Source: Chitinophagales bacterium (lineage in GTDB: Bacteria > Bacteroidota > Bacteroidia > Chitinophagales > JADIYW01). Taken from it: DNA of 64,000 bases. A program made the translations under genes and the position numbers. The stretch covers positions 530,231 through 594,230 of the forward strand of contig JAXLTX010000002.1 in assembly GCA_046329775.1 (NCBI GenBank), written 5' to 3'. The notes under the pieces were generated by a model that saw nothing but the letters and a program-made list of their open reading frames with translations, did not search any database and had not been told where the DNA came from. This document shows, piece after piece, positions 1 to 64,000 of the stretch (positions are counted from its first letter, which is position 1; each line of letters begins with the position of its first letter).

Positions 1-467
1 TTAATGTTGGTTATACATACTCTCTTCCTGCTGCTTTAAATACAAACTCTATATATGGATTTGAAAATGTTGGCAGTTACCTGAAATACCTTTTCAAATA
101 CTCAACACGTCAATTTGGTAGTGATACAGCTGAACAGATTTTAAAATATAGAAACAGACATCTTTTAACTTTAGATTTCGAATATACGTACAAGAACATG
201 TTTACATTGGGTCTAGATGCACGTTATTACAGTAAGATTGAAAACTTCGACAAAATATTCATTGCTATTCCCGGAATCGCTGATTTCATATCTTATAGTT
301 CAAAAAAAGGGTATTTTGTTTTGAATACAAGAACATTCGTAACTGTTAAGAAAAAGCATACAGTTGGTCTGATAATTGACAATATATTAAATACAGAATA
401 TTGGCTCCGAGCAGGAAAACTGGAACAACCAAGGCGTATAACCATGCAATACAGACTCGAGTTTTAA
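1..467 (+). CDS. TonB-dependent receptor / outer-membrane beta-barrel, C-terminal fragment (5' end outside window)
   Basis: The frame is open from base 3 to the stop at 465-467. The C-terminus ...EQPRRITMQYRLEF ends in an aromatic residue, as in OM barrels. A terminator hairpin follows. Confidence 0.5.
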   Translation, partial: NVGYTYSLPAALNTNSIYGFENVGSYLKYLFKYSTRQFGSDTAEQILKYRNRHLLTLDFEYTYKNMFTLGLDARYYSKIENFDKIFIAIPGIADFISYSSKKGYFVLNTRTFVTVKKKHTVGLIIDNILNTEYWLRAGKLEQPRRITMQYRLEF

Positions 468-491
468 TTTTTAATAATTTTCTCATATTAA

Positions 492-516
492 TCCTCCCGT
501 TTCGGGAGGATTTTTT
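492..516 (+). terminator. Rho-independent terminator
   Basis: TCCTCCCG (492-499) pairs with CGGGAGGA (503-510) across a 3-nt loop, followed by T6. Confidence 0.75.
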
Positions 517-526
517 AATTTTAGGG

Positions 527-1723
527 ATGCCAAAGCCAACGTATCCATACTACAACCAGCTCTTCAAAAATCTACAGTTGCCACTCGCCTACTGTGATAT
601 CGACCTTCTCAATGAAAACTGCCGGGATATCGCCCTGCGTTGCGACGGACATAAAACCATCCGTGTCGCATCGAAATCGGTACGCTGTGTAGCTGTCCTG
701 CAACATATCCTGCATTCAAATCCTGTCTATAAAGGGCTGATGTGCTACACCGGCCGTGAAGCCTTGTTTCTATCCGAACAGGGGTTTGATGATTTGCTGC
801 TGGGATACCCTATTGTCAACAGGGAGGAAATCCGAGATGTCTGCTTGGCTACTAAAAATGGCAAGAAAATCATCCTGATGGTGGACAGCATTGCGCACTT
901 GCAGTTGACGAATGAAATAGCCAAGGAAGTGGGTGTTATCCAACCGCTCTGCATCGATATCGATATGTCAACGGATTTCCCTGGATTGCACTTCGGCGTA
1001 TTGCGCTCGCCGCTTACCACCGTGGATGCGGCTCAAAAACTGATCGATGCCTTTGACAATTATTCCAACATTTCATTAAGCGGCATCATGGGCTATGAAG
1101 CGCAGGTAGCAGGCCTTGGAGAAAAAAACCCGGCCAACGGGATTAAAAATTATGTCATCCCATTTTTAAAGAAAAAATCCATTACAGATTACACCAAAAG
1201 ACGGCAGAAGATTGTAGCTTATGCTAAAGAGAAAGGGCACCGATTGATGCTGGTGAATGCCGGTGGTACCGGAAGTATAGAAAGCAGTAAAACGGAAGAT
1301 TGGGTAACGGAAATCACCGTTGGTTCCGGATTCTACTCCCCTGCCTTATTCGATTATTACAGCAATTTCAGACACCGGCCTGCTGCAGGATTTGCCGTGC
1401 AGATTGTTCGCCAACCCAAAGAAGGTCACTACACCTGCCTTGGTGGCGGATACATCGCCAGCGGAACTATTGGAACGGACAAACAACCCAAACCATATTT
1501 GCCGGAGGGCGTGACGCTGACGGAAAACGAAGGCACCGGAGAAGTGCAAACGCCTTTTGAATACAAAGGCGGCGAGCCAATAGGACTGGGCGACACCATC
1601 CTCTTCAGACACAGCAAAGCCGGAGAATTGTGTGAACGATTCAATCATCTGCATCTCATCTCCAATGGAAGGATTACAGCTGTCGTTCCAACCTACCGCG
1701 GACAGGGACAGTGCTTCTTGTAA
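527..1723 (+). CDS. PLP-dependent alanine-racemase-fold enzyme (D-serine deaminase / D-threonine aldolase-like)
   Basis: ATG at 527 lies just after the upstream terminator, so the 401 start of the ORF track would read through that hairpin. About 398 aa, with an alanine-racemase N-terminal-like layout (RVASKSV lysine region). Confidence 0.65.
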   Translation: MPKPTYPYYNQLFKNLQLPLAYCDIDLLNENCRDIALRCDGHKTIRVASKSVRCVAVLQHILHSNPVYKGLMCYTGREALFLSEQGFDDLLLGYPIVNREEIRDVCLATKNGKKIILMVDSIAHLQLTNEIAKEVGVIQPLCIDIDMSTDFPGLHFGVLRSPLTTVDAAQKLIDAFDNYSNISLSGIMGYEAQVAGLGEKNPANGIKNYVIPFLKKKSITDYTKRRQKIVAYAKEKGHRLMLVNAGGTGSIESSKTEDWVTEITVGSGFYSPALFDYYSNFRHRPAAGFAVQIVRQPKEGHYTCLGGGYIASGTIGTDKQPKPYLPEGVTLTENEGTGEVQTPFEYKGGEPIGLGDTILFRHSKAGELCERFNHLHLISNGRITAVVPTYRGQGQCFL

Positions 1724-1787
1724 GACATTCTTTCTGCACTCATTTATTACTAAATTCCAACTCATTTTTTTTCGATAAGCAACCATC

Positions 1788-2819
1788 ATGATTGAACAAC
1801 AAGAAGCAGCCATCCGAAAATTAACCTTTCAGAAAATAGGTGACGAATTCCAGAAAATAAAACCTCCCTTCTCTTACGAATATGACAATGAAGAGGAAGA
1901 GGAAATCCTGAAAAAGATATTCCTGAAACCATTCACATCCGCAGCAGCCACCTATGAATTTACGCACAGCATCGATCTGGATTTACACCCTCTGTTCAAG
2001 CTTTCCAAAGCCATCTTTCACGGAGGTGATTTTGAAAATATTTCCACACAGATACTGCAACATCTGAAAACCGTCTCCAAACATCCGAACATCAAGGACG
2101 GAGACCTGTTTATCGTTAAATACGATGATGTAAAACTCAACCAGCAACATTATACGGGATTGGGTATCTATAAGATTGAAAACAAGGAGAATTTCATAGA
2201 AACCAATGCCGGCAGCAACGATGAAGTGAAACTGGATATCAAGCAGGGAATCAGCGGCAGAAAGCTGGACAAGGCATGCCTTATATTGCTGACAGATGAA
2301 CCGTATACGATATTTGTCATTGATAATGGAAACAACGGAAATGATACCGACTACTGGATGAATGAATTTCTGGGTGTTGAGCTGAAAAACGATTTCATCA
2401 ACAATACGAGCCAGTTCCTATCCCTCACCAAGTCCTTTATCACGGAACAGTTTCCGGAAGAATATCAGACAAGCAAGGCAGATCAGATTGATCTATTAAA
2501 CCGCTCCGTACAATACTTCAAGAAACATGAAACCTTCGACAAATCAGAATTTGAGTCGGAAGTGCTGGTGAACAAAAATGTGATTGACTCCTTCCGTAAC
2601 TTTGATGATGAGTACAGAAAATACAACGGAGTGGATATGAAAGACACGTTTGAAATCTCTCCGCAGGCGGTAAAGAAACAAGCACGCATATTCAAAAGCG
2701 TTTTAAAGCTGGACCGCAATTTCCACATCTACATTCACGGCAACACTGAAATGATTCAGCAAGGCGTTGACGAAGACGGCAGAAAATTCTACAAGATTTT
2801 CTATCAGGAAGAGAATTAA
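1788..2819 (+). CDS. Nucleoid-associated protein, NdpA/YejK-like (tentative)
   Basis: 343-aa ORF. Its size and overall pattern resemble the 37-kDa nucleoid-associated family. The assignment is from memory only. Confidence 0.45.
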   Translation: MIEQQEAAIRKLTFQKIGDEFQKIKPPFSYEYDNEEEEEILKKIFLKPFTSAAATYEFTHSIDLDLHPLFKLSKAIFHGGDFENISTQILQHLKTVSKHPNIKDGDLFIVKYDDVKLNQQHYTGLGIYKIENKENFIETNAGSNDEVKLDIKQGISGRKLDKACLILLTDEPYTIFVIDNGNNGNDTDYWMNEFLGVELKNDFINNTSQFLSLTKSFITEQFPEEYQTSKADQIDLLNRSVQYFKKHETFDKSEFESEVLVNKNVIDSFRNFDDEYRKYNGVDMKDTFEISPQAVKKQARIFKSVLKLDRNFHIYIHGNTEMIQQGVDEDGRKFYKIFYQEEN

Positions 2820-2978
2820 ACCTACCCCAATCGAGTTACAAAACAATCTATGGATTACAGTCACTCGATTGCTTTACTTTGCTCACTGAGCCATTCCCAT
2901 ATTTTAACGCTTTTTCTTGCTGGTAATCTTTAAATTCTCACCATTTATCGGTATATTGCTTGCCAAATTCAATAAACC

Positions 2979-4553
2979 ATGACTGTATTAGAATCTACTG
3001 CCATTAAAATCAGCAATCCGATCAACGGTTCTATTCTCTATGAAATAGATGAAATAACAAACGAACAGGCTAAAGCACATTTCGATAAAGCCAGAGACGT
3101 ACAAGTGAAAATACAGGCAATGAGCGTGGAACAACGCGTTGCCGAAGTTTATAAGATCAGGGATTATGTCATTGCCAACAGCGATTTCATCCTCGACTGC
3201 ATCATCGCAGAAACCGGAAAGGCAAGGACAGACGCCTTTGCTGCGGAAGTGTTTGAAGTGACGGATGTGATAGACGTCTACAATAAACTGGCACCGAAAC
3301 AACTGAAAGACCAGAAGATGAACTGGCCCATTTTTCTCATGGAAAAAACATCCAGGCAATTCAGGGAACCGCTGGGAACCGTTCTAGTCATCACTCCGTG
3401 GAACTTCCCGTTCTATCAGGTGATTGTACCGAGCCTGATGTCATTTTTAGCCGGAAATGCCACGATTGTAAAACCATCGGAAGTGACGCCCTTAAAACCA
3501 TTGTGGGATCATTTCTTCGCCCACAGCGGCTTTATGAAAGACGCTATACAAGTGGTGATTGGCGGCAAAGAGACCGGGGCCAATTTACTGGCGCAAAGAC
3601 CGGACAAAGTACATTTTACGGGCAGCGTGCATACCGGAAGAAAGCTCATGGAAGCCTGCTCCAAACAACTGATTCCCATCGATCTGGAATTGGGCGGCAA
3701 AGACCCCAGCATCGTGTTTGACGACGTGGATATTGACAGAACTGCCAACGGCATCATGTGGGGCGCCTTCACCAATGCCGGACAAAACTGTACCGGTATC
3801 GAGCGCCTGTATGTGCAGGAAGGCATTTACGACCAGCTGGTACCTTACCTCGTGGAGCGCACACAGCGCCTGCGCACATCGCATCCCGGCAGAGATACCA
3901 AATCGCCGGCGGACTGCGACGTAGGCGCCATTACCGCGCCGTTTCAGGTGAAAATCATCGAAGAGCATATTGAAGATGCGATTGCTAAAGGCGCCAAATT
4001 ATTGTGTGGCGGCATCCAGGAAAAAGGCTCGCACCATATCCCGCCGACCATTTTTGAAAACTGCACGCACGAGATGAAGATTGCTTCCGAAGAGACCTTC
4101 GGGCCTACACTGGCCATCATGAAATTCAAGACGGAAGAAGAAGCCATTCGCTTAGCCAATGATTCGCCGTATGGTTTGAGTGCTTCCGTATGGACCAAGG
4201 ATGCAGCGCGTGGCGTACGCGTGGCTCGTGCCATCAAGGCTGGCAATGTTTGTATCAACAACCACATGCTGAACGAGGCCAATCCTTACCTGCCCTTTGG
4301 TGGCGTGAAGGACAGCGGTATCGGGCGTTTTAAGGGCGAGGACGGCCTGCTGGCCTTCTGCAACCTGAAATCCGTGCTGATTGACAAGCAAGGCAAGCTG
4401 ATAGAGCCGCAATGGTATCCTTACACCGAATCCAAGTACAAGTTATTGTATGCCGTGATGCTGAGCTGGTTTGGCAAGAGCCGCAACTACTTCAAGTTTG
4501 TGAAGAACGTGTTGCCGCTTGATTCCATAGGAAACAAAGAGAAATTCAAATAA
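2979..4553 (+). CDS. Aldehyde dehydrogenase family protein
   Basis: ALDH motifs are present: FTGSVHTGRKLM, ELGGKDP, and catalytic Cys context NAGQNCTGIERLYV. Confidence 0.9.
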   Translation: MTVLESTAIKISNPINGSILYEIDEITNEQAKAHFDKARDVQVKIQAMSVEQRVAEVYKIRDYVIANSDFILDCIIAETGKARTDAFAAEVFEVTDVIDVYNKLAPKQLKDQKMNWPIFLMEKTSRQFREPLGTVLVITPWNFPFYQVIVPSLMSFLAGNATIVKPSEVTPLKPLWDHFFAHSGFMKDAIQVVIGGKETGANLLAQRPDKVHFTGSVHTGRKLMEACSKQLIPIDLELGGKDPSIVFDDVDIDRTANGIMWGAFTNAGQNCTGIERLYVQEGIYDQLVPYLVERTQRLRTSHPGRDTKSPADCDVGAITAPFQVKIIEEHIEDAIAKGAKLLCGGIQEKGSHHIPPTIFENCTHEMKIASEETFGPTLAIMKFKTEEEAIRLANDSPYGLSASVWTKDAARGVRVARAIKAGNVCINNHMLNEANPYLPFGGVKDSGIGRFKGEDGLLAFCNLKSVLIDKQGKLIEPQWYPYTESKYKLLYAVMLSWFGKSRNYFKFVKNVLPLDSIGNKEKFK

Positions 4554-4554
4554 G

Positions 4555-4584
4555 AAAAATGCCGCTGTCAGAGCGGCATTTTTT
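4555..4584 (+). terminator. Rho-independent terminator
   Basis: ATGCCGCT pairs with AGCGGCAT across a 5-nt loop, with an A-run 5' and T6 3'. Confidence 0.75.
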
Positions 4585-4745
4585 AATGTGTTTTGTGGAT
4601 AAATAACACCAAAACACATACGTATACATAAAAATACTTCTTTATCTTTAGGGAGTTAGAGATATGAAAAGTCATACCTATCTGGCTAATGGATAGTGGA
4701 TAGGTGTGATTTTGTCATACATATAAACAAGTTAGCAGCCATATT

Positions 4746-5228
4746 ATGACGACAAACACCTCGAAAAATAACGGACTAATAGTTGGAACAATCTTTACGG
4801 TTTGTTCATTCCTATTGACATTTACATTTGTTGTGCCGATTATTTCAGTATTACCTGGAGTGTTTTTTGAAACTATTTCAAAAGCCATTGTTTCAAATGA
4901 CCCATACAGTAATGTGGGTAATCTGACAATCCTTTTACTGACTGTTCTTCTTTTATTAGCAATTATCTTGACCATAGTTTATACAAGGAAACGTACACCG
5001 GCAAACGAAACTTTATCTAAAGGAAGATTGACACTAATAATGTTCGCTTTTTATTTTATCGTTCATCCATTAGGTTTTTATATTTATTGGGGACTAAATC
5101 TAAATTTTCGTAGTGACGGACAATTAATATTTGCGGCAGTAGACAGTTTTCCAATTTCAAGTTTTGCTTTTGTGCTATTGGGACTTTTAATTGACTGGAT
5201 AAGAAATACGGCTGCTAACACAGGCTAA
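4746..5228 (+). CDS. Hypothetical multi-pass membrane protein (AT-rich, islet-borne)
   Basis: 160 aa with about 4 hydrophobic helices. GC is lower than in the neighbours. The ORF is flanked by the inverted 10-mers GTTAGCAGCC (4731-4740) and GGCTGCTAAC (5210-5219). Confidence 0.5.
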   Translation: MTTNTSKNNGLIVGTIFTVCSFLLTFTFVVPIISVLPGVFFETISKAIVSNDPYSNVGNLTILLLTVLLLLAIILTIVYTRKRTPANETLSKGRLTLIMFAFYFIVHPLGFYIYWGLNLNFRSDGQLIFAAVDSFPISSFAFVLLGLLIDWIRNTAANTG

Positions 5229-5389
5229 ACGAATATGCGGTGGGACGTGCAAGTTGCAAGCGCATTTTTCATCGGTGTAAACTTTTTGTTGGCGCTTGCC
5301 ATTACCGATAGTAATTATTAATTAAATTCGTGCGGCTAGACATTGAAGTGCTTTCTATACCGCACATCGTTTAGCCTCAAACGTTAGGT
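5210..5389 (+). other. Large imperfect palindrome with attC-like architecture (R''-L''...L'-R')
   Basis: TGCTAAC (5213-5219) pairs with GTTAGGT (5383-5389). GGCTAAACGAATATGCGGT (5223-5241) pairs with ACCGCACATCGTTTAGCC (5359-5376), giving 17 bp with one bulged A and one mismatch. An inner stem joins GCAAGCGC (5256-5263) and GCGCTTGC (5292-5299). The upstream ORF's stop codon sits inside the left arm. Confidence 0.4.
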
Positions 5390-5586
5390 GCAAGCGTAGC
5401 GGACGACACAACAGACATCAAACAAACATTAAAAACACAGACAAAATGCCAACGCTTCGCAAAATTAAAAGAGCTGCAAACCGACACACAAGCCGACCCA
5501 AATTGCAGCACATTTAATTTTGCCCAACCGCACCAATACTTTCAGCATTTGTTGAAAATTCAGAGCTAAAACAGACCTGTTTTTAT

Positions 5587-5594
5587 TATCTTTG
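5587..5594 (+). promoter_or_regulatory. Candidate Bacteroidota -7 box (TAnnTTTG) for the methyltransferase
   Basis: TATCTTTG lies 15 nt upstream of the ATG at 5610. Confidence 0.35.
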
Positions 5595-5609
5595 ACACAC
5601 AAAAAATCA

Positions 5610-6629
5610 ATGACAAATTATATAGACTACATAAACGAAACACTCAAACCGAGAATAACCGAAAAAGAGGTTGTTCTTGACTTGTTTGCGGGTTGTGGTG
5701 GTTTGTCTTTAGGCTTTGAGGCTGCTGGTTACAAGACAATTGGCTACGAAATGGATAAAGCCGCATCTGACACTTATAACAAAAATCTTGTTGGCGACTG
5801 TTTTCCTATAAAACTTGACCTTGACTTTGAATATCCGCAGGCGGACATCGTAATTGGTGGACCACCTTGCCAACCTTTTAGTGTAGGTGGACACCAAAAA
5901 GGAATGGAAGATGCAAGAGACGGATTTCCTGTTTTTATTGATGCAGTTAAGAAGTTGCAACCTAAGGTTTTTATGTTCGAGAATGTTCGGGGACTTTTAT
6001 ACACGAACAAATGGTATTTCGATTTAGTATTGACCGAACTTCGCAAACTCGGTTATATCATTGACTTCAAGTTACTCAACGCAGTAAATTTTGGAGTTCC
6101 CCAAAACAGAGAACGACTTTTTGTTTTCGGACATCGAGCAAAATTTAATTTCCCAAAACCCAATCATCATAAAGTAACAGTAGGTGAAGCTATTGGTGAC
6201 CTAATGTTTTCTACGCCACCCGAGAGCAAGTTTTTTACAGCTTCTATGGACACTTATGTTGCCAAATATGAAAAGGCTTCATCGTGCATAAATCCGAGAG
6301 ACTTGTATGCTGACAGACCTGCAAGAACATTAACTTGTAGAAACCTTGCTGGAGCAACAGGTGATATGCAGCGTGTAAAATTAAAGGACGGAAGAAGAAG
6401 AAGACTTTTGCATAATGAAGCAGCAAGACTTCAAAGCTTTCCAGACTGGTATGAATTTATTGGAAATGAAACACAAAGATTTAATCAAATTGGCAATGCC
6501 GTTCCACCTCTTTTAGCATATCAAATGGCATTAGCTTTAAAGGATTGCTTTCAAATGGATGAACTTTATTCAGCAGAAGAAATTATAGAAAACAACTTAC
6601 AGCCAAATCAAGTTCTGACACTTTTTTAA
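5610..6629 (+). CDS. DNA (cytosine-5)-methyltransferase
   Basis: Canonical m5C MTase motifs are present: DLFAGCGGLSLGF (I), GGPPCQPFS (IV), ENVRGL (VI), QNRERLF (VIII), GNAVPP (X). ATG 5610 is preferred over the TTG at 5592. Confidence 0.9.
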   Translation: MTNYIDYINETLKPRITEKEVVLDLFAGCGGLSLGFEAAGYKTIGYEMDKAASDTYNKNLVGDCFPIKLDLDFEYPQADIVIGGPPCQPFSVGGHQKGMEDARDGFPVFIDAVKKLQPKVFMFENVRGLLYTNKWYFDLVLTELRKLGYIIDFKLLNAVNFGVPQNRERLFVFGHRAKFNFPKPNHHKVTVGEAIGDLMFSTPPESKFFTASMDTYVAKYEKASSCINPRDLYADRPARTLTCRNLAGATGDMQRVKLKDGRRRRLLHNEAARLQSFPDWYEFIGNETQRFNQIGNAVPPLLAYQMALALKDCFQMDELYSAEEIIENNLQPNQVLTLF

Positions 6630-6630
6630 T

Positions 6631-7611
6631 ATGAAGAATTATATTCCCAAAAGCACTAAATCAAAGGCTGTTCAAAAAATCATAAATGAAGCTCTCGACA
6701 TTTTAAACAGTGTCGGCATTCCAATGACCAAAACCGAAAGAGGTTTGGAAAGAATGGCAGTTTGTTTTCTTGCTGTTGCAGGTGTAACGAAAGATTGGAG
6801 TAAAGCGAAAGAAAATGCAAATCTTAAATCTCGTGACATTATCAATCTCGTAAATAAAAATTTTGAAGAAAAAATCTCATCAGGTTCTTATGACGACATT
6901 AGAAGAAAAGATTTAAAACTTCTTGTGCTTGCAGACATTGTTGTAAATAGTGGCGTAAACAAAGGTTCTGCGACAAATGACCCAACAAGAGGTTACGCAT
7001 TACACCCAGACTTTAAACAACTTATTGTATCATACAAAACAACTAACTGGACTAAGAATTTAAAATCATTCAATAAGAACAAACCATCACTTGCAGACAT
7101 ACTTTCAAGAAAAAGAGACCTTGAAAAAATTCCTGTAAAACTTCCAAACGGCAAACCGATTGAACTTTCACTTGGCGAACACAACGTTTTACAAAAAGCA
7201 CTTATTGAAGAATTTCTTCCTCGTTTTGGCAGCGATTGCACTGTTCTTTATATTGGCGACACTTCAAACAAAACTTTGCATATTGAATTAGAGGAACTTA
7301 AAAAACTAAATTTCTTTGAGCTTTCACACGATGAACTTCCTGACATTATCGCATACAGCAAAAAGCACAATTGGCTTTACCTAATTGAAGCAGTTCATAG
7401 TTCAGGACCAATGAGCGAAACAAGAGTTTTAGAGTTAAAGAAAATGCTCAAAGACTGTAAAGCTGAACTAATCTTTGTAACTGGTTTTCTTACTCGACCT
7501 GACTTTAGAAAATGGATGTTAGATGTTGCTTGGGAAACAGAAGTCTGGATTGCCGACAATCCCGACCATTTGGTTCACTTCAACGGACATAAGTTTTTAG
7601 GAGCATATTAA
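6631..7611 (+). CDS. Type II restriction endonuclease, BsuBI/PstI-like (tentative family)
   Basis: It starts 2 nt after the MTase stop. The N-terminal HTH-like region and motifs SYDDIRRKDL and NDPTRGYALHPDF resemble my recollection of the BsuBI/PstI family. Not verified by a search. Confidence 0.6.
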   Translation: MKNYIPKSTKSKAVQKIINEALDILNSVGIPMTKTERGLERMAVCFLAVAGVTKDWSKAKENANLKSRDIINLVNKNFEEKISSGSYDDIRRKDLKLLVLADIVVNSGVNKGSATNDPTRGYALHPDFKQLIVSYKTTNWTKNLKSFNKNKPSLADILSRKRDLEKIPVKLPNGKPIELSLGEHNVLQKALIEEFLPRFGSDCTVLYIGDTSNKTLHIELEELKKLNFFELSHDELPDIIAYSKKHNWLYLIEAVHSSGPMSETRVLELKKMLKDCKAELIFVTGFLTRPDFRKWMLDVAWETEVWIADNPDHLVHFNGHKFLGAY

Positions 7612-7830
7612 CCAACGCTTTTGGTGGCACATTTGTATTTTTTTCAATGCACAGTCCAACGCTAAAAATCCAAAAGAGCCACCAAGCCAACGCACCACAG
7701 ACACTGCAAAAAATGGACAACAGAGCAACGACAGACAAAACGCCAGCACCTAATCGAGTAGACTGCCTCACCGCCCTATGAGGTGAGGTGCGCCTCTCAC
7801 ACCACCGCACGTACGGGTTTCGTTCACTTA

Positions 7831-7855
7831 TCGGTTGGTAGTCCCCACCAACCGA
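7831..7855. repeat. Family-2 hairpin repeat (CGGTTGGT...ACCAACCG)
   Basis: TCGGTTGGT (7831-7839) pairs with ACCAACCGA (7847-7855) across a 7-nt loop. Related copies occur at 25789-25810 and as a half-site at 16029-16046. Confidence 0.7.
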
Positions 7856-7932
7856 AACATAGTATGTTTGGTGAGCCACCAAGCATTAGCAACAAACATT
7901 CAACACATTTTATACTTTTAACGACAAAAACC

Positions 7933-8364
7933 ATGGTACAACTTCACCCACACATCAACTTCAACGGCAATGCGGAAGAAGCCTTTACCTTTTACCAATC
8001 GGTATTCGGCGGGGCATTCTCCAGGCTGGTCCGCTTCAAAGACATGGCCGGTCCCGGCTTTGCAGTGGCGGAACACGAAGCCCATAAAGTGATGCACATC
8101 GAATTGCCGGTAGGCACCAGCAGCCTGATGGGCAATGACGTGCCAGAAAGTATGGGGCGCACCAATGAACACGAACACCGCAGCAAGATTGCGATACGTG
8201 CCGGCAGCAAAGCGGAAGCAGACCATCTCTTCCAGGGCCTTTCGGAAGGCGGACAGGTGGAAGTACCCATGACGGACAGTCCCTGGGGTTCCTATTTCGG
8301 CATGTTCCGCGACAAATACGGTATTGAATGGATGCTGGAGTTTGACCCGAAACAAAAGGGGTAG
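7933..8364 (+). CDS. VOC/glyoxalase-fold protein (PhnB-like)
   Basis: MVQLHPHINFNGNAEEAFTFYQSVFGG... is typical of PhnB/3-demethylubiquinone-like VOC proteins. The upstream 50 codons of the ORF-track call run through repeat hairpins and are rejected. Confidence 0.8.
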   Translation: MVQLHPHINFNGNAEEAFTFYQSVFGGAFSRLVRFKDMAGPGFAVAEHEAHKVMHIELPVGTSSLMGNDVPESMGRTNEHEHRSKIAIRAGSKAEADHLFQGLSEGGQVEVPMTDSPWGSYFGMFRDKYGIEWMLEFDPKQKG

Positions 8365-8512
8365 ATAATGGTTGCACTGCACAGGTATTCTGTCTCATTA
8401 TCCTTACATATTTCCCAAATTCTCAACAGTAGCGCACGAATACTCGTTTCTTTTTGCCATGCGCCAATGGATGTGTACATTTGAACCATCAAAGAATAAA
8501 CTTATCATACTT

Positions 8513-9100
8513 ATGAGAAAAACCATCTTATACCTGGCTGCCAGCTTACTGGCTTTTTCCTGCAAAAAAGGAGACAATAACGATCCAACCATCACTGACC
8601 GCGTGGTCAACAAAACCATCACCCCTATTCCGGTGGGCCCGAATTTCATGATTTCCGACTATCTGGACGTGGACAACGACGGAAAGATAGACATCAATTT
8701 TTTCGGCCAGATTACCGACTCTACGAAGACACTGACGTTAAAGACAGACAACGACAGCACCTTGATATTGTCAGGATATACACCATATGCCAGCTATCCG
8801 GGTGGAATAGTTCCCACAACAAAGGATATGGCTCCCAACACATTCGTGGATGTCTCCTCCTCTTATTGGATAGCGGTTTCTTATACGGCTCTTGTCAGCA
8901 CCAAAAAGACCAAGGAAATCAATACCGGTTTCCACGGTGCCGGCGATAAATACGTCGCTTTGAAACTCCTGAAACCAAGCGGTCAGGATTTCTATGCCTG
9001 GATGCTGATCAATGTCAGTGAAGATTTTAAAACGATTCTGGTAAAAGAGGTCGCAGCCAATACCACACCCAATGAAGGCATTAAAATAGGCGAAAAATAA
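8513..9100 (+). CDS. Hypothetical lipoprotein
   Basis: Lipoprotein signal MRKTILYLAASLLAFSC at the chosen start. No recognisable domain. Confidence 0.55.
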   Translation: MRKTILYLAASLLAFSCKKGDNNDPTITDRVVNKTITPIPVGPNFMISDYLDVDNDGKIDINFFGQITDSTKTLTLKTDNDSTLILSGYTPYASYPGGIVPTTKDMAPNTFVDVSSSYWIAVSYTALVSTKKTKEINTGFHGAGDKYVALKLLKPSGQDFYAWMLINVSEDFKTILVKEVAANTTPNEGIKIGEK

Positions 9101-9122
9101 AAAAAGATGAATACACATTTGA

Positions 9123-9150
9123 AACGTCACCCGTTTGGTGGCGTTTTTTT
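9123..9150 (+). terminator. Rho-independent terminator
   Basis: AACGTCACC pairs with GGTGGCGTT across a 5-nt loop, then a T-run. Confidence 0.7.
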
Positions 9151-9218
9151 ATTTATTCCTGAACTGGTGCCGCTATCCATACTACCAATATGCATATCTA
9201 AAACATTATCTTTGCTCC

Positions 9219-10895
9219 ATGCGCGTGCTGCTGACGACACTGAATGCTAAATACATCCACACCAACCTGGCCATCCGTATTCTTTACCAACTGAATAAAG
9301 AACATAATGGCCTGGCCTGGAAGGAATTTACCATCAACGAAGACAAGGAGAAGGTGGCGGATGAATGTGCGCAGTATGACATTATAGCCTTTAGCTGCTA
9401 CATCTGGAACATCACACAAACACTGGACGTGGCGGTCAAAATAAAAGCCAGAAATCCTGATACAAAAATCTTACTGGGCGGCCCGGAAGTGAGTTACGAA
9501 TACGATGACATCATCGCGCTGGACTGCGTGGATTACATCATCGCGGGCGAGGGCGAAACCTCGTTTCAGCAATTCCTGCAATCCTATCCGGACATAGAAC
9601 AGGTGCCGGGCCTGATTTTCAAGAAAGAAAATAAGGTGAGCGAAAACAAGCCGGCACCGATGTATGACCTTAAAAATTTCGCGGACATCATGCCGTATGC
9701 CTCGGATGACATCCGGGTATTGCGCACCAAAGTGTTGTACCTTGAAACCTCGCGCGGCTGTCCGTACAAGTGCGAGTTTTGCCTGGCGAGCCTGGACAAC
9801 AAGGTGCGTTACCTGCCGAATGACACGATAAAAAACACCTTGCTCTTCATGATGCAGCATGGTAAGGTGATCAAATTTTTAGACCGCACCTTCAACATCA
9901 AGAAAGACTTTACGATTGATATCTTTCAGTTCATTCTAGACCATCATCGCCCGGGAAATGTCTTTCAGTTTGAGATCACGGCAGACATCATCCATCCCGA
10001 TATCATTCGGTTTATAGAAGAGAAAGTACCGACCGGTCTGTTCCGTTTTGAGATAGGCATACAAACGGTCAACCAGCAAGCGAATCTGGAAGTCAGCCGA
10101 AAACAGAACTTTGACAAGACAAGGAAAATCATCCAGGCACTGGAACAAAAAGTCGAGATGCACCTGGATTTGATTGTGGGTCTGGCGTTGGATTATTTTG
10201 AAGACATTAAATATTCATTTGAAGAGGTCTTTAAATTGTTTGCGCCGGAACTGCAACTAGGTTTTCTTAAATTCCTGAAAGGCACACCCGTACGCGACAA
10301 ACACGGACAACACGGTTTTGTATTTGATCCGCATCCGCCGTATCAGATCATTCAGAGCAATTACCTGAGTAAAGAAGAATTGCAGCAGATCGTTTTGCTG
10401 GAACATGCGCTGGAAATCTACTGGAACAAGAAAAGATGCATCCGGGCGTTGAAATATATCACGCAACACTACAGCATCTTTGATTTCCTGCTGGGACTTG
10501 GCACCTATTTTTGCTCTGTACGGGAAGTGCATAAATACACGCTGAAAGATGTGTACGAAATCATCCATCAGTATGTACAAGAAAATCATCCTGAAGACCT
10601 TGTGCTGCAGGAACTGATTGCGATAGATTATTACCTGCAGTATAAACTAAAGCCACAGCAATTATTCCTGCAGGAAATCCCGTTGGAAGAGAAAAAACAC
10701 CTGACAAAAGCACTATGCTTAAACACCATTGATTTCAGGTATGTCATCTTACCCATCCGTTTCAATTACACACGCTATCTGCACGAAAACCGAGTGGAAG
10801 AAGGGAACTTTCCGCTCATCATCCAATATTCAGGCATCGCAAAGCCTGTGGTTGTATGCCCTGAAACATTGGAAGTTTTACAGCCGCTGCAATAA
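9219..10895 (+). CDS. B12-binding domain-containing radical SAM protein (DUF4080-type C-terminus)
   Basis: The N-terminal B12-binding-like domain begins MRVLLTTLNAKYIH. The radical SAM cluster motif is SRGCPYKCEFC. The TAnnTTTG box TATCTTTG at 9207-9214 directly abuts the start. Confidence 0.85.
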   Translation: MRVLLTTLNAKYIHTNLAIRILYQLNKEHNGLAWKEFTINEDKEKVADECAQYDIIAFSCYIWNITQTLDVAVKIKARNPDTKILLGGPEVSYEYDDIIALDCVDYIIAGEGETSFQQFLQSYPDIEQVPGLIFKKENKVSENKPAPMYDLKNFADIMPYASDDIRVLRTKVLYLETSRGCPYKCEFCLASLDNKVRYLPNDTIKNTLLFMMQHGKVIKFLDRTFNIKKDFTIDIFQFILDHHRPGNVFQFEITADIIHPDIIRFIEEKVPTGLFRFEIGIQTVNQQANLEVSRKQNFDKTRKIIQALEQKVEMHLDLIVGLALDYFEDIKYSFEEVFKLFAPELQLGFLKFLKGTPVRDKHGQHGFVFDPHPPYQIIQSNYLSKEELQQIVLLEHALEIYWNKKRCIRALKYITQHYSIFDFLLGLGTYFCSVREVHKYTLKDVYEIIHQYVQENHPEDLVLQELIAIDYYLQYKLKPQQLFLQEIPLEEKKHLTKALCLNTIDFRYVILPIRFNYTRYLHENRVEEGNFPLIIQYSGIAKPVVVCPETLEVLQPLQ

Positions 10896-11060
10896 GCTCC
10901 GCTCCACGTCATCATACCAACCTAAGCTTCGAGATATTTTCAACATGAATCGGTGTTTGTTATCTAAAAATTAAAATCGTCGATACCTACCCCTACCAAT
11001 TGATTACTACAAAATTATTGGTATATTAGAGCATTATCTCAATGCTCAATTTCACAAAAG

Positions 11061-12440
11061 ATGATCTACGATTTCATTGTTGTCGGTTCAGGTTCAGGCG
11101 GTGGTTCTCTCGCCTACTATCTCAATAAATCAGGCGCAAAAGTGTTACTGGTGGAAGCCGGAAAATTCTACCGTAAGGATACTTTCCCGAAAACGGAAGC
11201 AGAAACATCTGCCAAACTCTACTGGGGTGGCGGCATTGAATTCGGCAAAGATGGCAAGATGGGATTTCTGCGCACCAAAATGGTGGGTGGTTCCTCCATC
11301 GTCTATCAATGTTTAATGGACCGATTTGATGATATAGCTTTGAACGACTGGAGAACGGAAAGTGGTGTGGACTGGTTTACGCCGGAAGTGATGGATCCAC
11401 ATTATTCGCAAGTGGAGAGCGACATGGTGCTGCATACGTTCAAAAGGGAAGAAATGCGTCCAAACGGCATTCTGTTTGCGGATGCCTGCGATAAGTTAGG
11501 CTACAAATGGGGCTTCCTGCGCAGAGGACAAAGTAATTGCGGAGCGGACAAAGGCAATGACTGCGTAGGCTGTCTGGGCGGATGCTTCAGGGATTCCAAG
11601 CAAAGCTCGCTGGTGGCTTTCATTCAAAAAGCGGAAAAGGAAGGACTGGAGATTGTTTCCGAAACGGAAATACATAAAGTGGAACCGAACCGTGATACCT
11701 GTAAGATTCATGGGTTGCAAAACGGCAAACAGGTAAGTTTTGAAGGAAAGAAAGTGATACTGGCCGGTGGAGCCTTTGGTTCCACGCGCATGATGACGAT
11801 GTCAGGCTTTAAATCAAAATTGCCGGCATTGGGAAAAAAATTCGCATCGCATCCACAGTTCATGTGGCTGGGATTTCAGAACGAACCCGTAGATGCACAT
11901 AAAGGCATGTTCCAGTCGGTGGCATCCAAAGATCCGAACTTCAGGGCACAGGGCTTTAAGCTGGAGAACGTCTTTGCCTCTCCCATCTCGATTGGCATGC
12001 TAATCAATGAAACGGGTGCAAAGCATCAGGATTACCTGAAAAAATATCGCTACATGCAATGCATTGAAGTGGCCGTACGTGATGAAAATATCGGAGAAAT
12101 ACAATGCGACAACAAAGGCAAACTGACCATCGTAAAACCATTGACAGATCAGGATAGGCAAAGACGCGACAAGGGATTTGAGGCGATAGAAAACATCATG
12201 ACAACGGCCGGGGCTAAAGAAATCTACAAATCCAATTTCTATTTCGGTTTGCACCTGATGGGCGGCTGCGTGATGGGAACAGATGCGGCAAAGTCTGTGG
12301 TGAATCCGGAGTTTCAGGTGCACGGAGAAAAGACGCTGTATATTGCGGATTCCAGCATTTATCCGAATGCACCAGGCATCAATCCGGGACTCACCATAAA
12401 ATCATTAGGTCATAGACTGGCAACGCAGCTGATAAAATAA
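11061..12440 (+). CDS. GMC family FAD-dependent oxidoreductase
   Basis: N-terminal FAD fold DFIVVGSGSGGGSLA. C-terminal GMC-like region ...LYIADSSIYPNAPGINPGLT. Confidence 0.85.
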   Translation: MIYDFIVVGSGSGGGSLAYYLNKSGAKVLLVEAGKFYRKDTFPKTEAETSAKLYWGGGIEFGKDGKMGFLRTKMVGGSSIVYQCLMDRFDDIALNDWRTESGVDWFTPEVMDPHYSQVESDMVLHTFKREEMRPNGILFADACDKLGYKWGFLRRGQSNCGADKGNDCVGCLGGCFRDSKQSSLVAFIQKAEKEGLEIVSETEIHKVEPNRDTCKIHGLQNGKQVSFEGKKVILAGGAFGSTRMMTMSGFKSKLPALGKKFASHPQFMWLGFQNEPVDAHKGMFQSVASKDPNFRAQGFKLENVFASPISIGMLINETGAKHQDYLKKYRYMQCIEVAVRDENIGEIQCDNKGKLTIVKPLTDQDRQRRDKGFEAIENIMTTAGAKEIYKSNFYFGLHLMGGCVMGTDAAKSVVNPEFQVHGEKTLYIADSSIYPNAPGINPGLTIKSLGHRLATQLIK

Positions 12441-12478
12441 ATCCGATTACTAAATACTGTCTATCAATTACAAAACAT

Positions 12479-12883
12479 ATGGCAAACTTTTTTTCAACCA
12501 GAGCGACAAAAGGCCTTTTAAAGGTGGGGGAAATCTATTGCCCTAAAAATGGCGACTTTCCTTCCTTCAGTGAAGCGGCCGGCACTCCCTTTCTGAATAA
12601 TCTGGTGGCAAATGTACCGGAAGATGATTTCTCCTCCCTGAGTCTGGTGCTGGCCATCTTTTCATTCCTGCCACAGGGCATCTTGCGCTGGATCATTGAT
12701 GCGTGCACCAATGCGCAACACAGCGGGAAGGACGGCCTTATCCCATCTACCCTGAGACAGCTGAACTTAGGCTTGCGGGGCTTGTGCTATTCCATCTATT
12801 ATTCTGAGTTTACCAATCCGAATTACACCGGAAAAAAACCGCTGGAGATTATCGATTATCACGTCAACCGCGTGGTGGATTAA
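12479..12883 (+). CDS. Hypothetical protein
   Basis: 134-aa ORF downstream of the GMC oxidoreductase with no recognisable motif. Its stop overlaps the convergent P450 stop in TTAA (12880-12883). Confidence 0.4.
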   Translation: MANFFSTRATKGLLKVGEIYCPKNGDFPSFSEAAGTPFLNNLVANVPEDDFSSLSLVLAIFSFLPQGILRWIIDACTNAQHSGKDGLIPSTLRQLNLGLRGLCYSIYYSEFTNPNYTGKKPLEIIDYHVNRVVD

Positions 12884-14206
12884 GCCACGTTCCGAATGTT
12901 CAGTTTTATACCATGTTTAGGTTTCAGGGTGACCAGCGGCTCAAACTCAACTTTTTGATTTTTATCCAATTCAAAATCAAAATGGTATAGCAACTGTGCC
13001 AGCAGTATCGTCATTTCCATAGTGGCAAAATAAAAGCCGATACACATCCTTGGTCCACCGCCAAATGGAAAATAGGCATTGCCGTTGAACAATGGATTAT
13101 CTTTCTTCAAAACGTTCCGGGATAAATTCATCCGGCTGCGTCCAGTATGCCGGATGACGATGTAGGTGATAAATGCTCATCAGCGTTACCGTTCCCTTGG
13201 GTATGTCTGTTTCATTTACCACATCCTCTTCCTTGCTTTCCCGACTCAGCATATATGCCGTTGGATACAGGCGCAGCGTTTCATCAATAACGGCCTTCAG
13301 ATAGGTGAATTGCCTGTACCGCTCCATCGTCAAAGCTCCATCTTGCATAATCTGCTGAACTTCAGCCTTTGCCTTTTTGTATTTCTCCGGATGGCTACAC
13401 AGGCAATACATGGCCCAGGAAATGGCATAACCGGAAGTCTCGTGTCCCGCCACATAAATCGTCAGCAGTTCATCGCGCAACTGACGGGTATCCATTCCTT
13501 CATTGGTGTCCAAATCCCTGGCGTCCAAGAGCATACTCAACAGATCATTCTTTGCATCCTGTCGTTTTCTTTGCTCTATCACATGGTACAGAATGGCATC
13601 CAGCGATTGTACGGAATGCTCAAATCGCTTCTTTTCACCATTCAGCGCAGACCATATTTCAAAAAACGGATTTCGGATGCATTTCACCATGTACAACTGC
13701 AATTCATAGATATGCTTTTGTATTTGGTTCAGCTGACCGGAAACATCGGCACCCAATAAGGTTTCCACGACAACTCTTGAGGTGAGTTGCATCATCTCCG
13801 CGTCAATGAAAACCGTTTGTTTGTTTTGCTTCTTCCACTCTTCCATTTCATTTTTCGCCAATCTGTTCATCACATCGAAAAAGCCTTCCAGCCGTGTCTT
13901 GTAAAATGCCGGTTGCGCCAGTCTGCGTTGTTTGAACCATGATTCCCCTTCATTCGTGAGCAGGCCATTGCCCAATACCATTTTCAGCTTATTGGAGGCA
14001 TAATCTTTTCTGTAATTCTTATGATTGGATACGAGGATCTGCTGTATAACGTCGGCATCGCAGGTGGCAAAAATTGTACGCATCGGAAGTGTAAAAATGA
14101 AAGACTTCTGATGTTCGAAATTCCGTCCCATGAACCGGATGATATCCTTGGAAATATCCAATGCACTGCCTAAAAGCGGTAAGGATTTAAGGACCGGTGT
14201 ACGCAT
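12880..14206 (-). pseudogene. Cytochrome P450, interrupted by a +/-1 frameshift (or a sequencing error)
   Basis: ORF 13097..14206 ends ...PERFEER*. The heme-binding loop FPFGGGPRMCIG is in ORF 12880..13131 in another frame. The two frames overlap at 13097-13131 around an A/T run. Confidence 0.8.
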
Positions 14207-14287
14207 TCTTTTATAAAAATACGCAATATCAATAATAGTGGATAAGGTTGTACCCGTTTTTTAATAAGAATATGTATTTTTGAAGCG

Positions 14288-15076
14288 ATGCTTAATTTTT
14301 TCCAAATAGAAGAATACATTCATTACTGGATCACCTCCTTTAACAAGTATAAAATACATTCCCCGTATATCTTCAGGCTGGTGACGGAAGTCTTCGAGAA
14401 GCAACTGCTTTATGAAGATTTCGAACGGATTGAACGTGTGCGCGATGATCTGAAAGATAATGAGACGGTGATTGACGTGGTGGACCTGGGAGCAGGTTCC
14501 AGGGCCTTTAAGACGCAGCACCGCAAAATAAGCCGGATTGTACGAAAGAGCGTTAAGAAAGAAAAATACGGCCATCTCCTGTTCATGATGATTCGTCATC
14601 TGAAAGCAAACTCCATTCTGGAACTGGGAACCTCACTGGGCATTACGACGGCTTATATGGCTTCCGCGCATCCCAACACCAAAGTGATTACGGTGGAAGG
14701 AAGTGAATCCATAGCAAAGATAGCGCAGGAAAATTTCAATAAATTAAAATTGAAAAACATAAACCTGGTGGTCGGAAATTTTGACCATGTCCTGAAGGGC
14801 ATCTGTGATGAACGCCAGAAGTTTGATTTGATTTTCATTGACGGCAATCACCGTGAACTTCCTACCATCAACTACTTCAACATCGTATTACCGTTCTGCC
14901 ACAACGATACCGTTCTTCTGTTTGACGACATCCATTGGAGTGAAGAAATGCAGGAAGCCTGGGAATACATCAAGAATCACGAAAAGGTGACCTGCACCAT
15001 TGATATCTTTGAAATGGGCATTGTATTTCTACGAAAAGAATTCCGCCAGAAACAGCACATGCAAATCACGTATTGA
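14288..15076 (+). CDS. Class I SAM-dependent (O-)methyltransferase
   Basis: SAM-binding motif ILELGTSLGITTAYMA and FDLIFIDGNH. The TAnnTTTG box TATTTTTG at 14275-14282 lies 5 nt from the ATG. Confidence 0.8.
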   Translation: MLNFFQIEEYIHYWITSFNKYKIHSPYIFRLVTEVFEKQLLYEDFERIERVRDDLKDNETVIDVVDLGAGSRAFKTQHRKISRIVRKSVKKEKYGHLLFMMIRHLKANSILELGTSLGITTAYMASAHPNTKVITVEGSESIAKIAQENFNKLKLKNINLVVGNFDHVLKGICDERQKFDLIFIDGNHRELPTINYFNIVLPFCHNDTVLLFDDIHWSEEMQEAWEYIKNHEKVTCTIDIFEMGIVFLRKEFRQKQHMQITY

Positions 15077-15095
15077 GTTGCAAAAACGCCAGCTG

Positions 15096-15635
15096 TCAGA
15101 TGACATGAACGCCGTCATCCTCGTCCTTAAAAAACTCTTTCTTTAGATAGACAGCATCCCTTGGATTCATCTTACCCGCATTGATCAGGCGCAATTCGCG
15201 ACGATGCAAGGCATCTTCGTACAATTCCTTTTCGCGCTCCGACTCCGGCACCACTTCAGCACACCTGATGGGTTTTCCCTGAAAATCCAGTCCCACAAAG
15301 GAAAAAAATGCCTCGTGCGATTTCACTTCTTCCTGTGTCTTGATATTTTTGATAAACACTTCGCAAATCACTTCCATAGATGTATTGAAGGCACGGGTTA
15401 CAAAGGACTTCAAAATGACAATATCTCCCATCTTTATGGGCAGATTGAAAGATACATTATCCAGACTTGCCGTAACCGAAATGCCACCGCTGTGCTTGAT
15501 GGCGGAAATGCCTGCACAAACGTCCATCCAGCTCAGCAGATGCCCACCCATCAGGTTCCCTATCGGATTGGTATGTCCGGGCATAATGAGTTCTGTATGA
15601 ATATTTAGCGTGTCTGATACTTTTCTAGGTTCCAT
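15096..15635 (-). CDS. Acyl-CoA thioesterase (hotdog fold, YciA-like)
   Basis: ELIMPGHTNPIGNLMGGHLLSWMDVCAGI is typical of acyl-CoA hydrolases. The start was chosen at MEPRKV; the longest ORF extends to 15689. Confidence 0.8.
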   Translation of the reverse strand: MEPRKVSDTLNIHTELIMPGHTNPIGNLMGGHLLSWMDVCAGISAIKHSGGISVTASLDNVSFNLPIKMGDIVILKSFVTRAFNTSMEVICEVFIKNIKTQEEVKSHEAFFSFVGLDFQGKPIRCAEVVPESEREKELYEDALHRRELRLINAGKMNPRDAVYLKKEFFKDEDDGVHVI

Positions 15636-15706
15636 TCCACAAAAATAAACGATATTCATTAATGATTGTTTATTAAACATCATAAACATTAAATAAAATA
15701 TTTTCC

Positions 15707-15714
15707 TACTTTTG
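15707..15714 (+). promoter_or_regulatory. Candidate -7 box (TAnnTTTG) for tRNA-Arg
   Basis: TACTTTTG lies 21 nt upstream of the tRNA 5' end. Confidence 0.45.
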
Positions 15715-15734
15715 CAAACACCTTACAAAAAAAT

Positions 15735-15808
15735 GGCTGCGTAGTTCAATTGGATAGAATATCAGATTTCGGCTCTGAGGGTTGAGGGTTCGAATCCTTC
15801 CGCGGTCA
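15735..15808 (+). tRNA. tRNA-Arg (anticodon UCG)
   Basis: Hand-folded cloverleaf: 7-bp acceptor stem (two G-U pairs), D stem GTTC/GAAT, anticodon stem TCAGA/TCTGA with loop TT-TCG-GC, T arm GAGGG-TTCGAAT-CCTTC, discriminator A. No encoded CCA. Confidence 0.85.
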
Positions 15809-15822
15809 CTTTTATTTTCGGG

Positions 15823-15860
15823 AAAAGCTGTAATTTAACAAATTACAGCTTTTATATTTT
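15823..15860 (+). terminator. Rho-independent terminator after tRNA-Arg
   Basis: AAAAGCTGTAATTT pairs with AAATTACAGCTTTT (14-bp stem, 3-nt loop), followed by a T-rich tail. Confidence 0.7.
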
Positions 15861-15881
15861 AAGGGGAACTTACAGCTTACT

Positions 15882-15985
15882 TACAAGTACGATTCGGCAG
15901 AATGTTGGTCAGGAAGACCAATAACGGCGAGGGGTAGTTAAGTATCCGATTGAACATGTTCTTTGTTTGGCACAAGCACGCCACG
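15882..15985. repeat. 104-bp direct repeat, copy a (family-2 unit with hairpin TTGGTC...GACCAA and GGGTAGTT motif)
   Basis: By eye it is identical to 16462-16565. Confidence 0.85.
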
Positions 15986-16046
15986 CTCACCGCTTGGCTG
16001 CATGCTCGCGCCAGTGGGAGTAGTTTGGTTTCGGTTGGTGAGGACA

Positions 16047-16135
16047 CCCCGCCCTCGACAGGTGTTTTCACCTGTCGACTGCCATACCGTTTATCTTGCA
16101 AAGACCTATTCATCATAAGCAGCTATAAAATTTCC
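16047..16135. repeat. Solo left end of the RAYT element (H1 hairpin plus last ~50 nt of the transposase gene)
   Basis: CCCCGCCCT-CGACAGGTGTTTTCACCTGTCG-ACTGCCATACCGTTTATCTTGCAAAGACCTATTCATCATAAGCAGCTATAAAAT. A second tail-only copy lies at 16146-16195. Confidence 0.8.
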
Positions 16136-16203
16136 GTACAAATATGTCGACTGCCATACCGTTTATCTTGCAAAGACCTATTCATATAAGCAGCACGTTT
16201 TCT

Positions 16204-16373
16204 CGACAGGTGTTTTCACCTGTCGACTGCCATACCGTTTATCTTTCAGCACACACATACGCTTAAATTTATAAAATAAATTTCGTTTAAAGGAGATCAT
16301 TCTTTGCGGCTAGTAGTTGGCAGGTGACGCATGCGCGCTAAAGCTTGCAAGCTAAACACCTGCCACGGGCGGG
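16204..16373. repeat. MITE-like non-autonomous unit (H1 ... H2)
   Basis: H1 is at 16204-16225. H2 arms are at 16319-16326 and 16357-16364. The H2 loop carries GCATGCGCGC and the 12-bp perfect palindrome AGCTTGCAAGCT. The unit ends in ACGGGCGGG. Confidence 0.8.
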
Positions 16374-16456
16374 TATATCATGTTTAAAAATAACACTAAT
16401 TTTCGGATTTCATTTCGGTTCGTAGTTGACAGGTGACAACACCTGTCAAGGGCAGG
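16374..16456. repeat. Solo right end of the RAYT element (first codons of the transposase plus GTAG-H3 hairpin)
   Basis: TATATCATGTTTAAAAATAAC...TCGTAGTTGACAGGTGACAACACCTGTCAAGGGCAGG matches 19216-19305 of the intact element. Confidence 0.8.
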
Positions 16457-16461
16457 ATACG

Positions 16462-16565
16462 TACAAGTACGATTCGGCAGAATGTTGGTCAGGAAGACCA
16501 ATAACGGCGAGGGGTAGTTAAGTATCCGATTGAACATGTTCTTTGTTTGGCACAAGCACGCCACG
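16462..16565. repeat. 104-bp direct repeat, copy b
   Basis: Identical to 15882-15985. Here the next H1 element follows immediately at 16566. Confidence 0.85.
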
Positions 16566-16974
16566 CCCCCGCCCTCGACAGGTGTTTTCACCTGTCGACT
16601 GCCATACCGTTTATCTTTCAGCACACACATACGTTTAAATTTATAAAATAAATTTCGTTTAAAGGAGATCACTCTTTGCGGCTAGCAGTTGGCAGGTGAC
16701 GCATGCGCGCTAAAGCCCCGCCCTCGACAGGTGTTTTCACCTGTCGCGCCTCGACAGGTGTTTTCATTTTGTCGACTGCCATACCGTTTATATGCAAAAA
16801 ACCTCACGCTTATCTTTTAATATTTTATTATATACAGTTCAGCACACACATACGCTTAAATTTATAAAATAAATTTCGTTTAAAGGAGATCATTCTTTGC
16901 GGCAAGTAGTTGGCCGGTGACGCATGCGCGCTAAAGCTTGCAAGCTAAACACCTGCCAAGGGCGGGGGGGGGGG
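16566..16974. repeat. Nested MITE-like units (one interrupted inside the H2 loop by another H1 end), ending in a G11 tract
   Basis: H1 at 16576-16597. H2 is cut at ...GCGCGCTAAAG|CCCCGCCCTCGAC (about 16716). H1 at 16725-16746, with a degenerate H1 at 16752-16775. A variant H2 (GGCCGGTG) starts at 16913. G11 runs 16964-16974. Confidence 0.75.
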
Positions 16975-17475
16975 CACCTGTCGACTGCCATACCGTTTAT
17001 CTTGCAAAGACCTATTCATCATAAGTAGCTATAAAATCCCATACACTTTTATTCTGCAAAAAATGCTCAGCGCTTGAATATTTATATTCTTCAGGCACTT
17101 TACACAAGCCAGCCCTTACCGGATTGTTATGTATATAATCCATTTTTTGAGTAAATACCTTCTCACTGTATAAATCTACCGATAATGAATCAGTTTTCCA
17201 AATCATATATGTTCGATCATAGTGATTAACTTTACAGGTATCCAATAATACTAAGTCATGTTGTTTTAAGTAAAACATAATTTGTTGAGCAGTATATTTC
17301 AAAAAATCTCGCTGTACATCTTTTAGCAAGTGTGGTGATCTTATTCGCCAGATTAAATGTAAATGGTTACTCATAATTACAAATCCATATACATTAACTC
17401 TGTTAGCTTTTACAAGGAATCTTAAACTATCTATGATAATGTCTTTTACAGCATCGTCCTTCAAAAGATGATTCC
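16975..17475 (-). mobile_element. 5'-truncated copy of the RAYT element (lacks right end and first ~18 codons; left hairpin halved)
   Basis: It begins with the half hairpin CACCTGTCGACTGCC and ends at ...GATGATTCC|CCGCCCTCGAC, where another H1 end abuts. It is nearly identical to 18684-19170. Confidence 0.8.
17012..17475 (-). pseudogene. IS200-like Y1 (HUH) transposase, RAYT-type, N-terminally truncated
   Basis: It retains the HUH motif SNHLHLIW and the Tyr motif DYIHNNPVRAGL but lacks MIYEENHPQFFTATIYEW. It differs from the intact copy at only a few residues (KDIII vs KYIII; IATYDE vs IAAYDE). Confidence 0.8.
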
Positions 17476-17696
17476 CCGCCCTCGACAGGTGTTTTCACCT
17501 GTCGACTGCCATACCGTTTATCTTGCAAAGACCTATTCATCATAAGCAGCTATAAAATCCCATACACCCCGCCCTCGACAGGTGTTTTCACCTGTCGACT
17601 GCCATACCGTTTATCTTTCAGCACACACATACGCTTAAATTTATAAAATAAATTTCGTTTAAAGGAGATCATTCTTTGCGGCTAGTAGTGGCAGGT
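17476..17696. repeat. Solo left end (17476-17566) followed by a MITE-like unit truncated in the H2 5' arm (17567-17696)
   Basis: H1 at 17483-17504 and 17576-17597. H2 stops at GTAGTGGCAGGT|TCTTTG. Confidence 0.8.
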
Positions 17697-17854
17697 TCTT
17701 TGTTTGGCACAAGCATGCCACGTTTGATTAATGGATGCATGCTTGCAGCAATAGGGAACTTAATGGTTGCGGTCAGAGACCGGCAGATTTAGTACACACG
17801 AGTGTACCTGCGGAACACTCGCGCGAGATGGGTAGTTGGGGAACACTATCTACA
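17697..17854. repeat. Family-2 structured repeat (three hairpins)
   Basis: CAAGCATGC pairs with GCATGCTTG. GCGGTC-AGA-GACCGG forms a second hairpin. CGAGTGT-ACCTGCGGA-ACACTCG forms a third. The unit ends with GGGTAGTTGGGG. Confidence 0.7.
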
Positions 17855-18274
17855 TTACTGCTCGGCTGATTTTATAGCTCTTTTAATTTCATCTTTTATC
17901 AAAAAGTCAAATTTCACAGGACAACTGTCATTTGCAGTAACCTCACACTCACTTATAGGGAAAATGGCATAACCTGAAATTAGAACAGTTTTATGATTAT
18001 TAACTATGGCAAAAGTCCTTAGAGATAAAAACAAAAGCTGTAATGATATTCCAAATAAATATTTGAATATATTATTACGCTTGAGATGAAAAAGAAAAAA
18101 AATAGCTAAAAGTGATATTACAAATACAATCATGTAGTTATATCTGACTAGGGAAACATTGTATGTTCCACTCTGGCCTGACAGTAAAAATTTCAATAAA
18201 TCTTCATCAATGATGCTAAATGAAGCAACTATCAAAATTAAAAGGCTAAATAGAATGTTCTTTATTTTATTCAT
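17855..18274 (-). CDS. Hypothetical membrane protein
   Basis: 139 aa with about 4 hydrophobic segments, AT-rich. It starts 1 nt after the upstream gene remnant. Confidence 0.45.
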   Translation of the reverse strand: MNKIKNILFSLLILIVASFSIIDEDLLKFLLSGQSGTYNVSLVRYNYMIVFVISLLAIFFLFHLKRNNIFKYLFGISLQLLFLSLRTFAIVNNHKTVLISGYAIFPISECEVTANDSCPVKFDFLIKDEIKRAIKSAEQ

Positions 18275-18275
18275 T

Positions 18276-18640
18276 TCATTCAGTTGTAAAGGTTACTCCC
18301 GCTGGAATAGTATTATCTTTATAAAACACAGGTGATACCAGTTTTTTATCACCATCTTGAATTAAAGTTGAAGATGATCCGCCATCAAATCCGAAAACGT
18401 AATCATATCCTTGACCAGCTAGTTTATCCCTTATAACATCGAGAGTCATTCCACCTGTTTTCATCTCATCAGGAGACACTACCAACATCATAGAGTTATT
18501 CTTACTGTTCAGAGCAATTATAACTTTTCCAACTGTCTTTGAATTTTGTGCGCCATATCCCTCTGCTTCACAATATTCACCATACTCCTTATTTGAATAT
18601 TTCTGTCCATCAACAATTATTGGAATTCCTCATCCAAAAC
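18276..18640 (-). pseudogene. Phosphodiester glycosidase (DUF2233/NAGPA-like) C-terminal remnant
   Basis: ...MMLVVSPDEMKTGGMTLDVIRDKLAGQGYDYVFGFDGGSSSTLI... The reading frame opens only at 18640, a few nt from the left end of the RAYT element (18653). Confidence 0.55.
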
Positions 18641-18652
18641 CTACTGTTGAAC

Positions 18653-19305
18653 CCCCGCCCTCGACAGGTGTTTTCACCTGTCGACTGCCATACCGTTTAT
18701 CTTGCAAAGACCTATTCATCATAAGCAGCTATAAAATCCCATACACTTTTATTCTGCAAAAAATGTTCAGCGCTTGAATATTTATATTCTTCAGGCACTT
18801 TACACAAGCCGGCCCTTACCGGATTGTTATGTATATAATCCATTTTTTGAGTAAATACTTTCTCGCTGTATAAATCTACCGATAATGAATCAGTTTTCCA
18901 AATCATATATGTTCGATCATAGTGATTAACTTTACAGGTATCCAATAATACTAAGTCATGTTGTTTTAAGTAAAACATAATTTGTTGAGCAGTATATTTC
19001 AAAAAATCTCGTTGTACATCTTTTAGCAAGTGTGGTGATCTTATTCGCCAGATTAAATGTAAATGGTTACTCATAATTACAAATCCATATACATTAACTC
19101 TGTTAGCTTTTACAAGGAATCTTAAACTATCTATGATAATGTATTTTACCGCATCATCCTTCAAAAGATGATTCCATTCATAAATGGTGGCGGTGAAAAA
19201 TTGCGGATGATTTTCTTCATATATCATGTTTAAAAATAACACTAATTTTCGGGTTTCATTTCGGTTCGTAGTTGACAGGTGACAACACCTGTCAAGGGCG
19301 GGGGG
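18653..19305 (-). mobile_element. Intact RAYT element: Y1 transposase flanked by inverted hairpin-containing ends
   Basis: Left end is CCCCGCCCTCGACAGGTGTTTTCACCTGTCGAC (18653-). Right end is GTAGTTGACAGGTGACAACACCTGTCAAGGGCGGGGGG (-19305). The reverse complement of the right end matches the left end at about 29 of 33 positions. Confidence 0.85.
18712..19227 (-). CDS. IS200-like Y1 (HUH) transposase, REP-associated tyrosine transposase (RAYT) type
   Basis: HUH motif VIMSNHLHLIW. Catalytic-Tyr helix KMDYIHNNPVRAGL. About 171 aa from ATG 19227; the ORF track starts at GTG 19242. Confidence 0.85.
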   Translation of the reverse strand: MIYEENHPQFFTATIYEWNHLLKDDAVKYIIIDSLRFLVKANRVNVYGFVIMSNHLHLIWRIRSPHLLKDVQRDFLKYTAQQIMFYLKQHDLVLLDTCKVNHYDRTYMIWKTDSLSVDLYSEKVFTQKMDYIHNNPVRAGLCKVPEEYKYSSAEHFLQNKSVWDFIAAYDE

Positions 19306-19365
19306 ATTTTGTAGACTCAGGTCGTCCTGCGGAAGACCTGCGCCAGAGTGGTGGAGTAGACAGTT
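19306..19365. repeat. Family-2 hairpin (CAGGTC-GTCCTGCGGAA-GACCTG)
   Basis: Same loop core CCTGCGGA as 17803-17826 but with a different, self-complementary stem. Confidence 0.6.
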
Positions 19366-19554
19366 TTACCTAAATAACTCAGCGATTGCCTTAATTAAAA
19401 AATAAAATCCACCTATAAAACAACTCATTATAACAGTAAAAGCTCTCCATTTATTACCAGCTGGATCATCGTCAGATTGATACTTATATTGAAAAAAGAA
19501 ACTAGCAAATCCAACTATTAATAATAAAACCCCATTTGTAATATCTGATTTCAT
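19366..19554 (-). CDS. Hypothetical small membrane protein (2 TM)
   Basis: 62 aa with two hydrophobic helices. It lies 8 nt downstream of a gene remnant. Confidence 0.4.
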   Translation of the reverse strand: MKSDITNGVLLLIVGFASFFFQYKYQSDDDPAGNKWRAFTVIMSCFIGGFYFLIKAIAELFR

Positions 19555-19686
19555 TGATTCAATTATTTATGTTCTTTATTTGTTTGAATATCTAAGGTTC
19601 TTTCTTCCGGTACTTCTAAAGTTTTATCTAGCAAGTAATCTTTACTTCTTTTTTGTGTTTCGTCTAAAATACCAGTTCCCAATTTA

Positions 19687-19951
19687 TCCCCGCCCTCGAC
19701 AGGTGTTTTCACCTGTCGACTGCCATACCGTTTATCTTGCAATATACATATACGCTTAAATTTATAAAATAAATTTCGTTTAAAGGAGATCATTCTTTGC
19801 GGCTAGTAGTTGGCAGGTGACGCATGCGCGCTAAAGCTTGCAAGCTAAACACCTGCCACGGGCGGGTATATCATGTTTAAAAATAACACTAATTTTCGGA
19901 TTTCATTTCGGTTCGTAGTTGACAGGTGACAACACCTGTCAAGGGCAGGGG
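19687..19951. repeat. Composite: MITE-like unit (subtype TTGCAATATACATATACGC) plus solo right end
   Basis: H1 at 19697-19718. H2 arms at 19812-19819 and 19850-19857. H3 at 19921-19940. From the H2 region onward it is identical to 16280-16456. Confidence 0.8.
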
Positions 19952-19956
19952 ATTTA

Positions 19957-20643
19957 GCCTTTAAACATCCTTCGTATGGGTTCAGAAAGCTGTTTGCCTA
20001 TATCCGCAGAGCAGGCAAAGGCTGGAATCATAAGCGGGTATATCGGATATATAAGCTGTTAAAGCTGAACAGAAAACGAAGAGGTAAAAGACGGCTGCCG
20101 GCAAGGGTAAAACAACCGCTGACACAACAGAGCCATATCAATCAAAGCTGGAGCATGGACTTTATGAGCGACAGTATGGTGGGCAATCGAAAGTTCAGAA
20201 CATTTAATGTGATGGATGACGGCTCCAGAGAAGTACTGGCTATAGAAGTAGATACCTCCCTTTCAGCAAAAAGAATTATAAGGACATTGCAACAAATTAT
20301 CAGCCACAGAGGAAAACCACAAATGATAAGAACAGACAACGGACCGGAATTCACCTCCAAGGACTTTGAGCTATGGTGTACAGACAATGAAATCAAACTT
20401 CAATATATTCAACCCGGAAGGCCCATGCAGAATGGTTATATAGAACGATTTAACCGGCTGTATCGGGAAGCGGTATTGGATGCTTACTTGTTCTTTGATC
20501 TGTCTGAAGTAAGAACACTCACCGATGAATGGATAGAGGAATACAATCACAGACGACCACACGAATCTTTACAAAACCAAACGCCCAATGAATGGAAAAT
20601 TAATTTATTAAATCAACAAAATACTCTAATTTGCACTGTCTGA
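19957..20643 (+). pseudogene. IS3-family transposase OrfB (DDE/rve integrase core), 5'-truncated
   Basis: The frame is open from 19957 (DLAFKHPSYGFRKLFAYIRRAGKGWNHKRVYRIYKLL...) through the rve core (...IRTDNGPEFTS...YIQPGRPMQNGYIERFN...YNHRRPHESL). There is no OrfA or left IR. It starts directly at the repeat end (19951). Confidence 0.8.
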
Positions 20644-20972
20644 AAAAAGGGGTACTTACACGCTAATTCATTCCTGTCAATATAAATATTTACTTCTACT
20701 GATTTTTCCATTACTTCTAAACTACCTGCCCCTGTCGCTACTACCTGATTTAAATCTATTGAAGCTTGCTCAAAATTTCTTAGCTCAAAGTAGGACAAAC
20801 CTCTTAAACCCAATAATTCTTTATTCTTTTTTTTGTCTAAACCCTTATTTGCTATCTCTATAACTTTACTGTAGTCTTTATTATTATATGCTACTTGAGC
20901 TTCTCTTACGTAATCCTTTGCACAAGAATTCATACATATCAAACAATAAAATCCGATTAGATAATTTTTCAT
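20613..20972 (-). CDS. TPR-like lipoprotein, probably 3'-disrupted by the IS3 remnant
   Basis: Lipoprotein signal MKNYLIGFYCLICMNSC and a TPR-like repeat. The last ~15 codons overlap the IS3 right end (to about 20660), so the native C-terminus is probably lost. Confidence 0.5.
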   Translation of the reverse strand: MKNYLIGFYCLICMNSCAKDYVREAQVAYNNKDYSKVIEIANKGLDKKKNKELLGLRGLSYFELRNFEQASIDLNQVVATGAGSLEVMEKSVEVNIYIDRNELACKYPFFQTVQIRVFC

Positions 20973-21093
20973 AAATACTATTTTTTTTGATAATTTGTTT
21001 TTGCACCTACGCCTACGCCTACTTTAAGTGGGCTATTTTTCCCGCCAACACCTTTATCTATTCCTACATTAACACCACTTCTTTCCCAACTAC

Positions 21094-21278
21094 TCGACTG
21101 CCATACCGTTTATCTTGCAATATACATATACGCTTAAATTTATAAAATAAATTTCGTTTAAAGGAGATCATTCTTTGCGGCTAGTAGTTGGCAGGTGACG
21201 CATGCGCGCTAAAGCTTGCAAGCTAAACACCTGCCACGGGCGGGTAGTTGACAGGTGACAACACCTGTCAAGGGCGGG
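21094..21278. repeat. Composite: hairpin-less left tail plus MITE-like body (H2) plus H3
   Basis: CGACTGCCATACCGTTTATCTTGCAATATACATATACGC... H2 arms at 21190-21197 and 21228-21235. H3 at 21250-21269. The ~50-nt transposase-start stub seen in the other composites is missing (GGGCGGGTA|GTTGAC). Confidence 0.8.
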
Positions 21279-21425
21279 ACCGGCGGGATACGGATCTGGG
21301 GTCATCTGACATTGCCCCTACTGTAGTCATTTTATATGCTTTGCATTCTCCTCTGAGTTTTTCTTTCTGTTTAAGCTTATAATGATTACCTTTAAGTGGC
21401 GGATGTATCTCCGTCGAATGATTAA

Positions 21426-21989
21426 ATGAATCCTGAAGAAAACACCGGACTGCCTGCAAAAAAGGGAACAACGGATATCTTTGAAATCAGCATCTGGCTG
21501 GATTCCTATGAGGATATCTTTTCCGATTTTGATTCAAGGCCTTTGTCGGAACGCACCGTTTCCGATGACTTTCTGTCGGAAGTCAAGAAGGTATGCGATG
21601 AAAAAAGCAGGAATAAAATCCACCTTAAGCTTTCCATGCCGGAACCCCTCAGAAACACTGACCATGAGGCAGTTATCACCAAACGGCTTCATTTATACTT
21701 CCAGAACAGCCACCGTATGCTGGAGAAGGATGCCCGTAAAAAAAACATCCGAGGCATTTATTTCATTCTGGCCGGCATGCTGCTGATGCTCTGCGCCAGT
21801 TATATCTCCTTTCTGAAACCACAGAAATTCTACATACACACCCTGCTGATTCTGTTTGAGCCTGCCGGTTGGTTTTTCCTATGGTCCGGCCTGGATCACC
21901 TCGTTTACTTCTCTAAAAGCAAGAAGGCAGACTTAATTTATTTCAACAAGATGGCGGAAGCGGTCATTCGGTTTGATAGTATTAAATAA
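21426..21989 (+). CDS. Hypothetical membrane protein
   Basis: 187 aa with an acidic N-terminal domain and two C-terminal hydrophobic helices. Confidence 0.55.
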   Translation: MNPEENTGLPAKKGTTDIFEISIWLDSYEDIFSDFDSRPLSERTVSDDFLSEVKKVCDEKSRNKIHLKLSMPEPLRNTDHEAVITKRLHLYFQNSHRMLEKDARKKNIRGIYFILAGMLLMLCASYISFLKPQKFYIHTLLILFEPAGWFFLWSGLDHLVYFSKSKKADLIYFNKMAEAVIRFDSIK

Positions 21990-22170
21990 ACAACTCACAA
22001 TCAATATATTAAATAAAATTATTCAACTCTTGCTTTCTCTGAAAACTTCATAAAAAGCCTGATTCCTACCCAATAAATAATCCCCGTATTATCCACTTTG
22101 ATTGTTAAAAACAGTTCAAAAATGTACATAACTACCCGTTTTCCATAAAATGGAATTGAACGATTTCATG

Positions 22171-22178
22171 TATATTTG
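22171..22178 (+). promoter_or_regulatory. Candidate -7 box (TAnnTTTG) for smc
   Basis: TATATTTG lies 41 nt upstream of the smc ATG. Confidence 0.35.
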
Positions 22179-22218
22179 CAGGTTCTGGATTTTCCATAGA
22201 ACTGAATAAATTAGACCG

Positions 22219-25200
22219 ATGAGACTGAGAAGTTTGGACATTAAGGGATTTAAGAGTTTTGCCGATAAAACGCAGATCAATTTTGATAACAACATTACCG
22301 GCATCGTAGGACCGAACGGCTGCGGTAAATCCAATGTGGTGGATGCGATCCGCTGGGTATTGGGGGAGCAAAAAACCAAGGCACTTCGTCTGGAAAAGAT
22401 GGACAACATCATCTTTAACGGTACCAAAGATAAATCTGCCGCCAACGTAGCGGAAGTTTCCATTACGCTGGATAACACCAGAAACCTCCTTCCTACCGAA
22501 TTTTCCAGTGTTACCATTACCAGAACAGTGGAACGCGACGGCGACAGTGACTACAAACTGAACGGTGTCTCCTGCCGTTTAAAAGATATCCGCGACCTGT
22601 TCATGGATACCGGTATCTCCACCGATACCTATGCCATCATCGAGCTGAAGATGATTGACCAGATCCTGAACAACGTAGACAATGCGCGCCGTACCCTGAT
22701 TGAACAGGCGGCCGGCATCTCCAAATACAAGACCAGAAAGAAGGAAACGCTGGCAAAACTACAGGCAACGGAAGGCGATTTGAACCGCGTGGAAGACTTG
22801 CTGTTTGAAATCGACAAGAACCTGAAATCACTGGAATCACAGGCAAAGAAAGCGCGCCAGTACAAAAACTACAAGGAGGAATACAAGGTCATTTCCATCG
22901 ACCTTTCAAAATACGAGCTGCACGACATCAACGAGAGTTTCACACTTTCCAACAGGGAGATTGAAGAATACGAAGACAAACGCCTGGAAGCCAACACTCA
23001 GATTGAAGTGATGGAAGCCAATCTCGAAAAGGAGAAACTGGCAGTTTTGGATAAGGAAAGAACATTGTCTGACCAGCAAAAGCAACTCAATGCCTTCTTA
23101 TCACAATTGCAGGAAAAGGAAAGCCAGAAAAAGATAGACCAGCAGAAATCCACCTTCCTGAAAAACCAGATCGTACAGCTGAACCAGCAGATCACACAGG
23201 CAAAAGCCATCATTGAAACGCTGAGCAGAGAGATAGAGCAACTGACACACTACAACGAGGAAGACGAAAACAAACTGGAAGTGATCCGTGTGGAATTTGA
23301 CGATGCGAAAGCCAAATTGGAAGAACAGCGAAATGCCAATCTGGAGTTCAGAAACAACCTGGACGAGGCACGCAACAGACACGCTTCCAGTGTTAACAAG
23401 ATAACGGAAACCGAAAAACTGATTGCCGTCAAAGAATCACAGTATGAAGCCCTGCAACGCAGTGCACAGCAGTCGATGTTTGAAAATGAGGAGCGCATCA
23501 AAACGCTGGAAGGTTTGCGCAATGACATCGCACATACCGAAGAAAAAATAGAAAAGCAGAAACTGCTGGTGGATGACCTTCGCAGAAAGGAAGAGGAGAA
23601 CATGGAGAAAATCCAGCTGCTCGAAGAAAAGACCGAACAGCTCCGTCAGGATTTAACCAACAAAAACAGGACCTTAGACGCAAAAAACAACGAATTCAAG
23701 CTCACCAAAAACATGATAGACAATCTGGAAGGTTTTCCGGAATCCATCAAGTTTTTAAAGAAAAATGTCAACTGGCTGAAAGACACACCTTTACTTTCTG
23801 ATATTATTTACTCAGAAGAAAAATACCGTGTAGCCATTGAAAGCGTACTCCAGCCCTACCTCAACAACTTTGTGGTGGATACGGAAAACGAAGCCATCAA
23901 CGCGATTGATGTTTTATCTCAAAGTTCCGTCGGTAAAGCCAGCTTTTTGATTTTAGATTATTTTAAAAAGACTACCGCTAACGGTGATCAGTCGACGCTG
24001 GACAATACCAAAAAAGCGATTGATGTGGTTCAGATTGATGAAAAGTTTAAACCGCTCTTATCTTATCTGTTAAACGGCATTTATATAGCAGATGAAGGCA
24101 CGGATGTAAACAACATCTTTGATAAAATAGAAAACAAGAAAGACATTTACATCATTTCCAATTCCGGCCATTTGCTGAAATCCGACAAACAGATTTCCGG
24201 CGGTGCGGTTGGTTTATTTGAAGGAAAACGTCTAGGCCGTTTAAAGAATCTCGAAATTCTGGAAAAGGAAATCAAGGAACTGGAAACCGAAGTGATGCAC
24301 CTGAAGAAAGTGACACAGGACAATTACAACGAACTCCAGCACCTGAAAGTGAATTCATATCGCAACGTGATAGACCGCGAGTCGCATCAGTTGCAGCAGA
24401 TAGAGAAAGAACTGGTGGCAAAAAGATCCAAGATAGAAAGTGAGGAGAATTCGATTGGCAAGATCACTTCACAGGCGCAGGCATTGCACGAACAGATTGA
24501 GCGCATGCTGGAAGAGATTGAACCGCTCCGAACCATATTGAGCGAACATATCGCCACCTCCAACGAACACAAGAATGTGCTGGATAATCTGGAAATAGAT
24601 TTCAGAAAAGCAAATGAGCTGTACAACCAGTTTTCACAGGCGTTCAACCAGACGAATATTTTATTCATTCAGCAGGAAAACAAACTGAAATCCAACCAGC
24701 AGACCTTGACCTACAAGCAACACCAGCTGGAAGAGAATCAGAACCGTTTAAAAAATGCGACCAATGATATTGAGAACTCTCAGCTGGAGATTGACATTCT
24801 GACGGAATCCATCGAAAAACTGGAAACGGAACTGATAGAATCGTACAAGGAAAAAGAAGCGCAGATGCAGTCGCTCTCCACACAGGAAACCGATTACTAC
24901 AAGGTAAAGGACGGCATCAACGCGATTGAAGATGCCATTCGTGAGAAAAACAAATCCAAGCAACTCATAGAGCAAACCATCATGAGCAAGAAGGAATTGC
25001 TAAGCGAACTGAAACTGAAATTGAATGTTTTAAAAGAACGCTTATCCATTGAATTCCACATCGATGCGGAAGAATTTACGGCGAACCTTGAACTGCCGGA
25101 AACGCCGAAAGAAGACCTGGCAGACCGACTGGATAAGGTGAAACGCCGTATCGAAAACTTTGGTGAGGTGAACCCGATGGCGGAAGAAGCCTATAACGAA

Positions 25201-25764
25201 ATGAAGGAGCGTTTCGACTTCATCACCTTGCAGAAGAAGGATTTGATGGACTCCAAGGATAACCTGATGCAAACCATGCTGGAAATCGAGAACACGGCGA
25301 AAGGTCAGTTTTTAGAAACCTTCCACGCAGTACGCGAAAATTTCATCAGCGTATTCCGCAGCATGTTTACCCAAGATGACAATTGCGACCTGGTGCTGAT
25401 CAATCCGGATGATCCGCTGGAATCTGAAATCGATATCATTGCAAAACCAAAAGGAAAACGTCCGCAAGGTATTAACCAATTATCCGGTGGAGAAAAAACA
25501 CTGACGGCTTTGTCCTTGCTGTTTGGATTGTACTTATACAAACCGGCTCCGTTCTGTATCCTCGATGAGGTGGACGCTCCGCTGGATGACGCCAATGTAC
25601 GCAAGTTCAACGAAGCCATCCGCAAGTTCTCGGAAAACTCGCAGTTCATTCTGGTGACACACAATAAATCCACCATGGCCTGCGTAGATTCCATCTATGG
25701 GGTTACCATGGTAAAACAAGGGATTTCACGAGTGGTACCGGTGGATTTCGGCAGCTTGAATTAA
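22219..25764 (+). CDS. smc: Chromosome segregation protein SMC
   Basis: Walker A GPNGCGKSN, long coiled coils with a central hinge, signature LSGGEKTLTALSLLF, Walker B FCILDEVDAPLD. Confidence 0.95.
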   Translation: MRLRSLDIKGFKSFADKTQINFDNNITGIVGPNGCGKSNVVDAIRWVLGEQKTKALRLEKMDNIIFNGTKDKSAANVAEVSITLDNTRNLLPTEFSSVTITRTVERDGDSDYKLNGVSCRLKDIRDLFMDTGISTDTYAIIELKMIDQILNNVDNARRTLIEQAAGISKYKTRKKETLAKLQATEGDLNRVEDLLFEIDKNLKSLESQAKKARQYKNYKEEYKVISIDLSKYELHDINESFTLSNREIEEYEDKRLEANTQIEVMEANLEKEKLAVLDKERTLSDQQKQLNAFLSQLQEKESQKKIDQQKSTFLKNQIVQLNQQITQAKAIIETLSREIEQLTHYNEEDENKLEVIRVEFDDAKAKLEEQRNANLEFRNNLDEARNRHASSVNKITETEKLIAVKESQYEALQRSAQQSMFENEERIKTLEGLRNDIAHTEEKIEKQKLLVDDLRRKEEENMEKIQLLEEKTEQLRQDLTNKNRTLDAKNNEFKLTKNMIDNLEGFPESIKFLKKNVNWLKDTPLLSDIIYSEEKYRVAIESVLQPYLNNFVVDTENEAINAIDVLSQSSVGKASFLILDYFKKTTANGDQSTLDNTKKAIDVVQIDEKFKPLLSYLLNGIYIADEGTDVNNIFDKIENKKDIYIISNSGHLLKSDKQISGGAVGLFEGKRLGRLKNLEILEKEIKELETEVMHLKKVTQDNYNELQHLKVNSYRNVIDRESHQLQQIEKELVAKRSKIESEENSIGKITSQAQALHEQIERMLEEIEPLRTILSEHIATSNEHKNVLDNLEIDFRKANELYNQFSQAFNQTNILFIQQENKLKSNQQTLTYKQHQLEENQNRLKNATNDIENSQLEIDILTESIEKLETELIESYKEKEAQMQSLSTQETDYYKVKDGINAIEDAIREKNKSKQLIEQTIMSKKELLSELKLKLNVLKERLSIEFHIDAEEFTANLELPETPKEDLADRLDKVKRRIENFGEVNPMAEEAYNEMKERFDFITLQKKDLMDSKDNLMQTMLEIENTAKGQFLETFHAVRENFISVFRSMFTQDDNCDLVLINPDDPLESEIDIIAKPKGKRPQGINQLSGGEKTLTALSLLFGLYLYKPAPFCILDEVDAPLDDANVRKFNEAIRKFSENSQFILVTHNKSTMACVDSIYGVTMVKQGISRVVPVDFGSLN

Positions 25765-25788
25765 TATAGATTTATTAAATTCTTCTAT

Positions 25789-25810
25789 CGATTGGTGTCC
25801 TCACCAACCG
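25789..25810. repeat. Family-2 hairpin repeat between convergent genes (possible terminator)
   Basis: CGATTGGTG-TCCT-CACCAACCG. Its reverse complement, CGGTTGGTGAGGACACCAATCG, matches the half-site at 16032-16046. Confidence 0.7.
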
Positions 25811-25854
25811 AAAACGAATCTTAATTAAAACACCAAGTATATAAAAGTTAAATT

Positions 25855-26328
25855 TCAGAAAATCTCCTCCAAATCCTTCTCATACTCATATTGCAAATCC
25901 TCATGCAGGGTTTGCATGGCTTTTTTTATTTTCTTCAGTTGGCTGTTGTATAGATTCACCATGGCGGTACTTGTAGTGTAATCTATCTTTAATGCTTTTA
26001 ATAGTTTGCAAAAATGTACCAGCACCTGTATTTCCGTTTCCGCCTGTCCTGAATATTTGATGTACTTATTTGCCATGCGCAAAATACGGCGAATGCTTTT
26101 CTTGGCAAGAAACATCGTTGAAACATTAATTTCTGCAAACTCAGCAGTCATTTCTTTTTTTATGGAGCTGACATATTCCTGTTCATTTGTATTTTCAAAC
26201 AGCAAGTAATTCAGCAATTCCTTGTTTTCCTTTTTGTATTTCGCCATGCGGATACACAATTCCACCAGCGATTCCTGCGGAATGTGCTGTAATTCATGTT
26301 TGATGGCAGAAAGAGAAGCGGATTGCAT
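25855..26328 (-). CDS. Hypothetical protein
   Basis: 157-aa helical-looking ORF with no recognised motif. Confidence 0.55.
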   Translation of the reverse strand: MQSASLSAIKHELQHIPQESLVELCIRMAKYKKENKELLNYLLFENTNEQEYVSSIKKEMTAEFAEINVSTMFLAKKSIRRILRMANKYIKYSGQAETEIQVLVHFCKLLKALKIDYTTSTAMVNLYNSQLKKIKKAMQTLHEDLQYEYEKDLEEIF

Positions 26329-26423
26329 GAATCAATAGTTGGTTGTACATACAAAAATAGTGTTTATTGTTGACTGTCATTCCCGCTAATGTAAGAATAT
26401 CCTGAAAAACAGGTGTAAGATTT

Positions 26424-27299
26424 TTACAACTGAAAGACATTCGCATTCCTTACGCCGCCGGTGTGTACGGCAATGATGGTCGTATTTTCAGGAAAATGGT
26501 TTTTCGAAATCAAATCAAAGATACCATACATCAGTTTTCCGGTATACACGTAATCCAGCAGAACCTGATGCTCTTTGTAGAAGTCTTTAATGAATTGCAT
26601 CAATTCTGGAGTCGTTTTGGCGTAACCGCCAAACGGGTAGTTCTGAATGCTGAGTTTTGGATTATGGATAGAAAAATTTCCTGAGATATCTTCCAACAAA
26701 TTATCATGTTTTAAAACAGCAAAACCAAGTGCCTGTTGATATGCTTTAAGATTCGTTGAAATCCCTGCAATGGTGGTTCCGGTGCCACAGGCGCAGCAGA
26801 TATAATCAAAGTCGCTATCAATCTCATCAACGATTTCAGCACAGCCTTTCAGCGCTAATTCGTTTGCTCCACCTTCGGGAATTATATAGACGGCATCAAG
26901 ATCCAGGGACAAGGCATACATGCATTTCTGTTTGTCTCTATACGATTCTCTGTTTACATAAATAAATTCCATCCCGCAATCTTTAGCAAACTGCAATGAC
27001 TTATTCAAAGGGTTATATTCTTCCCCCCTGATGATGCCGATGGTTTTGAAGCCCAGGTATTTTCCGGCTGCAGCCGTTGCGGTGATGTGATTGGAGAAAG
27101 CACCACCAAAGGTCAGCAGCGTAGTTTTATGTTCCAGTTTTGCCTGTGCAATGTTATATTTCAGTTTGCGCCATTTGTTGCCGGGAATATCGGGATGAAT
27201 GAGATCATCACGTTTCATGAACAAATTGATGTTAAACCGGCGGGTAAGTTCATTAGAAATTTTATCTAATCTTGTAGGAAGATTGAATATCTCTGCCAT
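26424..27299 (-). CDS. PLP-dependent ACC deaminase / D-cysteine desulfhydrase family protein
   Basis: GNKWRKLKYN lysine motif and TFGGAFSNH, typical of this family. Confidence 0.8.
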   Translation of the reverse strand: MAEIFNLPTRLDKISNELTRRFNINLFMKRDDLIHPDIPGNKWRKLKYNIAQAKLEHKTTLLTFGGAFSNHITATAAAGKYLGFKTIGIIRGEEYNPLNKSLQFAKDCGMEFIYVNRESYRDKQKCMYALSLDLDAVYIIPEGGANELALKGCAEIVDEIDSDFDYICCACGTGTTIAGISTNLKAYQQALGFAVLKHDNLLEDISGNFSIHNPKLSIQNYPFGGYAKTTPELMQFIKDFYKEHQVLLDYVYTGKLMYGIFDLISKNHFPENTTIIAVHTGGVRNANVFQL

Positions 27300-27301
27300 G
27301 T

Positions 27302-28321
27302 CTATTCGAAGATTCTGTTGTGAATCAAGGAAAAATACTTGTGAAAATCCGCTGAGGTGAAATCCGGTTCAATGGCTTTAAAGGTTACACCTATTTTATC
27401 GGCATATACTTTGCTATAAAACGGAAACATCTTTTCAGGTTCCGAACTCGTAAAATCACCGCGCCCCCATTTCGTGATAAAGAAATCCAGCGTATCACCT
27501 TTTCCTTGCTGCACGAAATACCGTCCCTGACTGAACCAGACCAACGTTTCCGCTGCAAAGCTTTTTTCTATGGGCTTCAGTAATTCCGTATGGCGTTTAA
27601 TGGCAACAATATCCACTTTTTTACTTTGTTGAAAAACAGAGTATTCGCCAAGATACAAGGTGGAGTCATCATAGGCTACCATATTCCATAGCCAGGACGT
27701 AAACATGGTAGGCGTACTGGTGAGATCATCCACTTGAATGTGCTGTTCTTTCAGATTTTGCTTAAAGACCGCCGCTGAGCTGAATTTATTTACCGTTGCA
27801 GTTCCCACATAGAGCAAGCTTATGACCAAAGCGGCTGCAGCCAATTTTCTCCGGCTGTCATTTTCTTTCTTAAAAAACCAGACGGTCATAAAAAATAGCA
27901 ATGGAGCAATCGTAAACAGGGGATCCACGACCGCCAGGTTGTTCCAACTGACGAGTTGATTATTGAACGGGAGCAGCATCTGCGTTCCGTAAGCCGTACC
28001 GCCATCCATCAGCACATGGGTGATAAAACCGCTTAGAAAAACGAAGTAACAAAGTGTCCATGGAATCTTCTTCCTGAAAATATTATACAAAAGAAACGCC
28101 AATGGCAGAGCAATGAACGGATGAAAGAAAAAGGCATGGGTAAAACCGCGATGCATGTGCATGGCCTCCGCCGGTGTTCCTGCAAAGCGTGTAAAAAACA
28201 CATCCAGATCAGGAATGGTATTGGCTGCCGCGCCAACAATGATTGCCTTATTCCCTATTTTTTTTCCTAAGGTCAATTCGCCGAGTGCAGCACCGACAAC
28301 GATATGTGTAAGTGAATCCAA
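27302..28321 (-). CDS. Membrane-bound metal-dependent hydrolase (YdjM/DUF457-like)
   Basis: MDSLTHIVVGAALGE N-terminus, multiple TM helices, His-rich motifs (HMHRGFTHAFFFH). Confidence 0.7.
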   Translation of the reverse strand: MDSLTHIVVGAALGELTLGKKIGNKAIIVGAAANTIPDLDVFFTRFAGTPAEAMHMHRGFTHAFFFHPFIALPLAFLLYNIFRKKIPWTLCYFVFLSGFITHVLMDGGTAYGTQMLLPFNNQLVSWNNLAVVDPLFTIAPLLFFMTVWFFKKENDSRRKLAAAALVISLLYVGTATVNKFSSAAVFKQNLKEQHIQVDDLTSTPTMFTSWLWNMVAYDDSTLYLGEYSVFQQSKKVDIVAIKRHTELLKPIEKSFAAETLVWFSQGRYFVQQGKGDTLDFFITKWGRGDFTSSEPEKMFPFYSKVYADKIGVTFKAIEPDFTSADFHKYFSLIHNRIFE

Positions 28322-28387
28322 ATCGTTTTTTTAATCATTTAAGTAATTCAGCAAGATTCCTATCTGTGTTCGGAATGACAAACGGCA

Positions 28388-30973
28388 TTAAAACAACTCT
28401 CCCTGTTCCGGTTCTTTTTTATCGTCCAGGTTCGTAATCTCAAAGTCCACATCAAAATTCACCTTCTGTTCTTCTTCCTCATCGTGAGGCGCTTCCACCA
28501 GCTTCATTTCCTTGATGGAACCGCCACTCAATTTATTACCGATGGCTTTCCAGCCTTTCACTTCAATAAATTCAGACAGGTTGACGGATTCAGGTTCACT
28601 CACTTTTCCTTTACCCAAATCCATGGTGTACTCTACCGTAGGATTGGAGAACAAGGTGGCAAACACCAGTTTAGCATTGTTTTCATCTGAGATGAAGCTG
28701 TTCTTGGTATCAATGGTGGTGGTTTCTATATGGAAACGTTTTACATAATTGCATTTCTTAGCGTCAGAATAGTGAACGGCAGAAACGACGGTGGTGGGAT
28801 AAAGCTTATCTATCGCCACAATATCATTCATGGCATAGCGGTTCGACAAATCGAAGTTCGTCAGGTAATACTCGCCGGATTTCAGGACGACCAAGATTCT
28901 GTCTTCATTCTGGAATGAACCCAGGTAACGTCCGCGCTTGTCTATATTCAAACGGCCAACCGTATCATCCAGCCAGATTTCCACGCCACCTAAAGTCGTT
29001 CTTCCCTTTCCTTTCTGCTCTATTTTTTTCACCGGATATTTCGTCACGATGTTTCCATTGGCACTTCTGCCTTTGATATCCAGATTATAGAAATCAAATT
29101 CAAACACCTTGTTGCGCGCGCTGCAGGCCGGCGACAAGACCACACTGCAACTCTCCGCCTCGCCATTCGGATTGACGGAAAAATATAAAATCTTGGATTT
29201 CGGATTGCCCTGCGTTATGGGATATTCCTTGTCACGCGTAATGGATGTTACGTTAAAACGTTTCGCATAACTCGTTCCGCTTTTACCATCGAGGTAAACA
29301 CAATTGTAGGTCGTACGCTCATCGTTTTTCTTCCATACCGCCACATGTATGATGTCTTTTCCTACAAACACCTTTTCGGAGTTGCGCACCACCTTCATGG
29401 TACCATCTTTCATGAAGGCGATGATATCGTCTATATCCGAACACTCGGAGATAAACTCTTCTTTCTTCAAGTCCTTACCAAAGCCTATGAAACCTTCCGC
29501 ACGGTTGACGTATAATTTTTCGTTGTTGGCGGCCACCGTCTTGATCTCCACCACATCAAAGAGGGCGATTTCCGTTTTCCGTTCTTTGCCTTTGCCATAC
29601 TTTTTGAGCAGATCTTCGAAATACTTGATGGCAAACTTTGTAAGCGACTTCAGATTTTTCTTTGTCTCTTCCATCTCATCTTCCAGTCCTCTGATATATT
29701 CATCGGCTTTCTTCTTATCGAATTTGGAGATGCGTTTGATTTTTATTTCCGTCAGGCGAACGATATCCTCTTCCGACACCTCGCGCATCAGTAGTTTCTT
29801 AAACGGAGCCAGCCCCTTATCAATGGCGACAATCACACCCTCCCAGGTTTCCTCTTCTTCAATATCACGATAGATTTTATTTTCGATGAATATCTTTTCC
29901 AATGAAGAGAAATGCCACTTATCTTCCAGTTCACTCAGCAATATTTCCAGTTCCCTTTTCAACAAGTGCACCGTAGTATCCGTTGACAGACGAAGCGCAT
30001 CGGAAGCTCCGATAAAATGTGGTTTATCACCAATTATCACACAGGTATTCGGAGAAACGGACAATTCGCAATCTGAAAAAGCATACAAGGCATCTACAGT
30101 AACACTCGGCGACACCTGGGGTTGCAGTTCAATTAAAATCTCAACCTCTTTAGCGGTATTATCCACTACTTTTTTGATTTTAATTTTCCCTTTTTCATTC
30201 GCTTTCAGGATGGAGTCAATCAGATCAGATGTAGTGGTGCCAAATGGTATTTCCGTAATCTTCAGGGTTTTCTTGTCTACGATTTCAATTTTAGCACGCA
30301 CGCGGATACGTCCGCCACGCTTACCGTCATTGTATTCACGCACATCGACCAGACCTCCGGTTAAAAAATCGGGAAATAATTCAAAGGGTTCTTTACGTAA
30401 ATACTTGATGGAAGCATCAATCAGTTCGCAGAAATTGTGTGGCATCACTTTCGTTGACAAACCAACAGCGATACCTTCTGCCCCCTGCGCCAACAACAAG
30501 GGAAACTTAACAGGTAACTGAGCAGGTTCACGTTTCCTTCCATCGTAGGATAGCTGCCAATCGGTGATATCTTCATTAAACACGACATCCAATGCAAACT
30601 TGGACAAACGTGCCTCAATGTAACGTGCAGCTGCGGCATTATCGCCTGTTCGTATATCTCCCCAGTTGCCCTGACAGTCGATCAGCAAATCCTTCTGACC
30701 AATGTTGACGATGGCATCGTTGATGCTGGCGTCCCCGTGCGGGTGATATTGCATGGTGCTACCCACGATATTTGCCACCTTGTTGTAGCGACCGTCATCC
30801 ATTTCCTTCATGGCATGCAGGATACGACGCTGCACAGGCTTGAAGCCATCGTATAGCGCCGGGACCGCGCGTTCCAGGATTACGTAGGAGGCATAATCCA
30901 AAAACCAGTTTTCGTATAAGCCGTCAATCGTGGTGATGTGGCTGTCCTGTTCGTTATATTCTTCTGTTGACAT
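28388..30973 (-). CDS. parC: DNA topoisomerase IV subunit A (GyrA/ParC family)
   Basis: DGFKPVQRRILHAM, and the active-site Tyr context AAARYIEARL. About 860 aa, immediately downstream of a ParE-sized subunit B gene. Confidence 0.88.
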   Translation of the reverse strand: MSTEEYNEQDSHITTIDGLYENWFLDYASYVILERAVPALYDGFKPVQRRILHAMKEMDDGRYNKVANIVGSTMQYHPHGDASINDAIVNIGQKDLLIDCQGNWGDIRTGDNAAAARYIEARLSKFALDVVFNEDITDWQLSYDGRKREPAQLPVKFPLLLAQGAEGIAVGLSTKVMPHNFCELIDASIKYLRKEPFELFPDFLTGGLVDVREYNDGKRGGRIRVRAKIEIVDKKTLKITEIPFGTTTSDLIDSILKANEKGKIKIKKVVDNTAKEVEILIELQPQVSPSVTVDALYAFSDCELSVSPNTCVIIGDKPHFIGASDALRLSTDTTVHLLKRELEILLSELEDKWHFSSLEKIFIENKIYRDIEEEETWEGVIVAIDKGLAPFKKLLMREVSEEDIVRLTEIKIKRISKFDKKKADEYIRGLEDEMEETKKNLKSLTKFAIKYFEDLLKKYGKGKERKTEIALFDVVEIKTVAANNEKLYVNRAEGFIGFGKDLKKEEFISECSDIDDIIAFMKDGTMKVVRNSEKVFVGKDIIHVAVWKKNDERTTYNCVYLDGKSGTSYAKRFNVTSITRDKEYPITQGNPKSKILYFSVNPNGEAESCSVVLSPACSARNKVFEFDFYNLDIKGRSANGNIVTKYPVKKIEQKGKGRTTLGGVEIWLDDTVGRLNIDKRGRYLGSFQNEDRILVVLKSGEYYLTNFDLSNRYAMNDIVAIDKLYPTTVVSAVHYSDAKKCNYVKRFHIETTTIDTKNSFISDENNAKLVFATLFSNPTVEYTMDLGKGKVSEPESVNLSEFIEVKGWKAIGNKLSGGSIKEMKLVEAPHDEEEEQKVNFDVDFEITNLDDKKEPEQGELF

Positions 30974-31003
30974 TGCTTCTATCCTTTTCTTTACAAACTA
31001 ATT

Positions 31004-32866
31004 TCAATTTTCAATCACGTCCTCCATCACTTCGTCTTTCTCTATCTTCAGGTTGTTGATGATGAAGGTCTGACGATCCGGAGTGTTTTTTCCCATATAA
31101 TATTCCAGCAACTGTTCTATGCTCTGATTGCTTTTAAGCAATACCGGCTCCAGTCTTATATCCTGTCCTATGAATTGTCCGAACTCGCTCGGTGATATTT
31201 CACCCAAACCTTTGAATCGGGTAATCTCGGGTTTTCCTCTGAGCTTTTCTATCGCCTTTAATTTTTCCTGTTCAGAATAGCAGTAGATGGTTTCCTTTTT
31301 ATCCCTGACACGAAACAAAGGGGTATTCAGCACATATAAATGTCCTTTCTTGACGAGGTCCGGGAAAAACTGCAGGAAAAAGGTCATCAGCAACAAACGG
31401 ATATGCATTCCGTCCACATCGGCATCGGTGGCAATCACCACATTGTTATATCGAAGATTGTCCACATCCTCTTCTATATCCAATGCATGCTGCAGCAGGT
31501 TGAATTCTTCGTTCTGATAGACAATCTTTTTTGTCAGGCCGTAGCAGTTCAACGGCTTGCCGCGCAAGGAAAAAACCGCCTGTGTCTGCGGATTGCGCGC
31601 TTTGGTAATGGAACCGGAAGCCGAATCCCCTTCCGTAATAAACAAGGTGGTTTCAGCATGCAGTTCATTTTTCTCATCTGTATAATGTACCCGGCAATCA
31701 CGCAATTTCTTATTGTGCAGGTTGGCGGATTTGGCACGCTCATTGGCCAGTTTCCGGATGCCGGATAAATCCTTGCGTTCACGCTCCGACTGTTGGATAC
31801 GTTTCAACAACGCTTCAGCTATCGTTTGGTTTTTGTGCAAGAAAGAATCCAGTTTGTCCTTTACAAAATCATTTACAAAGGATTTTAAACTCGGACCGTT
31901 CTCCCACATATTTTGTGAGCCTAATTTGGTTTTGGTTTGCGATTCGAATACCGGCTCCTGCACGCGCACGGAGATGGCACCCACGATTGCCTGACGAATA
32001 TCCGATGCTTCAAACTGTTTTTTATAAAACTCACGAACCGTTTTGACAATCGCTTCTTTGAAAGCGGCGAGATGTGTTCCGCCCTGTGTGGTATATTGCC
32101 CGTTGACGAATGAATAATATTCTTCACCGTATTGATTGTTGTGTGTCAATGCGATTTCTATATCCGTGTCTTTTAAGTGGATAATCGGATAGCGCAATTC
32201 CGCTTCATTGGTTTTCTTGTTCAGCAAATCCTTTAAGCCTTCTTTGGAGACGAATTTGTTTCCATTGAAATGAATGGTCAGACCGGCATTGAGGTAGGCA
32301 TAATTCCACAACTGTTCCTCGATGAATTCGGCAACGAAATGAAAGTTCTTGAAGATGGAATTATCTGCCTGAAACTGGAATTTCGTACCGTTTCGTTCAG
32401 TGGTTTTGGCAATCTTATGATCGTGTACCAATTCCCCCTTGTCAAACTCAGCCACCTTGGTTTCACCTTCGCGGAAAGATTCCACTTTAAAGTAGGTGGA
32501 AAGCGCATTCACTGCCTTGGTACCTACCCCGTTTAAGCCTACAGATTTTTGAAACGCACGTGAATCATATTTACCGCCGGTATTTATTTTGGAGACGCAA
32601 TCGATGACAGCCCCCAGCGGAATACCGCGACCGTAATCGCGCACAGTCACCACTTTATCTTTGATGGAAATATCGATTTGCTTTCCATGCCCCATCACAA
32701 ACTCATCGATGGAGTTATCGATGATTTCCTTGAGCAATACGTAAATCCCGTCATCCGGTGCAGAACCGTCTCCTAATTTCCCGATATACATTCCGGGACG
32801 AAGGCGGATGTGTTCTTTCCAATCAAGTGAACGGATGTTTTCTTCGGTATATTGAACTTCAGCCAT
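31004..32866 (-). CDS. parE: DNA topoisomerase IV subunit B (GyrB/ParE family)
   Basis: GHKL ATPase motifs ([15 protein letters not shown]) and the TOPRIM domain ([16 protein letters not shown]). The 620-aa size fits ParE rather than GyrB. Confidence 0.88.
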
Positions 32867-32930
32867 AATTTAAGTCGTAAGTCGTGAGTAATGTGTCGTA
32901 AGTTCCTATAAACGGTTCTCAGCCAACAAG

Positions 32931-32938
32931 CAAATGTA
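32931..32938 (-). promoter_or_regulatory. Candidate -7 box (TAnnTTTG) for parE-parC
   Basis: The minus strand reads TACATTTG, 65 nt upstream of the parE ATG. Confidence 0.35.
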
Positions 32939-33005
32939 TTATTATAGTAATGGAAAAACGGGTAAATTTTTCCACATGGTTGAATAAGAAATAAGTGACT
33001 GAATG

Positions 33006-33665
33006 CTACTTGATTGTATACAAATAACCAAGGGAAAGGTTGAAATTACAGTTATACATTTTAGGCAGACCGGCATTCTTTTTAGTGGTGCTCAGCAGTC
33101 CGAGATTATGTCTTGCAGCGACCTCTATCCAGCCTTTACCCACTCTGATATTTGCACCGGCACCGGTTACAAGTCCCATATCGAAACGCATGTCCTTGCC
33201 GCTAAAGATATATTTTTCTGTGCTGGAATTTTTTGATTGCTTATCAACGGATGTTGCATGCTGAGTGTAGCCTCCTGCCCAGTATGAAAAATACGGACCG
33301 AAGTAAAAAACGCCCTTTACGTTCTCATTTCCCACCTTGGCAACGGCGAGTACCGGAAACTGAATGTAATTCAACATCATTTTAGAAACATATCTGGCGG
33401 AATCAGCTGAGCGCTTCCACGCCTGCCCTTTCTGAGAAAACTCCACTTCTGTCTGCAATCCAATGTATCTATTGAAATCAATACGTAGTACGGCAGCCAA
33501 ATCAGACCCCAGCACCACCCGTTTCCTGTAGGTATCCGGTGGTGTGAATTTTCTGAGATGTGCTATATTGAATCCTGCCCTTGCACCAACGGAAACGCCT
33601 ACTTCTGCGTTGGCAGAACACAGCATCATCAGCAATATGAAGAGCACACTTATGGAACGATACAT
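33006..33665 (-). CDS. Outer-membrane beta-barrel (porin-family) protein
   Basis: Signal peptide, alternating beta-strand pattern, and a C-terminal ...LSLGYLYTIK ending. Confidence 0.7.
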   Translation of the reverse strand: MYRSISVLFILLMMLCSANAEVGVSVGARAGFNIAHLRKFTPPDTYRKRVVLGSDLAAVLRIDFNRYIGLQTEVEFSQKGQAWKRSADSARYVSKMMLNYIQFPVLAVAKVGNENVKGVFYFGPYFSYWAGGYTQHATSVDKQSKNSSTEKYIFSGKDMRFDMGLVTGAGANIRVGKGWIEVAARHNLGLLSTTKKNAGLPKMYNCNFNLSLGYLYTIK

Positions 33666-33771
33666 AACAGAATTTGTGACAAATATACCGTAGTTTTTTC
33701 AAGAATAGTTCAAATTTGTTAAACTATACTTAAAATTTTCAGCAATCTGACCTGAGTATTACAAAAGGCAT

Positions 33772-33779
33772 TACATTTG
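33772..33779 (+). promoter_or_regulatory. Candidate -7 box (TAnnTTTG)
   Basis: TACATTTG lies 24 nt upstream of the ATG at 33804. Confidence 0.4.
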
Positions 33780-33803
33780 TTACTGTAATCTAAAAAAACG
33801 AAC

Positions 33804-34460
33804 ATGAAAAAATTATTTTTAGCACTATCAATGATGGCAGGTACTTATGGAGTATTTGCACAGGAAACAGTTCCGGCTGCGGTAGCTCCGGATCCAAATG
33901 CACCGACAATGACATTTACAAAAGATGCCATTGACTACGGTACCATTAAACAAGATGCTGACGGCAACAGAACATTCACATTTGTAAACGATGGAAAAAC
34001 ACCTTTAATCATCAGCGAAGCGCACGGTTCTTGCGGCTGTACAGTTCCAACATATCCGAAAGAGCCCATCATGCCGGGACAAAAAGCGGATATCAAAGTA
34101 CACTATGACACTCACAGAGTTGGACCTTTCTCCAAAAGCGTAACCGTAAACTCTAATGCTAAAAACTCACCGGTAGTATTAAAAATCAGTGGAACCGTAG
34201 AAGCTGCGGAAGTGGTACCTACTGCAACTGAGCCAAGTTCTATCATCCCTACAACCGCTCCTGCTCCTGCAGCGGTAACGGCAGCACCTGCAACGGTAAA
34301 ACCGGCAGTAACGTCTACCGTTAAGAAAACAACTTCCACTACAGTCAAGAAAACAACCACTCCTGTAAAAAAAACAACGACAACTGTAAAGAAAACTACT
34401 ACGTCTACACCAGTTAAGAAAACAACGACCACAACAACTGCAAAGAAAACAACTAAATAA
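33804..34460 (+). CDS. DUF1573 domain protein with Thr/Lys-rich repetitive tail
   Basis: Signal peptide. DUF1573-like core (FTFVNDGKTPLIISEAHGSCGCTVP). The C-terminus has VKKTT(T/S) repeated about 6 times. Confidence 0.75.
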   Translation: MKKLFLALSMMAGTYGVFAQETVPAAVAPDPNAPTMTFTKDAIDYGTIKQDADGNRTFTFVNDGKTPLIISEAHGSCGCTVPTYPKEPIMPGQKADIKVHYDTHRVGPFSKSVTVNSNAKNSPVVLKISGTVEAAEVVPTATEPSSIIPTTAPAPAAVTAAPATVKPAVTSTVKKTTSTTVKKTTTPVKKTTTTVKKTTTSTPVKKTTTTTTAKKTTK

Positions 34461-34477
34461 ATAACCTTGTTAAGCAA

Positions 34478-34510
34478 TAAAAAAGTCCTGATTTTCATCA
34501 GGACTTTTTT
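34478..34510. terminator. Bidirectional rho-independent terminator
   Basis: AGTCCTGAT pairs with ATCAGGACT across a 4-nt loop, with an A-run on the 5' side and a T-run on the 3' side. It sits between convergent genes. Confidence 0.8.
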
Positions 34511-34511
34511 A

Positions 34512-35249
34512 TTATCTCGTCAGGATAACATATTCACTGATAATTTCCCGCAAGAAATTCATATCATCCATTTTCGCTCCCTCTATTCCCAGTTGTTCTT
34601 TCAGCGTATTAACGGTTTTATGCAAGATGTCATAATAGGTATTATTCGGATATTGCTGACAACGAATCAAGAGGTTTTTCAATGCAAGCATTTCTTCATC
34701 GGTATATCGCACAACTTCAGGATACTTTGGTATAAAATCCTCCTTATCCGGCAGATTTTGTAAATCATCCAGCGTGACGATTCTATCCGGTTTCAGTTTT
34801 ACCACCGTCGTGTTGGCAATCATATCACCCAGTCGCTGATTTTTTTCACTCATCAGGATGGCAATGCTACCCACCGAAAAGAAAGACATGCCGAAATCTA
34901 CAGCCCGGTAAGCCCATCTGACCAGATAGTCGCTCGTTTCCAGAGCATTCCCGTTCAGTTTTATCACCGTAATGCCCACAATCTTCTTCCCGATACTCTG
35001 ACCATTGGTAAACATCTCTATAACCAGTGAGTAAAAATATTTCAGCGTCATCAGTACGGCGACCAGCAGATACATCTGGAGGTCAGAATCGAATACGGCA
35101 CCGAAAGAGATGGCCAAATAGATAATGATAAAGAAAACGATTCCGATGATGGTCGTATCTATCAACCAGGCTATGAACCGCCACAAAAATCCGGCTGTTT
35201 CATATTGTATGGTGACATTTTGCGTTGTAGTTACATCTATTTTTGCCAT
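34512..35249 (-). CDS. RDD family membrane protein
   Basis: The start was chosen at MAKIDVTT. RDD-type pattern (RFIAWLIDT..., GQSIGKKIVGITVI, QRLGDMIANTTVV). Confidence 0.75.
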   Translation of the reverse strand: MAKIDVTTTQNVTIQYETAGFLWRFIAWLIDTTIIGIVFFIIIYLAISFGAVFDSDLQMYLLVAVLMTLKYFYSLVIEMFTNGQSIGKKIVGITVIKLNGNALETSDYLVRWAYRAVDFGMSFFSVGSIAILMSEKNQRLGDMIANTTVVKLKPDRIVTLDDLQNLPDKEDFIPKYPEVVRYTDEEMLALKNLLIRCQQYPNNTYYDILHKTVNTLKEQLGIEGAKMDDMNFLREIISEYVILTR

Positions 35250-35380
35250 GCCTAAATATAGTAAAAAGTAACAAGTGTAGCATAATCTGTCAAATGGAAC
35301 CTCATAAAAAAACGAAATGCGCTGCAAAATCTTCTCAATAAAAAAAAACGATTGAATAATTTTATTATTTTAGACTGCGA

Positions 35381-37240
35381 ATGAAGGAAACCAAATTCAT
35401 AGAACAAAATAGAAAAAAGTGGGCCGAGTTTGAAAACCTATCCAAAAGCAGGCACAAAGATTCCAATCTGTACAGCAAACTATACATACAGATAACGGAT
35501 GATTTGTCGTATGCCAGAACATTTTATTCCAATCGTTCGGTGCGTGTTTACCTGAATAATCTGGCTCAGGATATTTTTCACAAGATTTTCAGCCGCAACA
35601 GAAAGAAGCAGTCTCTGCTGAAGGATTTCTGGATGGAAGAACTGCCGTCCATCATGTACCATCATAGAACAGAACTGTTGATTTCATTTATAGTGCTGCT
35701 GGTTTCCATTGCGATGGGCATCCTCAGCTATCAACACGATCCTACCTTTGCAAAAAAAATGCTGGGCGAAGGCTATATGCAGATGACGGCGGAAAACATT
35801 GCAAAAAAAGATCCCATGGCGGTCTATAAACAGAGTGGCCCTATTGAAATGTTTATCAGGATTGCATTGAACAACCTGATGGTGGATATACGGACATTTT
35901 TCTCCGGACTGATTTTCTCCATCGGCTCGGTGCTGGTATTGCTGTACAATGGACTTATGCTGTCTGCCTTCCAGTATTACTTTATCAAGCGGGGTTTGTT
36001 CTGGGATTCATTTCTGGCAGTATGGCTGCACGGCACGCTTGAAATCTCAGCCATGGTGATTTGCGGTGCTGCCGGGCTGGTATTGGGCAAAGGCCTTGTT
36101 TTTCCGGGCACCTACAGCCGGACACAGGCCTTCTTCTCCTCCGCACAGCGCGCCACTAAAATTTTCTTTTCCGTATTGCCTATTACGTTCGTGGCCGCCA
36201 TCATAGAATCTTTTCTCACTCGCTATACACAGGCACCTGACCTCTTGCGCCTGACGCTGATTCTCGTTTCCCTCTTTTTCATCATAGGATATTATGTTTA
36301 TCTTCCCTGGTTGAAGCAACGCAACGGAACCCTGCGCATCCCTGAGGCGGAAAAAGTGCTGCCTGAACACTTCCCTCCTTTTGAATTCTATCAGATAAAA
36401 AAAGTATCTGACATCATTCTGGACAGCTTTCGCTTTTTCAGGAAATACTCCGGTAATTTCTTTGAAATCACTTTCCGAAGCACCGTCATCTTTACCATCA
36501 TCGGCTTAACGCTAAACAGAACCTATCTCTTGCAGGATATCTATTACACGGAATGGAGCTTTACAAACCTCGGTCATTTTTTTACAGCGAACGAAGGAAA
36601 TCGTTTCATGTTCCTGTTTCCATTATTATTTACGATCACAGCCCTGCAGGTTCAGCATCTTTTTTACAGAGAACAATGTTTGCTACAACGCATCAAATCC
36701 CCATCCTTCTTTGACTGGATAAAATCAAACCTGAGACGTACTGCATCGATCCTGATCATTCAAATCATATTTTATGCCATGACTTCATATCTTGGGCTTA
36801 ATTTCCTGACCATATCATTTTTACTGCCTGTACAATTCCTGAGCAGTTTTGTAATGATGTTTCCGTTTAAGTCTTCCACAAACCCGGTAACCACCTTTTT
36901 CAGGACACTGCAAAACGGCTTGGTCAACCTGCTGGCTGTGCATACCGTATTTGTGTTTTTATCCATGGCATTTTTCTTTTTAATCAGCACTTCTGTATAC
37001 TGGATGATCTACGAAGCAGTCTCCATGAACCTGAATAACGACATTGTGGACAGCGATTTCATCTTCCTGCTGTTCTTTTTGATAGCCATTTCATGTATCA
37101 TCACCTTGAGTTTCATATTCTTCTGTATTGCACAGGGTGTCTTCTATTTCACACAGAAAGAAAAACACACGGCTGAAGGATTAATCACTCAACTCGAACA
37201 TTTAGGAAATTCACCTCGACGAAATGTACTGCAGAAATAA
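35381..37240 (+). CDS. SpoIIM-like (DUF95) integral membrane protein with extended C-terminal membrane domain
   Basis: N-terminus FIEQNRKKWAEFENL... and a multi-TM core resemble Bacteroidota 'stage II sporulation protein M' homologues. At 619 aa it is about twice the usual length. Confidence 0.65.
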   Translation: MKETKFIEQNRKKWAEFENLSKSRHKDSNLYSKLYIQITDDLSYARTFYSNRSVRVYLNNLAQDIFHKIFSRNRKKQSLLKDFWMEELPSIMYHHRTELLISFIVLLVSIAMGILSYQHDPTFAKKMLGEGYMQMTAENIAKKDPMAVYKQSGPIEMFIRIALNNLMVDIRTFFSGLIFSIGSVLVLLYNGLMLSAFQYYFIKRGLFWDSFLAVWLHGTLEISAMVICGAAGLVLGKGLVFPGTYSRTQAFFSSAQRATKIFFSVLPITFVAAIIESFLTRYTQAPDLLRLTLILVSLFFIIGYYVYLPWLKQRNGTLRIPEAEKVLPEHFPPFEFYQIKKVSDIILDSFRFFRKYSGNFFEITFRSTVIFTIIGLTLNRTYLLQDIYYTEWSFTNLGHFFTANEGNRFMFLFPLLFTITALQVQHLFYREQCLLQRIKSPSFFDWIKSNLRRTASILIIQIIFYAMTSYLGLNFLTISFLLPVQFLSSFVMMFPFKSSTNPVTTFFRTLQNGLVNLLAVHTVFVFLSMAFFFLISTSVYWMIYEAVSMNLNNDIVDSDFIFLLFFLIAISCIITLSFIFFCIAQGVFYFTQKEKHTAEGLITQLEHLGNSPRRNVLQK

Positions 37241-37937
37241 GATCATCATATGGCTGTTCACTGCATGCTTATATTCTACAGGCATGGCACAATCCTCTGA
37301 CAGTGATTATCAGAAAGGTATACAGCAGCAGACTGACTACCTGCAGCGCCCGATTGCAGGAAAACCATTTGACAAGGAAACATGGAAGAAAGCTAAAGAG
37401 AAAGTAAGAATCAAGGAATATAAACAGGAAAAGAAGAAAGAGAAAAAGAAAACAGACACCTCCAATCTGAACATTTCTCCGGCGCTGGCACAAGCCATCA
37501 AGTGGAGCCTCTTTGCCATACTGATTGGCGCCCTGCTGTATCTGGTCATTCGCGTGCTCGGTATCAATCCGTTCAACAGGAAGGCAGACAGCAAGCAAAT
37601 AAACATATCACTGGAAGAACTGGAAGAGAACCTGGATACGGCAGCCATTGACCCTCATCTGTATGCAGCCATCAAGGACAAAGATTTCAAACTGGCCATC
37701 CGTCTGTACTACCTGATGATTATTCAGAAACTGGCGATGAAAGATAAGATTGTCTGGAAAAAACACAAGACCAACAAACACTATCTCCAGGAAATGAGAA
37801 CAAAAGCAGGATATCCGGTATTCAGGTCGCTGACACATACATACGAACGTTGCTGGTTCGGCGATATGGAAATCGATGAAACGGCTTATGACCGTATACA
37901 ACCGGATTTTGTCAACTTCTTACAAAATATAAAGTAA
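37224..37937 (+). CDS. DUF4129 domain protein
   Basis: Signal/TM segment, a K/E-rich linker, and the C-terminal pattern ...AIRLYYLMIIQKL...TNKHYLQEM...LTHTYERCWFG. It overlaps the upstream stop by 17 nt. Confidence 0.6.
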   Translation: MYCRNKIIIWLFTACLYSTGMAQSSDSDYQKGIQQQTDYLQRPIAGKPFDKETWKKAKEKVRIKEYKQEKKKEKKKTDTSNLNISPALAQAIKWSLFAILIGALLYLVIRVLGINPFNRKADSKQINISLEELEENLDTAAIDPHLYAAIKDKDFKLAIRLYYLMIIQKLAMKDKIVWKKHKTNKHYLQEMRTKAGYPVFRSLTHTYERCWFGDMEIDETAYDRIQPDFVNFLQNIK

Positions 37938-37938
37938 C

Positions 37939-39294
37939 TTGAACAAGGAACGAAGCAAATATTTACTTATTGCGCTGACGATCATCATCGTTGCTGCAGG
38001 GTATTATCTGCTGATGGACTCTATGAGTGAATGGAATTTCAATCTGGATAATTCAAAGAAGAATGCATACGGAACCTATATCACCTACGAACTTTTGAAA
38101 GAAAGGTACGCCCCAAAAGGGTTCAGGGAGATTGACAATTCTATTTTGGAAAGTTTTCGAAAACTGAAGAAGAACCGCACCTACAATTATATCTTCATCA
38201 ACAATACTCCTTATTACGACTCTGCTACGGTCGACACTCTCTGCCGTTTTACAGAAGCGGGCAACACGGCATTTATCTGCTGTGAGAATCTGCAAGGGCG
38301 TTTCTTAGATTCCATACTCCGAAAAACCTATCACCTTACCATCACAACGGGATACAACACCCTTTATTACAACCTATTTAATATCGACAGTCTGAAAAAC
38401 AAAAACAAGGACAGCATCATTGGGGATAAACGATACAGCACCTTCAATCTCATTCATCCATCCCTTAAATCTGCCAGCGGTTACAACTACTACCTGAAAT
38501 ACAAGGCTGACACCATCAATAATTATTTCTACCGTTTTGAAGCCGTTCCCGATTCCGAGTGGACGCAGCCAATACCATCCGCCAATGCCATTTCATTTGC
38601 AGGCAGTGAACGCTCCTACGGGACCGGACTAAACTTCGCCATTCTGAAACACGGCAAGGGGCAATTCATACTGTTGATGTCTGCCGTTCCGTTTACCAAC
38701 TATTTTATGCGAACAGCGCAAGGACTGGAATATGCGGATAAAATCTTTGCACATCTACCTGAACAGACGACACTCTGGGACAACGTTTCTCATATGAAGA
38801 CTGATGAAAATGATGACATGGATATGGATCACGGCAACAGCAAATTCGGTGACAGTCCTCTCTACTTCATCATCGAAAATAGGGCGTTGCGCTGGGCCTG
38901 GTACCTCAGTATCCTCGGGGTGGCGATCTATGCACTCTTTCACGCCAAACGCCGTCAAAACATCATACCAATCATAGAATCTAAAGAAAATACTTCGCTT
39001 AAATATGTGGAAACCATCGGACAATTGTATTTTCATGATGAGGAGCATATTGAGATTGCCAATGAGATGCGTTTGCAATTCTTAAATTTCATTCGCCAGA
39101 AATACTATATTAAGACAAATGAGATCGATGAGGTATTTTTCAAACAATTATCCCTGAAATCCGATATTGAGGAAGAAAAGATCAAAGCAATATTTGAGGA
39201 ATTCGTTGATATCCTGAAAGTGAAAAGCATCCATCAGCAGAAATTGCATTCCTTGAACAAACAATTAGAGTATTTTTATAAAAACTGTAAATAA
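37939..39294 (+). CDS. DUF4350-like membrane-anchored protein
   Basis: TTG start 1 nt after the upstream stop, with an N-terminal TM helix. Its position between DUF4129 and MoxR matches the conserved neighbourhood. The family call is from context and memory. Confidence 0.5.
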   Translation: MNKERSKYLLIALTIIIVAAGYYLLMDSMSEWNFNLDNSKKNAYGTYITYELLKERYAPKGFREIDNSILESFRKLKKNRTYNYIFINNTPYYDSATVDTLCRFTEAGNTAFICCENLQGRFLDSILRKTYHLTITTGYNTLYYNLFNIDSLKNKNKDSIIGDKRYSTFNLIHPSLKSASGYNYYLKYKADTINNYFYRFEAVPDSEWTQPIPSANAISFAGSERSYGTGLNFAILKHGKGQFILLMSAVPFTNYFMRTAQGLEYADKIFAHLPEQTTLWDNVSHMKTDENDDMDMDHGNSKFGDSPLYFIIENRALRWAWYLSILGVAIYALFHAKRRQNIIPIIESKENTSLKYVETIGQLYFHDEEHIEIANEMRLQFLNFIRQKYYIKTNEIDEVFFKQLSLKSDIEEEKIKAIFEEFVDILKVKSIHQQKLHSLNKQLEYFYKNCK

Positions 39295-39299
39295 ACCAT

Positions 39300-40295
39300 A
39301 TGGAAGAAATGAACGAACAGACAGCGGTGACTCCCCTCATCAATCCAGACATTGAATTTGTCACCAATGCAGCAGAGAAAATAAAGAATGAAATCGCCAA
39401 GGTGATTGTAGGCCAGGATAGTGCCATCGAACTGATGCTATCCGCCTTATTTATCGGGGGACATATCCTGCTGGAAGGTGTTCCCGGTATTGCCAAGACA
39501 CTGACGGCAAAGATGCTTGCAAAAACCATCTCCGTAGATTTTTCGCGCATACAATTCACCCCGGACCTGATGCCGACCGATATTGTTGGAACCTCCGTCT
39601 TCAACCTCAAGGAATCCGAATTCAGATTCCGTCCGGGTCCTGTGTTTTCCAATATCGTACTGATTGATGAAATCAACCGTTCACCGGCCAAAACACAAGC
39701 CGCACTTTTTGAACTGATGGAAGAACGTCAGGTTTCCGTGGATGGCACCACGTATCCCATGGAATATCCGTTTATGGTGCTTGCCACGCAAAATCCAATC
39801 GAGCAGGAAGGCACCTACCGTTTACCGGAAGCACAGCTGGACCGTTTCATCTTTAAGATTGTCATGGAATACCCGAATTTCGAAGAGGAAAAATTAATCC
39901 TGCATCGTTTCAACAATGACTTCTCTTCCAAAATAACCCGTGAAGTTCACGCCGTCGTAAATGCCGCCGATATCAGACGTTGCAGCGAGATTGTAGAGAA
40001 AATTTTCATCAAGGATGAAATCATCCATTACATAGCCCATATCGTGCATGAAACCCGCAACCACGGAGATCTTTTCTTGGGAGCATCACCAAGAGCATCC
40101 CTTTCGTTACTAAAAGCCAGCAAGGCGATGGCTGCCATTTCCGGAAGAGAATTTGTAACACCGGATGATGTGCGTGCCGTATCGGATGCTGTTCTGAATC
40201 ACAGGGTCATCCCATCTCCTGAAAAAGAAATGGAAGGCATCACGGCACAGGACATCATCAGGCAAATCATCCAAAAAATAGAAGTTCCGAGATGA
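39300..40295 (+). CDS. MoxR-family AAA+ ATPase
   Basis: Walker A GVPGIAKT, Walker B LIDEINR, ATQNPIEQEGTYRLPEAQLDRF. Confidence 0.9.
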   Translation: MEEMNEQTAVTPLINPDIEFVTNAAEKIKNEIAKVIVGQDSAIELMLSALFIGGHILLEGVPGIAKTLTAKMLAKTISVDFSRIQFTPDLMPTDIVGTSVFNLKESEFRFRPGPVFSNIVLIDEINRSPAKTQAALFELMEERQVSVDGTTYPMEYPFMVLATQNPIEQEGTYRLPEAQLDRFIFKIVMEYPNFEEEKLILHRFNNDFSSKITREVHAVVNAADIRRCSEIVEKIFIKDEIIHYIAHIVHETRNHGDLFLGASPRASLSLLKASKAMAAISGREFVTPDDVRAVSDAVLNHRVIPSPEKEMEGITAQDIIRQIIQKIEVPR

Positions 40296-40342
40296 TCTGC
40301 ATTTAACAATTCATGAAAGCAATGAATGTTGCCGGATAAACA

Positions 40343-41698
40343 ATGACTAAACTAAAATACACATACGAACGATTCATCAAGCATACGTTTCTAACGAAAC
40401 GATTTTTCTATGCATGGGGTGTAGCCGTGTTGCTGTTCATATTGAGTTTCAGCCTTGAATTCCTGTTCCCTTTGGGGAAATTGTTGCTGATTCTTCTGGG
40501 TGCCTTCACGCTGCTGGATTTCATGCTGGTTAAGCTGTTTGACGGCAAGATAGAATGCCGGAGACAGACGCCGCATGTATTGCCCTTGGGGGATGAACAA
40601 CATATATCATTGCACATCAAGAACAACCAGAACAGTATCGTGCACATCGAAGTGGTGGACGAGCTGCCGGAAGAATTCCAGAAACGAGACTTCTCCTTTA
40701 AATTCAGCCTCTCGGGGGGCGAAGAGAAACCCCTCTCCTACAATGTTCGTCCGCTGACACGCGGCCCGTATACATTCGGCAACTGCAACATTTTCGTTTC
40801 CACCTTATTGGGATTGATCCAACATAAGATGGTGTTTCCGCTTCAAGTAACGACACCGGTATTCCCGTCTTCCATTCAGGTAAAAAAACACGAATTGCTT
40901 TTATTCAACAAGCTCCATTCTTTTCAGGGAGTAAAAAAGATGCGCCGCATAGGACACAGCTATGAATTCGAACAGATAAAAAACTATAGCATCGGTGACG
41001 ACATCCGTACCATCAACTGGAAAGCCACAGGCAGAAGAAATCAACTGATGGTCAATCAGTTTGGAGACGAGAAATCACAGCAGATCTATTCCATTCTCGA
41101 CAAAAGCCGCGCCATGAACATGCCGTTCAACGGCCTGAGTTTACTGGATTATGCAATCAACACCACCCTGGTCATTTCCAATACCGCCATACACAAAGAT
41201 GATAAAGCCGGGGTGCTGACTTTCAATGAAAAGATGGGCAGTTTTGTGAAGGCAAACAAGAAACCCGGGCAGCTCAAACTGATTTCGGAAGTGTTGTACA
41301 GAGAAGAAGAAAGCAGTCTCGAAGCCAATTATGAGCTATTGTACAATGCAGTCACCCGTTTAATCAAGCAACGTAGCCTGGTGATATTGTATACCAATTT
41401 CGAAAGCTACTACACACTGGAACGCTACTTGCCTGTACTGCGAAAAATAAACCGTTCCCACCTCCTGCTGGTCGTGGTATTCAAGAATACTGAAATAGAA
41501 TCCTATAGTTACGAAACGGCATCAGACACCCTTGACATCTACCATAAAACCATCGGAAAAAAATTCCTGTCAGAAAAAGAGATGATGGTGAAAGAATTGG
41601 CCAAGTACGGCATACAATCCGTTTTAACCGCTCCGGAGGATTTATCCACCCAAACCATCAACAAATATTTAGAGTTCAAGGCGAAGGGGTGGATTTAG
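40343..41698 (+). CDS. DUF58 domain protein (MoxR partner)
   Basis: Two N-terminal TM helices. The DUF58 signature DDIRTINWKATGRRNQLMVNQF is present. Confidence 0.8.
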   Translation: MTKLKYTYERFIKHTFLTKRFFYAWGVAVLLFILSFSLEFLFPLGKLLLILLGAFTLLDFMLVKLFDGKIECRRQTPHVLPLGDEQHISLHIKNNQNSIVHIEVVDELPEEFQKRDFSFKFSLSGGEEKPLSYNVRPLTRGPYTFGNCNIFVSTLLGLIQHKMVFPLQVTTPVFPSSIQVKKHELLLFNKLHSFQGVKKMRRIGHSYEFEQIKNYSIGDDIRTINWKATGRRNQLMVNQFGDEKSQQIYSILDKSRAMNMPFNGLSLLDYAINTTLVISNTAIHKDDKAGVLTFNEKMGSFVKANKKPGQLKLISEVLYREEESSLEANYELLYNAVTRLIKQRSLVILYTNFESYYTLERYLPVLRKINRSHLLLVVVFKNTEIESYSYETASDTLDIYHKTIGKKFLSEKEMMVKELAKYGIQSVLTAPEDLSTQTINKYLEFKAKGWI

Positions 41699-41763
41699 AC
41701 AGCCTGAATCAGGTTGGGTGGCTTTCCGATTACAGTGTCTGTGTGCGGTAGCTTCAAAAACAC

Positions 41764-42306
41764 CTACCGCACTTTTACCACAATCACCTTGCACATCTTA
41801 TCCGCAAGTGTCTGTTTTTTTTCATTCGATACCAGCAACGGATATCCGAAAAAAAGCAACACGGAAAGCAGCAGATGCTTCAGTGCATCCGTAAAACTGA
41901 TATCTCGTTGCTGTTCGGTCAGAAATCGAATATTCATGATCTGCATGCCGGGTGTGGCGTTGCTTTCACTGCCGGCAAAATAAAACCGGTATACCAAAAA
42001 CGCAATCAACAACTTCCACCACACCATTTCCATGAATCTTGAATAGTCGGATGCCGGTTTCAGCAGATAAAAAATGCCATACGAAGTGGCTATAAAAATC
42101 AGCACATCTGCAAGTACGGATGCCGTGCGCGGCAACAGGGACGCATATTCCACCTTCCTGGTTTCATAAGTCTTTCCATCTAAAACATCATCCATATCCG
42201 CTTCAATATAACCATTTCCGTAACAAAATTTACGATTAAAAAATTGATTTTTGACGTAAGTATTCGGATATTTGGAAAAAACTGTCTCTTGAAAAAGTCT
42301 CTTCAA
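41764..42306 (-). CDS. RDD family membrane protein
   Basis: ATPGMQIMNIRF and QTLADKMCKVIVV motifs with three TM helices. Confidence 0.65.
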   Translation of the reverse strand: MKRLFQETVFSKYPNTYVKNQFFNRKFCYGNGYIEADMDDVLDGKTYETRKVEYASLLPRTASVLADVLIFIATSYGIFYLLKPASDYSRFMEMVWWKLLIAFLVYRFYFAGSESNATPGMQIMNIRFLTEQQRDISFTDALKHLLLSVLLFFGYPLLVSNEKKQTLADKMCKVIVVKVR

Positions 42307-42315
42307 AAAATTGCG

Positions 42316-43047
42316 ATGACCCTTTGTGTGCTTTTCTGCTGCACCGCTTGTTTTGATATTCAGGAAAATCTTTTTTTAAAAAAAGATGGTTCTGGCACTT
42401 TCTCTTTTGTGGTGGATATGAGCCAGATGAAATCCATGATGGCCATGTTTGATGATGCAGGAAAAGCATTTTCAGGTAAGGAAGACAGTCAGGACAAAAA
42501 GAATAAGAGCAAGAAAAAATCCGCTAATGACAAACTCAGCTCCACCTTCGAGATAACGAGACGCAAACTGATTAACACGGAAGGAATCTCCAATGTAAAG
42601 ATTATAGACGACACCACCTCTTATACTTTTGGCATCCGTTTCGACTTTAAAAATATCGCGGTACTCAACGAAGGCATGAATAAATTGTTTGACGATGATA
42701 CCGCTTCTGACAAGAAACCGATCACCTATTTCGAGTTTAAAGACAACCAGCTGACCAGACTGGAAGCCTTGGATTCTAAATCCATATTGGGCAAATCCTC
42801 CAGCCTGACAGATAATGCCAATGAAGGAAACAGCGAAAATCCTCTATTCAAGATTGACCAGCTGTTCGGAACAGTATCCTATTCCACCAATTACGAATTC
42901 GAAAACAAGATAGCTTCCACCAAAAATGAAAGTTCCCTGTTATCCTCCAACATGCAGAAGGTGACATTGAAAGTCTTTCCGTTCGCATCAGCGAAAGACA
43001 GCACAAAAAGCAAAACAAGCATTGGTAACACGATTACCTTCAAATAA
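42316..43047 (+). CDS. Hypothetical lipoprotein
   Basis: The start was chosen at MTLCVLFCCTAC (lipobox). No recognised domain. Confidence 0.55.
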   Translation: MTLCVLFCCTACFDIQENLFLKKDGSGTFSFVVDMSQMKSMMAMFDDAGKAFSGKEDSQDKKNKSKKKSANDKLSSTFEITRRKLINTEGISNVKIIDDTTSYTFGIRFDFKNIAVLNEGMNKLFDDDTASDKKPITYFEFKDNQLTRLEALDSKSILGKSSSLTDNANEGNSENPLFKIDQLFGTVSYSTNYEFENKIASTKNESSLLSSNMQKVTLKVFPFASAKDSTKSKTSIGNTITFK

Positions 43048-43073
43048 GAGAATAAGCGCAGGTACAGTTGATA

Positions 43074-43081
43074 TAACTTTG
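43074..43081 (+). promoter_or_regulatory. Candidate -7 box (TAnnTTTG)
   Basis: TAACTTTG lies 8 nt upstream of the ATG at 43090. Confidence 0.35.
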
Positions 43082-43089
43082 TAAGAAAC

Positions 43090-44934
43090 ATGAACACCAC
43101 ACGTAACTGGATATTGCTCACCGTTTTCACCATCCTTTCCTTTCTTGCGGTAAAATGGCTGGCTGCCTATCAGGAACGCAAGAACACCATTACCGAACCC
43201 AGTGTCAACATCGATATCTCTGAGATAAAGGCACGCGGTACTTTGCGCGTCATTCTGGAGTACAACTCCATCAGCTACTTCATCTACAAAGGCCAGCGCT
43301 TAGGTTTTGAATTTGAGCTGATGCAACAGTTCGCCAAAGCCATCGGCGTGAAACTGGAAGTCGTGCTGGCGCGTTCCTCAGAAGACCAGTTCAACATGCT
43401 CAACGAAGGCAAAGGTGACATCATAGCCAATGGCTTTTTTGAAAACAGCAAGATAAGACAACAGGCCGCACTCACTCAAGCTTACAGGAGTGTTGGACAA
43501 GTCATTGTGCAACGCAAATCCGGTGTGAGTGTAAACCCTATGGACAGCATACAAAAAAACGATACGCTGCTGCAATCGGTGCAGGAACTCGCCAACAAGA
43601 TTGTCTACGTACCCGACAATTCCATCTATTACACTCGCCTTAAAGAACTCTCCGACTCCAGCGGCATCAACATGGATGTGCGAATCCTGCCGGACGAGCG
43701 CGGCACAGATGATATCATCGAAGCCATCGCCAATGGTGAAATCGACTATACCATTGCAAATAAAGACATCGCATTGGTCAACAAATCCTATTTTGAAAAC
43801 CTTGATGTTAACGTACCTGTGGGCAATCCGCAGCCACTGCATTGGGCCGTGCGCAAGAACTCTCCGGAACTGCTGGAATCTGTCAATTACTGGATAAGAA
43901 ACTTTGAAAATCAAAAACTGTACGGGGCATTGTATGCCAAATATTTCAATGAAGACAAAAACATCGCTTTCGGCTATGACGAGCAGGCAGAATTACAGCA
44001 AGGGATGATTTCACACTATGATGAAATCATTCAGCGTTATGCGAAAGGCATCAACTGGGACTGGCGACTGGTGGCAGCCATCATCTATCAGGAATCTAAA
44101 TTCAATCCAAACGCAACTTCCTGGTGTGGTGCGCAGGGATTAATGCAGCTGATGCCAGGTACGGCGAGGGATATGGGCGTATACCGAAGCGAAGTCTACA
44201 ATCCGGACAGGAACATTAAAGGTGGCACCAGCTACTTGAAACAATTGGAGAAAACCTGGGCGCATATTTCCGATTACACGCAGCGCATCAAATTCATTCT
44301 GGCCTCTTACAATGCAGGTCCCGGCCACGTTTCCGATGCGGCAAGGCTGGCTGAAAAAAACGGCTATCCTGCAGACAAATGGGATGGGTCCGTGGAATAT
44401 TTCATGCTGTATAAATCCAGTCCGCGATTCTATAATGATCCGGTGGTAAAATACGGTTATTGCCGAGGGCAGGAACCCTTCAATTACGTACGCAACATCG
44501 TGAAAAAATATTTTGATTACGAAGCCAAGATCAACCTGAACTCAGCTACCCAAACACCGACCGCCATGCGTCTGGAGCAGGTGGAAACGGTGGCTTTCGA
44601 CGGACTGGAAGGTGTGTATAATCCGACACAGGGCTTGATTGCCCGATCGGCCCGTCGTGAGTTGTTTTTATCGCATAAGTTGTTCAACGAAGAGACGCAA
44701 CTGATTCCGAAAAACGGTGGTAGAAATCCATTTGACAAACCGAAGAAAGAATTGTTTGTACGCACCGAATCTGCCATGATACAGGATTCTACCAAGCAAT
44801 TGTTTCAGCGCAAGCAGCAGTTATTTCAGACACAACAGCAGATACAGCAGGTGCAGCAGGTACGCAAAACACCGAGTGGCCTGCAGCCCAACGATGAAAG
44901 CAAAATCAATAAGCTGGTGCCGAGAAGGAGGTAA
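43090..44934 (+). CDS. MltF-like lytic transglycosylase (solute-binding domain plus SLT domain)
   Basis: The N-terminal SBP_bac_3-like domain is followed by the SLT catalytic motif IIYQESKFNPNATSWCGAQGLMQLMPGTA. The tail is Gln-rich. Confidence 0.85.
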   Translation: MNTTRNWILLTVFTILSFLAVKWLAAYQERKNTITEPSVNIDISEIKARGTLRVILEYNSISYFIYKGQRLGFEFELMQQFAKAIGVKLEVVLARSSEDQFNMLNEGKGDIIANGFFENSKIRQQAALTQAYRSVGQVIVQRKSGVSVNPMDSIQKNDTLLQSVQELANKIVYVPDNSIYYTRLKELSDSSGINMDVRILPDERGTDDIIEAIANGEIDYTIANKDIALVNKSYFENLDVNVPVGNPQPLHWAVRKNSPELLESVNYWIRNFENQKLYGALYAKYFNEDKNIAFGYDEQAELQQGMISHYDEIIQRYAKGINWDWRLVAAIIYQESKFNPNATSWCGAQGLMQLMPGTARDMGVYRSEVYNPDRNIKGGTSYLKQLEKTWAHISDYTQRIKFILASYNAGPGHVSDAARLAEKNGYPADKWDGSVEYFMLYKSSPRFYNDPVVKYGYCRGQEPFNYVRNIVKKYFDYEAKINLNSATQTPTAMRLEQVETVAFDGLEGVYNPTQGLIARSARRELFLSHKLFNEETQLIPKNGGRNPFDKPKKELFVRTESAMIQDSTKQLFQRKQQLFQTQQQIQQVQQVRKTPSGLQPNDESKINKLVPRRR

Positions 44935-44963
44935 GGGATAAACTCCCAACCCCTATTGCATGC

Positions 44964-44995
44964 TTTCTGATTTCTGATTTCTGATTTCTGATTTC
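44964..44995. repeat. Heptamer tandem repeat (TTTCTGA) x4 plus a partial unit
   Basis: TTTCTGA TTTCTGA TTTCTGA TTTCTGA TTTC lies 30 nt after the mltF-like stop. Confidence 0.9.
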
Positions 44996-45229
44996 CTATT
45001 TTGCAAAACATGCTTTAAACCTGTTGACACACGAATATCTTAAATTTATTGACCACAATCCTTCGATGACATAGTAACACCAAACGAAGTTCTCTCCTTA
45101 TCTTTTAATACAAGGCTAGGTTAATGATGCAGCTCAAAGAAAAGCAGCGTTAAATTATATTTCTCCATCCTATCCATAAAAACAAATCCACACATTTATT
45201 GTTGTTGTACTAAGAATTTTTACAGCAAC

Positions 45230-45928
45230 ATGCAAGAGTATTTAATCATCGGCGGCTCCAACGGAATCGGAAAGGCTTTAGCTACCCAATTAGCTAAAGA
45301 AGGCAAACAGGTAACAGCCACCTTCAATAAAAATGAACCACAAGAGGAAGATACCAATATCCGTTATCATCACTTAAATGTATTAGACGAAACGCTTTCT
45401 CTGGATTTTATTCCGGAAACATTAACAGGCATTGTGTATTGTCCGGGCAGCATCCACCTCAGGCCGTTTGAACGGATCAAACCCGCAGATTTTGAGAGTG
45501 ATTATCAACTACAGGTAATCGGTGCCGTCAAAATCATGCAGGCGGTTTTACCCAGATTAAAGAAAGCAGGAAACGCGTCTATCGTATTATTTTCCACGGT
45601 TGCCGTACAAAGCGGTTTTCCTTTTCATGCGCAGGTCGCCGCCTCTAAAGGTGCTATCGAAGGTCTTACCAAAGCTCTGGCGGCTGAGTATGCTCCCAAA
45701 ATCAGAGTCAACTGCATTGCACCCTCCCTTACCGATACACCACTGGCAGCAATGCTGTTAAATAACGAACAAAAAAAAGAAGCCAATGCGCAGCGCCACC
45801 CGATGAAAAGAGTGGGCTGTGCGGAAGACATAGCAGCGATGGCAGCCTTCCTGCTCTCCGAAAAAGCAAGCTGGATTACCGGTCAGATTTTTCAGGTAGA
45901 CGGAGGTATTTCTTCGCTTAAGAGCTAA
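45230..45928 (+). CDS. SDR-family oxidoreductase (atypical active site)
   Basis: Rossmann motif IIGGSNGIGKA. In the expected YxxxK region the sequence reads QVAASK, with Val in place of Tyr. Confidence 0.85.
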   Translation: MQEYLIIGGSNGIGKALATQLAKEGKQVTATFNKNEPQEEDTNIRYHHLNVLDETLSLDFIPETLTGIVYCPGSIHLRPFERIKPADFESDYQLQVIGAVKIMQAVLPRLKKAGNASIVLFSTVAVQSGFPFHAQVAASKGAIEGLTKALAAEYAPKIRVNCIAPSLTDTPLAAMLLNNEQKKEANAQRHPMKRVGCAEDIAAMAAFLLSEKASWITGQIFQVDGGISSLKS

Positions 45929-45938
45929 ATCTTGATGA

Positions 45939-46208
45939 ATGGAGCAACAAGACATCGACAGAGTTATTGAAATGGCCTGGGAAGACAGAACTCCGTTTGA
46001 GGCCATTAAAATCCAATTCGGCTTTTCGGAAGCGGATGTCATTGCGCTGATGCGGAAGGAATTAAGACGCGGCAGTTTCAATTTATGGAGAAAACGGGTC
46101 AACAGCGGCATCAGTCAGAAACATGCAAAGAAAAGGAATACCGAAATCACCCGTTTTAAATGCAGCCGACAGCGAACCATTTCCCTGAATAAAATTAGCA
46201 AGCGATAA
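45939..46208 (+). CDS. TIGR03643/DUF2805-like small protein
   Basis: DRVIEMAWEDRTPFEAIKIQFG...WRKRV matches my recollection of this family. Confidence 0.6.
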   Translation: MEQQDIDRVIEMAWEDRTPFEAIKIQFGFSEADVIALMRKELRRGSFNLWRKRVNSGISQKHAKKRNTEITRFKCSRQRTISLNKISKR

Positions 46209-46257
46209 ATGGAATTGCTATTTGCTGCTGACTAAAAACCGTTGAAATAATGATACA

Positions 46258-48330
46258 TCACTCACCCGGGTGGTAAATCCGTTCCGCACTTTTAAAAACC
46301 GCTTCTTTATTTAAAGTCATTGGTTTTGTCTTTTCATTCACAAACAGTTCCATCTGGTCGCTATAGTGTTTGCTTTCAGGATGTGTGGAAGCACCAAAAG
46401 GAGAAATGCTATTGATTTCCACGCCGTCTTTCCCAAATTTCATCAGCTGAAAATAACCGTCGCCGGCGGTTGCCTTATAAAATCCTTTTTTCTTATCGTA
46501 CTTCGTATCCACGGCACGCGGCACTTCGGATAATCCACCAATGGGATGATTTATATCTCCTCGTGATAAACGTTGAACTGCTCCTAAAGGAACATCCAGT
46601 GTATTGTATTTTTTCAGTAAATAAGCTTTTGCCTTGCCCAATGCCTTCACCACCTCTGCTTCTGTCAGCGGTTTCTCTTTGATCATTAAAAATGCATACG
46701 GCAGTTTGAGTTTACCTACGGCAAATTTATTCGTCAGCATTGCCAATCCTGCGTTGGTATCGTTTTTATCACCGCTTAAATTCCAGGCTTTTATTTTAGC
46801 AATCGCTTCCTTTAAATCCGGATATTTGGTTGCGTCTAACGTAAATAAGGCTTTGAAATTACGCATGTATCGTCCGCTGTCATCATACGACTTATCAAAT
46901 TTTATCCGCAGAAAATCCTGCCAGGTAAATGCACCCTGATGTTCGTTCAGCAATCTCGAGAATCGTTCGTTTCGGTTATAGGTAAACAACTGCAAGCCAA
47001 CAAAATAGTCTTTTGAATTCTCATCATACGACGTAGCCTGCAAAGGCGTTCCGTTGCAGTTAAACAGGAAACCGCATTTCGGATTCGTATATTTTATTTT
47101 CCGTTCGTAGGGCAATAATTTAGTCCATAGATATTTCGAAGAAGTGCCTTCTACCGGGCGGTTCCAGTTCAGCATGGAATCGCGCAAGGGAATTTTACCT
47201 TCCGAGATAAAAAAGATATTGCCGTCTTTATCGCCATAGGTAATATTAAATAATGGCAGTGCTTCCATTTTCACCACCTCCTCAAACTCCTGCAGATTAT
47301 TTGTTTTGTTCATGCGATACCATTGCTCCGCACCGCGTATGTCCATGGCAGACGGATATCGCAGCGCATACCAGCCGTGTTTGGTTTTAAACACCGGACC
47401 ATACACACTGATGGGTACCATTCGTTTTACCGGCAGTTTCAAGGCACCTAATTTTATCTTCAAATGAATGGTTTTATAGGTAAATCTTCTCCACGCGCCA
47501 TCGTACCAGTAAGAATCATGGTTATTGCTCAATTTCATTTTATAGACATCACCGAAATTGTGATAATCGGTGGTGTGTGCCCAGCCTAAACTATCGTTGC
47601 AGCCAACCATTACAGAAACGCAACCCGGAAACAAGCCACCAAGTGCATTCCACCCCTCATCGCTGTTGATGTGTGCTTCGTACCAGGCCATTTGCCCTTC
47701 TATCGGCTGATGCGAATTACTCAGCAGCCAGGTTTTACCATCTTCTGTTCTCGAAGGTGCCAGCACCATGGCGTTAGAGCCACTTCCCTTTTCATTCGGC
47801 TGAAAGAATTCAGCTGTCAGATTGTCTTTAATCGCTTTCAAATCCAGTCCCGCACCTGCCAGTAAAATCCCAACAGACACATAACCTTTAATGACATCCA
47901 GCGGAGAAAACGGCAAAGTACCTTTTACCAGTACTTCATCAGGGTGTTTAATACCGTAATCATTCACCGCCTGTGTGTAAGCTTCCACTATCTTTCTAAA
48001 CTCCGGCGACAAGTCCTTTTCATACCGGTTTTCCACCAAGGTATCTACGCCGAAAAACTGCATCGCATAATCAAACAGAACTCCGTTTTTTCCGAGTACC
48101 GTACCCAATTTATTTTTAGCAGGCAATAAATTATACTGAATGAGTTTAAAGGCATCTTCACAATGCGCCCAGGCTAAACCATACGCAGCATCCGCATCCG
48201 TTTTACCATAGATATGCGGCACACCAAACGTATCACGCACAATGGTCACATTTTCCGGTTTGTAGGAATACGTTGCATAAGAAAATAAAAAAGAGCTTAA
48301 AACAAAAGTCAGTATAAATAGCTTTTTCAT
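46258..48330 (-). CDS. Penicillin acylase family protein (Ntn hydrolase, S45)
   Basis: The start was chosen at the signal peptide MKKLFILTFVLSS. The candidate nucleophile context is GSGSNAMVLAP. About 690 aa. Confidence 0.8.
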   Translation of the reverse strand: MKKLFILTFVLSSFLFSYATYSYKPENVTIVRDTFGVPHIYGKTDADAAYGLAWAHCEDAFKLIQYNLLPAKNKLGTVLGKNGVLFDYAMQFFGVDTLVENRYEKDLSPEFRKIVEAYTQAVNDYGIKHPDEVLVKGTLPFSPLDVIKGYVSVGILLAGAGLDLKAIKDNLTAEFFQPNEKGSGSNAMVLAPSRTEDGKTWLLSNSHQPIEGQMAWYEAHINSDEGWNALGGLFPGCVSVMVGCNDSLGWAHTTDYHNFGDVYKMKLSNNHDSYWYDGAWRRFTYKTIHLKIKLGALKLPVKRMVPISVYGPVFKTKHGWYALRYPSAMDIRGAEQWYRMNKTNNLQEFEEVVKMEALPLFNITYGDKDGNIFFISEGKIPLRDSMLNWNRPVEGTSSKYLWTKLLPYERKIKYTNPKCGFLFNCNGTPLQATSYDENSKDYFVGLQLFTYNRNERFSRLLNEHQGAFTWQDFLRIKFDKSYDDSGRYMRNFKALFTLDATKYPDLKEAIAKIKAWNLSGDKNDTNAGLAMLTNKFAVGKLKLPYAFLMIKEKPLTEAEVVKALGKAKAYLLKKYNTLDVPLGAVQRLSRGDINHPIGGLSEVPRAVDTKYDKKKGFYKATAGDGYFQLMKFGKDGVEINSISPFGASTHPESKHYSDQMELFVNEKTKPMTLNKEAVFKSAERIYHPGE

Positions 48331-48557
48331 GGAATGGAATATTCTCCTAAAATAGATAATAGGAACTATATTTTCTGCATTCAACAAATTGTAATTTAAC
48401 TGACAGCCATATGAAATCCGGAACACTTGCGCCCTGTTTGGCCTGTTTTATCTCAAAGGTAAAACCGACCTTTATCCGTCAGACAGAAGCACCTCATCAA
48501 AAACTCATACAAAATCCGTATCTTTAGGCTTCATTATACACTTAAAAATATTACACC

Positions 48558-49799
48558 TTGAATTTTAACGAATTTGGCTTTGATGAGCGACTGATGGAAG
48601 GGATAGATGCCATGAACTACAAACAGGCGACCCCCGTGCAGGAACAGGTGATCCCCATCATCCGTGCAGGTAAGGATCTGATAGCCTCGGCACAAACAGG
48701 CACCGGCAAAACAGCCGCTTTCCTGTTGCCCATCCTGAATGAATTGATTACACAGGAGCGACATGAAGATGAGGTGAATGCACTGGTAATCGTGCCGACA
48801 CGCGAATTGGCTGTACAGATTTCACAGAATCTGGAAGCCTTCTCCTACTTCACCCCTATCAGTTCCATTGCGATATATGGCGGTGGCGACGGTCACTCCT
48901 TTGAAAACGAAAAAAGAGCCTTATCGCAGGGCGTGGATATCGTCATCTGCACACCGGGCAGGATGTTGAGTCATCTGGCTTCCGGTTATGTACGACTTAA
49001 AGGCTTAAAACATCTGATTCTGGATGAAGCAGACAGAATGCTGGATATGGGTTTTTATGATGACATCATGAAAATCATCACCTATCTTCCTACCGAACGT
49101 CAGACACTGCTCTTTTCGGCCACCATGCCGCCAAAGATGAGACAGATGGGGCTTACTATACTGAAGAATCCGGAACAGGTGAATATCTCCATATCCAAAC
49201 CACCGGAGAAGATTGTTCAGAAAGCTTATGTCGTATACGAACCGCAAAAGATTCCGCTGGTAAAATCAATCCTTAAAGATGTGCAGTACAACAAGATTGT
49301 CATCTTCTGCTCCAGAAAGGAAAACGTAAAGAAACTTAGTCGCGAGTTGAATCGTGACCGCATAAAGAACGAAGAGATACATTCAGACCTGGAGCAGACG
49401 GAACGAGAAAACGTGCTGCTGAATTTCAGAAGCGGACGCACACATATCATCGTTGCCACGGATGTCTTGTCGCGCGGTATTGACATTGAGGATATCGATC
49501 TGGTTATCAACTTTGACGTACCCAATGATGGCGAAGATTATGTGCATCGTATAGGCAGAACAGCGCGTGCGGAGACGAACGGAACAGCTATCACACTGGT
49601 AAGTTTGGAAGAGCAGCTTAAAATGTTGCAAATCGAAGAGCTGCTGGGACAAGCGGTTCCCAAAGCGGAATTGCCAAAGCAATTCGGAGAAGCACCGGCC
49701 TATGATCCGCAACCTAAAAAGAAATTCAACAACAACAGGAAGAAACCTTTTCGAAAACCATTTCATAAAAGAGGCCCGGGGGGACTGCCAAAATCCTGA
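48558..49799 (+). CDS. DEAD-box ATP-dependent RNA helicase
   Basis: Q motif, AQTGTGKT, DEAD, SAT, HRIGRTAR, and a basic C-terminal tail. TTG start. Confidence 0.9.
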   Translation: MNFNEFGFDERLMEGIDAMNYKQATPVQEQVIPIIRAGKDLIASAQTGTGKTAAFLLPILNELITQERHEDEVNALVIVPTRELAVQISQNLEAFSYFTPISSIAIYGGGDGHSFENEKRALSQGVDIVICTPGRMLSHLASGYVRLKGLKHLILDEADRMLDMGFYDDIMKIITYLPTERQTLLFSATMPPKMRQMGLTILKNPEQVNISISKPPEKIVQKAYVVYEPQKIPLVKSILKDVQYNKIVIFCSRKENVKKLSRELNRDRIKNEEIHSDLEQTERENVLLNFRSGRTHIIVATDVLSRGIDIEDIDLVINFDVPNDGEDYVHRIGRTARAETNGTAITLVSLEEQLKMLQIEELLGQAVPKAELPKQFGEAPAYDPQPKKKFNNNRKKPFRKPFHKRGPGGLPKS

Positions 49800-49829
49800 A
49801 ACAATCCATGAAAAGTGCAGTTATCCGGA

Positions 49830-50267
49830 TTATTTTACAGCATAAATACCATCCTCTTCGATCCTGATTTTTTTGAGTTTATATAAATTGCCTACCGCAT
49901 TTTTAAATGCTTTCTTACTCATATTTAATTTTTCCCGCACCTCATCAGGGGCACTCTTGTCATTCAGTTTAAGGTGACCTTTATATTGTTTTAATTTGGC
50001 AAGAATGATCTGGGAATTCCGTTCTATTACATGCTGAAATCCCTGTGGCTGTAAACTTATATCCAGTTTTCCATCATCTCTCACTTTCTTGATGTATGCA
50101 TCGATTTCCTGCCCCAAAGCAAGAGGTTGAAATATTTCATTATGGTACAGCAGGCCGTCACGCTGCTCTTCACCTACATATACCTCGATACCTAAATTCG
50201 TCGGCCTGCCGATAATAAGTCTAACCTTATCTCCTGGCGCATATTCCATTTCATTCATTTGTTGCAA
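49830..50267 (-). CDS. S1-like RNA-binding domain protein (CvfB C-terminal-like)
   Basis: An S1-like barrel (GDKVRLIIGRPTNLGIEVYV...) followed by a winged-helix-like tail. Confidence 0.55.
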   Translation of the reverse strand: MQQMNEMEYAPGDKVRLIIGRPTNLGIEVYVGEEQRDGLLYHNEIFQPLALGQEIDAYIKKVRDDGKLDISLQPQGFQHVIERNSQIILAKLKQYKGHLKLNDKSAPDEVREKLNMSKKAFKNAVGNLYKLKKIRIEEDGIYAVK

Positions 50268-50405
50268 AGTTAAGCAATAATAGTGTCTGTTGAATGCAGC
50301 TGATATTAAGACAGATAGATGTAACGAATGCGCTAACGGGCGACGTTTAATCCTTAAAAAATCCTTAAAATCCTTACAGAACCGTAATTATGGTGTATTA
50401 AATAG

Positions 50406-50413
50406 TATTTTTG
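50406..50413 (+). promoter_or_regulatory. Candidate -7 box (TAnnTTTG)
   Basis: TATTTTTG lies 14 nt upstream of the ATG at 50428. Confidence 0.35.
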
Positions 50414-50427
50414 TACAAAATTACACA

Positions 50428-52251
50428 ATGAGTTTCAGAAGACCGGCTACAGACGAGAATTCCCCTAAAACATTATCTAAAGAGGCCTTCAACAGCAGTT
50501 TAAAAATCATCCATTATTTAAAGCCGCATAAGTTCTTGTTTTTTCTCGGCGCCGTATTTCTGATCCTATCCACGATAACGGCGCTTTCATTCCCGTACCT
50601 TTTCCCATTGCTCGTAGACCTTGCACAGCACAAGGAGGTGCATATCCTGCAATTTCAGGGAAAGAACCTGATCAACATCACCACTCGCCTGCAGCTGATA
50701 GAAATCATCGTCATCCTGCTTATCACACAAAGTGTTGTTTCCTTTTTCAGGTTGTATATTTTTGCCCAAACCAATGAACGCATTCTGGCCAATATACGAC
50801 ATGACCTCTATAATAAAATCATCAGTCTGCCCATCTCTTTTTATGAGAAAAACAGAATCGGTGAACTGACCAGTCGCATCACTTCAGACGTAACCAAACT
50901 GCAGGATGCCCTTTCTTTGGATCTGGCGGAATTTTTCAGACAGATTCTCACCCTGCTGGGCGGAATTGTGGTCCTCTTCCTGATCTCCAAAAGCCTGACA
51001 TTTTTTATTATGGGTACAGTTCCCGTAGTCGTGTTGTTTGGTCTGCTATTCGGAAGATTCATCCGTAAAAAATCCGCAGAGGCACAACAGGCCGTTGCAG
51101 ATTCAAATGTGGTGGTAGAAGAGACTTTCCACAATATCAATATCGTAAAGGCCTATACCAATGAATTATTCGAAAGCAACCGTTATCTTGAAAAGGTAAA
51201 CACCATCAAACGCGTTTATCTGAGCAATGCCCTGTTCAGGGGTTCCTTCATTTCCTTTATCATTCTGGTCATGTTTGGCGTTATCACCCTGGTGCTGTAT
51301 AAGGCCAGCGGACTGCTGGAGCAAGGTGAACTTAGCGTTGGTCAGGTATTGCAATTCATTATCTTCACCGTATTCATTGGCGGTTCACTGGCCGGATTGG
51401 CAGAATTGTACGGCAAAATCATCAGTGCCTTAGGCTCTTCCGACAGGATTTCCCAGATACTCAATATTCCTTCGGAGGTACAGATCAAACAAGCGAAATC
51501 AGCAAAATTCAACGGAGACATAGCGTTCAGGGAAGTTGCCTTTAATTATCCGACGAGACCGGAGACGGATGTTCTAAAGGGCATTTCCTTTCAGGTGAAA
51601 AAAGGAGAAAAGATTGCACTGGTTGGTGCATCCGGTGCCGGAAAATCGACCATTCTGCAGATACTCCTGCGATTTTACGAAGTGCAGAGAGGTGGAATCA
51701 CCATTGACAACACATCAATCTACGACATAGACGTTCAGGATTTAAGAGCTAACATCGCGGTCGTGCCACAGGAAGTGTTGTTATTTGGTGGAACCATCAA
51801 AGAAAACATCCTTTACGGTAAATTAGATGCAAGCGATGAGGAGGTGATAAATGCTGCCAGAAAAGCCAATGCCTACGATTTCATCAGTAATTTCCCGCAA
51901 GGAATGGATACGCTGGTCGGAGAACGCGGGGTTAAGCTTTCCGGCGGACAACGCCAGCGCATTGCCATTGCCAGAGCCATCCTGAAAGACCCGGCCATCC
52001 TCTTGCTGGATGAAGCGACAAGTGCGCTGGATGCTGAATCTGAAAAATCGGTACAATCTGCTTTGGATACACTGATGGAAGGCAGAACAACCATCATTAT
52101 CGCACACCGACTATCTACCATCCGAAATGTAGATAAGATTCTGGTGATGAACCACGGAAAGATTGTGGAACAGGGAAGCCATCAGGAACTGAGTGAAATG
52201 CAGGATGGATTGTACACCCATCTACTGAAACTGCAATACCAGTTAAACTAA
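50428..52251 (+). CDS. ABC transporter permease/ATP-binding protein (MsbA-like exporter)
   Basis: Six-TM domain followed by Walker A GASGAGKST, signature LSGGQRQRIAIARA, Walker B LLLDEATSALD. Confidence 0.9.
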   Translation: MSFRRPATDENSPKTLSKEAFNSSLKIIHYLKPHKFLFFLGAVFLILSTITALSFPYLFPLLVDLAQHKEVHILQFQGKNLINITTRLQLIEIIVILLITQSVVSFFRLYIFAQTNERILANIRHDLYNKIISLPISFYEKNRIGELTSRITSDVTKLQDALSLDLAEFFRQILTLLGGIVVLFLISKSLTFFIMGTVPVVVLFGLLFGRFIRKKSAEAQQAVADSNVVVEETFHNINIVKAYTNELFESNRYLEKVNTIKRVYLSNALFRGSFISFIILVMFGVITLVLYKASGLLEQGELSVGQVLQFIIFTVFIGGSLAGLAELYGKIISALGSSDRISQILNIPSEVQIKQAKSAKFNGDIAFREVAFNYPTRPETDVLKGISFQVKKGEKIALVGASGAGKSTILQILLRFYEVQRGGITIDNTSIYDIDVQDLRANIAVVPQEVLLFGGTIKENILYGKLDASDEEVINAARKANAYDFISNFPQGMDTLVGERGVKLSGGQRQRIAIARAILKDPAILLLDEATSALDAESEKSVQSALDTLMEGRTTIIIAHRLSTIRNVDKILVMNHGKIVEQGSHQELSEMQDGLYTHLLKLQYQLN

Positions 52252-52257
52252 ACGAAT

Positions 52258-52875
52258 TTACTCAATCTTATTATGCATCAAGGTAGCCCCTGTAAACTTG
52301 AAATCGCGGACATCGCAGGTTCCGTTTTCGATAACGGCATCCAGGTCTGCTTCTAGTTCACCTGTAACAAGATTGCTGATTCTGTTGTAGCTCGACAATC
52401 TGAGTTTACCTCTGTTGTTATGGATCGTGCCGCCGTACATGGCATTTACGCCACTCTTATTTTTGATGAAAGCGGTCACCAATACTTTCTGACCGGTTTC
52501 AAAGGAATAGGAAAACGGAATTTTTTCCAGCAACGTCAAATCTCGGATGGCAATATACACCTCTGTCTTGCTGGCATCATCGTATAGCTTGATGATGTAA
52601 AACTGATCATTATTGATCATATCCATACCACTGTCCATGGAATGTTCGATAGGATATCTGGATGCGTCAATGCCATGAAACTCCCTGCCCATAATCATAC
52701 CTTTCGCTACAATCTCTTTTTTCACTTTATTGAGCAGATAACTGGAGTCAATGGCCTCTGTCTGTTCAATCGTCGGTTTCATGATATGGAGCGTATATCG
52801 AAATTTGTACAATATGATGACCGTCAACAGGACTATCAACGGAATTGTTTTCAGTACGGATCTAGGAAATTTCAT
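52258..52875 (-). CDS. Hypothetical protein with N-terminal membrane anchor
   Basis: 205-aa ORF with one N-terminal TM helix and no recognised motif. Confidence 0.5.
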   Translation of the reverse strand: MKFPRSVLKTIPLIVLLTVIILYKFRYTLHIMKPTIEQTEAIDSSYLLNKVKKEIVAKGMIMGREFHGIDASRYPIEHSMDSGMDMINNDQFYIIKLYDDASKTEVYIAIRDLTLLEKIPFSYSFETGQKVLVTAFIKNKSGVNAMYGGTIHNNRGKLRLSSYNRISNLVTGELEADLDAVIENGTCDVRDFKFTGATLMHNKIE

Positions 52876-52939
52876 GCCCTAAAGATAGTTTATAATTGAA
52901 ATACATTTCGTTAAACAAGGCAAATATATCGATTGAATT

Positions 52940-53992
52940 TTAATCCTCAAATCTATTGATGGATATTTCATGAGAAATTTCGGGATAGTGTTCCAGATAA
53001 TCGGTGAAAAAATCCGCCAGATAGGGCGACAAAGAAACCCCTTTTGTGCCCATTCCGTTAAAGATAAACATATTCCGGTATGCAGGATGCCTGCCAATCA
53101 CAGGGCGCCTGTCCGGCATTGCAGGACGTATGCCGGCCCTTTCTTCCACAATCGTGTAGGGTGACTTCACCACTTTTTCCATCTTTTGCAGTATCTCTGC
53201 ACGTCCGGCATCCGTGATGCTCTCTTCCACATCGTCCCAGACAAAAGTGGATCCGATACTGTACAGATCATTTCCTTTGGGAATAATGAAAATATTGCGG
53301 TTCAGAATGTCGCTGAGTTTCAGATCTTCCGCATGTATCTCTATCTGCTCACCTTTTGCTAGTGCAAACGGAATCCATTTGAAATATGGATTCTGAAAGG
53401 CTCTGTATCCTTCACAAAAGATGATCCCTGATGCGCTGATATCCTTATAGCTGACAGTGTCATCCATCTCGAGTGCAGAGAAATCAAATTCTTCTTCCAG
53501 AAGTCGGTCCTCCTTCAACAGATAGGTCCGGAAAGCTTTGGTAAATACGGGTACATCCATCCAGCAGGCGAGCTGTATGACGCCTGCGCCGAATGGTGCG
53601 GAAATATGGGGATTATTGTCGCCCGGATACACGATATCCCCCAGATAGGGCATGTATTCGGCATCCGTTTTTTTTATGTTCCAGATATTGACATCTTCTT
53701 GCGAAGAAAACACCTTGAAAATCTCCTTCTCAAACAGGAAGGAAACCCCTAACTCCTGCTCCAGTTCTTTATAAGCATTCTTTGAAAAGGGCAGTATTTC
53801 ATCAATCTTCCATGTCTTCACCATCTTTCTGCCGGTAATCGGATTCACGACACCTGCGGCAATATTGGAGGATGAGTTGGGATTGTATAGATCGACCACC
53901 ACCACAGACTTTCCTTTCTTCAGCAAATAGTATGCAACCATGCTTCCGGCAATTCCCTGCCCTACTATAATATAATCTGTCTGCTTCATCAA
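52940..53992 (-). CDS. FAD-dependent oxidoreductase (MnmC oxidase-domain-like, DAO family)
   Basis: N-terminal DYIIVGQGIAGS FAD motif. It lies 6 nt downstream of mnmD. Confidence 0.7.
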   Translation of the reverse strand: MMKQTDYIIVGQGIAGSMVAYYLLKKGKSVVVVDLYNPNSSSNIAAGVVNPITGRKMVKTWKIDEILPFSKNAYKELEQELGVSFLFEKEIFKVFSSQEDVNIWNIKKTDAEYMPYLGDIVYPGDNNPHISAPFGAGVIQLACWMDVPVFTKAFRTYLLKEDRLLEEEFDFSALEMDDTVSYKDISASGIIFCEGYRAFQNPYFKWIPFALAKGEQIEIHAEDLKLSDILNRNIFIIPKGNDLYSIGSTFVWDDVEESITDAGRAEILQKMEKVVKSPYTIVEERAGIRPAMPDRRPVIGRHPAYRNMFIFNGMGTKGVSLSPYLADFFTDYLEHYPEISHEISINRFED

Positions 53993-53998
53993 TCTGTT

Positions 53999-54664
53999 TT
54001 ATAATTTCACACAACGTGTCATCTCTCTTTTTCCTTTTGGTCCCGGTAAGGCCTCCACGACAAACCCTACGCTTTTCATCGTTCTTTTCACGACTCCTTT
54101 GGCACAATACGTCACAAGTATCCCGTTTGGCCTCAGGGCATTGTACATGGAACGAAAAATGGCTTCCGTCCATAGCTCCGGTTGTGCAGAAGGTGCAAAG
54201 GCATCAAAATAGATGATGTCAAATTGTTCTTTATAATTTATGTCTTCAATGTTCATCTCAGTCTTCTTCAGATTGAAAAATGCACTGACGGGTTGCATCT
54301 GCTCCCACTCGCACTGCTGAATGTCATTCCAGAACGAGTTGCACCGACCGACATCGGTAAGTGCACAATAATTGAGCTTTGAGCTCATTTCTGCTGCTAT
54401 AGGAAACTTCTCCACAGAGGTATAATTCACATGCATCTTATGCTTTTCTGCCTCTATACAGGTGAGCAATGCATTCAATCCTGTACCAAAACCGGTTTCC
54501 AGAATATCAATCGTCTGGTTCGATAATTTCTGCCTCAACCCTGCATTGATAAACACATGCATCGACTCCTGCAAGGCTCCGTGCACAGAGTGATAATGTT
54601 CATCATAGTTTTCCGCATAGAGCGTGTTGCTTCCATCCTCTGTCACTACCAGCCTGGGTTCCAT
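53999..54664 (-). CDS. mnmD: tRNA (mnm5s2U34)-methyltransferase, MnmD (stand-alone MnmC methyltransferase domain)
   Basis: TEDGSNTLY...HYHSVHGALQES... and ILETGFGTGLN, ...YFDAFAP...PELW, typical of the MnmC N-terminal domain. Confidence 0.75.
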   Translation of the reverse strand: MEPRLVVTEDGSNTLYAENYDEHYHSVHGALQESMHVFINAGLRQKLSNQTIDILETGFGTGLNALLTCIEAEKHKMHVNYTSVEKFPIAAEMSSKLNYCALTDVGRCNSFWNDIQQCEWEQMQPVSAFFNLKKTEMNIEDINYKEQFDIIYFDAFAPSAQPELWTEAIFRSMYNALRPNGILVTYCAKGVVKRTMKSVGFVVEALPGPKGKREMTRCVKL

Positions 54665-54668
54665 GTGC

Positions 54669-57600
54669 TTACAGTTTCATCAGTTTAGAATAATAACTTC
54701 GTTCTCCCGATTGTATTTGCAGATAATAAGCCCCTTTGCTCCAGGCGGCAAAATCAGGAATTCCCAATGGGTTTTTACCGTTCTGAAGGATCAGTTTTTT
54801 GGTAAACTGCAATTGCCCGGATGTATTGTAGACCAGAATCGTTGAAGGTGTCTGTACCTTATTCTTAAATTCAACCATGATGTCATTGCCCGAAATATAG
54901 GCCGTTGCAGCAAAGGGATTTTGCTTCACACCAACGCTTGGTGCAAAATATACCGAATCGATCAGGCTGTAGGTAAATTTATTCGTGTTATCCACCATCT
55001 TGATTCTGTAATAATAGACACCACTGCTGGCATTCAGTTCATGCAGGAAATCATACAAGGTGGTATTGGAAGAGAAGCCACCGGCAGGCACCGTATCAAC
55101 ATCAATGAAGGTAGCCGCATCAAAAGAATATTGAATTACAAATTCCTTGCTGTTCACCTCTCTGGTGGTTTTCCAGGTCAACAGGACATCGTCATTTAGG
55201 ATTTGGGCAGAAAAGTCCAGCAAATTGATATTTTGTATGGCATCCGCATCCTGTTTGGTACTCAACAGGTAGAATTCACCTAATGTATCCGTCGTAAATT
55301 CCACGAAATAGCCGTTTTCATATGGATAAAACTGAATTTCCTGTGGTGTGAAATACCTGTAGTAAGACTTAACATGATTATCAATGATATCGAGATTCGT
55401 GTTCAGTCCGATATATCGCAGCAGGTTCATGTCACCCATCCTGTTGATGGAATCTTCATTCAGTATGTAATTGGTGTATTCATTATTGAGGATATACAGT
55501 CGCACCTTATAGTTTCCTGCAACATTATTTTGAGGCTTAATTACCCAGTTACGCGGAAAGATATTTTTATCATTCAGCACTTTCAGTTTATCCTGATTGG
55601 CTTCATATCCCAACAGCACATTACCCAGACTCTTATTGTCATCATGCAATTCGGCTACCAGTCGCCCATTTCTGTGAAACTGTATCCAGCCATTGCCCAA
55701 TGAAGTCTGAGAAACGTATCCTGAATCCGTGGTTGCGATTTCCTCAAAATCATTAAAGATGCGAAGATCATCAATTCCCAAACCTTCAGATATGACGAAA
55801 TCATCCGACATGAAATGAATACGATACATGAAATTAGATGGATCTGCCAATCCTGCCAGCGGTATCATAAGATGTGCCACCTGCCATGGGTAGGTAACCC
55901 TGTCCCAGTAAGGTTTGCTTTGAAAGCCGTTGTACCAGTTCAATCCGCAATTATAACATCCAAGCCTCTGCCAGTCTGTTCCGTTTGTAGAATATTCTGC
56001 ATAAGCGGAATCGGATTTGGTCTGCATCACCGAAATGAAATTAAAGGAAACCAGGGGATCTTCATTGAGTGCTGAAAAATCCATACATCCCATATACAAG
56101 TATGAATCTTCATTAAAATTATACCCCTTTTCTATTCCTGTCGTCCAGGCCTTGCTATCCTGAGCGGCATTGTTCATATTATACTTCAACGGTGTTCCCC
56201 ATACCCATGAGTTATTTACGCCCTCGGAAAAGACATTTCCGTTATTGGTTTCAAAGTCATTATAGTAAGGAAATGAATCGATGGTCTGCATCACGATGAC
56301 GGATGTTTCAAACGTATCATTCTGCCTGTTTCTGTCACCTGCATTTTCTGCCCACGCCTGAAGGGTGTAATAACCGGGTGCATTATCATCAAACATAGTG
56401 GAAAACACATAAGAGAGCGTGTCTCCCGGTGCAATGGTGGAAGGAATAAGTTCCGTGACTACCGGATCATTTCCGGCTTTGTAAGATACCGGAAGGTTAC
56501 TGATCGGCAATGCGGAATTATTTTTCACGGTGATGGTAAGCGGCTGTGCGACAAAGCTTTTTGCACAATGTACTTTCTTGATTTTTGCATTCGTTACGGC
56601 CACATCCCTGCCGGCATTATACAGCTTGAAATCGTCAAATGAGTAACCTCCGCTCGCATAAGGGGTTGTAGCCGCATTTACACCGGTTTGCTGTATCTTC
56701 AACTGCGTGGAGCTGGAAAAATTTTGTCCATTTTCAATTTTTAATTTCTGATAAAGATTCACTTCCGCCACTTTTTTGTAGGTTCCGGCATTTCCTCTGT
56801 TTGCAAACAGGTCATACAATCTCACCCAAGGCTTTGCGTCATCTCCTCTCACAAAAACAAGATCATTACTATCCGGTTCAGACCTGTTGAGGTAAGTAAA
56901 ATCCAACAATAAGACAGAATCGACATAATTGGACAGGTTATATGTGAATATCAGTTCATTTTTTCTGGCCACCGTACCAATATAGTTATCCAGTGTAATA
57001 CTTCTGGAACCCGAGTTGGCGTACAGATTACCTTCATTCGACCTTAATCTGCCTCCGTTTTCAGGATAATAATCTGCATAATCCAATCCTTTTATGCCAA
57101 AGGTGTTATTGCTCAACTGGGTATTGACGGATTCAAATGATTCTGAAAATGGCAGCACCAGTGGGGCATTCGGTAAATGTCTGACCGTATAAGAGAGTGT
57201 ATCGTTCTGTGTATTATTATCCCCCGGAAGAGTGGTCCATGCTGTAATGTTGTAGTTGCCAACAGCACTCATATCTTCAATATTGACGGTAAAATTCATA
57301 ATGGAAGTATCGTTAGCCGTTACCACATCCGTGAGGGTTGCCGTTCTGATCGGTCCACCGTTCACCTTGTACGATACAGGTATTGAGTTTTGCGTAGCCG
57401 TACCGAAATTCTTAATGATAAAAGACATCTTTTCGGCATTGCTGAGCGTCGAAGAGGTGAATTTTCTGCCTCCTAAAGGTCTGAACATTGCGTAAACCCC
57501 CACGTCATTCAATGTTGTACAGGTATTGGCGGCAGGTGTAAAAGAATTTGCGAGACTATGATTACCTTCCATGCCATTCTTGATGGTGGAAATGGAATAC

Positions 57601-59906
57601 ATATATGCCTTGCCATTGATCAGATTATTTATTGTGTACGTGAGCAAATTCGTTTGACCGACCAGTACCCAGGCCGTGTCTACAAAGAGATAAACCTTAT
57701 AGCCGGTGGCACCTCCAACTGCCGGCCAGTTAATCTTAACCGTTCTATCGCATACCGTGTGATTGATGGAAGGGTAGAATATCTGGGTTCCCACGCTGAA
57801 TGTTGACGCAGATATCGCGATATTGTTGCCCGATGTAATTTTCATAAGACACTGATTGCTGACAATATCAGGTAGCCCCCAGGTGTAATTTTGTGCAGAT
57901 AATTGCTGATTGTTTGTGACTGTCTGCCAGCTGGCACCATTATCGGAAGAGAATTCAATCTTTGCCAGAGAGTCAACACCGTTTGCATACCATTTGATTG
58001 CCACATTTCCCGGATCCAGCAGCTCTCCGCCGTTGGGATGTGTCAGTTCAATCTTTCTTTCCTGTGCATAATACGCTACAGCGTAATCCTGTGGACCAAA
58101 GGGAACCTGTTTACCTTTAACCACTATGGTGTAGATGCCGGCTGCAGGTTTATCCATCGTTATCTGTTCATTCGTATTGATATCATCGATTCCTCTGAAT
58201 GCCGGTCCTTTGGGGTTTGCAGGATTTAATTTCCAGGGCAAAACCGTATCACCAGCAGGAGTAACCAATTTCACATCCAGATTATTCACAATGGATTGAT
58301 CTGCTATAGGACTGCCTTCTTTGTCTGTCCACGACAATGTTACTTTTAACAGGGAGATATTTGAAGGGACTGCAATAGGATATGACTTAAATTCATTTTG
58401 GCTGGCATTGCCCTCAAAAAATAAATTATTCGCTATTGATGCAACAGCTCTGTATGCATCCGGTTTACCAAAACCATATACGTAATCAGGCCCGGGGTTA
58501 CCTAAATCTCTGGCTGTATTGATCAGAATTGCTTTAATAAGAGAAGCATTAGGTATTGAAGAAAACTGCATTTTGTATTTTTGATACAACAGCGCCGATA
58601 ATGCTGAAACCTGAGGAGCTGCGTAAGAAGAACCATAAACATCTCCAGCTAAATTATTTGGTAATAGAGTTGATACTGCATATCCCTTTGCAACTAATTC
58701 GGGTTTAATACGGCCGTCCTGTGTCGGTCCTCTTCCACTATTTTCAACAGCTTTTTCACTGGAGAATAGCCATCCAATAGTTAGTGCATTTTTACATCCC
58801 TGAAACCCTATATCCACAGAACTGAATGTATCCGTTGCAACAGCACAGGCAGCGGATGCAGAATTACCAACGGCTACCACCGGCAACAACGTAGGGTTAT
58901 CATACACCAATTTATCCATATCCGCGGCTTCCGGTATATATAAACCTGATTGAAAACAATTGGTAGCGGCAAAATTATAAGAATGATTAGAAATATCAAT
59001 CGAATGGATGGCTTTCCCATCAGCAACTTCCTGGACTATATCGTTTAATACATCCCAATAATACATATTGCACCTTGGTGCAATACTTTTTAGTGATGAA
59101 GAAAAATCCCCACTCCCCCCAATACAACCGGCAACTTCGGTTGGATGAGCCATATAAGGTAATGAACTATTCTGTTTATCAATAACAAAATTTTTATTTA
59201 CAGGTAAATCAATATGAAATCCATATGCACCATCATCCCATATACCAACATTTACCCCTTCACCCTTTAGATTAAACCCAAAAGGTTGTTCTTCTTGTAT
59301 TTGTTTTACTCCAAGCATTATACTTCCTTCATATATCAAGGGATTTCTTGTAGGATAATATTTGGTGATAAAATAGACAAACGGATATTCAGCCAGCTCC
59401 TTCAATTGCCGTGCATTGACATCTGCTGAAAAATGGTGATGCTTCGTATCGTTATGGATGATACGGATGCCAATCTTCAGTGCCATTTCGCTTAAAGCGT
59501 TTTCACTTACCGTGAATGCATACATTACAGACACCGGAATAGCGGCAGTGGCATCTGTCAATGTTTCATCAATTTTTGATGTGGCAGAGAGATATCCAAT
59601 TTTATCGGATGGTAGGGATTGCAACAAGGAGACCGTCTTAGCGGCATCCGTAGCCACCAGGTAATATCCATCACCCAGATAAGTCTGAATGTCGAATCCT
59701 TTTTCATTCAAAAAAGACGCAGAATTGTTTTTGGGATGAACAACAAGGTAATCTTTATTGTCAAATCGGAAATCAGCGGTATTCATTTTAGCGGCAGGGT
59801 TATTCAAAAAAGCCGGGTTGATTTCAACTAATTGTAAACTGTTTTTTGAAAACAAAACGGTGATATTTGCAACAAAAAGCAGCAACAAAGTAAAAGTCTT
59901 TGTCAT
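54669..59906 (-). CDS. S8 (subtilisin-like) serine peptidase, multi-domain, with T9SS C-terminal sorting domain
   Basis: Catalytic triad contexts GIWDDG (Asp), HPTEVAG (His), GSSYAAPQVS (Ser). A signal peptide is present. The C-terminal ~80 aa resemble a type A sorting domain (...YYLQIQSGERSYYSKLMKL). Confidence 0.85.
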   Translation of the reverse strand: MTKTFTLLLLFVANITVLFSKNSLQLVEINPAFLNNPAAKMNTADFRFDNKDYLVVHPKNNSASFLNEKGFDIQTYLGDGYYLVATDAAKTVSLLQSLPSDKIGYLSATSKIDETLTDATAAIPVSVMYAFTVSENALSEMALKIGIRIIHNDTKHHHFSADVNARQLKELAEYPFVYFITKYYPTRNPLIYEGSIMLGVKQIQEEQPFGFNLKGEGVNVGIWDDGAYGFHIDLPVNKNFVIDKQNSSLPYMAHPTEVAGCIGGSGDFSSSLKSIAPRCNMYYWDVLNDIVQEVADGKAIHSIDISNHSYNFAATNCFQSGLYIPEAADMDKLVYDNPTLLPVVAVGNSASAACAVATDTFSSVDIGFQGCKNALTIGWLFSSEKAVENSGRGPTQDGRIKPELVAKGYAVSTLLPNNLAGDVYGSSYAAPQVSALSALLYQKYKMQFSSIPNASLIKAILINTARDLGNPGPDYVYGFGKPDAYRAVASIANNLFFEGNASQNEFKSYPIAVPSNISLLKVTLSWTDKEGSPIADQSIVNNLDVKLVTPAGDTVLPWKLNPANPKGPAFRGIDDINTNEQITMDKPAAGIYTIVVKGKQVPFGPQDYAVAYYAQERKIELTHPNGGELLDPGNVAIKWYANGVDSLAKIEFSSDNGASWQTVTNNQQLSAQNYTWGLPDIVSNQCLMKITSGNNIAISASTFSVGTQIFYPSINHTVCDRTVKINWPAVGGATGYKVYLFVDTAWVLVGQTNLLTYTINNLINGKAYMYSISTIKNGMEGNHSLANSFTPAANTCTTLNDVGVYAMFRPLGGRKFTSSTLSNAEKMSFIIKNFGTATQNSIPVSYKVNGGPIRTATLTDVVTANDTSIMNFTVNIEDMSAVGNYNITAWTTLPGDNNTQNDTLSYTVRHLPNAPLVLPFSESFESVNTQLSNNTFGIKGLDYADYYPENGGRLRSNEGNLYANSGSRSITLDNYIGTVARKNELIFTYNLSNYVDSVLLLDFTYLNRSEPDSNDLVFVRGDDAKPWVRLYDLFANRGNAGTYKKVAEVNLYQKLKIENGQNFSSSTQLKIQQTGVNAATTPYASGGYSFDDFKLYNAGRDVAVTNAKIKKVHCAKSFVAQPLTITVKNNSALPISNLPVSYKAGNDPVVTELIPSTIAPGDTLSYVFSTMFDDNAPGYYTLQAWAENAGDRNRQNDTFETSVIVMQTIDSFPYYNDFETNNGNVFSEGVNNSWVWGTPLKYNMNNAAQDSKAWTTGIEKGYNFNEDSYLYMGCMDFSALNEDPLVSFNFISVMQTKSDSAYAEYSTNGTDWQRLGCYNCGLNWYNGFQSKPYWDRVTYPWQVAHLMIPLAGLADPSNFMYRIHFMSDDFVISEGLGIDDLRIFNDFEEIATTDSGYVSQTSLGNGWIQFHRNGRLVAELHDDNKSLGNVLLGYEANQDKLKVLNDKNIFPRNWVIKPQNNVAGNYKVRLYILNNEYTNYILNEDSINRMGDMNLLRYIGLNTNLDIIDNHVKSYYRYFTPQEIQFYPYENGYFVEFTTDTLGEFYLLSTKQDADAIQNINLLDFSAQILNDDVLLTWKTTREVNSKEFVIQYSFDAATFIDVDTVPAGGFSSNTTLYDFLHELNASSGVYYYRIKMVDNTNKFTYSLIDSVYFAPSVGVKQNPFAATAYISGNDIMVEFKNKVQTPSTILVYNTSGQLQFTKKLILQNGKNPLGIPDFAAWSKGAYYLQIQSGERSYYSKLMKL

Positions 59907-59981
59907 AAATGGTAAGATTTAGTATAAATATAAGATTTTCAGTCGAAAATGACAATTAATTCGTTTTACACAAACTGTGAA

Positions 59982-62366
59982 CTATTTCATTTCTACCAAG
60001 GTGATGCCGTCGCCGCCAAATTGTTCACTCTCGTACCTGAATGATTTGACATGCGGATATTTTTTCAGGTAAAATTGCACCGCCTGCTTTAATGCACCTG
60101 TTCCTCTCCCATGAATAATCTTTATATTATGAATGCCATACATGATGGCTCTGTCCATAAAGTTATCCAACGCGGTCAATGCCTCGTCCTTCATCAATCC
60201 GCGCAGATCAAGATTGTAATCAAATTCGCTTTTCTCAATCAGTATCTTGGAAGAGAAGCTGTTTCTTTTCAGCTCCGGTTGCTTTTTTGTATTTCCAACC
60301 GGTATCAATGCATGCAGCTTTGTTTTGGTTTGTATGTTGCCGAATGCCACCAGCGCCGTATTGTTCTTGATTTCCAACACTTCTCCTGTTTCTGTTCCTT
60401 CTTCCAATCTCACCTTAGAACCGACCTTAATCACTTGTTCGGTCTGTAATGCGGCAGTCTCAGGGACATCATCCAGTTTCTTTTCAATCTGCTCTCTGTT
60501 ATCGTCAATATAATTTCTAACTTCTAAAAATTTTTCTTTATTGTTTTTTTCTTCTTTCCACGTACGCATCTCATTTTCCAGATTTCTGCTTTCATCATTA
60601 AATCTGTCTAACAAACGTGCTTCATATTGTTTCAGCAATCGCTTCTTTTCTTTCTCTAATTCTTTATTCAATTGCTCATAGCTTTTCGTCAAATCCTGCA
60701 ATTGTGATTCTTTTATCTGCACATTTTTACGCAGACCTTTGATAAAATGCTTTTCCGTTTGAATATCCGTCAATACATCGTCCAGTACTTTCTTATTATC
60801 GCCGATTTTATTTGCCGCACTATTGATAATGGCTTCAGACAAACCGCTTTTTTTTGCAATCTCGAATGTAAAAGAGCTGCCCGGTTGTCCGACCTGCAAT
60901 TGATATAACGGTTTTAATTGTCTGGTATCAAATGCCATCGCACCGCTCTGCATATTTTCGGTATTAGCAGCATATACTTTTAAGTTATTAAAATGCGTGG
61001 TAATCACACCAAATACATTTTTCTGGTGTAAACTTTCCAGGATAGCTTCTGCCATTGGTCCACCTAATGCCGGATCGGTGCCCATACCCATTTCATCAAT
61101 CAATACAAGTGTTTTCGCAGTAGCTTTTGATAAAAAATAATTCATATTGGTCAAATGCGAACTGTAGGTACTTAAATCATTTTCTATAGATTGTTCATCG
61201 CCGATATCTACAAATAAATTATCAAAAACGGATAGCACAGAATTTTCTTTGGCAGGAATCAACATGCCGAATTGGAACATTAATTGAATCAATCCAATTG
61301 ATTTTAAGATGATAGACTTGCCACCTGCATTTGGACCTGAAATCACCACTATCCTGTTTTTATCATCCAGCAAAATGGTGTTATCTATAATGGGTTTATG
61401 TTGCTTTTTATGATGGTGGTACAACACCGGATGCACAAATTCGCGTAAATAAATATGCCGTTCTTTAGATATTTGAGGTAGGGTGCAATTATAATTAATG
61501 CCAAAATATGCTTTTGCACGAATTACATCCAGCTCACTCATCAATACTTGCAAAGATTCAATATTCTCTTTATAAGGCTGGATTTTGGAAGTAATGTCTA
61601 CTAAAATTTTATGAATTTCGCGGCGTTCGTCCAGGTATAATTCTGTGAGTTCATTATTCAGAAAAACTGTTTCATTCGGTTCAATATAAGTGATATTTCC
61701 ATTATCACTTTCATCGGTAATCAGTCCTTTTATACTGCGTTTATATTCGGATTTCACCGACAATACCCGTCTGCCATCACGAATGGTTTCTTCGGTATCT
61801 GCTAAAACATTTTGTTGCTTATGCGATGACAACACCCGACGAAAAACAGCATTAATTTCCTGTATTTTTTCGTGAATTTGCTTTCTGATTTTGGATAATT
61901 CAGGCGTTGCATTTTCTCTTACGATTTCTTTATCAATATCAATAACTTTTGAAATAGAAGCTATTAATCCCAATTCTAAATTATAGTCTGTAATTTTTTC
62001 TGTTAAAAACGGATATAATTGCTGTCTTGCTTTTGGTGTAAAAAAACGAAAGACTTCTGCCACCGCACTTAATGCGTAATATAACTCAATCAGTTCTTTC
62101 ACATCCAGGTAATAATTGTCGATTTTTAACTTAATCAAAAACGGCAATTCATTAAAACCATATTGAGGCAGCTGCGTATCATTCTCTATAATTTCTTTAG
62201 CTTCTTTTACAAATTGAAGCTGCTTATTCAAAACATCCAAATCCGTTATGAATGTTTGCTTCAATAATAACTGTTTACCCAAACTTCCGGAACAAAGGCT
62301 TTCCAGTTCTTTTAAAATAAAAGGGAAATCTAATTTTTCTAAACTATTTTTAGGATAATGGTGCAT
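59982..62366 (-). CDS. mutS2: Endonuclease MutS2 (MutS domain V ATPase plus Smr domain)
   Basis: Walker A GPNAGGKS, DEMGMGTDP, coiled-coil linker, and a C-terminal Smr domain (LDLRGL...IIHGRGTGALK). Confidence 0.9.
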   Translation of the reverse strand: MHHYPKNSLEKLDFPFILKELESLCSGSLGKQLLLKQTFITDLDVLNKQLQFVKEAKEIIENDTQLPQYGFNELPFLIKLKIDNYYLDVKELIELYYALSAVAEVFRFFTPKARQQLYPFLTEKITDYNLELGLIASISKVIDIDKEIVRENATPELSKIRKQIHEKIQEINAVFRRVLSSHKQQNVLADTEETIRDGRRVLSVKSEYKRSIKGLITDESDNGNITYIEPNETVFLNNELTELYLDERREIHKILVDITSKIQPYKENIESLQVLMSELDVIRAKAYFGINYNCTLPQISKERHIYLREFVHPVLYHHHKKQHKPIIDNTILLDDKNRIVVISGPNAGGKSIILKSIGLIQLMFQFGMLIPAKENSVLSVFDNLFVDIGDEQSIENDLSTYSSHLTNMNYFLSKATAKTLVLIDEMGMGTDPALGGPMAEAILESLHQKNVFGVITTHFNNLKVYAANTENMQSGAMAFDTRQLKPLYQLQVGQPGSSFTFEIAKKSGLSEAIINSAANKIGDNKKVLDDVLTDIQTEKHFIKGLRKNVQIKESQLQDLTKSYEQLNKELEKEKKRLLKQYEARLLDRFNDESRNLENEMRTWKEEKNNKEKFLEVRNYIDDNREQIEKKLDDVPETAALQTEQVIKVGSKVRLEEGTETGEVLEIKNNTALVAFGNIQTKTKLHALIPVGNTKKQPELKRNSFSSKILIEKSEFDYNLDLRGLMKDEALTALDNFMDRAIMYGIHNIKIIHGRGTGALKQAVQFYLKKYPHVKSFRYESEQFGGDGITLVEMK

Positions 62367-63151
62367 TACTTGTACATTTTCAGGATGGAGTCTGTGAGTA
62401 AACTGTAGATCCGATGTAAATGTTCATCTTCTTGTTTCAGTAAATATAAATGTTTGTCTATAATTTCCATATCATTTCTTCTGGCCGGTCCAGTTTGTGC
62501 GTCTTTTGGAGAAATGGTATCAATTTTATGGATGGTTTCATGAATTAACGGCATTAATAATTGATAATCGAGCTGATGTTTTTCACAATATTCCTGTGCA
62601 ACTGCAAATAAATGATTGGAAAAATTATTGACAAAAACTGCAGCAATATGCAAATGCTTGCGTTGTTCGTCCGTATACTCATACACTTTACGGCTGAGTA
62701 ATTTTGCCAACTCTTTAATTTCTTCTTTAAATGAGTTATTATTAGACGTTATCAAAAAGGGAACTTCACTTATATCTATTTTTTTTGTTTTGGAAAAAGA
62801 TTGAAGCGGATATAAAATTCCTGTATTGGTTGCATTTTCAAAAACATCCAACCCAACAGATCCTGAAGTATGCACCATTTTCATGTCGGGCTTTTTTTGC
62901 AAAATAAAATGAGACAAGGTTTTAATTACTTCGTCTTTCACTGCAAAAATCAGCAAATCAACATCTAAGTTCAGTTCGTCTAAATCACAAATGTAGATGG
63001 AATTTGCCTGCCAGGCTAAAACTTCAGAGTTATCACAGGTTTGACTGTATATCTGCTGAATGGTAATGCCTTTTTTAGAAAAAGCTTTTGCCAAATGAGT
63101 TGCCACATTGCCGCTACCGATGAATGCTATTTTTTTTATTGCTGATTCCAA
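62366..63151 (-). CDS. Rossmann-fold NAD(P)-binding protein, DUF2520-type
   Basis: IAFIGSGNVATHLAKAF N-terminal dinucleotide fold. Its stop overlaps the mutS2 start by 1 nt. Confidence 0.65.
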   Translation of the reverse strand: MESAIKKIAFIGSGNVATHLAKAFSKKGITIQQIYSQTCDNSEVLAWQANSIYICDLDELNLDVDLLIFAVKDEVIKTLSHFILQKKPDMKMVHTSGSVGLDVFENATNTGILYPLQSFSKTKKIDISEVPFLITSNNNSFKEEIKELAKLLSRKVYEYTDEQRKHLHIAAVFVNNFSNHLFAVAQEYCEKHQLDYQLLMPLIHETIHKIDTISPKDAQTGPARRNDMEIIDKHLYLLKQEDEHLHRIYSLLTDSILKMYK

Positions 63152-63233
63152 TTGCCTATTTAAGAGTACAAAAATAGACTATTTAGCGCTATTTCAACAT
63201 ATCTGCTCTTTTATTAAAGAAATTTGAGATGAA

Positions 63234-63686
63234 TCAACGTTGTGTTTTCAAGTGATTGCTATCATCATTCCTTGGAAGTATGATATTAATAAATGGAATA
63301 GTGGAAATAACCGCATCAGCCGAAATGATTTTTGGCGGATCAAAATTTTGATCGTCTATTCTAACAATTTCAATTAGTGAAAATTTGTTTTGTTGATCAA
63401 CAAGGAAATAAGCACCACCGCCAATTTTTATAAATTCTTTACCTTTACTCTGTAAAAAAAGATCTATTTCATGCTGTGTTACCGTTACTCTTTTATCTAA
63501 AGCATATATTCGATTAAACTGACCGCTTATTAATTGCCCTGCCACAGCATCTGGCGGCACTATATATACATCTGCGATTAAATTTGGTTCGTTGCAACTA
63601 ATACAAAATGGCGCTGTATCGTCTGCAATGGCATGTTGAATGGCAATTGTGATGAATAGTACAAAGAGTAGACTTAACTTTTTCAT
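63234..63686 (-). CDS. Hypothetical secreted protein
   Basis: Signal peptide MKKLSLLFVLFITIAIQHAIA. No recognised domain. Confidence 0.5.
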   Translation of the reverse strand: MKKLSLLFVLFITIAIQHAIADDTAPFCISCNEPNLIADVYIVPPDAVAGQLISGQFNRIYALDKRVTVTQHEIDLFLQSKGKEFIKIGGGAYFLVDQQNKFSLIEIVRIDDQNFDPPKIISADAVISTIPFINIILPRNDDSNHLKTQR

Positions 63687-63890
63687 AGTTTTATAAAATA
63701 TATTTTCAGCCTTACTTACAGGAAACTAAAAATCTAGTTATGGTATTCTTGAACGCATTAAAATCAATTATTGGCAACGTTTAGAACACAAGATTAAGGA
63801 TGATAACGATTTCAATAATTATGTTATTAATGATCATCCTGTAATCAAAAAAGAAGGATGCCGGTTTATAAGCACCAACATCCATTCATT

Positions 63891-64000
63891 TTATTCTTTA
63901 ATCAACTTTTCTATATGTTTAACACCAGATGCATCTGTAAATGAAATCAAATACGTACCGGCAGGTTGACCATTTAAATCAACTATTAGTTGATTTAATC
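63891..64000 (-). CDS. C-terminal fragment of a T9SS-sorted protein (5' end outside window)
   Basis: The minus strand reads ...VDLNGQPAGTYLISFTDASGVKHIEKLIKE*, a pattern typical of T9SS C-terminal sorting domains. Confidence 0.5.
   Translation of the reverse strand, partial: LNQLIVDLNGQPAGTYLISFTDASGVKHIEKLIKE

Follow-up and report, generated by a model that had tools for sequence, protein, structure and literature searches.

Classical attC sites carry conserved extrahelical bases on their bottom strand, which are read by the integrase IntI, and MacDonald et al. reportedly treated the classical IntI/attI/attC integrons in 2006. Such integrons are reported to be very rare in Bacteroidetes, where the IntegronFinder 2 survey lists only one complete integron (PMC9024848). 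Another system with arrays of acquired genes has been described from Bacteroidales under the name rAID-1, for recombinase-associated acquired interbacterial defence (Ross et al. 2019; 10.1101/471110; Nature 2019), and a later preprint retains this description (PMC12247911). According to the accessible portion of the rAID-1 report (10.1101/471110), an XerD-like tyrosine recombinase stands at the 5' end of a row of short, low-GC genes and points in the same direction as they do, the intergenic repeats are "reminiscent of integrons", and the clusters occur in 226 of 423 genomes. The definition of the clusters there asks for a recombinase that shares at least 44% identity with B. fragilis BF9343_RS08045 and for at least two co-directional genes downstream of it with a GC content of 41% or less. 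The same portion reports motifs, but not a folded structure, a crossover point or a cassette rule. In our literature search, whose coverage left most subscription journals outside, no paper was found with a definition of the folded sites or of the point of crossover. In addition, Leon, Quiroga, Centron and Roy have described group IIC introns that target attC sites (PMC3001079).

Here we analysed a 64-kb stretch of the genome of an uncultured Chitinophagales bacterium (the window), in which a hairpin directly 3' of a small membrane-protein gene had been read, from the sequence alone, as an attC-like site with the layout of an integron attC. Our analysis upholds one half of this reading, namely a folded site that ends a cassette, but not the other half, membership of the IntI/attC family, because neither an integron integrase nor extrahelical bases were found. 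We consider it very probable that a mobile cassette of an integron-like gene-capture system of Bacteroidota, of which rAID-1 is the published face, has its 3' recombination site in the element at 5208-5394. By its sequence relationships, the site is assigned to this rAID-type system and not to the classical IntI/attC integrons. It is a further member of a known, poorly understood gene-capture system. The features of the locus are collected in Table 1.

Table 1 Features of the array and of the flagged site in the window.
Feature	Position	Strand	Remarks
ALDH gene	2979-4553		aldehyde dehydrogenase, followed by its terminator
Array head, attI-like	4667-4731	+	covarying short hairpin, then TGATTTTGTCATACATATAAACAA; ends at G of GTT
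Cassette 1	4732-5383	+	652 bp, TTAGCAGCC... to G of right box; GC 0.357
ORF160 (cassette 1 cargo)	4746-5228	+	160-aa small membrane protein, function unassigned
attC-like site	5208-5394	+	full-length match to covariance model R1
Left box of site	5212-5219		C-TGC-TAAC
Left arm of site	5223-5241		GGCTAAACGAATATGCGGT; spacer ACA between box and arm
Central region of site	5242-5358
Internal stem, 8 bp	5256-5263 with 5292-5299		GCAAGCGC with GCGCTTGC
Right arm of site	5359-5376		ACCGCACATCGTTTAGCC
Spacer of site	5377-5382		TCAAAC
Right box of site	5383-5390		GTTAGGTG
Cassette 2	5384-7753	+	starts TTAGGTGC; ends at left box GCACCTAA (7746-7753)
Conserved end segment A of cassette 2	5384-5540		with segment B flanks the restriction-modification pair
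C-5 cytosine DNA methyltransferase	5610-6629	+	PF00145, E=1.2e-64
BsuBI/PstI-family restriction endonuclease	6631-7611	+	PF06616, E=5.1e-62; PF17728, E=7.3e-29
Conserved end segment B of cassette 2	7604-7739		with segment A flanks the restriction-modification pair
Group II intron 3'-end remnant	7754-7823	-	70 nt; opposite strand to genes; at cassette 2 left box
Glyoxalase-family gene	7933-8364		downstream of endonuclease
Radical-SAM gene	at about 9222

Fold of the site and its family

The boxes, arms, spacers and internal stem that the preliminary description had assigned to the hairpin are all present, and the stop codon of ORF160 (TAA, 5226-5228) indeed falls within the left arm, as had been stated. 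The outer boxes, TGCTAAC (5213-5219) and GTTAGGT (5383-5389), are complementary at five of seven positions. The right one fits the attC consensus GTTRRRY; the left one, already recognized as deviant, fails RYYYAAC at its first two positions. One detail of the stem had to be redrawn. It had been described with one bulged A and one mismatch, whereas the register of the site family has no bulge and two A.C mismatches, so that the window stem reads 9 bp, A.C, 2 bp, A.C and 6 bp, that is, 17 bp with two mismatches. Both A.C mismatches sit on the two positions at which the family is itself mismatched. Folding of the bottom strand as ssDNA had been proposed, together with a check for extrahelical bases. 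When folded singly, each of the two strands retained the long stem (z-scores of -2.5 and -2.3); in the register of the family, the window site has no extrahelical bases. With DNA energy parameters, the top strand of the window site is slightly stabler than the bottom strand (-30.7 versus -29.1 kcal/mol).

A BLAST search of the site against its own genome returned no second copy, and among 33 genomes of the genus one full homologue was found. This copy, in another species of the genus (G006), is 75% identical to the window site and stands behind a different gene, which encodes an LRR protein. It carries a compensatory A-T to G-C change in the stem. The central region is nearly identical in the two sites, and its central 60 nt are better conserved than the stem. 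Sequence search alone thus pointed to an orphan site, and a structure model was therefore needed.

The family alignment comprises 26 sites and includes neither the window site nor the closely related G006 copy. The covariance model R1, built without the window site, has a sole match in the 64 kb (50.2 bits, E=5.5e-9), which spans the full model and carries a central insertion of 66 nt versus 24 nt in the model. The family shares a 17-bp stem with compensatory changes in 15 of the 17 pairs; 93.7% of cells are paired, whereas shuffling leaves 69.9%. For covariation the score is 0.545 versus 0.128; none of 500 shuffles attained it, and sliding the register gave 0.079 at most. One stem position is an A.C mismatch in 22 of the 26 sites and the other in 14 of the 26. 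The arms are equal in length, and no bulged or extrahelical bases occur in the family alignment. The boxes follow the consensus C-NNN-TAAC / GTTA-NNN-G, and the window site retains all of the outer-box invariants; at the one invariant stem pair that it changes, both bases have changed in a compensatory way. Of 27 sites, 20 are stabler when the bottom strand is folded (mean difference 2 kcal/mol), and the window site is not among these 20. The alignment shows an architecture of two outer boxes and an imperfect stem of about 17 bp, with arms more than 100 nt apart, that covaries across the family. As judged from the fold z-scores, the model score and the G006 copy, the flagged hairpin is more than a chance structure.

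Clusters of similar sites, the search for which had been suggested, are present in the genome: R1 matches 19 sites there, in five or six clusters, one of which adjoins a recombinase gene. A further search with the model found 51 sites in related loci and, in an even sample of the phylum, sites in 76 of 151 Bacteroidota genomes (48 of 88 genera). In Pedobacter, Ignavibacteria and Flavobacteriales MAGs, among others, genes homologous to the recombinase have such sites downstream of them. A naive scan of the genome for AAC...GTT plus a stem was discarded, as it gave 94 hits versus 191 in the reversed genome and thus no enrichment; it served only to seed known arrays and not as evidence.

The lengths of the sites, with 12-nt flanks, fall into classes of about 99, 142, 187 and 208 nt, and the window site, flanks included, belongs to the 187-nt class. 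The centre of the 142-nt class resembles about three units of 22 nt (...TGC-N5-TGAAC-N-TTTGTGC...), which suggests that the central units of ~22 nt may be protein-binding repeats in variable number.

Cassettes, array head and intron remnant

The ALDH gene and its terminator are followed by ORF160, the site, the methyltransferase gene and the endonuclease gene, with the glyoxalase-family and radical-SAM genes further downstream. In two species of the genus the locus is empty, the ALDH gene being followed directly by the radical-SAM gene, and at least 4584-7900 is therefore inserted DNA. The GC content of this DNA is 0.30-0.37, compared with 0.45-0.54 in the neighbouring core genes. ORF160 and the genes of the methyltransferase and the endonuclease lie on one strand and have GC values of 0.335-0.381, below the 41% ceiling of rAID-1; the cassettes have values of 0.36-0.37. 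A search of relatives resolved 4667-7902 into a patchwork of elements that recur in other genomes.

Cassette 1 begins with TTAGCAGCC; its own left box contains the exact reverse complement, GGCTGCTAA. In a slightly longer stretch, GTTAGCAGCC (4731-4740) is the reverse complement of GGCTGCTAAC (5210-5219), and a repeat finder extends the match to 15 nt at 93%. The exact complementarity between the 5' end of the cassette and its own R'' box, pointed out before, is thereby confirmed, and arrays elsewhere obey the same rule. We compared 64 neighbouring site pairs from arrays beside recombinase homologues in many Bacteroidota and in Ignavibacteria. Twenty of them match at 8/8 positions and three at 7/8, versus 2 of 64 in a control in which the two boxes of one site were compared; with six free positions, the chance of a box match is about 2e-4 per pair. 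In a row of sites in G006, the bases that follow the G of GTT at the start of each cassette are complementary to the left box of the site that closes the same cassette on its 3' side (TTGGCTGT and ACAGCCAA, TTACAAGC and GCTTGTAA, TTAGTGGC and GCCGCTAA). An array on another contig of the window's own genome (C9) opens with a recombinase gene and the junction G|TTAGCGGT. Four intact sites come next, spaced by about 1 kb, and then intron-invaded sites; the left boxes ACCGCTAA, GCTGGTAA and GCAGCTAA match the starts of their cassettes. These comparisons place the cassette boundary, and with it the crossover, at G|TT of the right box, with each cassette beginning complementary to its own left box.

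One cassette of the C9 array (L036 = G000:C9:324000-342000, 7599-8522; G000 denotes the window's genome) encodes an AraC/GyrI-like protein that falls into the Pfam family "Cass2, integron-associated effector binding protein", and other C9 cassettes encode a MazF toxin and an NYN-CSD protein. In the G006 array (L025, G006:C2, 11063-11995), an IS with a 310-aa transposase splits a cassette, and the rule fails across this IS. ORF160 itself has no Pfam or PHROG match. Its 106 homologues come mostly from Bacteroidota and none of them is named; in three other genomes, no model-detectable sites follow the homologues.

The same complementarity delimits cassette 2, where TTAGGTGC (5384-5391) and the left box GCACCTAA (7746-7753) are reverse complements of each other. 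Its end segments A and B recur as a pair, 3-8 kb apart, in G003, G006, G013 and G017, always directly inward of sites detected by the model. There they enclose different cargo: a helicase fragment, a class A beta-lactamase-family protein, an Hsp70-like protein or a pair of HATPase and radical SAM genes. Segment A without B recurs in other families, and it contains a hairpin with 21-nt arms (5459-5523), possibly a short site that has decayed.

The genome holds about 17 intron copies, and the remnant at the left box of cassette 2 shares 84-88% identity with their 3' ends. Rfam calls those copies group II introns on the minus strand; it did not detect the remnant at 7754-7823 of the window, and the model search for the rest of the cassette 2 site gave no match in the window. 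Every intron copy abuts a left box (...GCCAGC-NNN-TAA|), and in the C9 array the site resumes past the intron. The arrangement indicates that an intron inserted into the left box of the cassette 2 site, the remainder of which has been lost. Most intron copies are ORF-less minis of about 460-560 nt, some of them in tandem, and one copy in the genome bears an RT. This sole RT/maturase-bearing copy lies in the array on contig C8 (G000:C8:158067-159116). The mini-introns of the C9 array (L036 9074-13700) are all opposite to the cassettes, and two of them stand in direct tandem. A hairpin CGGTTGGTAGTCCCCACCAACCG at 7829-7857 of the window has three copies on contig C15 and one at C8:556016, and it occurs also in G006 and G013.

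Upstream, the end of the array head forms the junction with the first cassette (4731|4732), and between the ALDH gene and this cassette there is only a head element and no recombinase gene. Seven further loci of the genus have the same head, conserved exactly to ...AAACAA|GTT, and the sequence diverges beyond. Within the genus, it stands in front of arrays that lack a recombinase, the array in the window among them. The genes that flank it differ between loci, and in six of the seven a model-detected site follows on the same strand. In G006, the head lies 75 nt after the C-terminus of a truncated recombinase; this is the only one of these loci with a recombinase adjacent, and the proposed link between head and recombinase rests on this one truncated gene. 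Downstream of 65 recombinase homologues from other taxa the head motif was absent, so the head is not the general attI of this recombinase family.

A second head in the window's genome (G000:C8:435336-435364; L124 4337-4365) lies beside an lgt-like gene. A head beside the same lgt-like gene, as identified by its N-terminal sequence, is found in G013 (G013:C4, L121). These two heads carry different first cassettes, that of the window's genome being a 1087-aa ORF; the model search downstream of the C8 head (435k) found no site. We infer that the head may be a chromosomal insertion site that is used in trans.

Taken together, the array in the window consists of a head, the ORF160 cassette and a restriction-modification cassette; a recombinase of its own is absent, and its last site was lost to an intron. 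The locus can be annotated as a 652-bp cassette, a site, a head, a restriction-modification cassette and an intron scar, all inserted between two core genes.

Recombinase and competing readings

The genome-wide search for intI that had been suggested returned no integron integrase (TIGR02249) at the model cut-off in this 92% complete genome. The best match, on contig C9, reaches 188 bits in two pieces versus a cut-off of 265 bits, with model positions 180-239 missing. It is a 355-residue tyrosine recombinase that is co-oriented with the C9 array it heads. This protein aligns contiguously to the archaeal XerA (4a8e, E=1e-34), whereas its alignment to the Vibrio integron integrase VchIntIA (2a3v) falls into two pieces, with 63 IntI residues opposite 20; by this alignment, the gap corresponds to the IntI-specific segment. 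All NCBIfam profiles scored below their cut-offs against the recombinase, and its N-terminal region of about 80 residues has no significant Pfam match. Its closest relatives are from Chitinophagales MAGs, and Bacteroidales homologues (Paludibacteraceae) are 53% identical. The homologues run to thousands, the named ones being mostly generic ("site-specific integrase" or "XerD"), and no B. fragilis name occurs among the best 120. Arrays of sites begin right after such an Xer-like recombinase gene in the window's genome and in many Bacteroidota.

From these data a working scheme can be proposed. The site would act as a folded single strand or as a cruciform, and the Xer-like recombinase encoded on C9, or a relative of it, would bind the paired boxes and the arms in trans. 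Strand exchange at G|TT with the head (4731|4732) or with another site would then insert the 652-bp ORF160 cassette or excise it as a circle. The strand might be chosen through the conserved A.C mismatches, which are T.G on the bottom strand, and not through extrahelical bases. The missing extrahelical bases and the missing IntI domain are coherent with each other and suggest a different means of strand choice.

A classical integron attC, recombined by IntI and belonging to a CALIN left behind by a true integron, would have the right box found here, the R''-L''...L'-R' layout, a cassette start complementary to its own left box and an intron placed as published for attC-targeting introns (PMC3001079). 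We nevertheless regard such an origin as very unlikely, given the integrase-model score far short of its cut-off in a nearly complete genome, the recombinase at the head of the same sites, which is contiguous with XerA and lacks most of the 63-residue segment of VchIntIA, the absence of bulged bases in the family and the misfit of the left box. Moreover, classical integrons are reported to be very rare in Bacteroidetes (PMC9024848), yet this site family occurs in about half of the sampled genomes. It is possible, though we doubt it, that the site is a true member of the Bacteroidota system but by now a fossil, the array being stranded without a recombinase and immobile and the hairpin kept by descent. 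The lack of a recombinase in the window, the second site wrecked by the intron remnant and the uniqueness of the site sequence in its own genome are in accordance with such decay, and the near-identity of the central region to the G006 copy indicates a young site rather than one demonstrably under selection. However, the outer-box invariants are all kept, the stem is paired save for the two A.C mismatches, and the changed invariant pair shows compensation on either side. The same genome also has a recombinase and arrays that are intact, and the heads that occupy the same chromosomal position in two species with different first cassettes argue for use in trans.

Two further readings would take the hairpin out of recombination by this system altogether. 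It is highly improbable that the hairpin is a structured element of another kind (for example a small RNA, a REP-like repeat or a terminator) that merely chanced to sit after the ORF. The position directly 3' of the gene, overlapping its stop codon, would suit such an element, as would the better conservation of the central 60 nt than of the stem between the two close copies. However, no terminator pattern was found inside the site, for which reason the terminator reading was rejected, and an Rfam search of the site gave no family match; nor would exact matches between cassette starts and left boxes in many arrays, or arrays next to recombinase genes, be expected of terminators or REPs. The 15-nt, 93% complementary repeat that flanks the ORF (4731-4745 and 5205-5219) could likewise be taken to delimit a small transposon or MITE that has ORF160 as its cargo. 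This we find the hardest to credit: target-site duplications and a transposase are absent, the repeat is unique in the genome, and the same complementarity, with other sequences, recurs cassette by cassette in many arrays, always with the box of a model-detected site. The transposon reading was rejected on account of the missing target duplications and further copies.

With the site read as a recombination site of the Bacteroidota integron-like system, a broader proposal can be made, which we consider about evenly balanced between true and false. Bacteroidota and Ignavibacteriota may possess a second lineage of integrons, phylum-wide in extent, with hairpin sites that have no extrahelical bases, recombinases that have no IntI domain and strand choice by A.C/T.G mismatches. 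Several recombinase-less heads would be served in trans, and attC-type group II introns would have arrived independently; the window would hold one such head with two cassettes. If the system works as inferred, it would be a route of gene capture in Bacteroidota that is major and yet for the most part unannotated. It would carry defence systems, such as the restriction-modification pair here, as well as immunity genes, as in rAID-1, and it would mean that cassette recombination at hairpin sites is possible without the IntI-specific domain.

Comparison with known systems

The introns of this genome resemble the group IIC-attC introns (PMC3001079) in that they lie on the strand opposite to the cassette genes and at the left box, between the gene and the remainder of the site. 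Unlike those introns, the copies in this genome are mostly ORF-less minis and the window holds only a 70-nt remnant; the likeness is one of position.

Compared with classical integrons, the present system likewise has one or a few promoter-poor genes per cassette, ending in an imperfect palindrome with outer AAC/GTT boxes, as well as a crossover at G|TT and a cassette start that complements its own left box. Site sequences that are conserved within a lineage, integrase-less arrays and a cargo of restriction-modification and other defence genes are also common to both. In contrast to classical integrons, the recombinase lacks the IntI-specific domain, has about 80 additional N-terminal residues and is co-oriented with the cassettes. 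The sites differ from classical attC sites as well, with mismatches in place of extrahelical bases and with asymmetric spacers (1-3 nt versus 5-6 nt).

The closest likeness is to rAID-1, as far as the accessible portion of its description goes (10.1101/471110). The C9 array of the same genome has its recombinase at the 5' end, co-oriented with low-GC cassettes, and the repeated intergenic sequence has its counterpart in the R1 matches at the window site, in the arrays of the genome and in those across the phylum. The prevalence is also alike, with 226 of 423 genomes described for rAID-1 and 76 of 151 Bacteroidota genomes matched here. By the same portion of the text, the array in the window differs from rAID-1 in having no adjacent recombinase and in that a conserved head, separate from the cassettes, forms its beginning. 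It carries a membrane protein and a restriction-modification system, not orphan immunity genes, and its host is an uncultured member of the Chitinophagales and not of the Bacteroidales.

Follow-up and report, generated by a model that had tools for sequence, protein, structure and literature searches.

A probable REPtron-like nest of mobile RAYT elements beside tRNA-Arg in a Chitinophagales (Bacteroidota) genome

The 5.4 kb beside tRNA-Arg in the 64-kb stretch of DNA analysed here (the window) is a pile-up of a hairpin-ended RAYT element, its gene-less derivatives (termed M) and REP hairpins of other families; we describe it as REPtron-like, a nest of an IS-like RAYT element that recombination and deletion have probably reshaped. 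In all likelihood a single family of small mobile elements has accumulated here, with a RAYT enzyme that belongs to TnpA_REP subclass 2.6 (Quentin et al. 2018, PMC6006769), which equals RAYT Group 5 (Bertels et al. 2017, PMC5581495). Hairpin-ended RAYT elements of this kind have already been described in Bacteroidota; in the present case the transposase gene itself has clearly spread to several sites. The members of the family, with the tRNA that borders them, are as follows.

15735-15809, + strand: tRNA-Arg (anticodon TCG), left border of the variable region
16047-16131, + strand: solo left end of the autonomous element (H1 plus the first 85 nt), 100% identical to full-element positions 4-88
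16145-16194, + strand: left-end fragment without hairpin, starting GTCGACTGCC, 98% identical to element positions 30-80
16202-16456, + strand: M copy 1, 98% identical to the copy at 19695-19949
16566-16974, + strand: stack of cut M pieces, comprising
16566-16716, + strand: left end to mid-H2
16716-16746, + strand: lone H1 hairpin
16749-16791, + strand: degenerate left end
16846-16966, + strand: M positions 61-181, including H2
16963-16974, + strand: poly-G run, end of the stack
16975-17475, + strand: truncated autonomous element, positions 26-526, 98.2% identical to the full copy
17012-17464, - strand: truncated RAYT ORF without the first ~18 codons (tblastn covers aa 19-171)
17474-17567, + strand: solo left end, autonomous type
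17567-17696, + strand: M piece, left end to start of H2
18650-19306, + strand: complete autonomous element, with ends CCCC(C)GCCCT-H1-ACTGCC ... GTAGT-H3-AGGGCGGGG(G) and no target-site duplication
18712-19227, - strand: intact RAYT (TnpA_REP) gene, 171 aa, with HUH motif NHLH, catalytic Tyr in YIHNNP and C-terminal YSSA
19686-19953, + strand: M copy 2, complete, confirmed by independent contigs L106 and L107
21094-21278, + strand: M remnant without the left-end hairpin, M positions 31-183 with H2, fused directly to the right end with H3

The autonomous element is ~655 bp long and carries its 171-aa HUH/Y1 gene between two inverted hairpins with 10-bp stems. Its 35-nt terminal inverted repeat is 91% complementary, and each hairpin has a G(T/C)AG-T foot (GTAG or GCAG) facing inwards and AGGGCGGGG facing outwards. 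M, a non-autonomous derivative of ~262 bp, has the same ends, which are separated by about 195 nt, and runs from the left end with H1 through the long H2 hairpin and the RAYT 5' leader to the right end with H3. A 99.2% identical copy of M copy 1 lies at another position in L008, while M copy 2 meets the interior of an IS3 element at its right end, across a GGATTT microhomology. The truncated RAYT element is cut by the next left end and has neither the RAYT leader nor the right end; it shows only 2 differences from the copy in L098, and the two RAYT copies of the window are 98% identical in DNA.

H1, CGACAGGTGTTTTCACCTGTCG, occurs in 8 exact copies (16056, 16204, 16576, 16725, 17483, 17576, 18662 and 19697) where 0.00 would be expected by chance. 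The first-pass annotation had counted at least nine, which is fair because a degenerate copy at ~16753 and a half copy at 16975 add to the exact ones. Its six H2 units correspond to four complete copies (16317, 16910, 19810 and 21188) and two cut ones (~16689-16716 and 17682-17696), and its four H3 hairpins to the exact copies of TTGACAGGTGACAACACCTGTCAA at 16426, 19272, 19919 and 21248. Folded as single-stranded DNA, H1 reaches -11.8 kcal/mol (z-score -7.3) and H3 -11.9 kcal/mol (z-score -5.1); the hairpins, each with a GTAG-type foot, are REP-like, as first proposed. All 11 left-end tails (GACTGCCATACCG...) lie on one strand, inside 5.1 kb of the window, and every H2 and H3 copy shares that strand. 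No H1, H2, H3 or left-end tail was found in the remaining ~58 kb.

The window transposase is a RAYT, not an ordinary IS200 TnpA. The protein scores 82.8-83.4 bits against NCBIfam NF047646 REP_Tyr_transpos (cutoff 80), gives no match to the transpos_IS200 model and fails Pfam Y1_Tnp, at 16.5 bits against a cutoff of 23; among 20 aligned homologues, all match NF047646 and 4 match transpos_IS200, weakly. Its sole sequence match in the PDB is 4ER8, TnpA_REP of E. coli, which is also the top fold match of the AlphaFold model (pLDDT 91; E 2.9e-8, TM 0.63-0.65), followed by ISDra2 TnpA and IS608 TnpA. The RAYT-type assignment made from the DNA at first pass is thereby upheld, as are its one intact and one truncated Y1/HUH gene, both on the - strand. 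The motifs NHLH, YIHNNP and YSSA, the length of ~171 aa and the Bacteroidota host fit subclass 2.6. Inverted hairpins flank the gene on both sides in about 40 of 49 homologous loci, with stems that vary while the palindrome is kept; one such hairpin, GCCGTTGTTGGTG..CACCAACAAC, is the type that PMC6006769 lists for its Runella 2.6 example.

The ~655-bp unit, gene plus both ends, recurs in at least five contexts whose flanks are unrelated, with 97.5-99.8% identity: the window (twice), L001/L002, L003, L098/L099 and L100-L102. L103 holds a relative that is 86% identical. The 610-kb source contig carries three members of one 90%-identity protein cluster, one intact, one truncated and a third partial with HLY for HLH. 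No direct repeats flank the unit at any copy compared. Because no empty-site allele turned up, the element's exact ends, its target and the lack of a duplication are read from comparisons of filled sites only; and since the copies differ by 0.2-2.5%, activity may not be very recent. The locus also differs between strains. L008 and L009 have flanks 99.3-99.7% identical to those of the window, yet are without 16100-17564 and 18390-19686, blocks that are both bounded by left ends. In L098/L099, a complete RAYT element uses the right-end junction of the window's M remnant, and L098 has a full element where the window has the remnant. Elsewhere, L018 combines a full copy with a solo end and a partial copy, and L019 has 9 plus 5 stacked ends around its RAYT.

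At its left border, the tRNA (ARAGORN; Rfam tRNA, 61 bits) adjoins the array, as had been noted; the proposed start of 15735 is that of the tRNA gene itself, and the repeats begin ~50 nt beyond its 3' end, with the first H1 at 16056. A second copy of the tRNA 3' end was not found elsewhere in the window. Independent metagenome contigs reproduce 14001-16100, 17660-18682 and 19058-23000. For 16100-17564, the densest part, no independent contig spanning it was found, and it is backed only by the present MAG assembly.

Between the repeats lie an IS3 remnant and orphan gene fragments, both as originally described, and small ORFs.

17855-18650, - strand: orphan cassette, arrangement confirmed by L105; 3' gene fragment 18276-18650 (weak NAGPA-like similarity), then 139-aa membrane-like ORF 17855-18274
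19366-19687, - strand: orphan cassette; 3' gene fragment 19563-19687, then 62-aa membrane-like ORF 19366-19554
19950-20643, + strand: IS3-family element, left part lost, with only the 3' portion of orfB
20613-21092, - strand: orphan cassette; 3' gene fragment 20975-21092, then 119-aa TPR-like ORF 20613-20972

The IS3 fragment at 20155-20643 retains rve and rve_3 domains and covers transpos_IS3 model positions 221-368; an intact IS3 (orfA plus orfB) occupies the same place in L010.

The first-pass annotation read the locus as a possible 'home' feeding dispersed repeats, that is, a domesticated REPtron in which one resident RAYT spreads REP or REPIN hairpins chromosome-wide from the cluster as production site. 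The architecture was recognised correctly: a RAYT-clade enzyme lies between inverted cognate hairpins, here and around most of the homologues fetched. Just one of the RAYT copies on the source contig is intact, and three metagenome contigs that belong to other organisms carry hairpins with the same core but no RAYT; these hairpins are intergenic and stand singly or in REPIN-like doublets. However, the confinement of H1, H2 and H3 within the window speaks against a feeding role, and a single resident gene is contradicted by a unit that moves with both ends and is found three times on the source contig. Moreover, a near-identical strain has neither RAYT copy at this tRNA-Arg locus, though the same sample carries this RAYT on another contig. 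We therefore consider a production site unlikely. It is improbable, too, that a hypervariable tRNA-adjacent islet of orphan cassettes is primary, with the RAYT elements as passengers or cassette-shuffling agents. Three modules of a 3' gene fragment plus a small ORF do sit between the repeats, all on the - strand, and content varies by strain (a different 122-aa gene in L098, a different left-hand neighbourhood in L010); a preprint (10.1101/2020.03.09.984088) reports that in picocyanobacteria TnpA_REP genes are associated with lanthipeptide genes. Against this, an integrase and a duplicated tRNA end are both missing, no informative domains were identified in the cassette proteins, and adjacency is the sole tie between hairpins and cassette borders.

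Mis-joined or inflated repeats in a metagenome-assembled genome could in principle have generated much of the array, and several observations would suit such an artefact: in related strains the short-read contigs (L011-L017) end within the repeats, the flanks of L102 are chimeric, a poly-G run lies at 16963-16974, and the densest part has the single-assembly support described above. Assemblies from other samples nevertheless match 14001-16100, 17660-18682, 19058-19950 and 19707-23000 at 99.3-100%, and the same nested pattern appears in unrelated assemblies (L001, L018 and L019), which makes a largely artefactual array quite improbable. A decayed pile-up of ordinary IS200/IS605 elements is, in our estimate, highly improbable, even though complete, near-identical units are present in multiple copies without target duplication and the fold is common to IS608 and ISDra2 TnpA. 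In addition to the profile results given above, the Tyr motif is YIHNNP versus the Y...Q of IS200 (PMC6006769, Table 1), the element is bounded by a genuine, GTAG-footed terminal inverted repeat rather than by asymmetric same-strand left-end and right-end hairpins, and there is no tnpB. The first-pass annotation had proposed that hairpins absent from the rest of the genome, together with an ordinary IS200/IS605-type TnpA in complete IS copies, would reduce the locus to such a pile-up; the answer is mixed, in that the enzyme is of the RAYT clade but complete IS-like copies exist.

How a nest of one RAYT element family may have formed can be outlined, although the chemistry, the strand involved, the choice of target and the succession of events are all inferred. 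By analogy with E. coli TnpA_REP and IS200/IS605 TnpA, the enzyme would bind the folded hairpin and foot on single-stranded DNA and cut at the element boundary to form a 5'-phosphotyrosine link, and the cut strand would be re-joined elsewhere without duplication of the target. The boundaries contain no CT dinucleotide, unlike the cleavage sites of tested TnpA_REP enzymes, and hence the cleavage position is not predictable from known enzymes. New copies may have landed preferentially near and inside existing ones, perhaps through local reinsertion, because single-stranded or hairpin-rich DNA is favoured as a target, or because the stretch lacks essential genes. When a copy in the array is interrupted, its other part never reappears on the far side of the inserted one, so simple nested insertion is insufficient unless further deletion or recombination is invoked. 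Between copies in the same orientation, homologous recombination and deletions flush with element ends would yield both the junctions of a truncated copy with a fresh left end and the differences between strains. Hairpins of at least two further REP families, the IS3 element and the orphan cassettes also occupy this seemingly tolerant stretch next to the tRNA.

Among known systems, subclass 2.6 shares with the window the phylum Bacteroidota, a protein of about 171-179 aa, the motifs NH[LIV]H, YIH[QN]NP and C-terminal SS, and the Runella-type hairpin of the homologues. A RAYT in this phylum is thus not unusual, contrary to what had been supposed, since subclass 2.6 (Group 5) is Bacteroidetes-dominated (PMC6006769). 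That subclass averages 1.8 copies per genome with ~41% identity between copies (PMC6006769), whereas here at least three copies from one 90%-identity protein cluster lie on one contig, and the gene-plus-ends unit occupies several contexts; the hairpins are regular, short and GTAG-footed as opposed to 'atypical', and the W motif is WK rather than the WQ of PMC6006769. A published precedent for REPs next to tnpA_REP, and not genome-wide, is provided by REPtrons Ma and Mb of Marinomonas sp. MWYL1 (Nunvar 2010; Corneloup 2021, PMC8266576), where the concentration was read as recent arrival followed by local multiplication (PMC8266576). Those enzymes, however, belong to Groups 2 and 3 in a gammaproteobacterial host, and gene mobility, a 262-bp composite derivative and truncated gene copies were not reported there.

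The E. coli REPtron (4ER8) is the best structural and only PDB sequence match, and there, too, the hairpin bears a 5' GTAG foot and the gene is flanked by inverted REPs. Sequence identity to its enzyme is only 18%, and it differs in its single-copy, immobile gene, its hundreds of dispersed REPs with bulged stems and its cleavage at CT. IS608 and ISDra2 of the IS200/IS605 family resemble the element in their small HUH/Y1 enzyme, hairpin ends, lack of target duplication, multiple near-identical complete copies and an orientation bias, which is expected for single-strand transposition, but their enzymes form another clade (IS200 models fail on the window protein, which has a YxxxNP motif), their ends are not inverted repeats, and their tnpB is absent here. 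In Pseudomonas fluorescens SBW25, REPINs are non-autonomous pairs of inverted cognate hairpins, presumed to be moved by a RAYT (Bertels and Rainey 2011, PMC3116915). The REPIN-like doublets of ~105 bp in L004 are similar to these; M differs in its 262-bp length, its ~195 nt between ends and its third hairpin (H2). Within the 64-kb window H1-H3 keep to one locus, although a REP-like dispersal and high copy number over the rest of the genome are conceivable.

REP hairpins of other types complete the inventory.

7831-7855, + strand: family-2 hairpin TCGGTTGGT-loop-ACCAACCGA, z -4.5
15860-16047, + strand: unit B, multi-hairpin block of other REP types (TTGGTCAGGAAGACCAA; GGCACAAGCACGCC...GGCTGCATGCTCGCGCC)
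16458-16566, + strand: second, partial copy of unit B, 99% identical to 15878-15986
17690-17852, + strand: unit C, more hairpins of other REP types, some with a GTAG-like foot; also in L008
25789-25815, + strand: family-2 hairpin directly after an SMC gene, z -3.9

Unit B terminates in one arm of a family-2 hairpin, which the first left end interrupts; the unit partly recurs in 17690-17852, and its hairpin types match those beside other subclass-2.6 RAYTs. The hairpins at 7831 and 25789, initially taken as relatives of H1-H3, are real, but belong to a different family (TCGGTTGGT..ACCAACCGA) outside the H1-H3 element; the type found at 7831 also flanks paralogous RAYTs in L074 and L092.

The best reading of the stretch beside the tRNA-Arg gene is a REPtron-like nest formed by an IS-like RAYT element and its non-autonomous derivatives. 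A mosaic of repeats spans about 15860-21280 of the window, and its principal features are listed here together with the neighbouring tRNA.

Principal features of the tRNA-adjacent locus (window coordinates)
15735-15809, plus strand: tRNA-Arg(TCG), called by ARAGORN and Rfam
16202-16456: copy of M, a 262-bp gene-less unit
17012-17464, minus strand: truncated Y1/HUH gene
17855-18650, minus strand: module in which a small membrane-like or TPR ORF follows the 3' fragment of a gene
18650-19306: complete autonomous element, about 655 bp, its interior filled by a 171-aa gene
18712-19227, minus strand: intact Y1/HUH gene (RAYT), 171 aa
19366-19687, minus strand: second module of the same kind
19686-19953: copy of M, 98% identical to the other
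20613-21092, minus strand: third module of the same kind

Three REP-like hairpins recur through the mosaic. H1 (CGACAGGTGTTTTCACCTGTCG), the hairpin of the left end, is present in eight exact copies (chance expectation 0.00), to which a degenerate copy at about 16753 and half a copy at 16975 can be added; H3, the hairpin of the right end, has four exact copies, and H2, which lies inside M, has four complete and two truncated ones. These counts bear out the first-pass annotation, which had listed at least nine H1 hairpins, six H2 units and four H3 hairpins alongside one intact and one truncated Y1/HUH transposase, an IS3 fragment and orphan gene pieces, all of which are present. The remaining parts of the cluster are left ends (three solo, plus two fragments that lack a hairpin), four cut pieces of M, one cut autonomous copy, and blocks B, C and D, which are made of other hairpin types. 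All left-end tails, H2 copies and H3 copies share one strand, and no copy of H1, H2 or H3 occurs in the remaining ~58 kb of the window. H1 and H3 reach about -12 kcal/mol when folded as single-stranded DNA (z-scores -7.3 and -5.1). An Rfam search matched the tRNA alone, so the hairpins do not correspond to a curated RNA family.

Independent metagenome contigs reproduce 14001-16100, 17660-18682 and 19058-23000, and none was found that spans 16100-17564. A run of about 11 G at 16963-16974, where the right end of an H2 meets half of a left end, is either real or an assembly homopolymer error. The contigs carrying close relatives originate from metagenomes of activated sludge and wastewater. As to orientation relative to replication, plus-strand GC skew is weakly negative across the window, with no origin or terminus in view, a signal too weak to build on.

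The intact gene encodes a transposase of the RAYT class, as had been proposed. N53-H54-L-H56 and Y130 are invariant across 20 aligned homologues, as are further residues in the motifs N-H-x-H, QRDF, DR..W, QK.DYIH.NP and Y.YSSA, and the tyrosine motif is of the RAYT type YxxxNP, here YIHNNP. The NCBIfam model NF047646 (REP_Tyr_transpos) gave 82.8-83.4 bits for the window protein against a cutoff of 80 and matched all 20 homologues; transpos_IS200 matched four of the 20 weakly and the window protein not at all, and Pfam Y1_Tnp reached 16.5 bits for the window protein, under its cutoff of 23. The family profile, compared with solved structures, matched only E. coli TnpA_REP (4ER8), which is also the best fold match (E 2.9e-8, TM 0.63-0.65, 169 columns) of an AlphaFold model with a pLDDT of 91 and a pTM of 0.87; ISDra2 and IS608 TnpA follow.

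A RAYT/REP system is not unusual in Bacteroidota, because the enzyme belongs to a large family (more than 1600 matches, chiefly in Chitinophagales, Cytophagales and Sphingobacteriales) whose members IMG already labels 'REP element-mobilizing transposase RayT', and because a corresponding subclass has been published: subclass 2.6 of Quentin et al. (PMC6006769), equivalent to Group 5 of Bertels et al. 2017 (PMC5581495). The signature of subclass 2.6 consists of NH[LIV]H, WQ, YIH[QN]NP, a proximal C-terminal SS motif, a length of ~179 aa and a Bacteroidetes host (PMC6006769). The window protein, from a Chitinophagales MAG, has NHLH, YIHNNP, YSSA and 171 aa; its W motif is WK, with W(K/Q/E) in the family and WQ in many homologues. 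Judged by these sequence features (NHLH, YIHNNP, SS tail, ~171 aa, Bacteroidota), it appears to match subclass 2.6. Many of the fetched homologues are flanked by GCCGTTGTTGGTG..CACCAACAAC, the hairpin given in Table S1 of the same study for the Runella 2.6 example AEI49282.1 (PMC6006769).

At its termini the complete element has a 35-nt inverted repeat with 91% complementarity, CCCC(C)GCCCT-[H1]-ACTGCC ... GTAGT-[H3]-AGGGCGGGG(G). Inside this repeat, H1 at 18662 and H3 at 19272 form inverted cognate palindromes that flank the RAYT gene, and each end reads, from inside to outside, G(T/C)AG-T, a hairpin with a 10-bp stem and a 4-nt loop, and AGGGCGGGG. The GT[AG]G tetranucleotide foot 5' of the palindrome is found as GTAG-T before H3 and H2; the left-end foot, on the opposite strand, is GCAG-T, and both feet are swapped in L018, the nearest species-level relative (RAYT 81% identical). 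The boundaries of the element are CCCCGCCC and GGGCGGGG, and (G)TCGACTGCC is a recurrent truncation point. No direct repeat (target-site duplication) is present in the flanks of the six full copies compared or at any junction, and the left and right flanking sequences, compared across all junctions, share no motif, a frequent AT after the right end excepted. The absence of a target-site duplication and the occurrence of several near-identical complete copies (1-16 substitutions in about 650 nt) recall IS200/IS605 elements. Those elements, however, encode an IS200-type TnpA (Pfam Y1_Tnp or transpos_IS200 above cutoff, Y...Q motif), which the window protein is not, and their subterminal hairpins are asymmetric, lie on one strand and form no terminal inverted repeat.

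The M unit is non-coding and bounded by the two inverted ends of the autonomous element. Its parts are the autonomous left end, the long-looped hairpin H2, the RAYT gene's 85-nt leader, and the autonomous right end; M also occurs at a third junction in L008, a close-strain counterpart of the locus. Only two complete and about five partial copies exist, all within the cluster, and doublets shorter than M occur on the fetched contig L004. Set against the criteria for MITEs and REPINs, M has neither the target-site duplication of the former nor the high copy number of the latter. Since H2-like long hairpins serve as element ends in L018, H2 seems to be an earlier version of the end. Each M also has a start codon that reads outwards through the left end (MISFKRNLFYKFKR...), on the minus strand at 19563-19793 and also at 16178-16300 and 17550-17672; at 19688 this M-derived start is fused in frame with a cut upstream gene fragment to give a 76-aa ORF, a fusion that is probably fortuitous.

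The element is present in multiple copies. A unit of ~651-655 bp, gene and both ends included, recurs at 97.5-99.8% identity amid unrelated flanks in at least five contexts.

Occurrences of the unit on fetched contigs
L001/L002: copy of the unit, with a nested 197-nt partial copy
L003: copy of the unit
L098/L099: copy of the unit, its right-end junction being that held by an M remnant at window 21278
L100/L101: copy of the unit
L103, from another species: relative of the unit, 86% identity

The 610-kb source contig itself has three members of one 90%-identity protein cluster, namely the two window copies and MFN8260083.1 (locus tag U0X41_03995). The latter lies about 43 genes downstream of the locus, has HLY for HLH and is annotated as partial, and its diagnostic substitutions agree with the copies on L100-L102. 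As the other two members are truncated or mutated and partial, 18712-19227 is the only intact RAYT known on the source contig. In published work tnpA_REP is usually described as single-copy and domesticated, and a 2021 experimental paper reported no evidence of its mobility, with the mode of REP spread still not understood (PMC8266576); Bertels et al. found near-identical RAYT duplicates, at a small percentage, in some groups (PMC5581495). The window RAYT does not fit the description of a single-copy, immobile (domesticated) gene, and its multi-copy state is therefore uncommon but not unprecedented. On contig L102, a RAYT element combines the left flank of the window copy with the right flank of the L100 copy, which makes it either the product of recombination between two copies or a chimera of short-read assembly. 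A search for empty-site alleles through neighbouring genes (look-ups with the 139-aa and 62-aa ORFs of the window) returned only contigs of the same arrangement, and the peptide encoded across the M left end, compared with the protein collection to count contexts, gave three weak and uninformative matches.

The locus is polymorphic among close strains. L008 and L009, which are 99.3-99.7% identical to the window over both flanks, are without 16100-17564 and 18390-19686, and have neither RAYT copy at this locus. The 16100-17564 difference is bounded by two left ends in direct orientation, and recombination between them would explain it. At 18390-19686, the missing 1.3 kb abuts an M left end exactly; since the gene fragment cut there is longer in the window, the sequence was deleted in L008. 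At 19950-20643 of the window, the right end of M adjoins the IS3 interior across a GGATTT microhomology; on contig L010 (6979-8087) the IS3 is intact, with orfA and orfB, and its left neighbourhood is wholly different, with glycosyltransferase genes and no tRNA. When the junctions in L008/L009, L010 and L102 are compared with those of the window, the locus is seen to be undergoing remodelling, through events whose start or finish coincides exactly with an element end.

One regularity is common to the window, L001 and L018: wherever a sequence abuts a left end, that sequence is cut on its right, and the lost remainder is never found beyond the inserted element. Plain nested insertion does not account for this. 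Insertion followed by recombination between same-orientation copies explains the truncations, as do enzyme-promoted deletions flush with an end, and a one-ended copying mode would account for them too. The data show the enzyme class, the anatomy, the multiple copies and the polymorphism. We propose that local transposition built the nest and that recombination and deletion then reshaped it; a single-strand cut-and-join chemistry, the choice of target and the order of events would follow by analogy with E. coli TnpA_REP and IS200/IS605. A further-reaching reading, which we consider rather unlikely, is that a RAYT-clade transposase is acting here as a live IS, such that gene and REP-type ends move together, spawn gene-less derivatives and vary in position among strains 99.3-99.9% identical, and that the end-anchored truncated stacks, seen in three independent assemblies (the window, L001 and L018), might record one-ended or replication-coupled HUH copying, not plain insertion and recombination. 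If so, the movement of REPs and REPINs by RAYTs, still an unsolved question, could be studied in a system that is both natural and tractable.

The locus is chiefly of value as a candidate in which RAYT mobility could be tested. The RAYT unit is compact (~655 bp), its ends are clear, it exists in several near-identical copies and has a non-autonomous derivative, and close strains differ in whether they carry it; this makes it a convenient candidate for direct tests of RAYT-driven movement. Both the enzyme subclass and the layout of a gene flanked by cognate hairpins have already been published for Bacteroidota, and thus the gain is an informative example and not a new principle.

The flanking layout is widespread among relatives: in about 40 of 49 homologous loci the RAYT gene has, on either side, an inverted repeat of 11 nt or more, in most cases a hairpin. 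Stem sequences vary between lineages and the palindrome is retained, which agrees with the published co-evolution of RAYTs and REPs. Most of these loci have just two flanking copies within 20 kb, and some have stacks. One such locus (L019, 8687-11260), around a Chitinophagaceae RAYT homologue (52% identical) with nine same-orientation solo ends upstream and five inverted ones downstream, offers an independent case of ends stacked around a RAYT.

Scans for the exact hairpins gave no match among species-representative genomes, where the source species is either unrepresented or has its repeats unassembled, none among viral contigs, and only three among metagenome contigs, all of them diverged. 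On these three metagenome contigs the hairpins are intergenic, alone or as ~105-bp inverted doublets, and are unaccompanied by a RAYT; the wider family thus does show spread of the REP/REPIN kind. In the Marinomonas REPtrons Ma and Mb, REPs are likewise concentrated beside tnpA_REP, a concentration read by the authors as recent arrival and local multiplication (PMC8266576).

Hairpins of other types are also present. Those at 7831 and 25789, previously described as related to the hairpins of the cluster, are real hairpins of a sequence family different from H1-H3. This family-2 hairpin (TCGGTTGGT-loop-ACCAACCGA) is scattered and intergenic, at 7831-7855 and 25789-25815, with a truncated arm at 16028-16047; the same type flanks paralogous RAYTs on two fetched contigs, L074 (10689-10712) and L092, and its cognate RAYT is absent from the window. 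A small intergenic cluster of GC-rich hairpins at 7750-7880 places a GTAG-footed GTAGACTGCCTCACCGCCCTATGAGGTGAGG beside the family-2 hairpin. Blocks B and C (15860-16047, 16458-16566 and 17690-17852) contain a long hairpin, GGCACAAGCACGCC...GGCTGCATGCTCGCGCC, together with TTGGTCAGGAAGACCAA. The former resembles the REP that Table S1 of Quentin et al. (PMC6006769) gives for a subclass-2.6 RAYT of Pedobacter saltans, and TTGGTCAGGAAGACCAA resembles a hairpin that flanks the RAYT of another fetched locus, L068. Given these family-2, Pedobacter-like and L068-like hairpins, the tRNA-adjacent stretch collects REPs of several RAYT lineages, in addition to an IS3 and three orphan modules; REP families of several lineages thus pile up in one tolerant tRNA-adjacent stretch of a wastewater-community Chitinophagales.

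The three modules look like orphan cassettes. One of their gene fragments is weakly NAGPA-like (E 3e-4, below cutoff), and L098 has different genes in the region matching the modules. Two other readings of the stretch were rejected. A tRNA-targeting integrative island would call for an att-like duplicate of the tRNA end and an integrase: no second copy of the tRNA 3' end was found with up to three mismatches allowed, and a Pfam scan of the longer ORFs in 15.1-22 kb gave no match to an integrase family, the RAYT gene and an IS3 rve fragment being the only recombinase-type genes among those scanned. Small same-strand ORFs alternating with hairpins bring to mind an integron-like cassette array; no IntI-type integrase is present among the scanned ORFs, and the hairpins are RAYT element ends.

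Elsewhere in the window, a non-coding stretch at 4667-4756, just upstream of an ORF at 4746-5228, matched nothing in Rfam and is conserved in L018 (7755-7820, 81%) and in the fetched contig L005 (3926-3969, 91%); it may be a conserved leader or regulatory element.

What the first reader, a model, noticed from the sequence alone, without database searches (positions are those of the whole stretch)
16204..16373. MITE-like non-autonomous derivative with a long-loop hairpin carrying a 12-bp perfect palindrome
A unit of about 170 bp recurs at 16204-16373, 16566-16716 (cut), 16838-16965, 17567-17696 (cut), 19687-19866 and 21094-21243. It shares the H1 left end with the transposase element. In place of the gene it has an AT-rich spacer followed by GTAGTT-GGCAGGTG-[ACGCATGCGCGCTAAAGCTTGCAAGCTAAA]-CACCTGCC-ACGGGCGGG. 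The 30-nt loop contains GCATGC, GCGCGC and the perfect palindrome AGCTTGCAAGCT. There are two sequence subtypes: ...TTTCAGCACACACATACGC versus ...TTGCAATATACATATACGC. The ends mimic the autonomous element (CCCGCCCTCGACAGGTG versus the reverse complement CCCGCCCGTGGCAGGTG), so mobilisation in trans is plausible.
Basis: partly seen in the sequence, partly recalled or inferred. Interest (0 to 1): 0.6.

Follow-up and report, generated by a model that had tools for sequence, protein, structure and literature searches.

The report
Gene-less REP hairpin doublet (mini-REPtron)
The repeated 170-base unit is the gene-less shell of a small hairpin-ended mobile element (a REP/RAYT "REPtron") in an uncultured wastewater Chitinophagales bacterium; it is a low-copy example of a known kind of bacterial repeat, amplified and rearranged mainly within one 5-kb hot spot.

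Summary
Six copies or fragments of the ~170-180 nt unit lie at the stated places and are 93-100% alike. The 61-nt long-loop hairpin H occurs four times where chance expects none.

The neighbouring "transposase" is a REP-associated tyrosine transposase (RAYT). It reaches the NCBIfam cut-off, has HUH and Tyr motifs, and its only PDB relative is E. coli TnpA-REP. Inverted GTAG-footed REP hairpins flank it, which makes it a REPtron.

Read on the RAYT strand, the unit aligns end to end with a related species' REPtron once the ORF is removed. It keeps the upstream long-loop REP, the 5'UTR with its promoter box, the 3'UTR and the downstream REP. It is therefore an ORF-less, REPIN/MITE-like derivative. 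Two copies carry both REPtron ends (265 nt).

The long loop is a genus-wide REP variant made of ~13-15-nt modules.

Recent copies sit only in this tRNA-Arg-adjacent locus. Two old, diverged copies lie elsewhere, and other strains show different junctions and subtypes. Mobilisation in trans by RAYT is plausible but unproven, and local recombination explains part of the array.

This is a new member of a known kind, of modest interest. The scan had already noted this hot spot and the REPtron on the same window.

The parts
16196..16456 (+). Copy A: L (lacks its first 6 nt) - spacer S1 - long-loop REP H (16313-16373) - R'+R. This is the 265-nt type with both REPtron ends.
   Evidence: 98% identical to copy E over 255 nt
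16566..16716 (+). Copy B: L - S1 - H, cut inside the loop after GCGCGCTAAAGC by the next L end
16747..16966 (+). Copy C: degenerate L hairpin with a ~45-nt insert, then S1 - H (16906-16966, 2 mismatches). An 11-G run follows.
17567..17696 (+). Copy D: L - S1 - first 12 nt of H, joined to a REP of another family
   Evidence: in other strains this copy has a third subtype and an R-type hairpin
19687..19951 (+). Copy E: complete 265-nt unit L - S2 - H (19806-19866) - R' - R. It abuts a truncated IS3 transposase gene.
   Evidence: Folds as ssDNA with L:R pairing, -53.1 kcal/mol, z -7.15. Confirmed in two independent short-read assemblies.
21094..21278 (+). Copy F: L (3' part only) - S2 - H (21184-21244), followed directly by R (21244-21278), i.e. 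a direct tandem REP pair
18653..19304 (-). Autonomous partner: a REPtron. The RAYT ORF is at 18712-19227 on the minus strand (171 aa, NHLH and YIHNNP motifs). It lies between the downstream REP L (18654-18690) and the upstream REP R (19268-19302).
   Evidence: NCBIfam NF047646 83.4 bits, cut-off 80. A family profile hits only 4ER8 in the PDB, E 5e-5. 2582 homologues, several named RayT.
16975..17475 (-). Truncated second REPtron copy: 3' arm of L plus 150 C-terminal codons of RAYT, 98% identical to the intact copy. It is cut by another L end.
16047..16194 (+). Two solo L ends with the first 30-85 nt of REPtron interior. The first one interrupts a REP of the GGTTGGTG family at 16029-16047.
17474..17567 (+). 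Solo L end plus 94 nt of REPtron 3' region, lying between the truncated RAYT copy and copy D

Best explanation
The unit is the ORF-less shell of a REPtron, i.e. a RAYT gene flanked by inverted REP hairpins.

Read on the minus strand (the RAYT strand), the unit consists of:
- the upstream REP (H: foot GTAG, 8-bp stem GGCAGGTG/CACCTGCC, 30-nt modular loop, tail GGGCGGG);
- the RAYT 5'UTR with its promoter-like TTTTATAAATTT box;
- 13-18 nt of filler where the ORF used to be;
- the 3'UTR;
- the downstream REP (L).

It descends from a long-loop variant of the element that is still intact in sister species. In two copies it sits inside the resident short-loop REPtron 8 nt after the RAYT start codon, so those copies carry both REPtron ends.

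Inferred mechanism: the one intact RAYT (HUH/Tyr single-strand endonuclease) recognises the GTAG-footed hairpins on single-stranded DNA. It cuts and rejoins them, so that REPs, REP doublets and the whole REPtron are copied or rearranged. This happens mostly over short distances and into or next to other hairpins. Homologous recombination and hairpin-stimulated slippage between the many co-oriented copies add deletions and conversions. The result is a REPIN/MITE-like non-autonomous element at low copy number.

Shown: the anatomy, the homology to a REPtron minus its ORF, the RAYT identity, conservation of the long-loop REP in the genus, and strain polymorphism.

Inferred: RAYT-catalysed movement.
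For: - RAYT identity: NCBIfam REP_Tyr_transpos above its cut-off. HUH (NHLH) and YIHNNP are invariant across the family alignment. The family profile finds only E. coli TnpA-REP 4ER8 in the PDB. Homologues are annotated RayT.
- REP signature: 5' GTAG (R, H) or GCAG (L) foot, hairpin z-scores of -5.4 and -6.6, inverted arrangement around the gene.
- Origin: the reverse complement of the unit aligns end to end with the G020 REPtron minus its ORF. Identity is 78% overall, 90% over the upstream REP and 93% over the 3'UTR plus downstream REP; only the filler is unrelated.
- Long-loop REPs flank the RAYT orthologues (74-81% aa identity) in four sister species. They occur in about a dozen Chitinophagales/Sphingobacteriales MAGs.
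- Other ORF-less doublets exist in the genome: C8:311838-311950, C8:312339-312523 and a diverged unit at C8:35528-35667 (69% identity, nhmmer E 2e-11). One also lies in a relative at G011:C2:498095-498247.
- Six copies have six different flank contexts and all are co-oriented.
- Strain differences are anchored exactly at element ends: win 18390|L in three assemblies; an R end joined to RAYT-internal sequence in ERZ27248702; S1 versus S2 at site E.
- The REPtron itself has at least 4 flank contexts across strains.
- REP pattern hits are absent from 7 of the 8 genus genomes that lack a RAYT match.
Against: - No transposition event was observed.
- All six recent copies lie within 5.2 kb. The genome-wide profile finds only two old, diverged relatives elsewhere.
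- An exact 36-mer of the spacer has no match in JGI metagenome contigs. The peptide trick found only the same locus.
- No target-site duplication and no target consensus were found.
- Several truncated copies are not simple nested insertions. They could arise by slippage or recombination without any transposase.
- H has a G-C where the resident RAYT's own REPs have A-T in the stem, plus a 30-nt loop, so recognition by this RAYT is assumed, not shown.
- Some strain differences come from metagenome assemblies that may mis-join repeats.
Confidence: 0.7

Rival explanations
1. The array is local debris only. One ORF-less REPtron arose once, then was multiplied and broken within this locus by unequal homologous recombination, gene conversion and palindrome-stimulated replication slippage. 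The unit is not, and never was, mobilised by the transposase.
For: All recent copies lie in one 5.2-kb stretch and are co-oriented. A 109-nt flank (X1) is duplicated together with an element end. Cut points cluster in hairpin arms and loops. Strain variants include an apparent L-to-L deletion and subtype replacement at one site, which looks like gene conversion.
Against: Six copies have six different flank contexts, including two different coding remnants and an IS3 remnant. Diverged unit copies lie 511 kb away and on another contig. Junctions fall exactly at element termini in sequences with no homology (win 18390, RAYT-internal 18992, a foreign REP at 16047). The REPtron itself sits in at least 4 contexts.
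Confidence: 0.2
2. The unit is a classical IS200/IS605-type non-autonomous element (PATE). It would move by peel-and-paste of one strand, with left and right subterminal hairpins on the same strand and insertion 3' of a fixed tetranucleotide.
For: The transposase is a Y1 HUH enzyme distantly matching Pfam Y1_Tnp. The REPtron is multi-copy at 98% identity, which is IS-like. All copies are co-oriented, as expected for strand-specific insertion.
Against: The Pfam IS200 model scores below its cut-off (16.5 vs 23), while the RAYT model passes. The ends are inverted repeats, with the GTAG foot inside on opposite strands, unlike IS200/IS605 ends. No conserved flanking target was found among 22 upstream-end flanks.
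Confidence: 0.07
3. The long-loop hairpin is primarily a host-functional element, such as a protein-binding site, an RNA stabiliser or terminator, or a regulatory RNA. Its repetition would then reflect selection for that function.
For: Loop termini ACGCTT...AAGCTAAA and a 4-bp upper stem are conserved across species, with one compensatory C-G to T-A change. The same loop termini occur on a REP with a different stem, TTGTTGGTG.
Against: There is no Rfam match and no T-run after the hairpins. The palindromes are not conserved, and loop length varies from 4 to 35 nt within the family. Copies are truncated without regard to the hairpin. The covariation rests on 3 related sequences.
Confidence: 0.03

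Closest known systems
REPINs (REP doublets forming hairpins) and their RAYTs, Pseudomonas fluorescens SBW25 (Bertels & Rainey 2011, PMC3116915; PMC3337134)
   Same: Two REP hairpins in inverted orientation with a spacer, no coding capacity, and ends identical to the REPs flanking a RAYT gene. Both are presumed to be mobilised in trans by a HUH/Tyr enzyme acting on single-stranded hairpins.
   Different: REPINs number tens to hundreds, dispersed in extragenic space, with a single vertically inherited RAYT. Here there are 6 recent copies in one locus plus 2 old ones, and the RAYT element itself is present 3 times at 98% identity. The spacer is long (~95 nt) and is recognisably the RAYT gene's own UTRs. 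One REP has a 30-nt loop.
E. coli K-12 REPtron / BIMEs with TnpA-REP (structure 4ER8; Ton-Hoang et al. 2012, as cited in PMC6006769 and PMC3733652)
   Same: A RAYT gene flanked by inverted GTAG-footed REPs, with tandem and alternating REP arrays next to it. Long bulged REP variants coexist with short ones.
   Different: Protein similarity is only remote (profile E 5e-5). E. coli has hundreds of REPs and a non-mobile REPtron, whereas here copy number is low and the REPtron looks mobile.
TnpA-Y1 subclass 2.6 / RAYT Group 5 of Bacteroidetes (Quentin et al. 2018, PMC6006769; Bertels et al. 2017, PMC5581495)
   Same: The motif signature matches: NH[LIV]H, YIH[QN]NP, a conserved C-terminal SS, ~171-179 aa, Bacteroidota host. 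The genes are flanked by secondary structures that recur in the genome at low to moderate copy number.
   Different: The paper describes the flanking structures of subclass 2.6 as atypical, lacking the GT[AG]G foot and weakly structured. Here the foot is a canonical GTAG and the stems are perfect 8-10 bp. Assignment to 2.6 rests on motifs only; no reference sequences were compared.
MITEs / IS200-IS605 PATEs
   Same: An internal-deletion derivative that keeps both ends of an autonomous element. The 265-nt form has 34-nt terminal inverted repeats.
   Different: There is no target-site duplication. The ends are REP hairpins recognised as single strands, and the transposase is RAYT-type rather than DDE or TnpA-IS200.

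Membership tests
RAYT / TnpA-REP (the partner enzyme) | HUH motif and catalytic Tyr in a Y1 fold; match to a curated RAYT model | tested here: met
   NF047646 scores 83.4 bits against a cut-off of 80. NHLH and YIHNNP are invariant in the alignment of 24 homologues. The only PDB hit of the family profile is 4ER8 TnpA-REP, covering both motifs.
REP (GTAG-type repetitive extragenic palindrome) | 5' GT[AG]G foot followed by an imperfect palindrome of 20-40 nt | tested here: met
   R and H have GTAG + 2 nt + an 8-10 bp stem; L has GCAG. H is 61 nt because of its 30-nt loop.
REP (GTAG-type repetitive extragenic palindrome) | High copy number (typically >100 per genome), dispersed | tested here: not met
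   16 pattern hits in this genome, 14 of them in this locus; 0-7 hits in 32 congeners.
REPtron | RAYT gene flanked by its cognate REPs in inverted orientation | tested here: met
   L and R arms are 34-35 nt long and 88-91% complementary around the ORF. The same layout is seen in G020, G013, G044 and G005.
REPIN | [quoted passage not shown] | tested here: met
   L (reverse orientation) and H (forward), with the feet facing inward. The unit folds with a 7-bp closing stem plus two hairpins, z -5.8. The 265-nt form pairs L with R over ~34 nt, z -7.15.
REPIN | A population of many dispersed copies served by one single-copy, vertically inherited RAYT | tested here: not met
   Six clustered copies plus two diverged ones. 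RAYT is present as one intact copy, one copy with a stop codon and one truncated copy, at 97-98% identity, and sits in different contexts in other strains.
MITE | Non-autonomous internal-deletion derivative sharing terminal inverted repeats with an autonomous element | tested here: met
   Alignment to a REPtron minus its ORF. Copies A and E carry both REPtron ends.
MITE | Target-site duplication flanking each copy | tested here: not met
   No direct repeat at any of the junctions read. The flank survey shows no motif.
IS200/IS605 PATE | TnpA-IS200 transposase and non-inverted subterminal hairpins with a fixed 5' target tetranucleotide | tested here: not met
   Pfam Y1_Tnp scores 16.5 bits, below its cut-off of 23. 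The ends are inverted. No conserved target was found.
Any REP/REPIN/MITE | Demonstrated mobility (new insertions, empty sites) | tested here: inconclusive
   Strain-specific junctions lie at element ends, but no clean filled-versus-empty pair was found.

The most novel reading that the evidence does not exclude
The REPtron and its gene-less derivatives may not be mere passengers. They may actively remodel a tRNA-Arg-adjacent variable region. Each of three '3' gene remnant + small membrane/lipoprotein ORF' modules abuts an L end. In another strain the same remnant is cut 260 nt further in, again exactly at an L end. This would be RAYT-driven one-ended deletion or capture of gene cassettes. In that reading the modular, duplicating long loop would serve as a specific recognition or regulatory handle for the Bacteroidota RAYT clade.
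Probability: 0.1. Interest if true: 0.6.

Novelty: new member of a known kind. Interest (0 to 1): 0.3.

Why it matters
REP/RAYT systems are well studied in Proteobacteria but barely described in Bacteroidota. The published survey (PMC6006769) records only "atypical secondary structures" around the genes.

This locus gives a clean example of three things:
- a canonical GTAG-footed REPtron of that clade;
- direct sequence evidence that a REP doublet arises by loss of the RAYT ORF from a REPtron, which bears on the proposed origin of REPINs;
- a REP whose loop grows by tandem modules.

It also shows a RAYT element behaving like an insertion sequence. That blurs the line between domesticated RAYTs and IS200-like elements.

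None of this is a new kind of system. Its practical value is for annotation: such arrays break short-read assemblies. It also offers a candidate enzyme/substrate pair for biochemistry.

Tried and rejected
1. Rfam scan of the window: only the tRNA, so no known RNA family.
2. Conserved palindromic protein-binding site in the loop: rejected. GCATGC, GCGCGC and AGCTTGCAAGCT are absent from the 20 homologous loops. Only ACGCTT...AAGCTAAA and a 4-bp upper stem persist, with weak covariation from one pair in 3 related sequences.
3. Target-site preference or duplication: 22 upstream-end flanks are merely A/T-rich and the downstream flanks have no consensus, so this was dropped.
4. Exact 36-mer of the spacer against JGI metagenome contigs: 0 hits.
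5. Using the spurious 76-aa ORF that reads out of the unit to find other insertion contexts among 5.8 billion proteins: one hit, at the same locus.
6. Exact look-up of the 171-aa RAYT: not on record. The 176-aa GTG-start version was found instead.
8. Restoring an ORF across copy F by joining its flanks: no convincing continuous frame.
9. GC skew: the minus strand is G-rich here, so it is probably the lagging-strand template. This does not by itself discriminate between the models.
10. Evidence from L035, L039 and L040 for further variants (intact IS3, full L at copy F, R' present at copy F) was set aside as possibly repeat-induced assembly paths.

Full report
**Observation.** The region between tRNA-Arg(UCG) (15735-15809) and about 21280 is packed with repeats.

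BLAST and an nhmmer profile built from the six copies recover 16196/16204-16373, 16566-16716, 16838-16966, 17567-17696, 19687-19866 and 21094-21244. Pairwise identity is 93.4-100%. The 61-nt hairpin H (GTAGTT-GGCAGGTG-30 nt-CACCTGCC-ACGGGCGGG) occurs four times at up to 3 mismatches, against none in 100 shuffles. The loop palindromes and the two spacer subtypes are as described.

Three refinements:
- Copies A and E continue with the last 85 nt of the transposase element, making 265-nt units (16196-16456, 19687-19951, family D1/D6).
- Copy F is followed directly by the element's right hairpin R (21244-21278).
- Copy C starts near 16747, with a degenerate left hairpin and a ~45-nt insert.

**The neighbouring gene.** The 171-aa ORF at 18715-19227 (minus strand) scores below the Pfam IS200 cut-off (16.5 vs 23 bits). 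It scores above the NCBIfam cut-off for REP-associated tyrosine transposase (83.4 vs 80).

Its family is large: 2582 proteins at E<=1e-20, several of them named RayT or REP-associated tyrosine transposase in Chitinophagales, Cytophagales and Ekhidna. In an alignment of 24 members the HUH motif (NHxH, here NHLH) and YIHNNP are invariant or nearly so. A profile of that alignment finds a single PDB entry, E. coli TnpA-REP 4ER8, aligned over both motifs (E 5e-5). The motif signature and length fit subclass 2.6 (RAYT Group 5) of Quentin et al. 2018 (PMC6006769). I did not compare reference sequences.

The gene is flanked by two hairpins in inverted orientation:
- R = GTAG-TT-GACAGGTG-ACAA-CACCTGTC-AA-GGGCGGG
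- reverse complement of L = GCAG-TC-GACAGGTG-AAAA-CACCTGTC-GA-GGGCGGG

The arms are 34-35 nt long and 88-91% complementary. The hairpin z-scores are -5.4 and -6.6. A GTAG foot 5' of a palindrome, in inverted copies around a RAYT gene, defines a REPtron (PMC3733652, PMC6006769).

**What the unit is.** I aligned the unit, read on the RAYT strand, with the REPtron of a sister species (G020:C373:531-1240, RAYT 81% identical) after removing the ORF from the latter. The two align end to end. Identity by segment:

| Segment | Matches | Identity |
|---|---|---|
| Upstream REP, including the long loop | 54/60 | 90% |
| 5'UTR, including the shared TTTTATAAATTT box just before the start codon | 25/38 | 66% |
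| Filler at the position of the ORF | 2/15 | unrelated |
| 3'UTR plus downstream REP | 50/54 | 93% |
| Overall | 131/167 | 78% |

The unit is therefore a REPtron that has lost its ORF almost exactly from start to stop codon. H is its upstream REP and L its downstream REP.

In G020, G013, G044 and G005 the RAYT orthologues (74-81% identical) carry long-loop REPs at one or both ends. H is thus the normal REP of a sister lineage of the element, not an oddity of this locus.

In copies A and E the junction H|R' lies 8 nt into the resident RAYT ORF (ATGATATA|). The simplest history is insertion of the gene-less unit into a resident REPtron, followed by loss of the rest of the gene between the two L copies. 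This history is inferred.

**The loop.** A pattern search in 33 genomes of the genus found this REP family in 15 of them, at 0-16 copies per genome. Loops are 4 nt (ATAA/AAAA/ACAA), 10-15 nt or 24-35 nt.

A scan of 185,579 species genomes with the loop termini found 27 stretches, nearly all in uncultured Chitinophagales, Sphingobacteriales or Saprospirales MAGs.

Long loops look like one or two tandem copies of a module GC(W)TGC-N-GCTA(A). Twenty aligned loops keep ACGCTT at the 5' end and AAGCTAAA at the 3' end. A 4-bp upper stem GCTT/AAGC is paired in 89.7% of cells, with one C-G to T-A double change in three related sequences. This exceeds the shuffles but is thin evidence.

The palindromes GCATGC, GCGCGC and AGCTTGCAAGCT are peculiar to this species. 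A REP with a different stem (TTGTTGGTG) carries the same loop termini. That hints the loop ends matter, possibly to the enzyme. PMC6006769 notes an insertion in subclass 2.6 proteins that may recognise unusual REPs.

**Distribution and mobility.**
- Within the 2.96-Mb, 15-contig assembly, the six recent copies are confined to this 5.2-kb locus.
- The unit profile also finds a nearly full-length diverged copy in an intergenic region 511 kb away (C8:35528-35667, 69% identity, E 2e-11). It finds a spacer+H fragment on another contig (C10:117966-118057, 78%).
- Other gene-less REP doublets of the family lie at C8:311838-311950 (112 nt) and C8:312339-312523, and in a relative at G011:C2:498095-498247.
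- The six copies have six different flank contexts, and all L, H and R hairpins are co-oriented.
- The REPtron itself is present as one intact copy, one truncated copy, and one copy with a stop codon at the end of the contig. All are 97-98% identical.

**Strain comparison.** Exact-protein look-ups of flanking genes retrieved contigs of the same species from wastewater and activated-sludge assemblies.
- Three NCBI metagenome assemblies share a shorter locus. They lack window 16100-17564 and 18391-19686. An L end is joined at 18390 inside a gene remnant that in the window runs on to 18650, where it meets the REPtron's L end. Copy D there has a third spacer subtype and an R-type hairpin. Site E carries an S1-type rather than an S2-type unit.
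- Two independent short-read assemblies confirm the window's arrangement around copy E. In one of them the unit's R end is joined to RAYT-internal sequence (window 18992) instead of the IS3 remnant.
- The REPtron has at least four different flanks across strains.

These junctions fall exactly at element termini in non-homologous DNA, which favours enzyme-mediated events. Other differences look like L-to-L recombination or gene conversion. No clean filled/empty pair, no target-site duplication and no target motif were found.

**Mechanism.** The best-supported reading (about 0.7) is as follows. The intact RAYT acts on single-stranded, GTAG-footed hairpins. It copies or rejoins REPs, REP doublets and whole REPtrons, mostly locally and often into other hairpins. 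One example is the foreign REP cut at 16047, whose intact relatives flank a RAYT paralogue on C15. Recombination and slippage among co-oriented copies do the rest.

As single-stranded DNA, the 180-nt unit folds with a 7-bp closing stem and two hairpins (z -5.8). The 265-nt form pairs L with R over ~34 nt (z -7.15), which is REPIN-like.

The main rival (about 0.2) is that the array is purely recombinational debris.

**Comparison with known systems and novelty.**
- The unit works like a REPIN or MITE. It passes the anatomical tests for REP, REPtron and REPIN. It fails the copy-number and dispersal criteria of REP and REPIN populations and the TSD criterion of MITEs.
- The enzyme fails the IS200 model but passes the RAYT model.
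- This is a new member of a known kind. Its mild particularities are a canonical GTAG foot in a Bacteroidota RAYT clade reported to lack it, loops that expand by modules, a directly visible ORF-loss origin of a REP doublet, and IS-like behaviour of the REPtron.
- Earlier notes of this scan on the same window had already flagged the hot spot and identified the REPtron. My results agree with them.

Noticed in passing
window 17795-17850 and 19311-19360; also G000 C8:235986-236042 and C8:236718-236757: A second REP family: foot GTAG/GTAC, 6-bp stems that differ but stay complementary (GAGTGT/ACACTC vs CAGGTC/GACCTG), and a conserved loop ..CCTGCGGAA. Its relatives flank a RAYT pseudogene at C8:236096-236488 (34% identical to the window's RAYT, 3 stops).
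   Followed up: partly
window 16029-16047; G000 C15:66440-67170; C10:117940-117975: A third REP family (TTTCGGTTGGTG-AGGA-CACCAACCGA) flanks an intact RAYT paralogue on C15 (66620-67090, 40% identical). The copy in the window is cut in its 3' arm by an L end, so this is a REP inserted into a REP.
   Followed up: partly
window 12880-14206: The cytochrome P450 gene is split (369 + 83 aa). The same split is called in three independent Logan assemblies (L084, L088, L089). Seven other assemblies of the species have an intact 442-aa gene. It is therefore a real strain polymorphism, not a sequencing error.
   Followed up: partly
window 17855-21093, minus strand: Three modules of '3' gene remnant + small membrane or TPR-lipoprotein ORF' each abut an L end. 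In other strains the 18276-18650 remnant is cut at 18390, again exactly at an L end. This suggests deletions anchored at the element end.
   Followed up: partly
window 19952-20643: IS3-family transposase remnant (rve domains only) starting exactly at the R end of copy E. A wastewater contig (L035) has the full orfA+orfB version with different upstream genes, which may be an assembly path through another IS copy.
   Followed up: partly
window 15873-15986 and 16458-16566: A 109-114-nt non-REP segment (X1) is duplicated at 97-99% identity, each copy ending at an L end. A related 31-mer recurs at 17692-17722.
   Followed up: no
window 16964-16974: An 11-G homopolymer sits at the tail of H in copy C, where other copies have 3-6 G. 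It is fused to the 3' half of an L hairpin. G-run length at REP tails varies from 3 to 7 across copies and strains.
   Followed up: no
G000 C8:609464-610111 (outside the window): A second full-length REPtron copy (98% identical, RAYT with one TAA stop) ends the contig. A fourth REP type (GTAGTTGCACGGGTC-ACAA-GACCCGGCAAGGGCGAGG) lies just beside it. Most short-read contigs of this species break at these repeats.
   Followed up: partly
G017:C1:270437-277387 and 2788121-2792811; G007:C1:4056-28893; G013:C7:46900-47850: Sister species have similar clusters of several RAYT genes, fragments and tandem REPs. RAYT hot spots therefore recur in the genus.
   Followed up: no

Follow-up and report, generated by a model that had tools for sequence, protein, structure and literature searches.

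A compact Chitinophagales REPtron with inverted hairpin arms that has probably been copied recently as a whole unit

Among domesticated bacterial transposases RAYTs are the textbook example, typically present in single copy and inherited vertically (PMC3333891, PMC5581495, PMC6006769). According to the literature a REPtron is not transposed as a unit (PMC3333891, PMC6006769, PMC3733652). Recognition of the tetranucleotide GTAG and of a hairpin in single-stranded DNA has been demonstrated experimentally to be required for TnpA-REP (PMC3333891, PMC3479197, PMC8266576). Subclass 2.6 of Quentin et al. (2018), equivalent to RAYT group 5 of Bertels et al. (2017), comes mostly from Bacteroidetes; its signature comprises NH[LIV]H, WQ, YIH[QN]NP and a C-terminal SS, together with an insertion between alphaC and beta4 (PMC6006769).

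We have analyzed a stretch of 64,000 nucleotides from a Chitinophagales bacterium, called the window here. An intact element occupies positions 18652/3-19305 (0.65 kb), with a 171-aa ORF lying between two inverted arms (Table 1); the left boundary falls at a run of C and has a one-base ambiguity, i.e. 18652 or 18653. This architecture is that of a canonical REPtron, a known kind of element. A preliminary description made from the sequence had proposed hairpin-bearing inverted ends around a transposase gene, and both ends and the ORF were found where it had placed them. It had also noted the lack of TnpB or any other passenger gene, and a check of the ORFs in the unit likewise found no second gene between the arms.

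Both arms have a perfect 10-bp stem, a 4-nt loop and an outer cap rich in G and C. The left end is identical to the reverse complement of the right end at 31 of 34 positions, bearing out the earlier estimate of about 29 of 33. Folded as single-stranded DNA, on both strands, the arms give dG values of -10.4 to -12.9 kcal/mol (z -4.8 to -6.4), and none of 200 shuffled sequences was equally stable. The stems are 10 bp in length and not 8 bp as described before, so that the GTAG sits directly at the foot of the right-hand hairpin. The left arm has GCAG in every copy, and thus the GTAG foot proposed for the ends stands for the right arm only; left and right arms differ consistently throughout all copies. 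GTAG is present in the right arm and in seven of the nine copies of H3 and of H2, a large-loop hairpin discussed below. The longer GTAGTTG, said to precede every H2 and H3 hairpin, does so for all four H3 hairpins in the window and for three of the five H2 hairpins, the two remaining H2 copies having one mismatch each (GCAGTTGG at 16685 and GTAGTTGGCC at 16906).

Table 1. Positions in the window of the REPtron, its parts and related copies and fragments.
Feature	Position	Strand	Remarks
RAYT / TnpA-REP gene	18712-19227	minus	171 aa; ATG at 19227; NCBI MFN8260036.1
Left end, H1	18652-18688		3′ arm in RAYT sense
Left-end cap (C-run)	18652/3-18660		CCCC(C)GCCC
Left-end hairpin	18661-18684		stem TCGACAGGTG 18661-18670, loop TTTT 18671-18674, stem CACCTGTCGA 18675-18684
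Left-end inner tetranucleotide	18685-18688		CTGC, i.e. GCAG on minus strand, directly at foot
Right end, H3	19268-19305		5′ arm in RAYT sense
Right-end GTAG	19268-19271		directly at hairpin foot
Right-end hairpin	19272-19295		stem TTGACAGGTG 19272-19281, loop ACAA 19282-19285, stem CACCTGTCAA 19286-19295
Right-end tail/cap	19296-19305		GGGCGGGGGG
RAYT copy 2	16975-17475	minus	MFN8260033.1; 150-aa ORF; 98.2% identity over 501 bp
ORF-less 267-bp derivative	19685-19951	plus	two ends are those of full unit
ORF-less composite copy 2	16202-16456	plus	H1, H2, H3; 97-99% identical; left cap absent
H1-H2 module copy without H1	21094-21278	plus	abuts minimal 35-nt H3 REP (21244-21278)
Two left-end fragments	16047-16194	plus	REPtron nt 1-85 (16047-16131) and nt 27-77 (16145-16194)
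Truncated H1-H2 modules	within 16567-16966	plus	16567-16716 and 16846-16966
Solo/duplicated H1 hairpins	within 16567-16966	plus	16716-16746 and 16745-16812
Left-end fragment	17474-17567	plus	REPtron nt 1-94; joined to internal site of RAYT copy 2
Truncated H1-H2 module	17567-17696	plus	follows left-end fragment; together 17474-17696

The plus strand of the window is C-rich (GC skew -0.054) and the RAYT-sense strand is the G-rich one, which is only suggestive as a strand assignment. An Rfam scan of 15-22 kb returned a tRNA alone, and the neighboring GC-rich repeats matched no family. Reading continues in frame from the 3′ arm into gene fragments lying downstream in three of three cases, possibly by chance.

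The protein scores 83.4 bits with the NCBIfam equivalog model NF047646 (REP_Tyr_transpos; cutoff 80, E 1.4e-23, residues 8-156). This is its sole NCBIfam match; no IS200 model of NCBIfam matched at E ≤0.01. The profile that the preliminary description had named, Pfam PF01797 (Y1_Tnp), failed to confirm the family, scoring 16.5 bits and thus below its cutoff of 23, and a single-sequence phmmer search of the PDB gave nothing significant, so that both profile and fold searches were needed. The RAYT assignment is therefore based upon the NF047646 score and the structure. The AF2 model has a pLDDT of 93.1, and its top fold match in the PDB is 4ER8_A, the E. coli TnpA-REP (E 3e-8, TM 0.62-0.64), followed by the ISDra2 and IS608 TnpA structures of the IS200/IS605 family. 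In a profile alignment with the E. coli enzyme H55 and H57 (the HUH motif, H55-L-H57) fall on its HUH, while W110 corresponds to W94, Y131 (within YIHNNP) to the catalytic Y115 and N135 to N119; S151-S152 lie further downstream. Twenty-five alignment columns are invariant among 45 homologues, including H55, H57, Y131 and N135. The ratio dN/dS is approximately 0.06 against the sister genes in contigs L004 and L005. The homologues number more than 3000, many carrying the JGI name RayT; the closest genomes are Chitinophagales, and the best RAYT among GTDB representative genomes is 81% identical. With the catalytic geometry judged from the fold and the sequence alignment, these data support the prediction that the ORF encodes an intact Y1 HUH enzyme of RAYT type, in accord with the HUH motif and YIHNNP helix from which this had been proposed.

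Arms of related units were also compared. Close relatives keep the layout of hairpin plus tetranucleotide, the latter being GTAG, GCAG or GGTG; in distant ones the stems are altered by compensatory substitutions and there is no tetranucleotide. In the relatives the two inverted arms again match each other, and their stems covary with the gene (GACAGGTG, GGCAGGTG, TTGTTGGTG, GTTCGTG, GTTTTGTG and GGTCTGTG); inner GTG..CAC pairing and a GG(G)C tail are retained. A universal GTAG in the family is rejected, as the relatives vary or have none. Since the left arm has GCAG and distant relatives lack GTAG, it is uncertain what part the tetranucleotide plays in this element.

We propose that this is a compact REPtron in which a predicted functional RAYT is flanked by two inverted hairpins acting as its cognate REPs, and that the whole unit has been copied recently; we put the probability of this at roughly 70%. 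The principal alternative is that it is an ordinary domesticated REPtron, immobile as a unit, with a RAYT that merely processes REPs. The copies would then have arisen by homologous recombination of the host or by gene conversion, acting between arms already in place (which share 55-85 bp), by local segmental duplication or strain-level rearrangement, or as chimeras of metagenome assembly. We consider this unlikely, and the evidence on both sides is as follows.

The cap-to-cap unit of approximately 650 bp recurs in public contigs with 98-99.5% identity and differing flanks, as would be expected of the minimal complete unit that had been suggested. Around copies of at least 98% identity the flanks differ, being of five kinds on the 5′ side and of four on the 3′ side, and all five 5′ flanks, which are unrelated, stop exactly at the C-run cap, which argues against the alternative. 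Moreover the cap is joined to non-homologous sites inside RAYT genes (at 17474, 17567, L001:807, L065:5510 and in L071); these are illegitimate joins made at the tip, and not homologous exchanges. One REPtron is nested within another that has a different hairpin family, which again counts against the alternative. The 610-kb source contig, from a Chitinophagales MAG of an activated-sludge lineage (locus-tag prefix U0X41; proteins MFN8260033, MFN8260036 and MFN8260083), has three RAYT copies with at least 97% identity, of which one is intact, one truncated, and one carries H57Y together with a C-terminal truncation. Two large contigs from a single metagenome carry sister units that are 98.3% identical. 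Overall the arm family is rare, with nine loci in a scan of the JGI metagenome collection.

No target-site duplication was found among the compared flank pairs of unit copies, which is the expectation for Y1 HUH transposition (PMC3333891); the sister unit in L071 has a 34-bp flanking repeat. The compared flanks have no common target sequence or motif, and among the examined loci there was neither an uninterrupted 'empty' site nor a simple insertion. Both in the window and in L001 the neighboring genes are truncated on either side and non-contiguous, so that the copies are embedded in rearranged DNA, and this lack of clean insertions favors the domesticated REPtron. So does contig L082, which has the 5′ flank of L080 and the 3′ flank of the window and thus resembles a recombinant or a chimera. 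Further points on that side are that relatives are nearly absent from plasmids, a plasmid search with the RAYT giving only five distant matches, and that the reported immobility of REPtrons (PMC3333891, PMC6006769) counts against copying of the whole unit.

Within the window the copies are clustered. The core GACAGGTG-N4-CACCTGTC occurs 12 times, compared with 0.00 expected from shuffles, and all 12 lie between 16057 and 21269 in a single orientation. Around 20 co-oriented element fragments lie within 5.4 kb, and there are none in the remaining 58 kb. This shared orientation of all the pieces is another argument against the domesticated alternative. In RAYT copy 2 the 5′ arm, the 5′ UTR and the first 17 or so codons are missing, as is half the hairpin of the 3′ arm, and this copy is therefore a pseudogene. 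The 267-bp derivative is composed of REPtron nt 1-55 (H1), a 129-bp piece and REPtron nt 568-652. The 129-bp piece is the 5′ end of a sister REPtron and includes H2 at 19806-19866, and the last segment contains the 5′ UTR, the first 8 nt of the ORF and H3. There are about two full copies of this derivative with three hairpins each, found only in the cluster and in contigs L078 and L079, which come from a closely related strain. In those two contigs a full RAYT unit is present at the matching right-hand junction (21278); a junction that is full in one strain and ORF-less in the window fits gene conversion or deletion between arms. Segmental duplication also operates in the cluster, since a 105-bp block that is not part of the element is duplicated with 100% identity (15882-15986 and 16462-16566). 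Solo arms in the hairpin family form head-to-tail tandems, unlike REPIN doublets. Overall, the multi-copy unit, the derivative sharing its ends and the dense group of co-oriented fragments suggest copying of the whole unit in the manner of an insertion sequence.

A classical insertion sequence of the IS200 group (IS200/IS605 family) in place of a RAYT is very improbable, because the small size, single tnpA-like gene, subterminal hairpins, multiple copies free of target-site duplication and fold resemblance to the ISDra2 and IS608 enzymes that would suit it are set against a sub-cutoff Pfam Y1_Tnp score, a RAYT equivalog as sole NCBIfam match and TnpA-REP as best fold, the RAYT-type C-terminal SS motif and long HUH-to-Tyr spacing (PMC6006769), and ends that are inverted copies of one REP-like GTAG-footed hairpin where those of IS200/IS605 are not inverted repeats (PMC3333891).

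For the recently copied REPtron we can suggest a mechanism by analogy with the TnpA-REP enzymes of E. coli, S. maltophilia and Marinomonas and with IS608 and ISDra2, from which we infer the binding, cleavage position and strand specificity. Binding of a monomeric HUH/Tyr enzyme would require that the arm be single-stranded, as at a replication fork, and folded into a hairpin; the enzyme would read this hairpin plus a G(T/C)AG tetranucleotide at its 5′ foot. Cleavage would follow close by, presumably at the G-rich tail or immediately outside it, generating a 5′-phosphotyrosine linkage and a free 3′-OH, and the cut strand would be rejoined elsewhere. In this lineage both ends would apparently be acted on together, so that the 0.65-kb unit and the 267-bp ORF-less derivative could have been copied recently in the way of an insertion sequence and its MITE. 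Aberrant one-ended joins and recombination between copies might have given rise to the partial ends that are densely clustered, all in one orientation, at 16.0-21.3 kb. It is probably the RAYT, and not host recombination, that made the copies.

A stronger proposal, which we advance tentatively, is that the RAYT is undomesticated and the 0.65-kb REPtron is still transposing autonomously from cap to cap, mobilizing its own MITE. If so, the element would bridge, as a living intermediate, the gap from IS200-type insertion sequences to the domesticated REP/RAYT systems that occur in single copy, and it would be among the smallest autonomous transposons known. If the copies are products of host recombination, it is simply one further REPtron. 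What goes beyond the textbook is the presence of unit copies in multiple contexts, the ORF-less derivative with shared ends, and the dense co-oriented cluster. A sharp-ended, recently multiplied RAYT unit with an ORF-less derivative would provide a tractable system in Bacteroidota, whose sole requirements would be a 171-aa protein and two arms of 35 nt. It would allow study of the way in which a Y1 enzyme deals with a pair of inverted REPs, of its cutting positions, and of the route by which domestication from IS200-like ancestors proceeded.

Comparison with known systems begins with the E. coli K-12 REPtron (4ER8). Both have a monomer-type HUH/Tyr enzyme with a common fold and catalytic residues, encoded between REP hairpins in inverted orientation whose 5′ foot carries GTAG, and a similar recognition of hairpins in single-stranded DNA would be expected here (PMC3333891, PMC3479197). 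By contrast, the two proteins have only 18% sequence identity, and the window unit has one hairpin per side where E. coli has BIME arrays. Unlike E. coli it has GCAG on one arm and a G-rich tail or cap. Its hairpins are bulge-free 10-bp palindromes, closer to the 'group 3' REPs of S. maltophilia and Marinomonas than to those of E. coli (PMC8266576). The window unit is multi-copy with fixed boundaries and its arm family low-copy and clustered; in E. coli, by comparison, a single immobile REPtron is accompanied by hundreds of dispersed REPs. Note that the single-copy, housekeeping-like and immobile character of RAYTs, which is not seen here, is a behavioral trait of most groups and not a condition of homology.

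Judged by its motifs only, the window RAYT fits the Bacteroidetes subclass 2.6. NHLH, YIHNNP and KYSS are all present, corresponding to the NH[LIV]H, YIH[QN]NP and downstream SS of the subclass, and the protein is similar in length (the subclass being around 171-179 aa) and in its long HUH-to-Tyr spacing, 76 aa here compared with a median of 82 (PMC6006769). The Bacteroidota host, flanking secondary structures and copies elsewhere in the genome are also shared (PMC6006769). The window RAYT has WR where subclass 2.6 and the family consensus have WQ. The flanks of the subclass are described as 'atypical secondary structures' with weak pairing and no GT[AG]G (PMC6006769), while the window arms are strong canonical hairpins with GTAG on one arm.

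With IS200, IS608 and ISDra2 the unit shares the minimal Y1 layout of a tnpA flanked by subterminal hairpins, the difference between left and right ends, multiple copies without target-site duplication and probably the single-stranded DNA chemistry of 'peel and paste'. Unlike IS200/IS605 its ends are inverted copies of one hairpin and its protein is of RAYT type, and while those elements insert 3′ of a fixed tetra- or pentanucleotide, the flanks of the window unit share no target. The 267-bp ORF-less element resembles REPINs and IS-derived MITEs in having the two inverted arms of the full unit and at least two copies. REPINs, by contrast, are short REP doublets that number tens to hundreds and share a single-copy RAYT, and the derivative is longer, low in copy number and chimeric with the 5′ end of a sister REPtron. 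Finally, the TIRtrons with their TIRYTs (Di Nocera et al. 2013) also have a RAYT-like gene between terminal inverted repeats of approximately 34 bp, some of them self-complementary and forming moderately sized repeat families, as here. Their terminal repeats are, however, defined as unrelated to GTAG REPs, and those of the window unit are themselves REP hairpins with GTAG or GCAG at the foot.

The left and right ends of the unit (Table) read as the preliminary description gave them; when the right end is reverse-complemented, 31 of 34 positions are identical to the left. As single-stranded DNA, either strand of each arm folds into a hairpin with a 4-nt loop on a perfect 10-bp stem (ΔG -10.4 to -12.9 kcal/mol; z -4.8 to -6.4), a fold that no shuffle out of 200 equalled. 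Because the stems are of 10 bp, GTAG lies directly at the hairpin foot. This tetranucleotide, described as a motif of the ends, is present at the right arm; at the left arm, the arm's own strand reads GCAG instead. Likewise GTAGTTGG, said to accompany the large-loop hairpin H2 throughout, is found in three of five copies, the other two each differing at one position. The core GACAGGTG-N4-CACCTGTC occurs 12 times in the window and never in shuffles; all copies lie within 16057-21269 in one orientation, and even a looser pattern finds no more in the other 58 kb. Among copies, the G/C run of the outer cap is anywhere from 3 to 11 bases long (11 G at 16958-16969), for which replication slippage, untemplated addition and homopolymer sequencing error are candidate causes, the last possibly affecting these lengths.

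Features of the unit, its flanks and the surrounding cluster (window coordinates; L-numbers denote public contigs or genome loci compared with the window)
Feature	Position	Strand	Detail
Left end (H1; 3′ arm in RAYT sense)	18652/3-18688	plus	CCCC(C)GCCC-TCGACAGGTG-TTTT-CACCTGTCGA-CTGC
Right end (H3; 5′ arm)	19268-19305	plus	GTAG-TTGACAGGTG-ACAA-CACCTGTCAA-GGGCGGGGGG
RAYT gene, sole ORF between the arms	18712-19227	minus	171 aa from ATG
5′ flanks (RAYT sense), reading up to the unit			...acaaaat (window); ...cacaaaaat (L001/L002/L064); ...ataacat (L003); ...gccggt (L078/L079); ...ttggcaa (L080-L082)
3′ flanks (RAYT sense), reading away from the unit			gttcaacag (window, L082); ttactttg (L001); gaatttag (L078/L079); cccgactgcc (L080/L081)
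Cluster: intact unit	18652/3-19305
Cluster: truncated RAYT copy	16975-17475		MFN8260033.1
Cluster: ORF-less composite, two copies	16202-16456, 19685-19951		267 bp; both termini of the full unit
Cluster: partial H1-H2 modules			four more
Cluster: left-end fragments			five
Cluster: solo H3 REP			one
Duplicated non-element block	15882-15986, 16462-16566		105 bp, 100% identity
IS3-family transposase remnant	19953-20643		rve and rve_3 integrase-core domains in 162-aa ORF, 20155-20643
Second GC-rich repeat family	15895-15945, ~15996-16030, 17780-17835, 19306-19362		also L068:441-503, L072:1086-1154
tRNA-Arg(TCG) gene	15735-15809
smc	22219-25764
Cytochrome P450 gene	13097-14206 and upstream		369-aa ORF and separate 83-aa C-terminal ORF

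The arms enclose a single gene, encoding MFN8260036.1, and no passenger gene, as had been stated. The protein falls short of the cutoff for Pfam Y1_Tnp (16.5 bits against 23) but passes that of the NCBIfam equivalog REP_Tyr_transpos (83.4 against 80), so that only the second profile bears out the earlier assignment. More than 3000 homologues were found, mostly of 171-176 aa and the nearest from Chitinophagales and Cytophagales; several are labelled at source 'REP element-mobilizing transposase RayT' or 'REP-associated tyrosine transposase'. The HUH and YIHNNP motifs reported as RAYT-like are indeed conserved, H55, H57, W60, W110, Y131, H133, N135, P136, S151 and S152 being invariant among 45 aligned homologues. 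A profile search against PDB sequences places NHLHLIW on the E. coli HUH segment EHMHCIW and DYIHNNPV on DYIYINPV; by 4ER8 chain position W110 corresponds to W94, Y131 to the catalytic Y115 and N135 to N119 (roles of the E. coli residues from PMC6006769). Structure prediction agrees: the AlphaFold2 model (mean pLDDT 93.1) has as its top PDB match in a fold search 4ER8_A, E. coli TnpA-REP with bound REP hairpin (E 3e-8, TM 0.62-0.64), with the TnpA structures of ISDra2, IS200 and IS608 next. The dN/dS ratio against sister genes in L004 and L005 is ~0.06, and the protein is therefore under purifying selection. By sequence, fold, catalytic residues and flanking inverted REPs it belongs to the RAYT family. 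Its signature (NHLH, YIHNNP, a downstream SS, 76 aa from HUH to Tyr, ~171 aa, a Bacteroidota host) is that of subclass 2.6 in Quentin et al. 2018 (Bertels' RAYT group 5), to which we provisionally assign it on these motifs.

Every reasonably close homologue in GTDB genomes has its gene between matched inverted hairpin arms. The stems (GACAGGTG, GGCAGGTG, TTGTTGGTG, GCTGTTG, GTTCGTG, GTTTTGTG, GGTCTGTG) vary by lineage through paired changes that keep complementarity, with the innermost GTG..CAC pairs and the GG(G)C tail retained; this is the same REP-RAYT co-evolution as that described in other RAYT groups (PMC8266576). Among the nearest lineages, the 5′ arm has GTAG as its gene-proximal tetranucleotide in the window, L004, L005, L006 and the first copy of L071, and that of the 3′ arm is GTAG (L004, L065/L071), GCAG (window, L006) or GGTG (L005). 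Pontibacter (L009) also has GTAG and GCAG, five bases outward from the foot. GTAG is absent in more distant relatives and from some solo arms (L066), so it is the inverted arrangement that is conserved, the GTAG tag only locally. Two such solo arms stand head-to-tail in an intergenic region of L066:5100-5180 (Ga0209582_1000001; TTGACAGGTG-ATAA-CACCTGTCAA-GGGCGGA), with AATAA in front instead of GTAG. Head-to-tail tandems, seen also in L008, L009 and L072, differ from classical REPs, which are mostly inverted dimers (PMC3733652).

It has been established experimentally that TnpA-REP enzymes bind solely to single-stranded, folded REPs, that the E. coli enzyme requires GTAG at the 5′ foot, and that cleavage occurs 5′ or 3′ of the REP via a 5′-phosphotyrosine intermediate, with strand rejoining possible (PMC3333891, PMC3479197). 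Where the REP is a perfect palindrome, the most important positions are those of the loop and the final two of GTAG, a tetranucleotide that can influence which cleavage site is chosen (PMC8266576). By analogy, we infer that the RAYT of the unit would use the same chemistry. Once an arm is extruded in single-stranded DNA, Y131 would attack beside its G-rich tail, guided by the G(T/C)AG foot, and coordinated action at both arms could move or copy the unit from cap to cap with no target-site duplication. All pieces of the cluster share one orientation and the RAYT-sense strand is the G-rich one, which is weakly compatible with a strand-specific, replication-linked process.

Near-identical full-length copies were indeed found in public contigs: the unit recurs at 98-99.5% identity, and homology to the window ends at the C-run and G-run caps, beyond which the flanks differ (Table). 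On its 5′ side, the unit in L078/L079 borders the stretch starting at window position 21279, a site where the window itself has just an ORF-less module and a minimal 35-nt H3 REP. Two sister units of 98.3% identity stand in different flanks on 525-kb and 285-kb contigs of one metagenome, and at L072:1372-2343 a REPtron with TTGTTGG/CCAACAA hairpins is nested in a partly deleted GACAGGTG-family REPtron; tandem head-to-tail REPs come next. Neither a target duplication nor a shared target sequence was found in the flanks compared. The sister REPtron of L071:6150-7100 (Ga0209582_1000012) has a perfect 34-bp direct repeat (ACCACAGACCACTGACGATGATAAATATAACGTTC) on both sides, absent from all other copies, and three tandem 5′ ends each with the first ~23 nt of the ORF. 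Since REPtrons are explicitly said in the literature not to transpose as a unit, this multi-copy evidence is the interesting part. It is circumstantial, and we tentatively put the probability that the unit is an autonomously mobile, undomesticated REPtron at about 0.4.

The chief alternative has the enzyme processing arms only, the multiple contexts arising by host recombination, arm-to-arm gene conversion, segmental duplication or assembly chimeras. L082 combines the 5′ flank of L080 with the 3′ flank of the window, as recombination or mis-assembly would give, and metagenome contigs spanning a 650-bp repeat may be chimeric. This explanation stays alive because no clean filled/empty pair was found. 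Within the 64 kb of source-genome sequence examined, ~20 co-oriented pieces lie between the tRNA-Arg gene, directly upstream, and smc, 1 kb downstream, placing the cluster in a chromosomal intergenic hot spot by a tRNA gene. A third RAYT copy, MFN8260083.1, is on the same 610,111-bp contig of the Chitinophagales MAG, outside the window; it is degenerate (H57Y) and C-terminally truncated. The 129 bp inside the ORF-less element align with the sister REPtrons of L004/L005 at their 5′ ends, large-loop hairpin included; two related REPtrons have thus contributed to this derivative, a chimera that lacks the ORF. At many junctions, 17474 and 17567 in the window among them, a cap abuts an interior position of the RAYT gene with which it shares no homology. 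Comparable joins at L001:807, L065:5510 and the triple 5′ ends of L071 make these recurrent across lineages; they are what would remain if the arms were cut and their strands transferred aberrantly. The duplicated 105-bp block shows that recent segmental duplication contributes as well; a left arm directly follows its second copy and lies ~60 bp beyond the first. Genes between the pieces are fragmentary (a NAGPA-like C-terminal remnant that stops at the left arm, an IS3-family remnant, small ORFs), and the region is a rearrangement hot spot rather than a set of clean insertions.

Several features of this region are noted in their own right. The IS3-family remnant is 5′-truncated and adjoins an H3 arm. 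In three of three cases (18630-18700, with an intervening stop codon; 19563-19793; L001:911-1363) an ORF reads across the 3′ arm (...QDKRYGSRQVKTPVEGG) in the frame of a downstream truncated gene, which may be chance. The second GC-rich repeat family adjoins REPtron pieces and comprises a short hairpin with loop CCTGCGGAA or CAGGAA, then GCGC[CG]AGA(G)TGG and (G)GTAG; it has no Rfam match, and may represent the REP that belongs to a different RAYT or the terminus of some other small element. The split of the P450 gene is called alike in all five contigs inspected out of 13 Logan contigs with the identical 369-aa protein, and reflects either a genuine frameshift or pseudogene or an assembly feature common to them.

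A classical IS200/IS605 element is rejected (Pfam score below cutoff, inverted ends, no fixed target), as are a TIRtron as defined (TIRs unrelated to GTAG REPs) for the unit and a classical REPIN for the ORF-less derivative. Quentin et al. describe the flanks of subclass 2.6 as 'atypical secondary structures' without GT[AG]G (PMC6006769), whereas the window lineage has a clean, canonical REP layout. Compared with the usual RAYTs, it is near-absent from plasmids (plasmid search), its arm family is of low copy number (9 loci in a JGI metagenome scan), full and ORF-less forms make an IS/MITE-like pair, and several near-identical copies have fixed unit ends in unrelated flanks.
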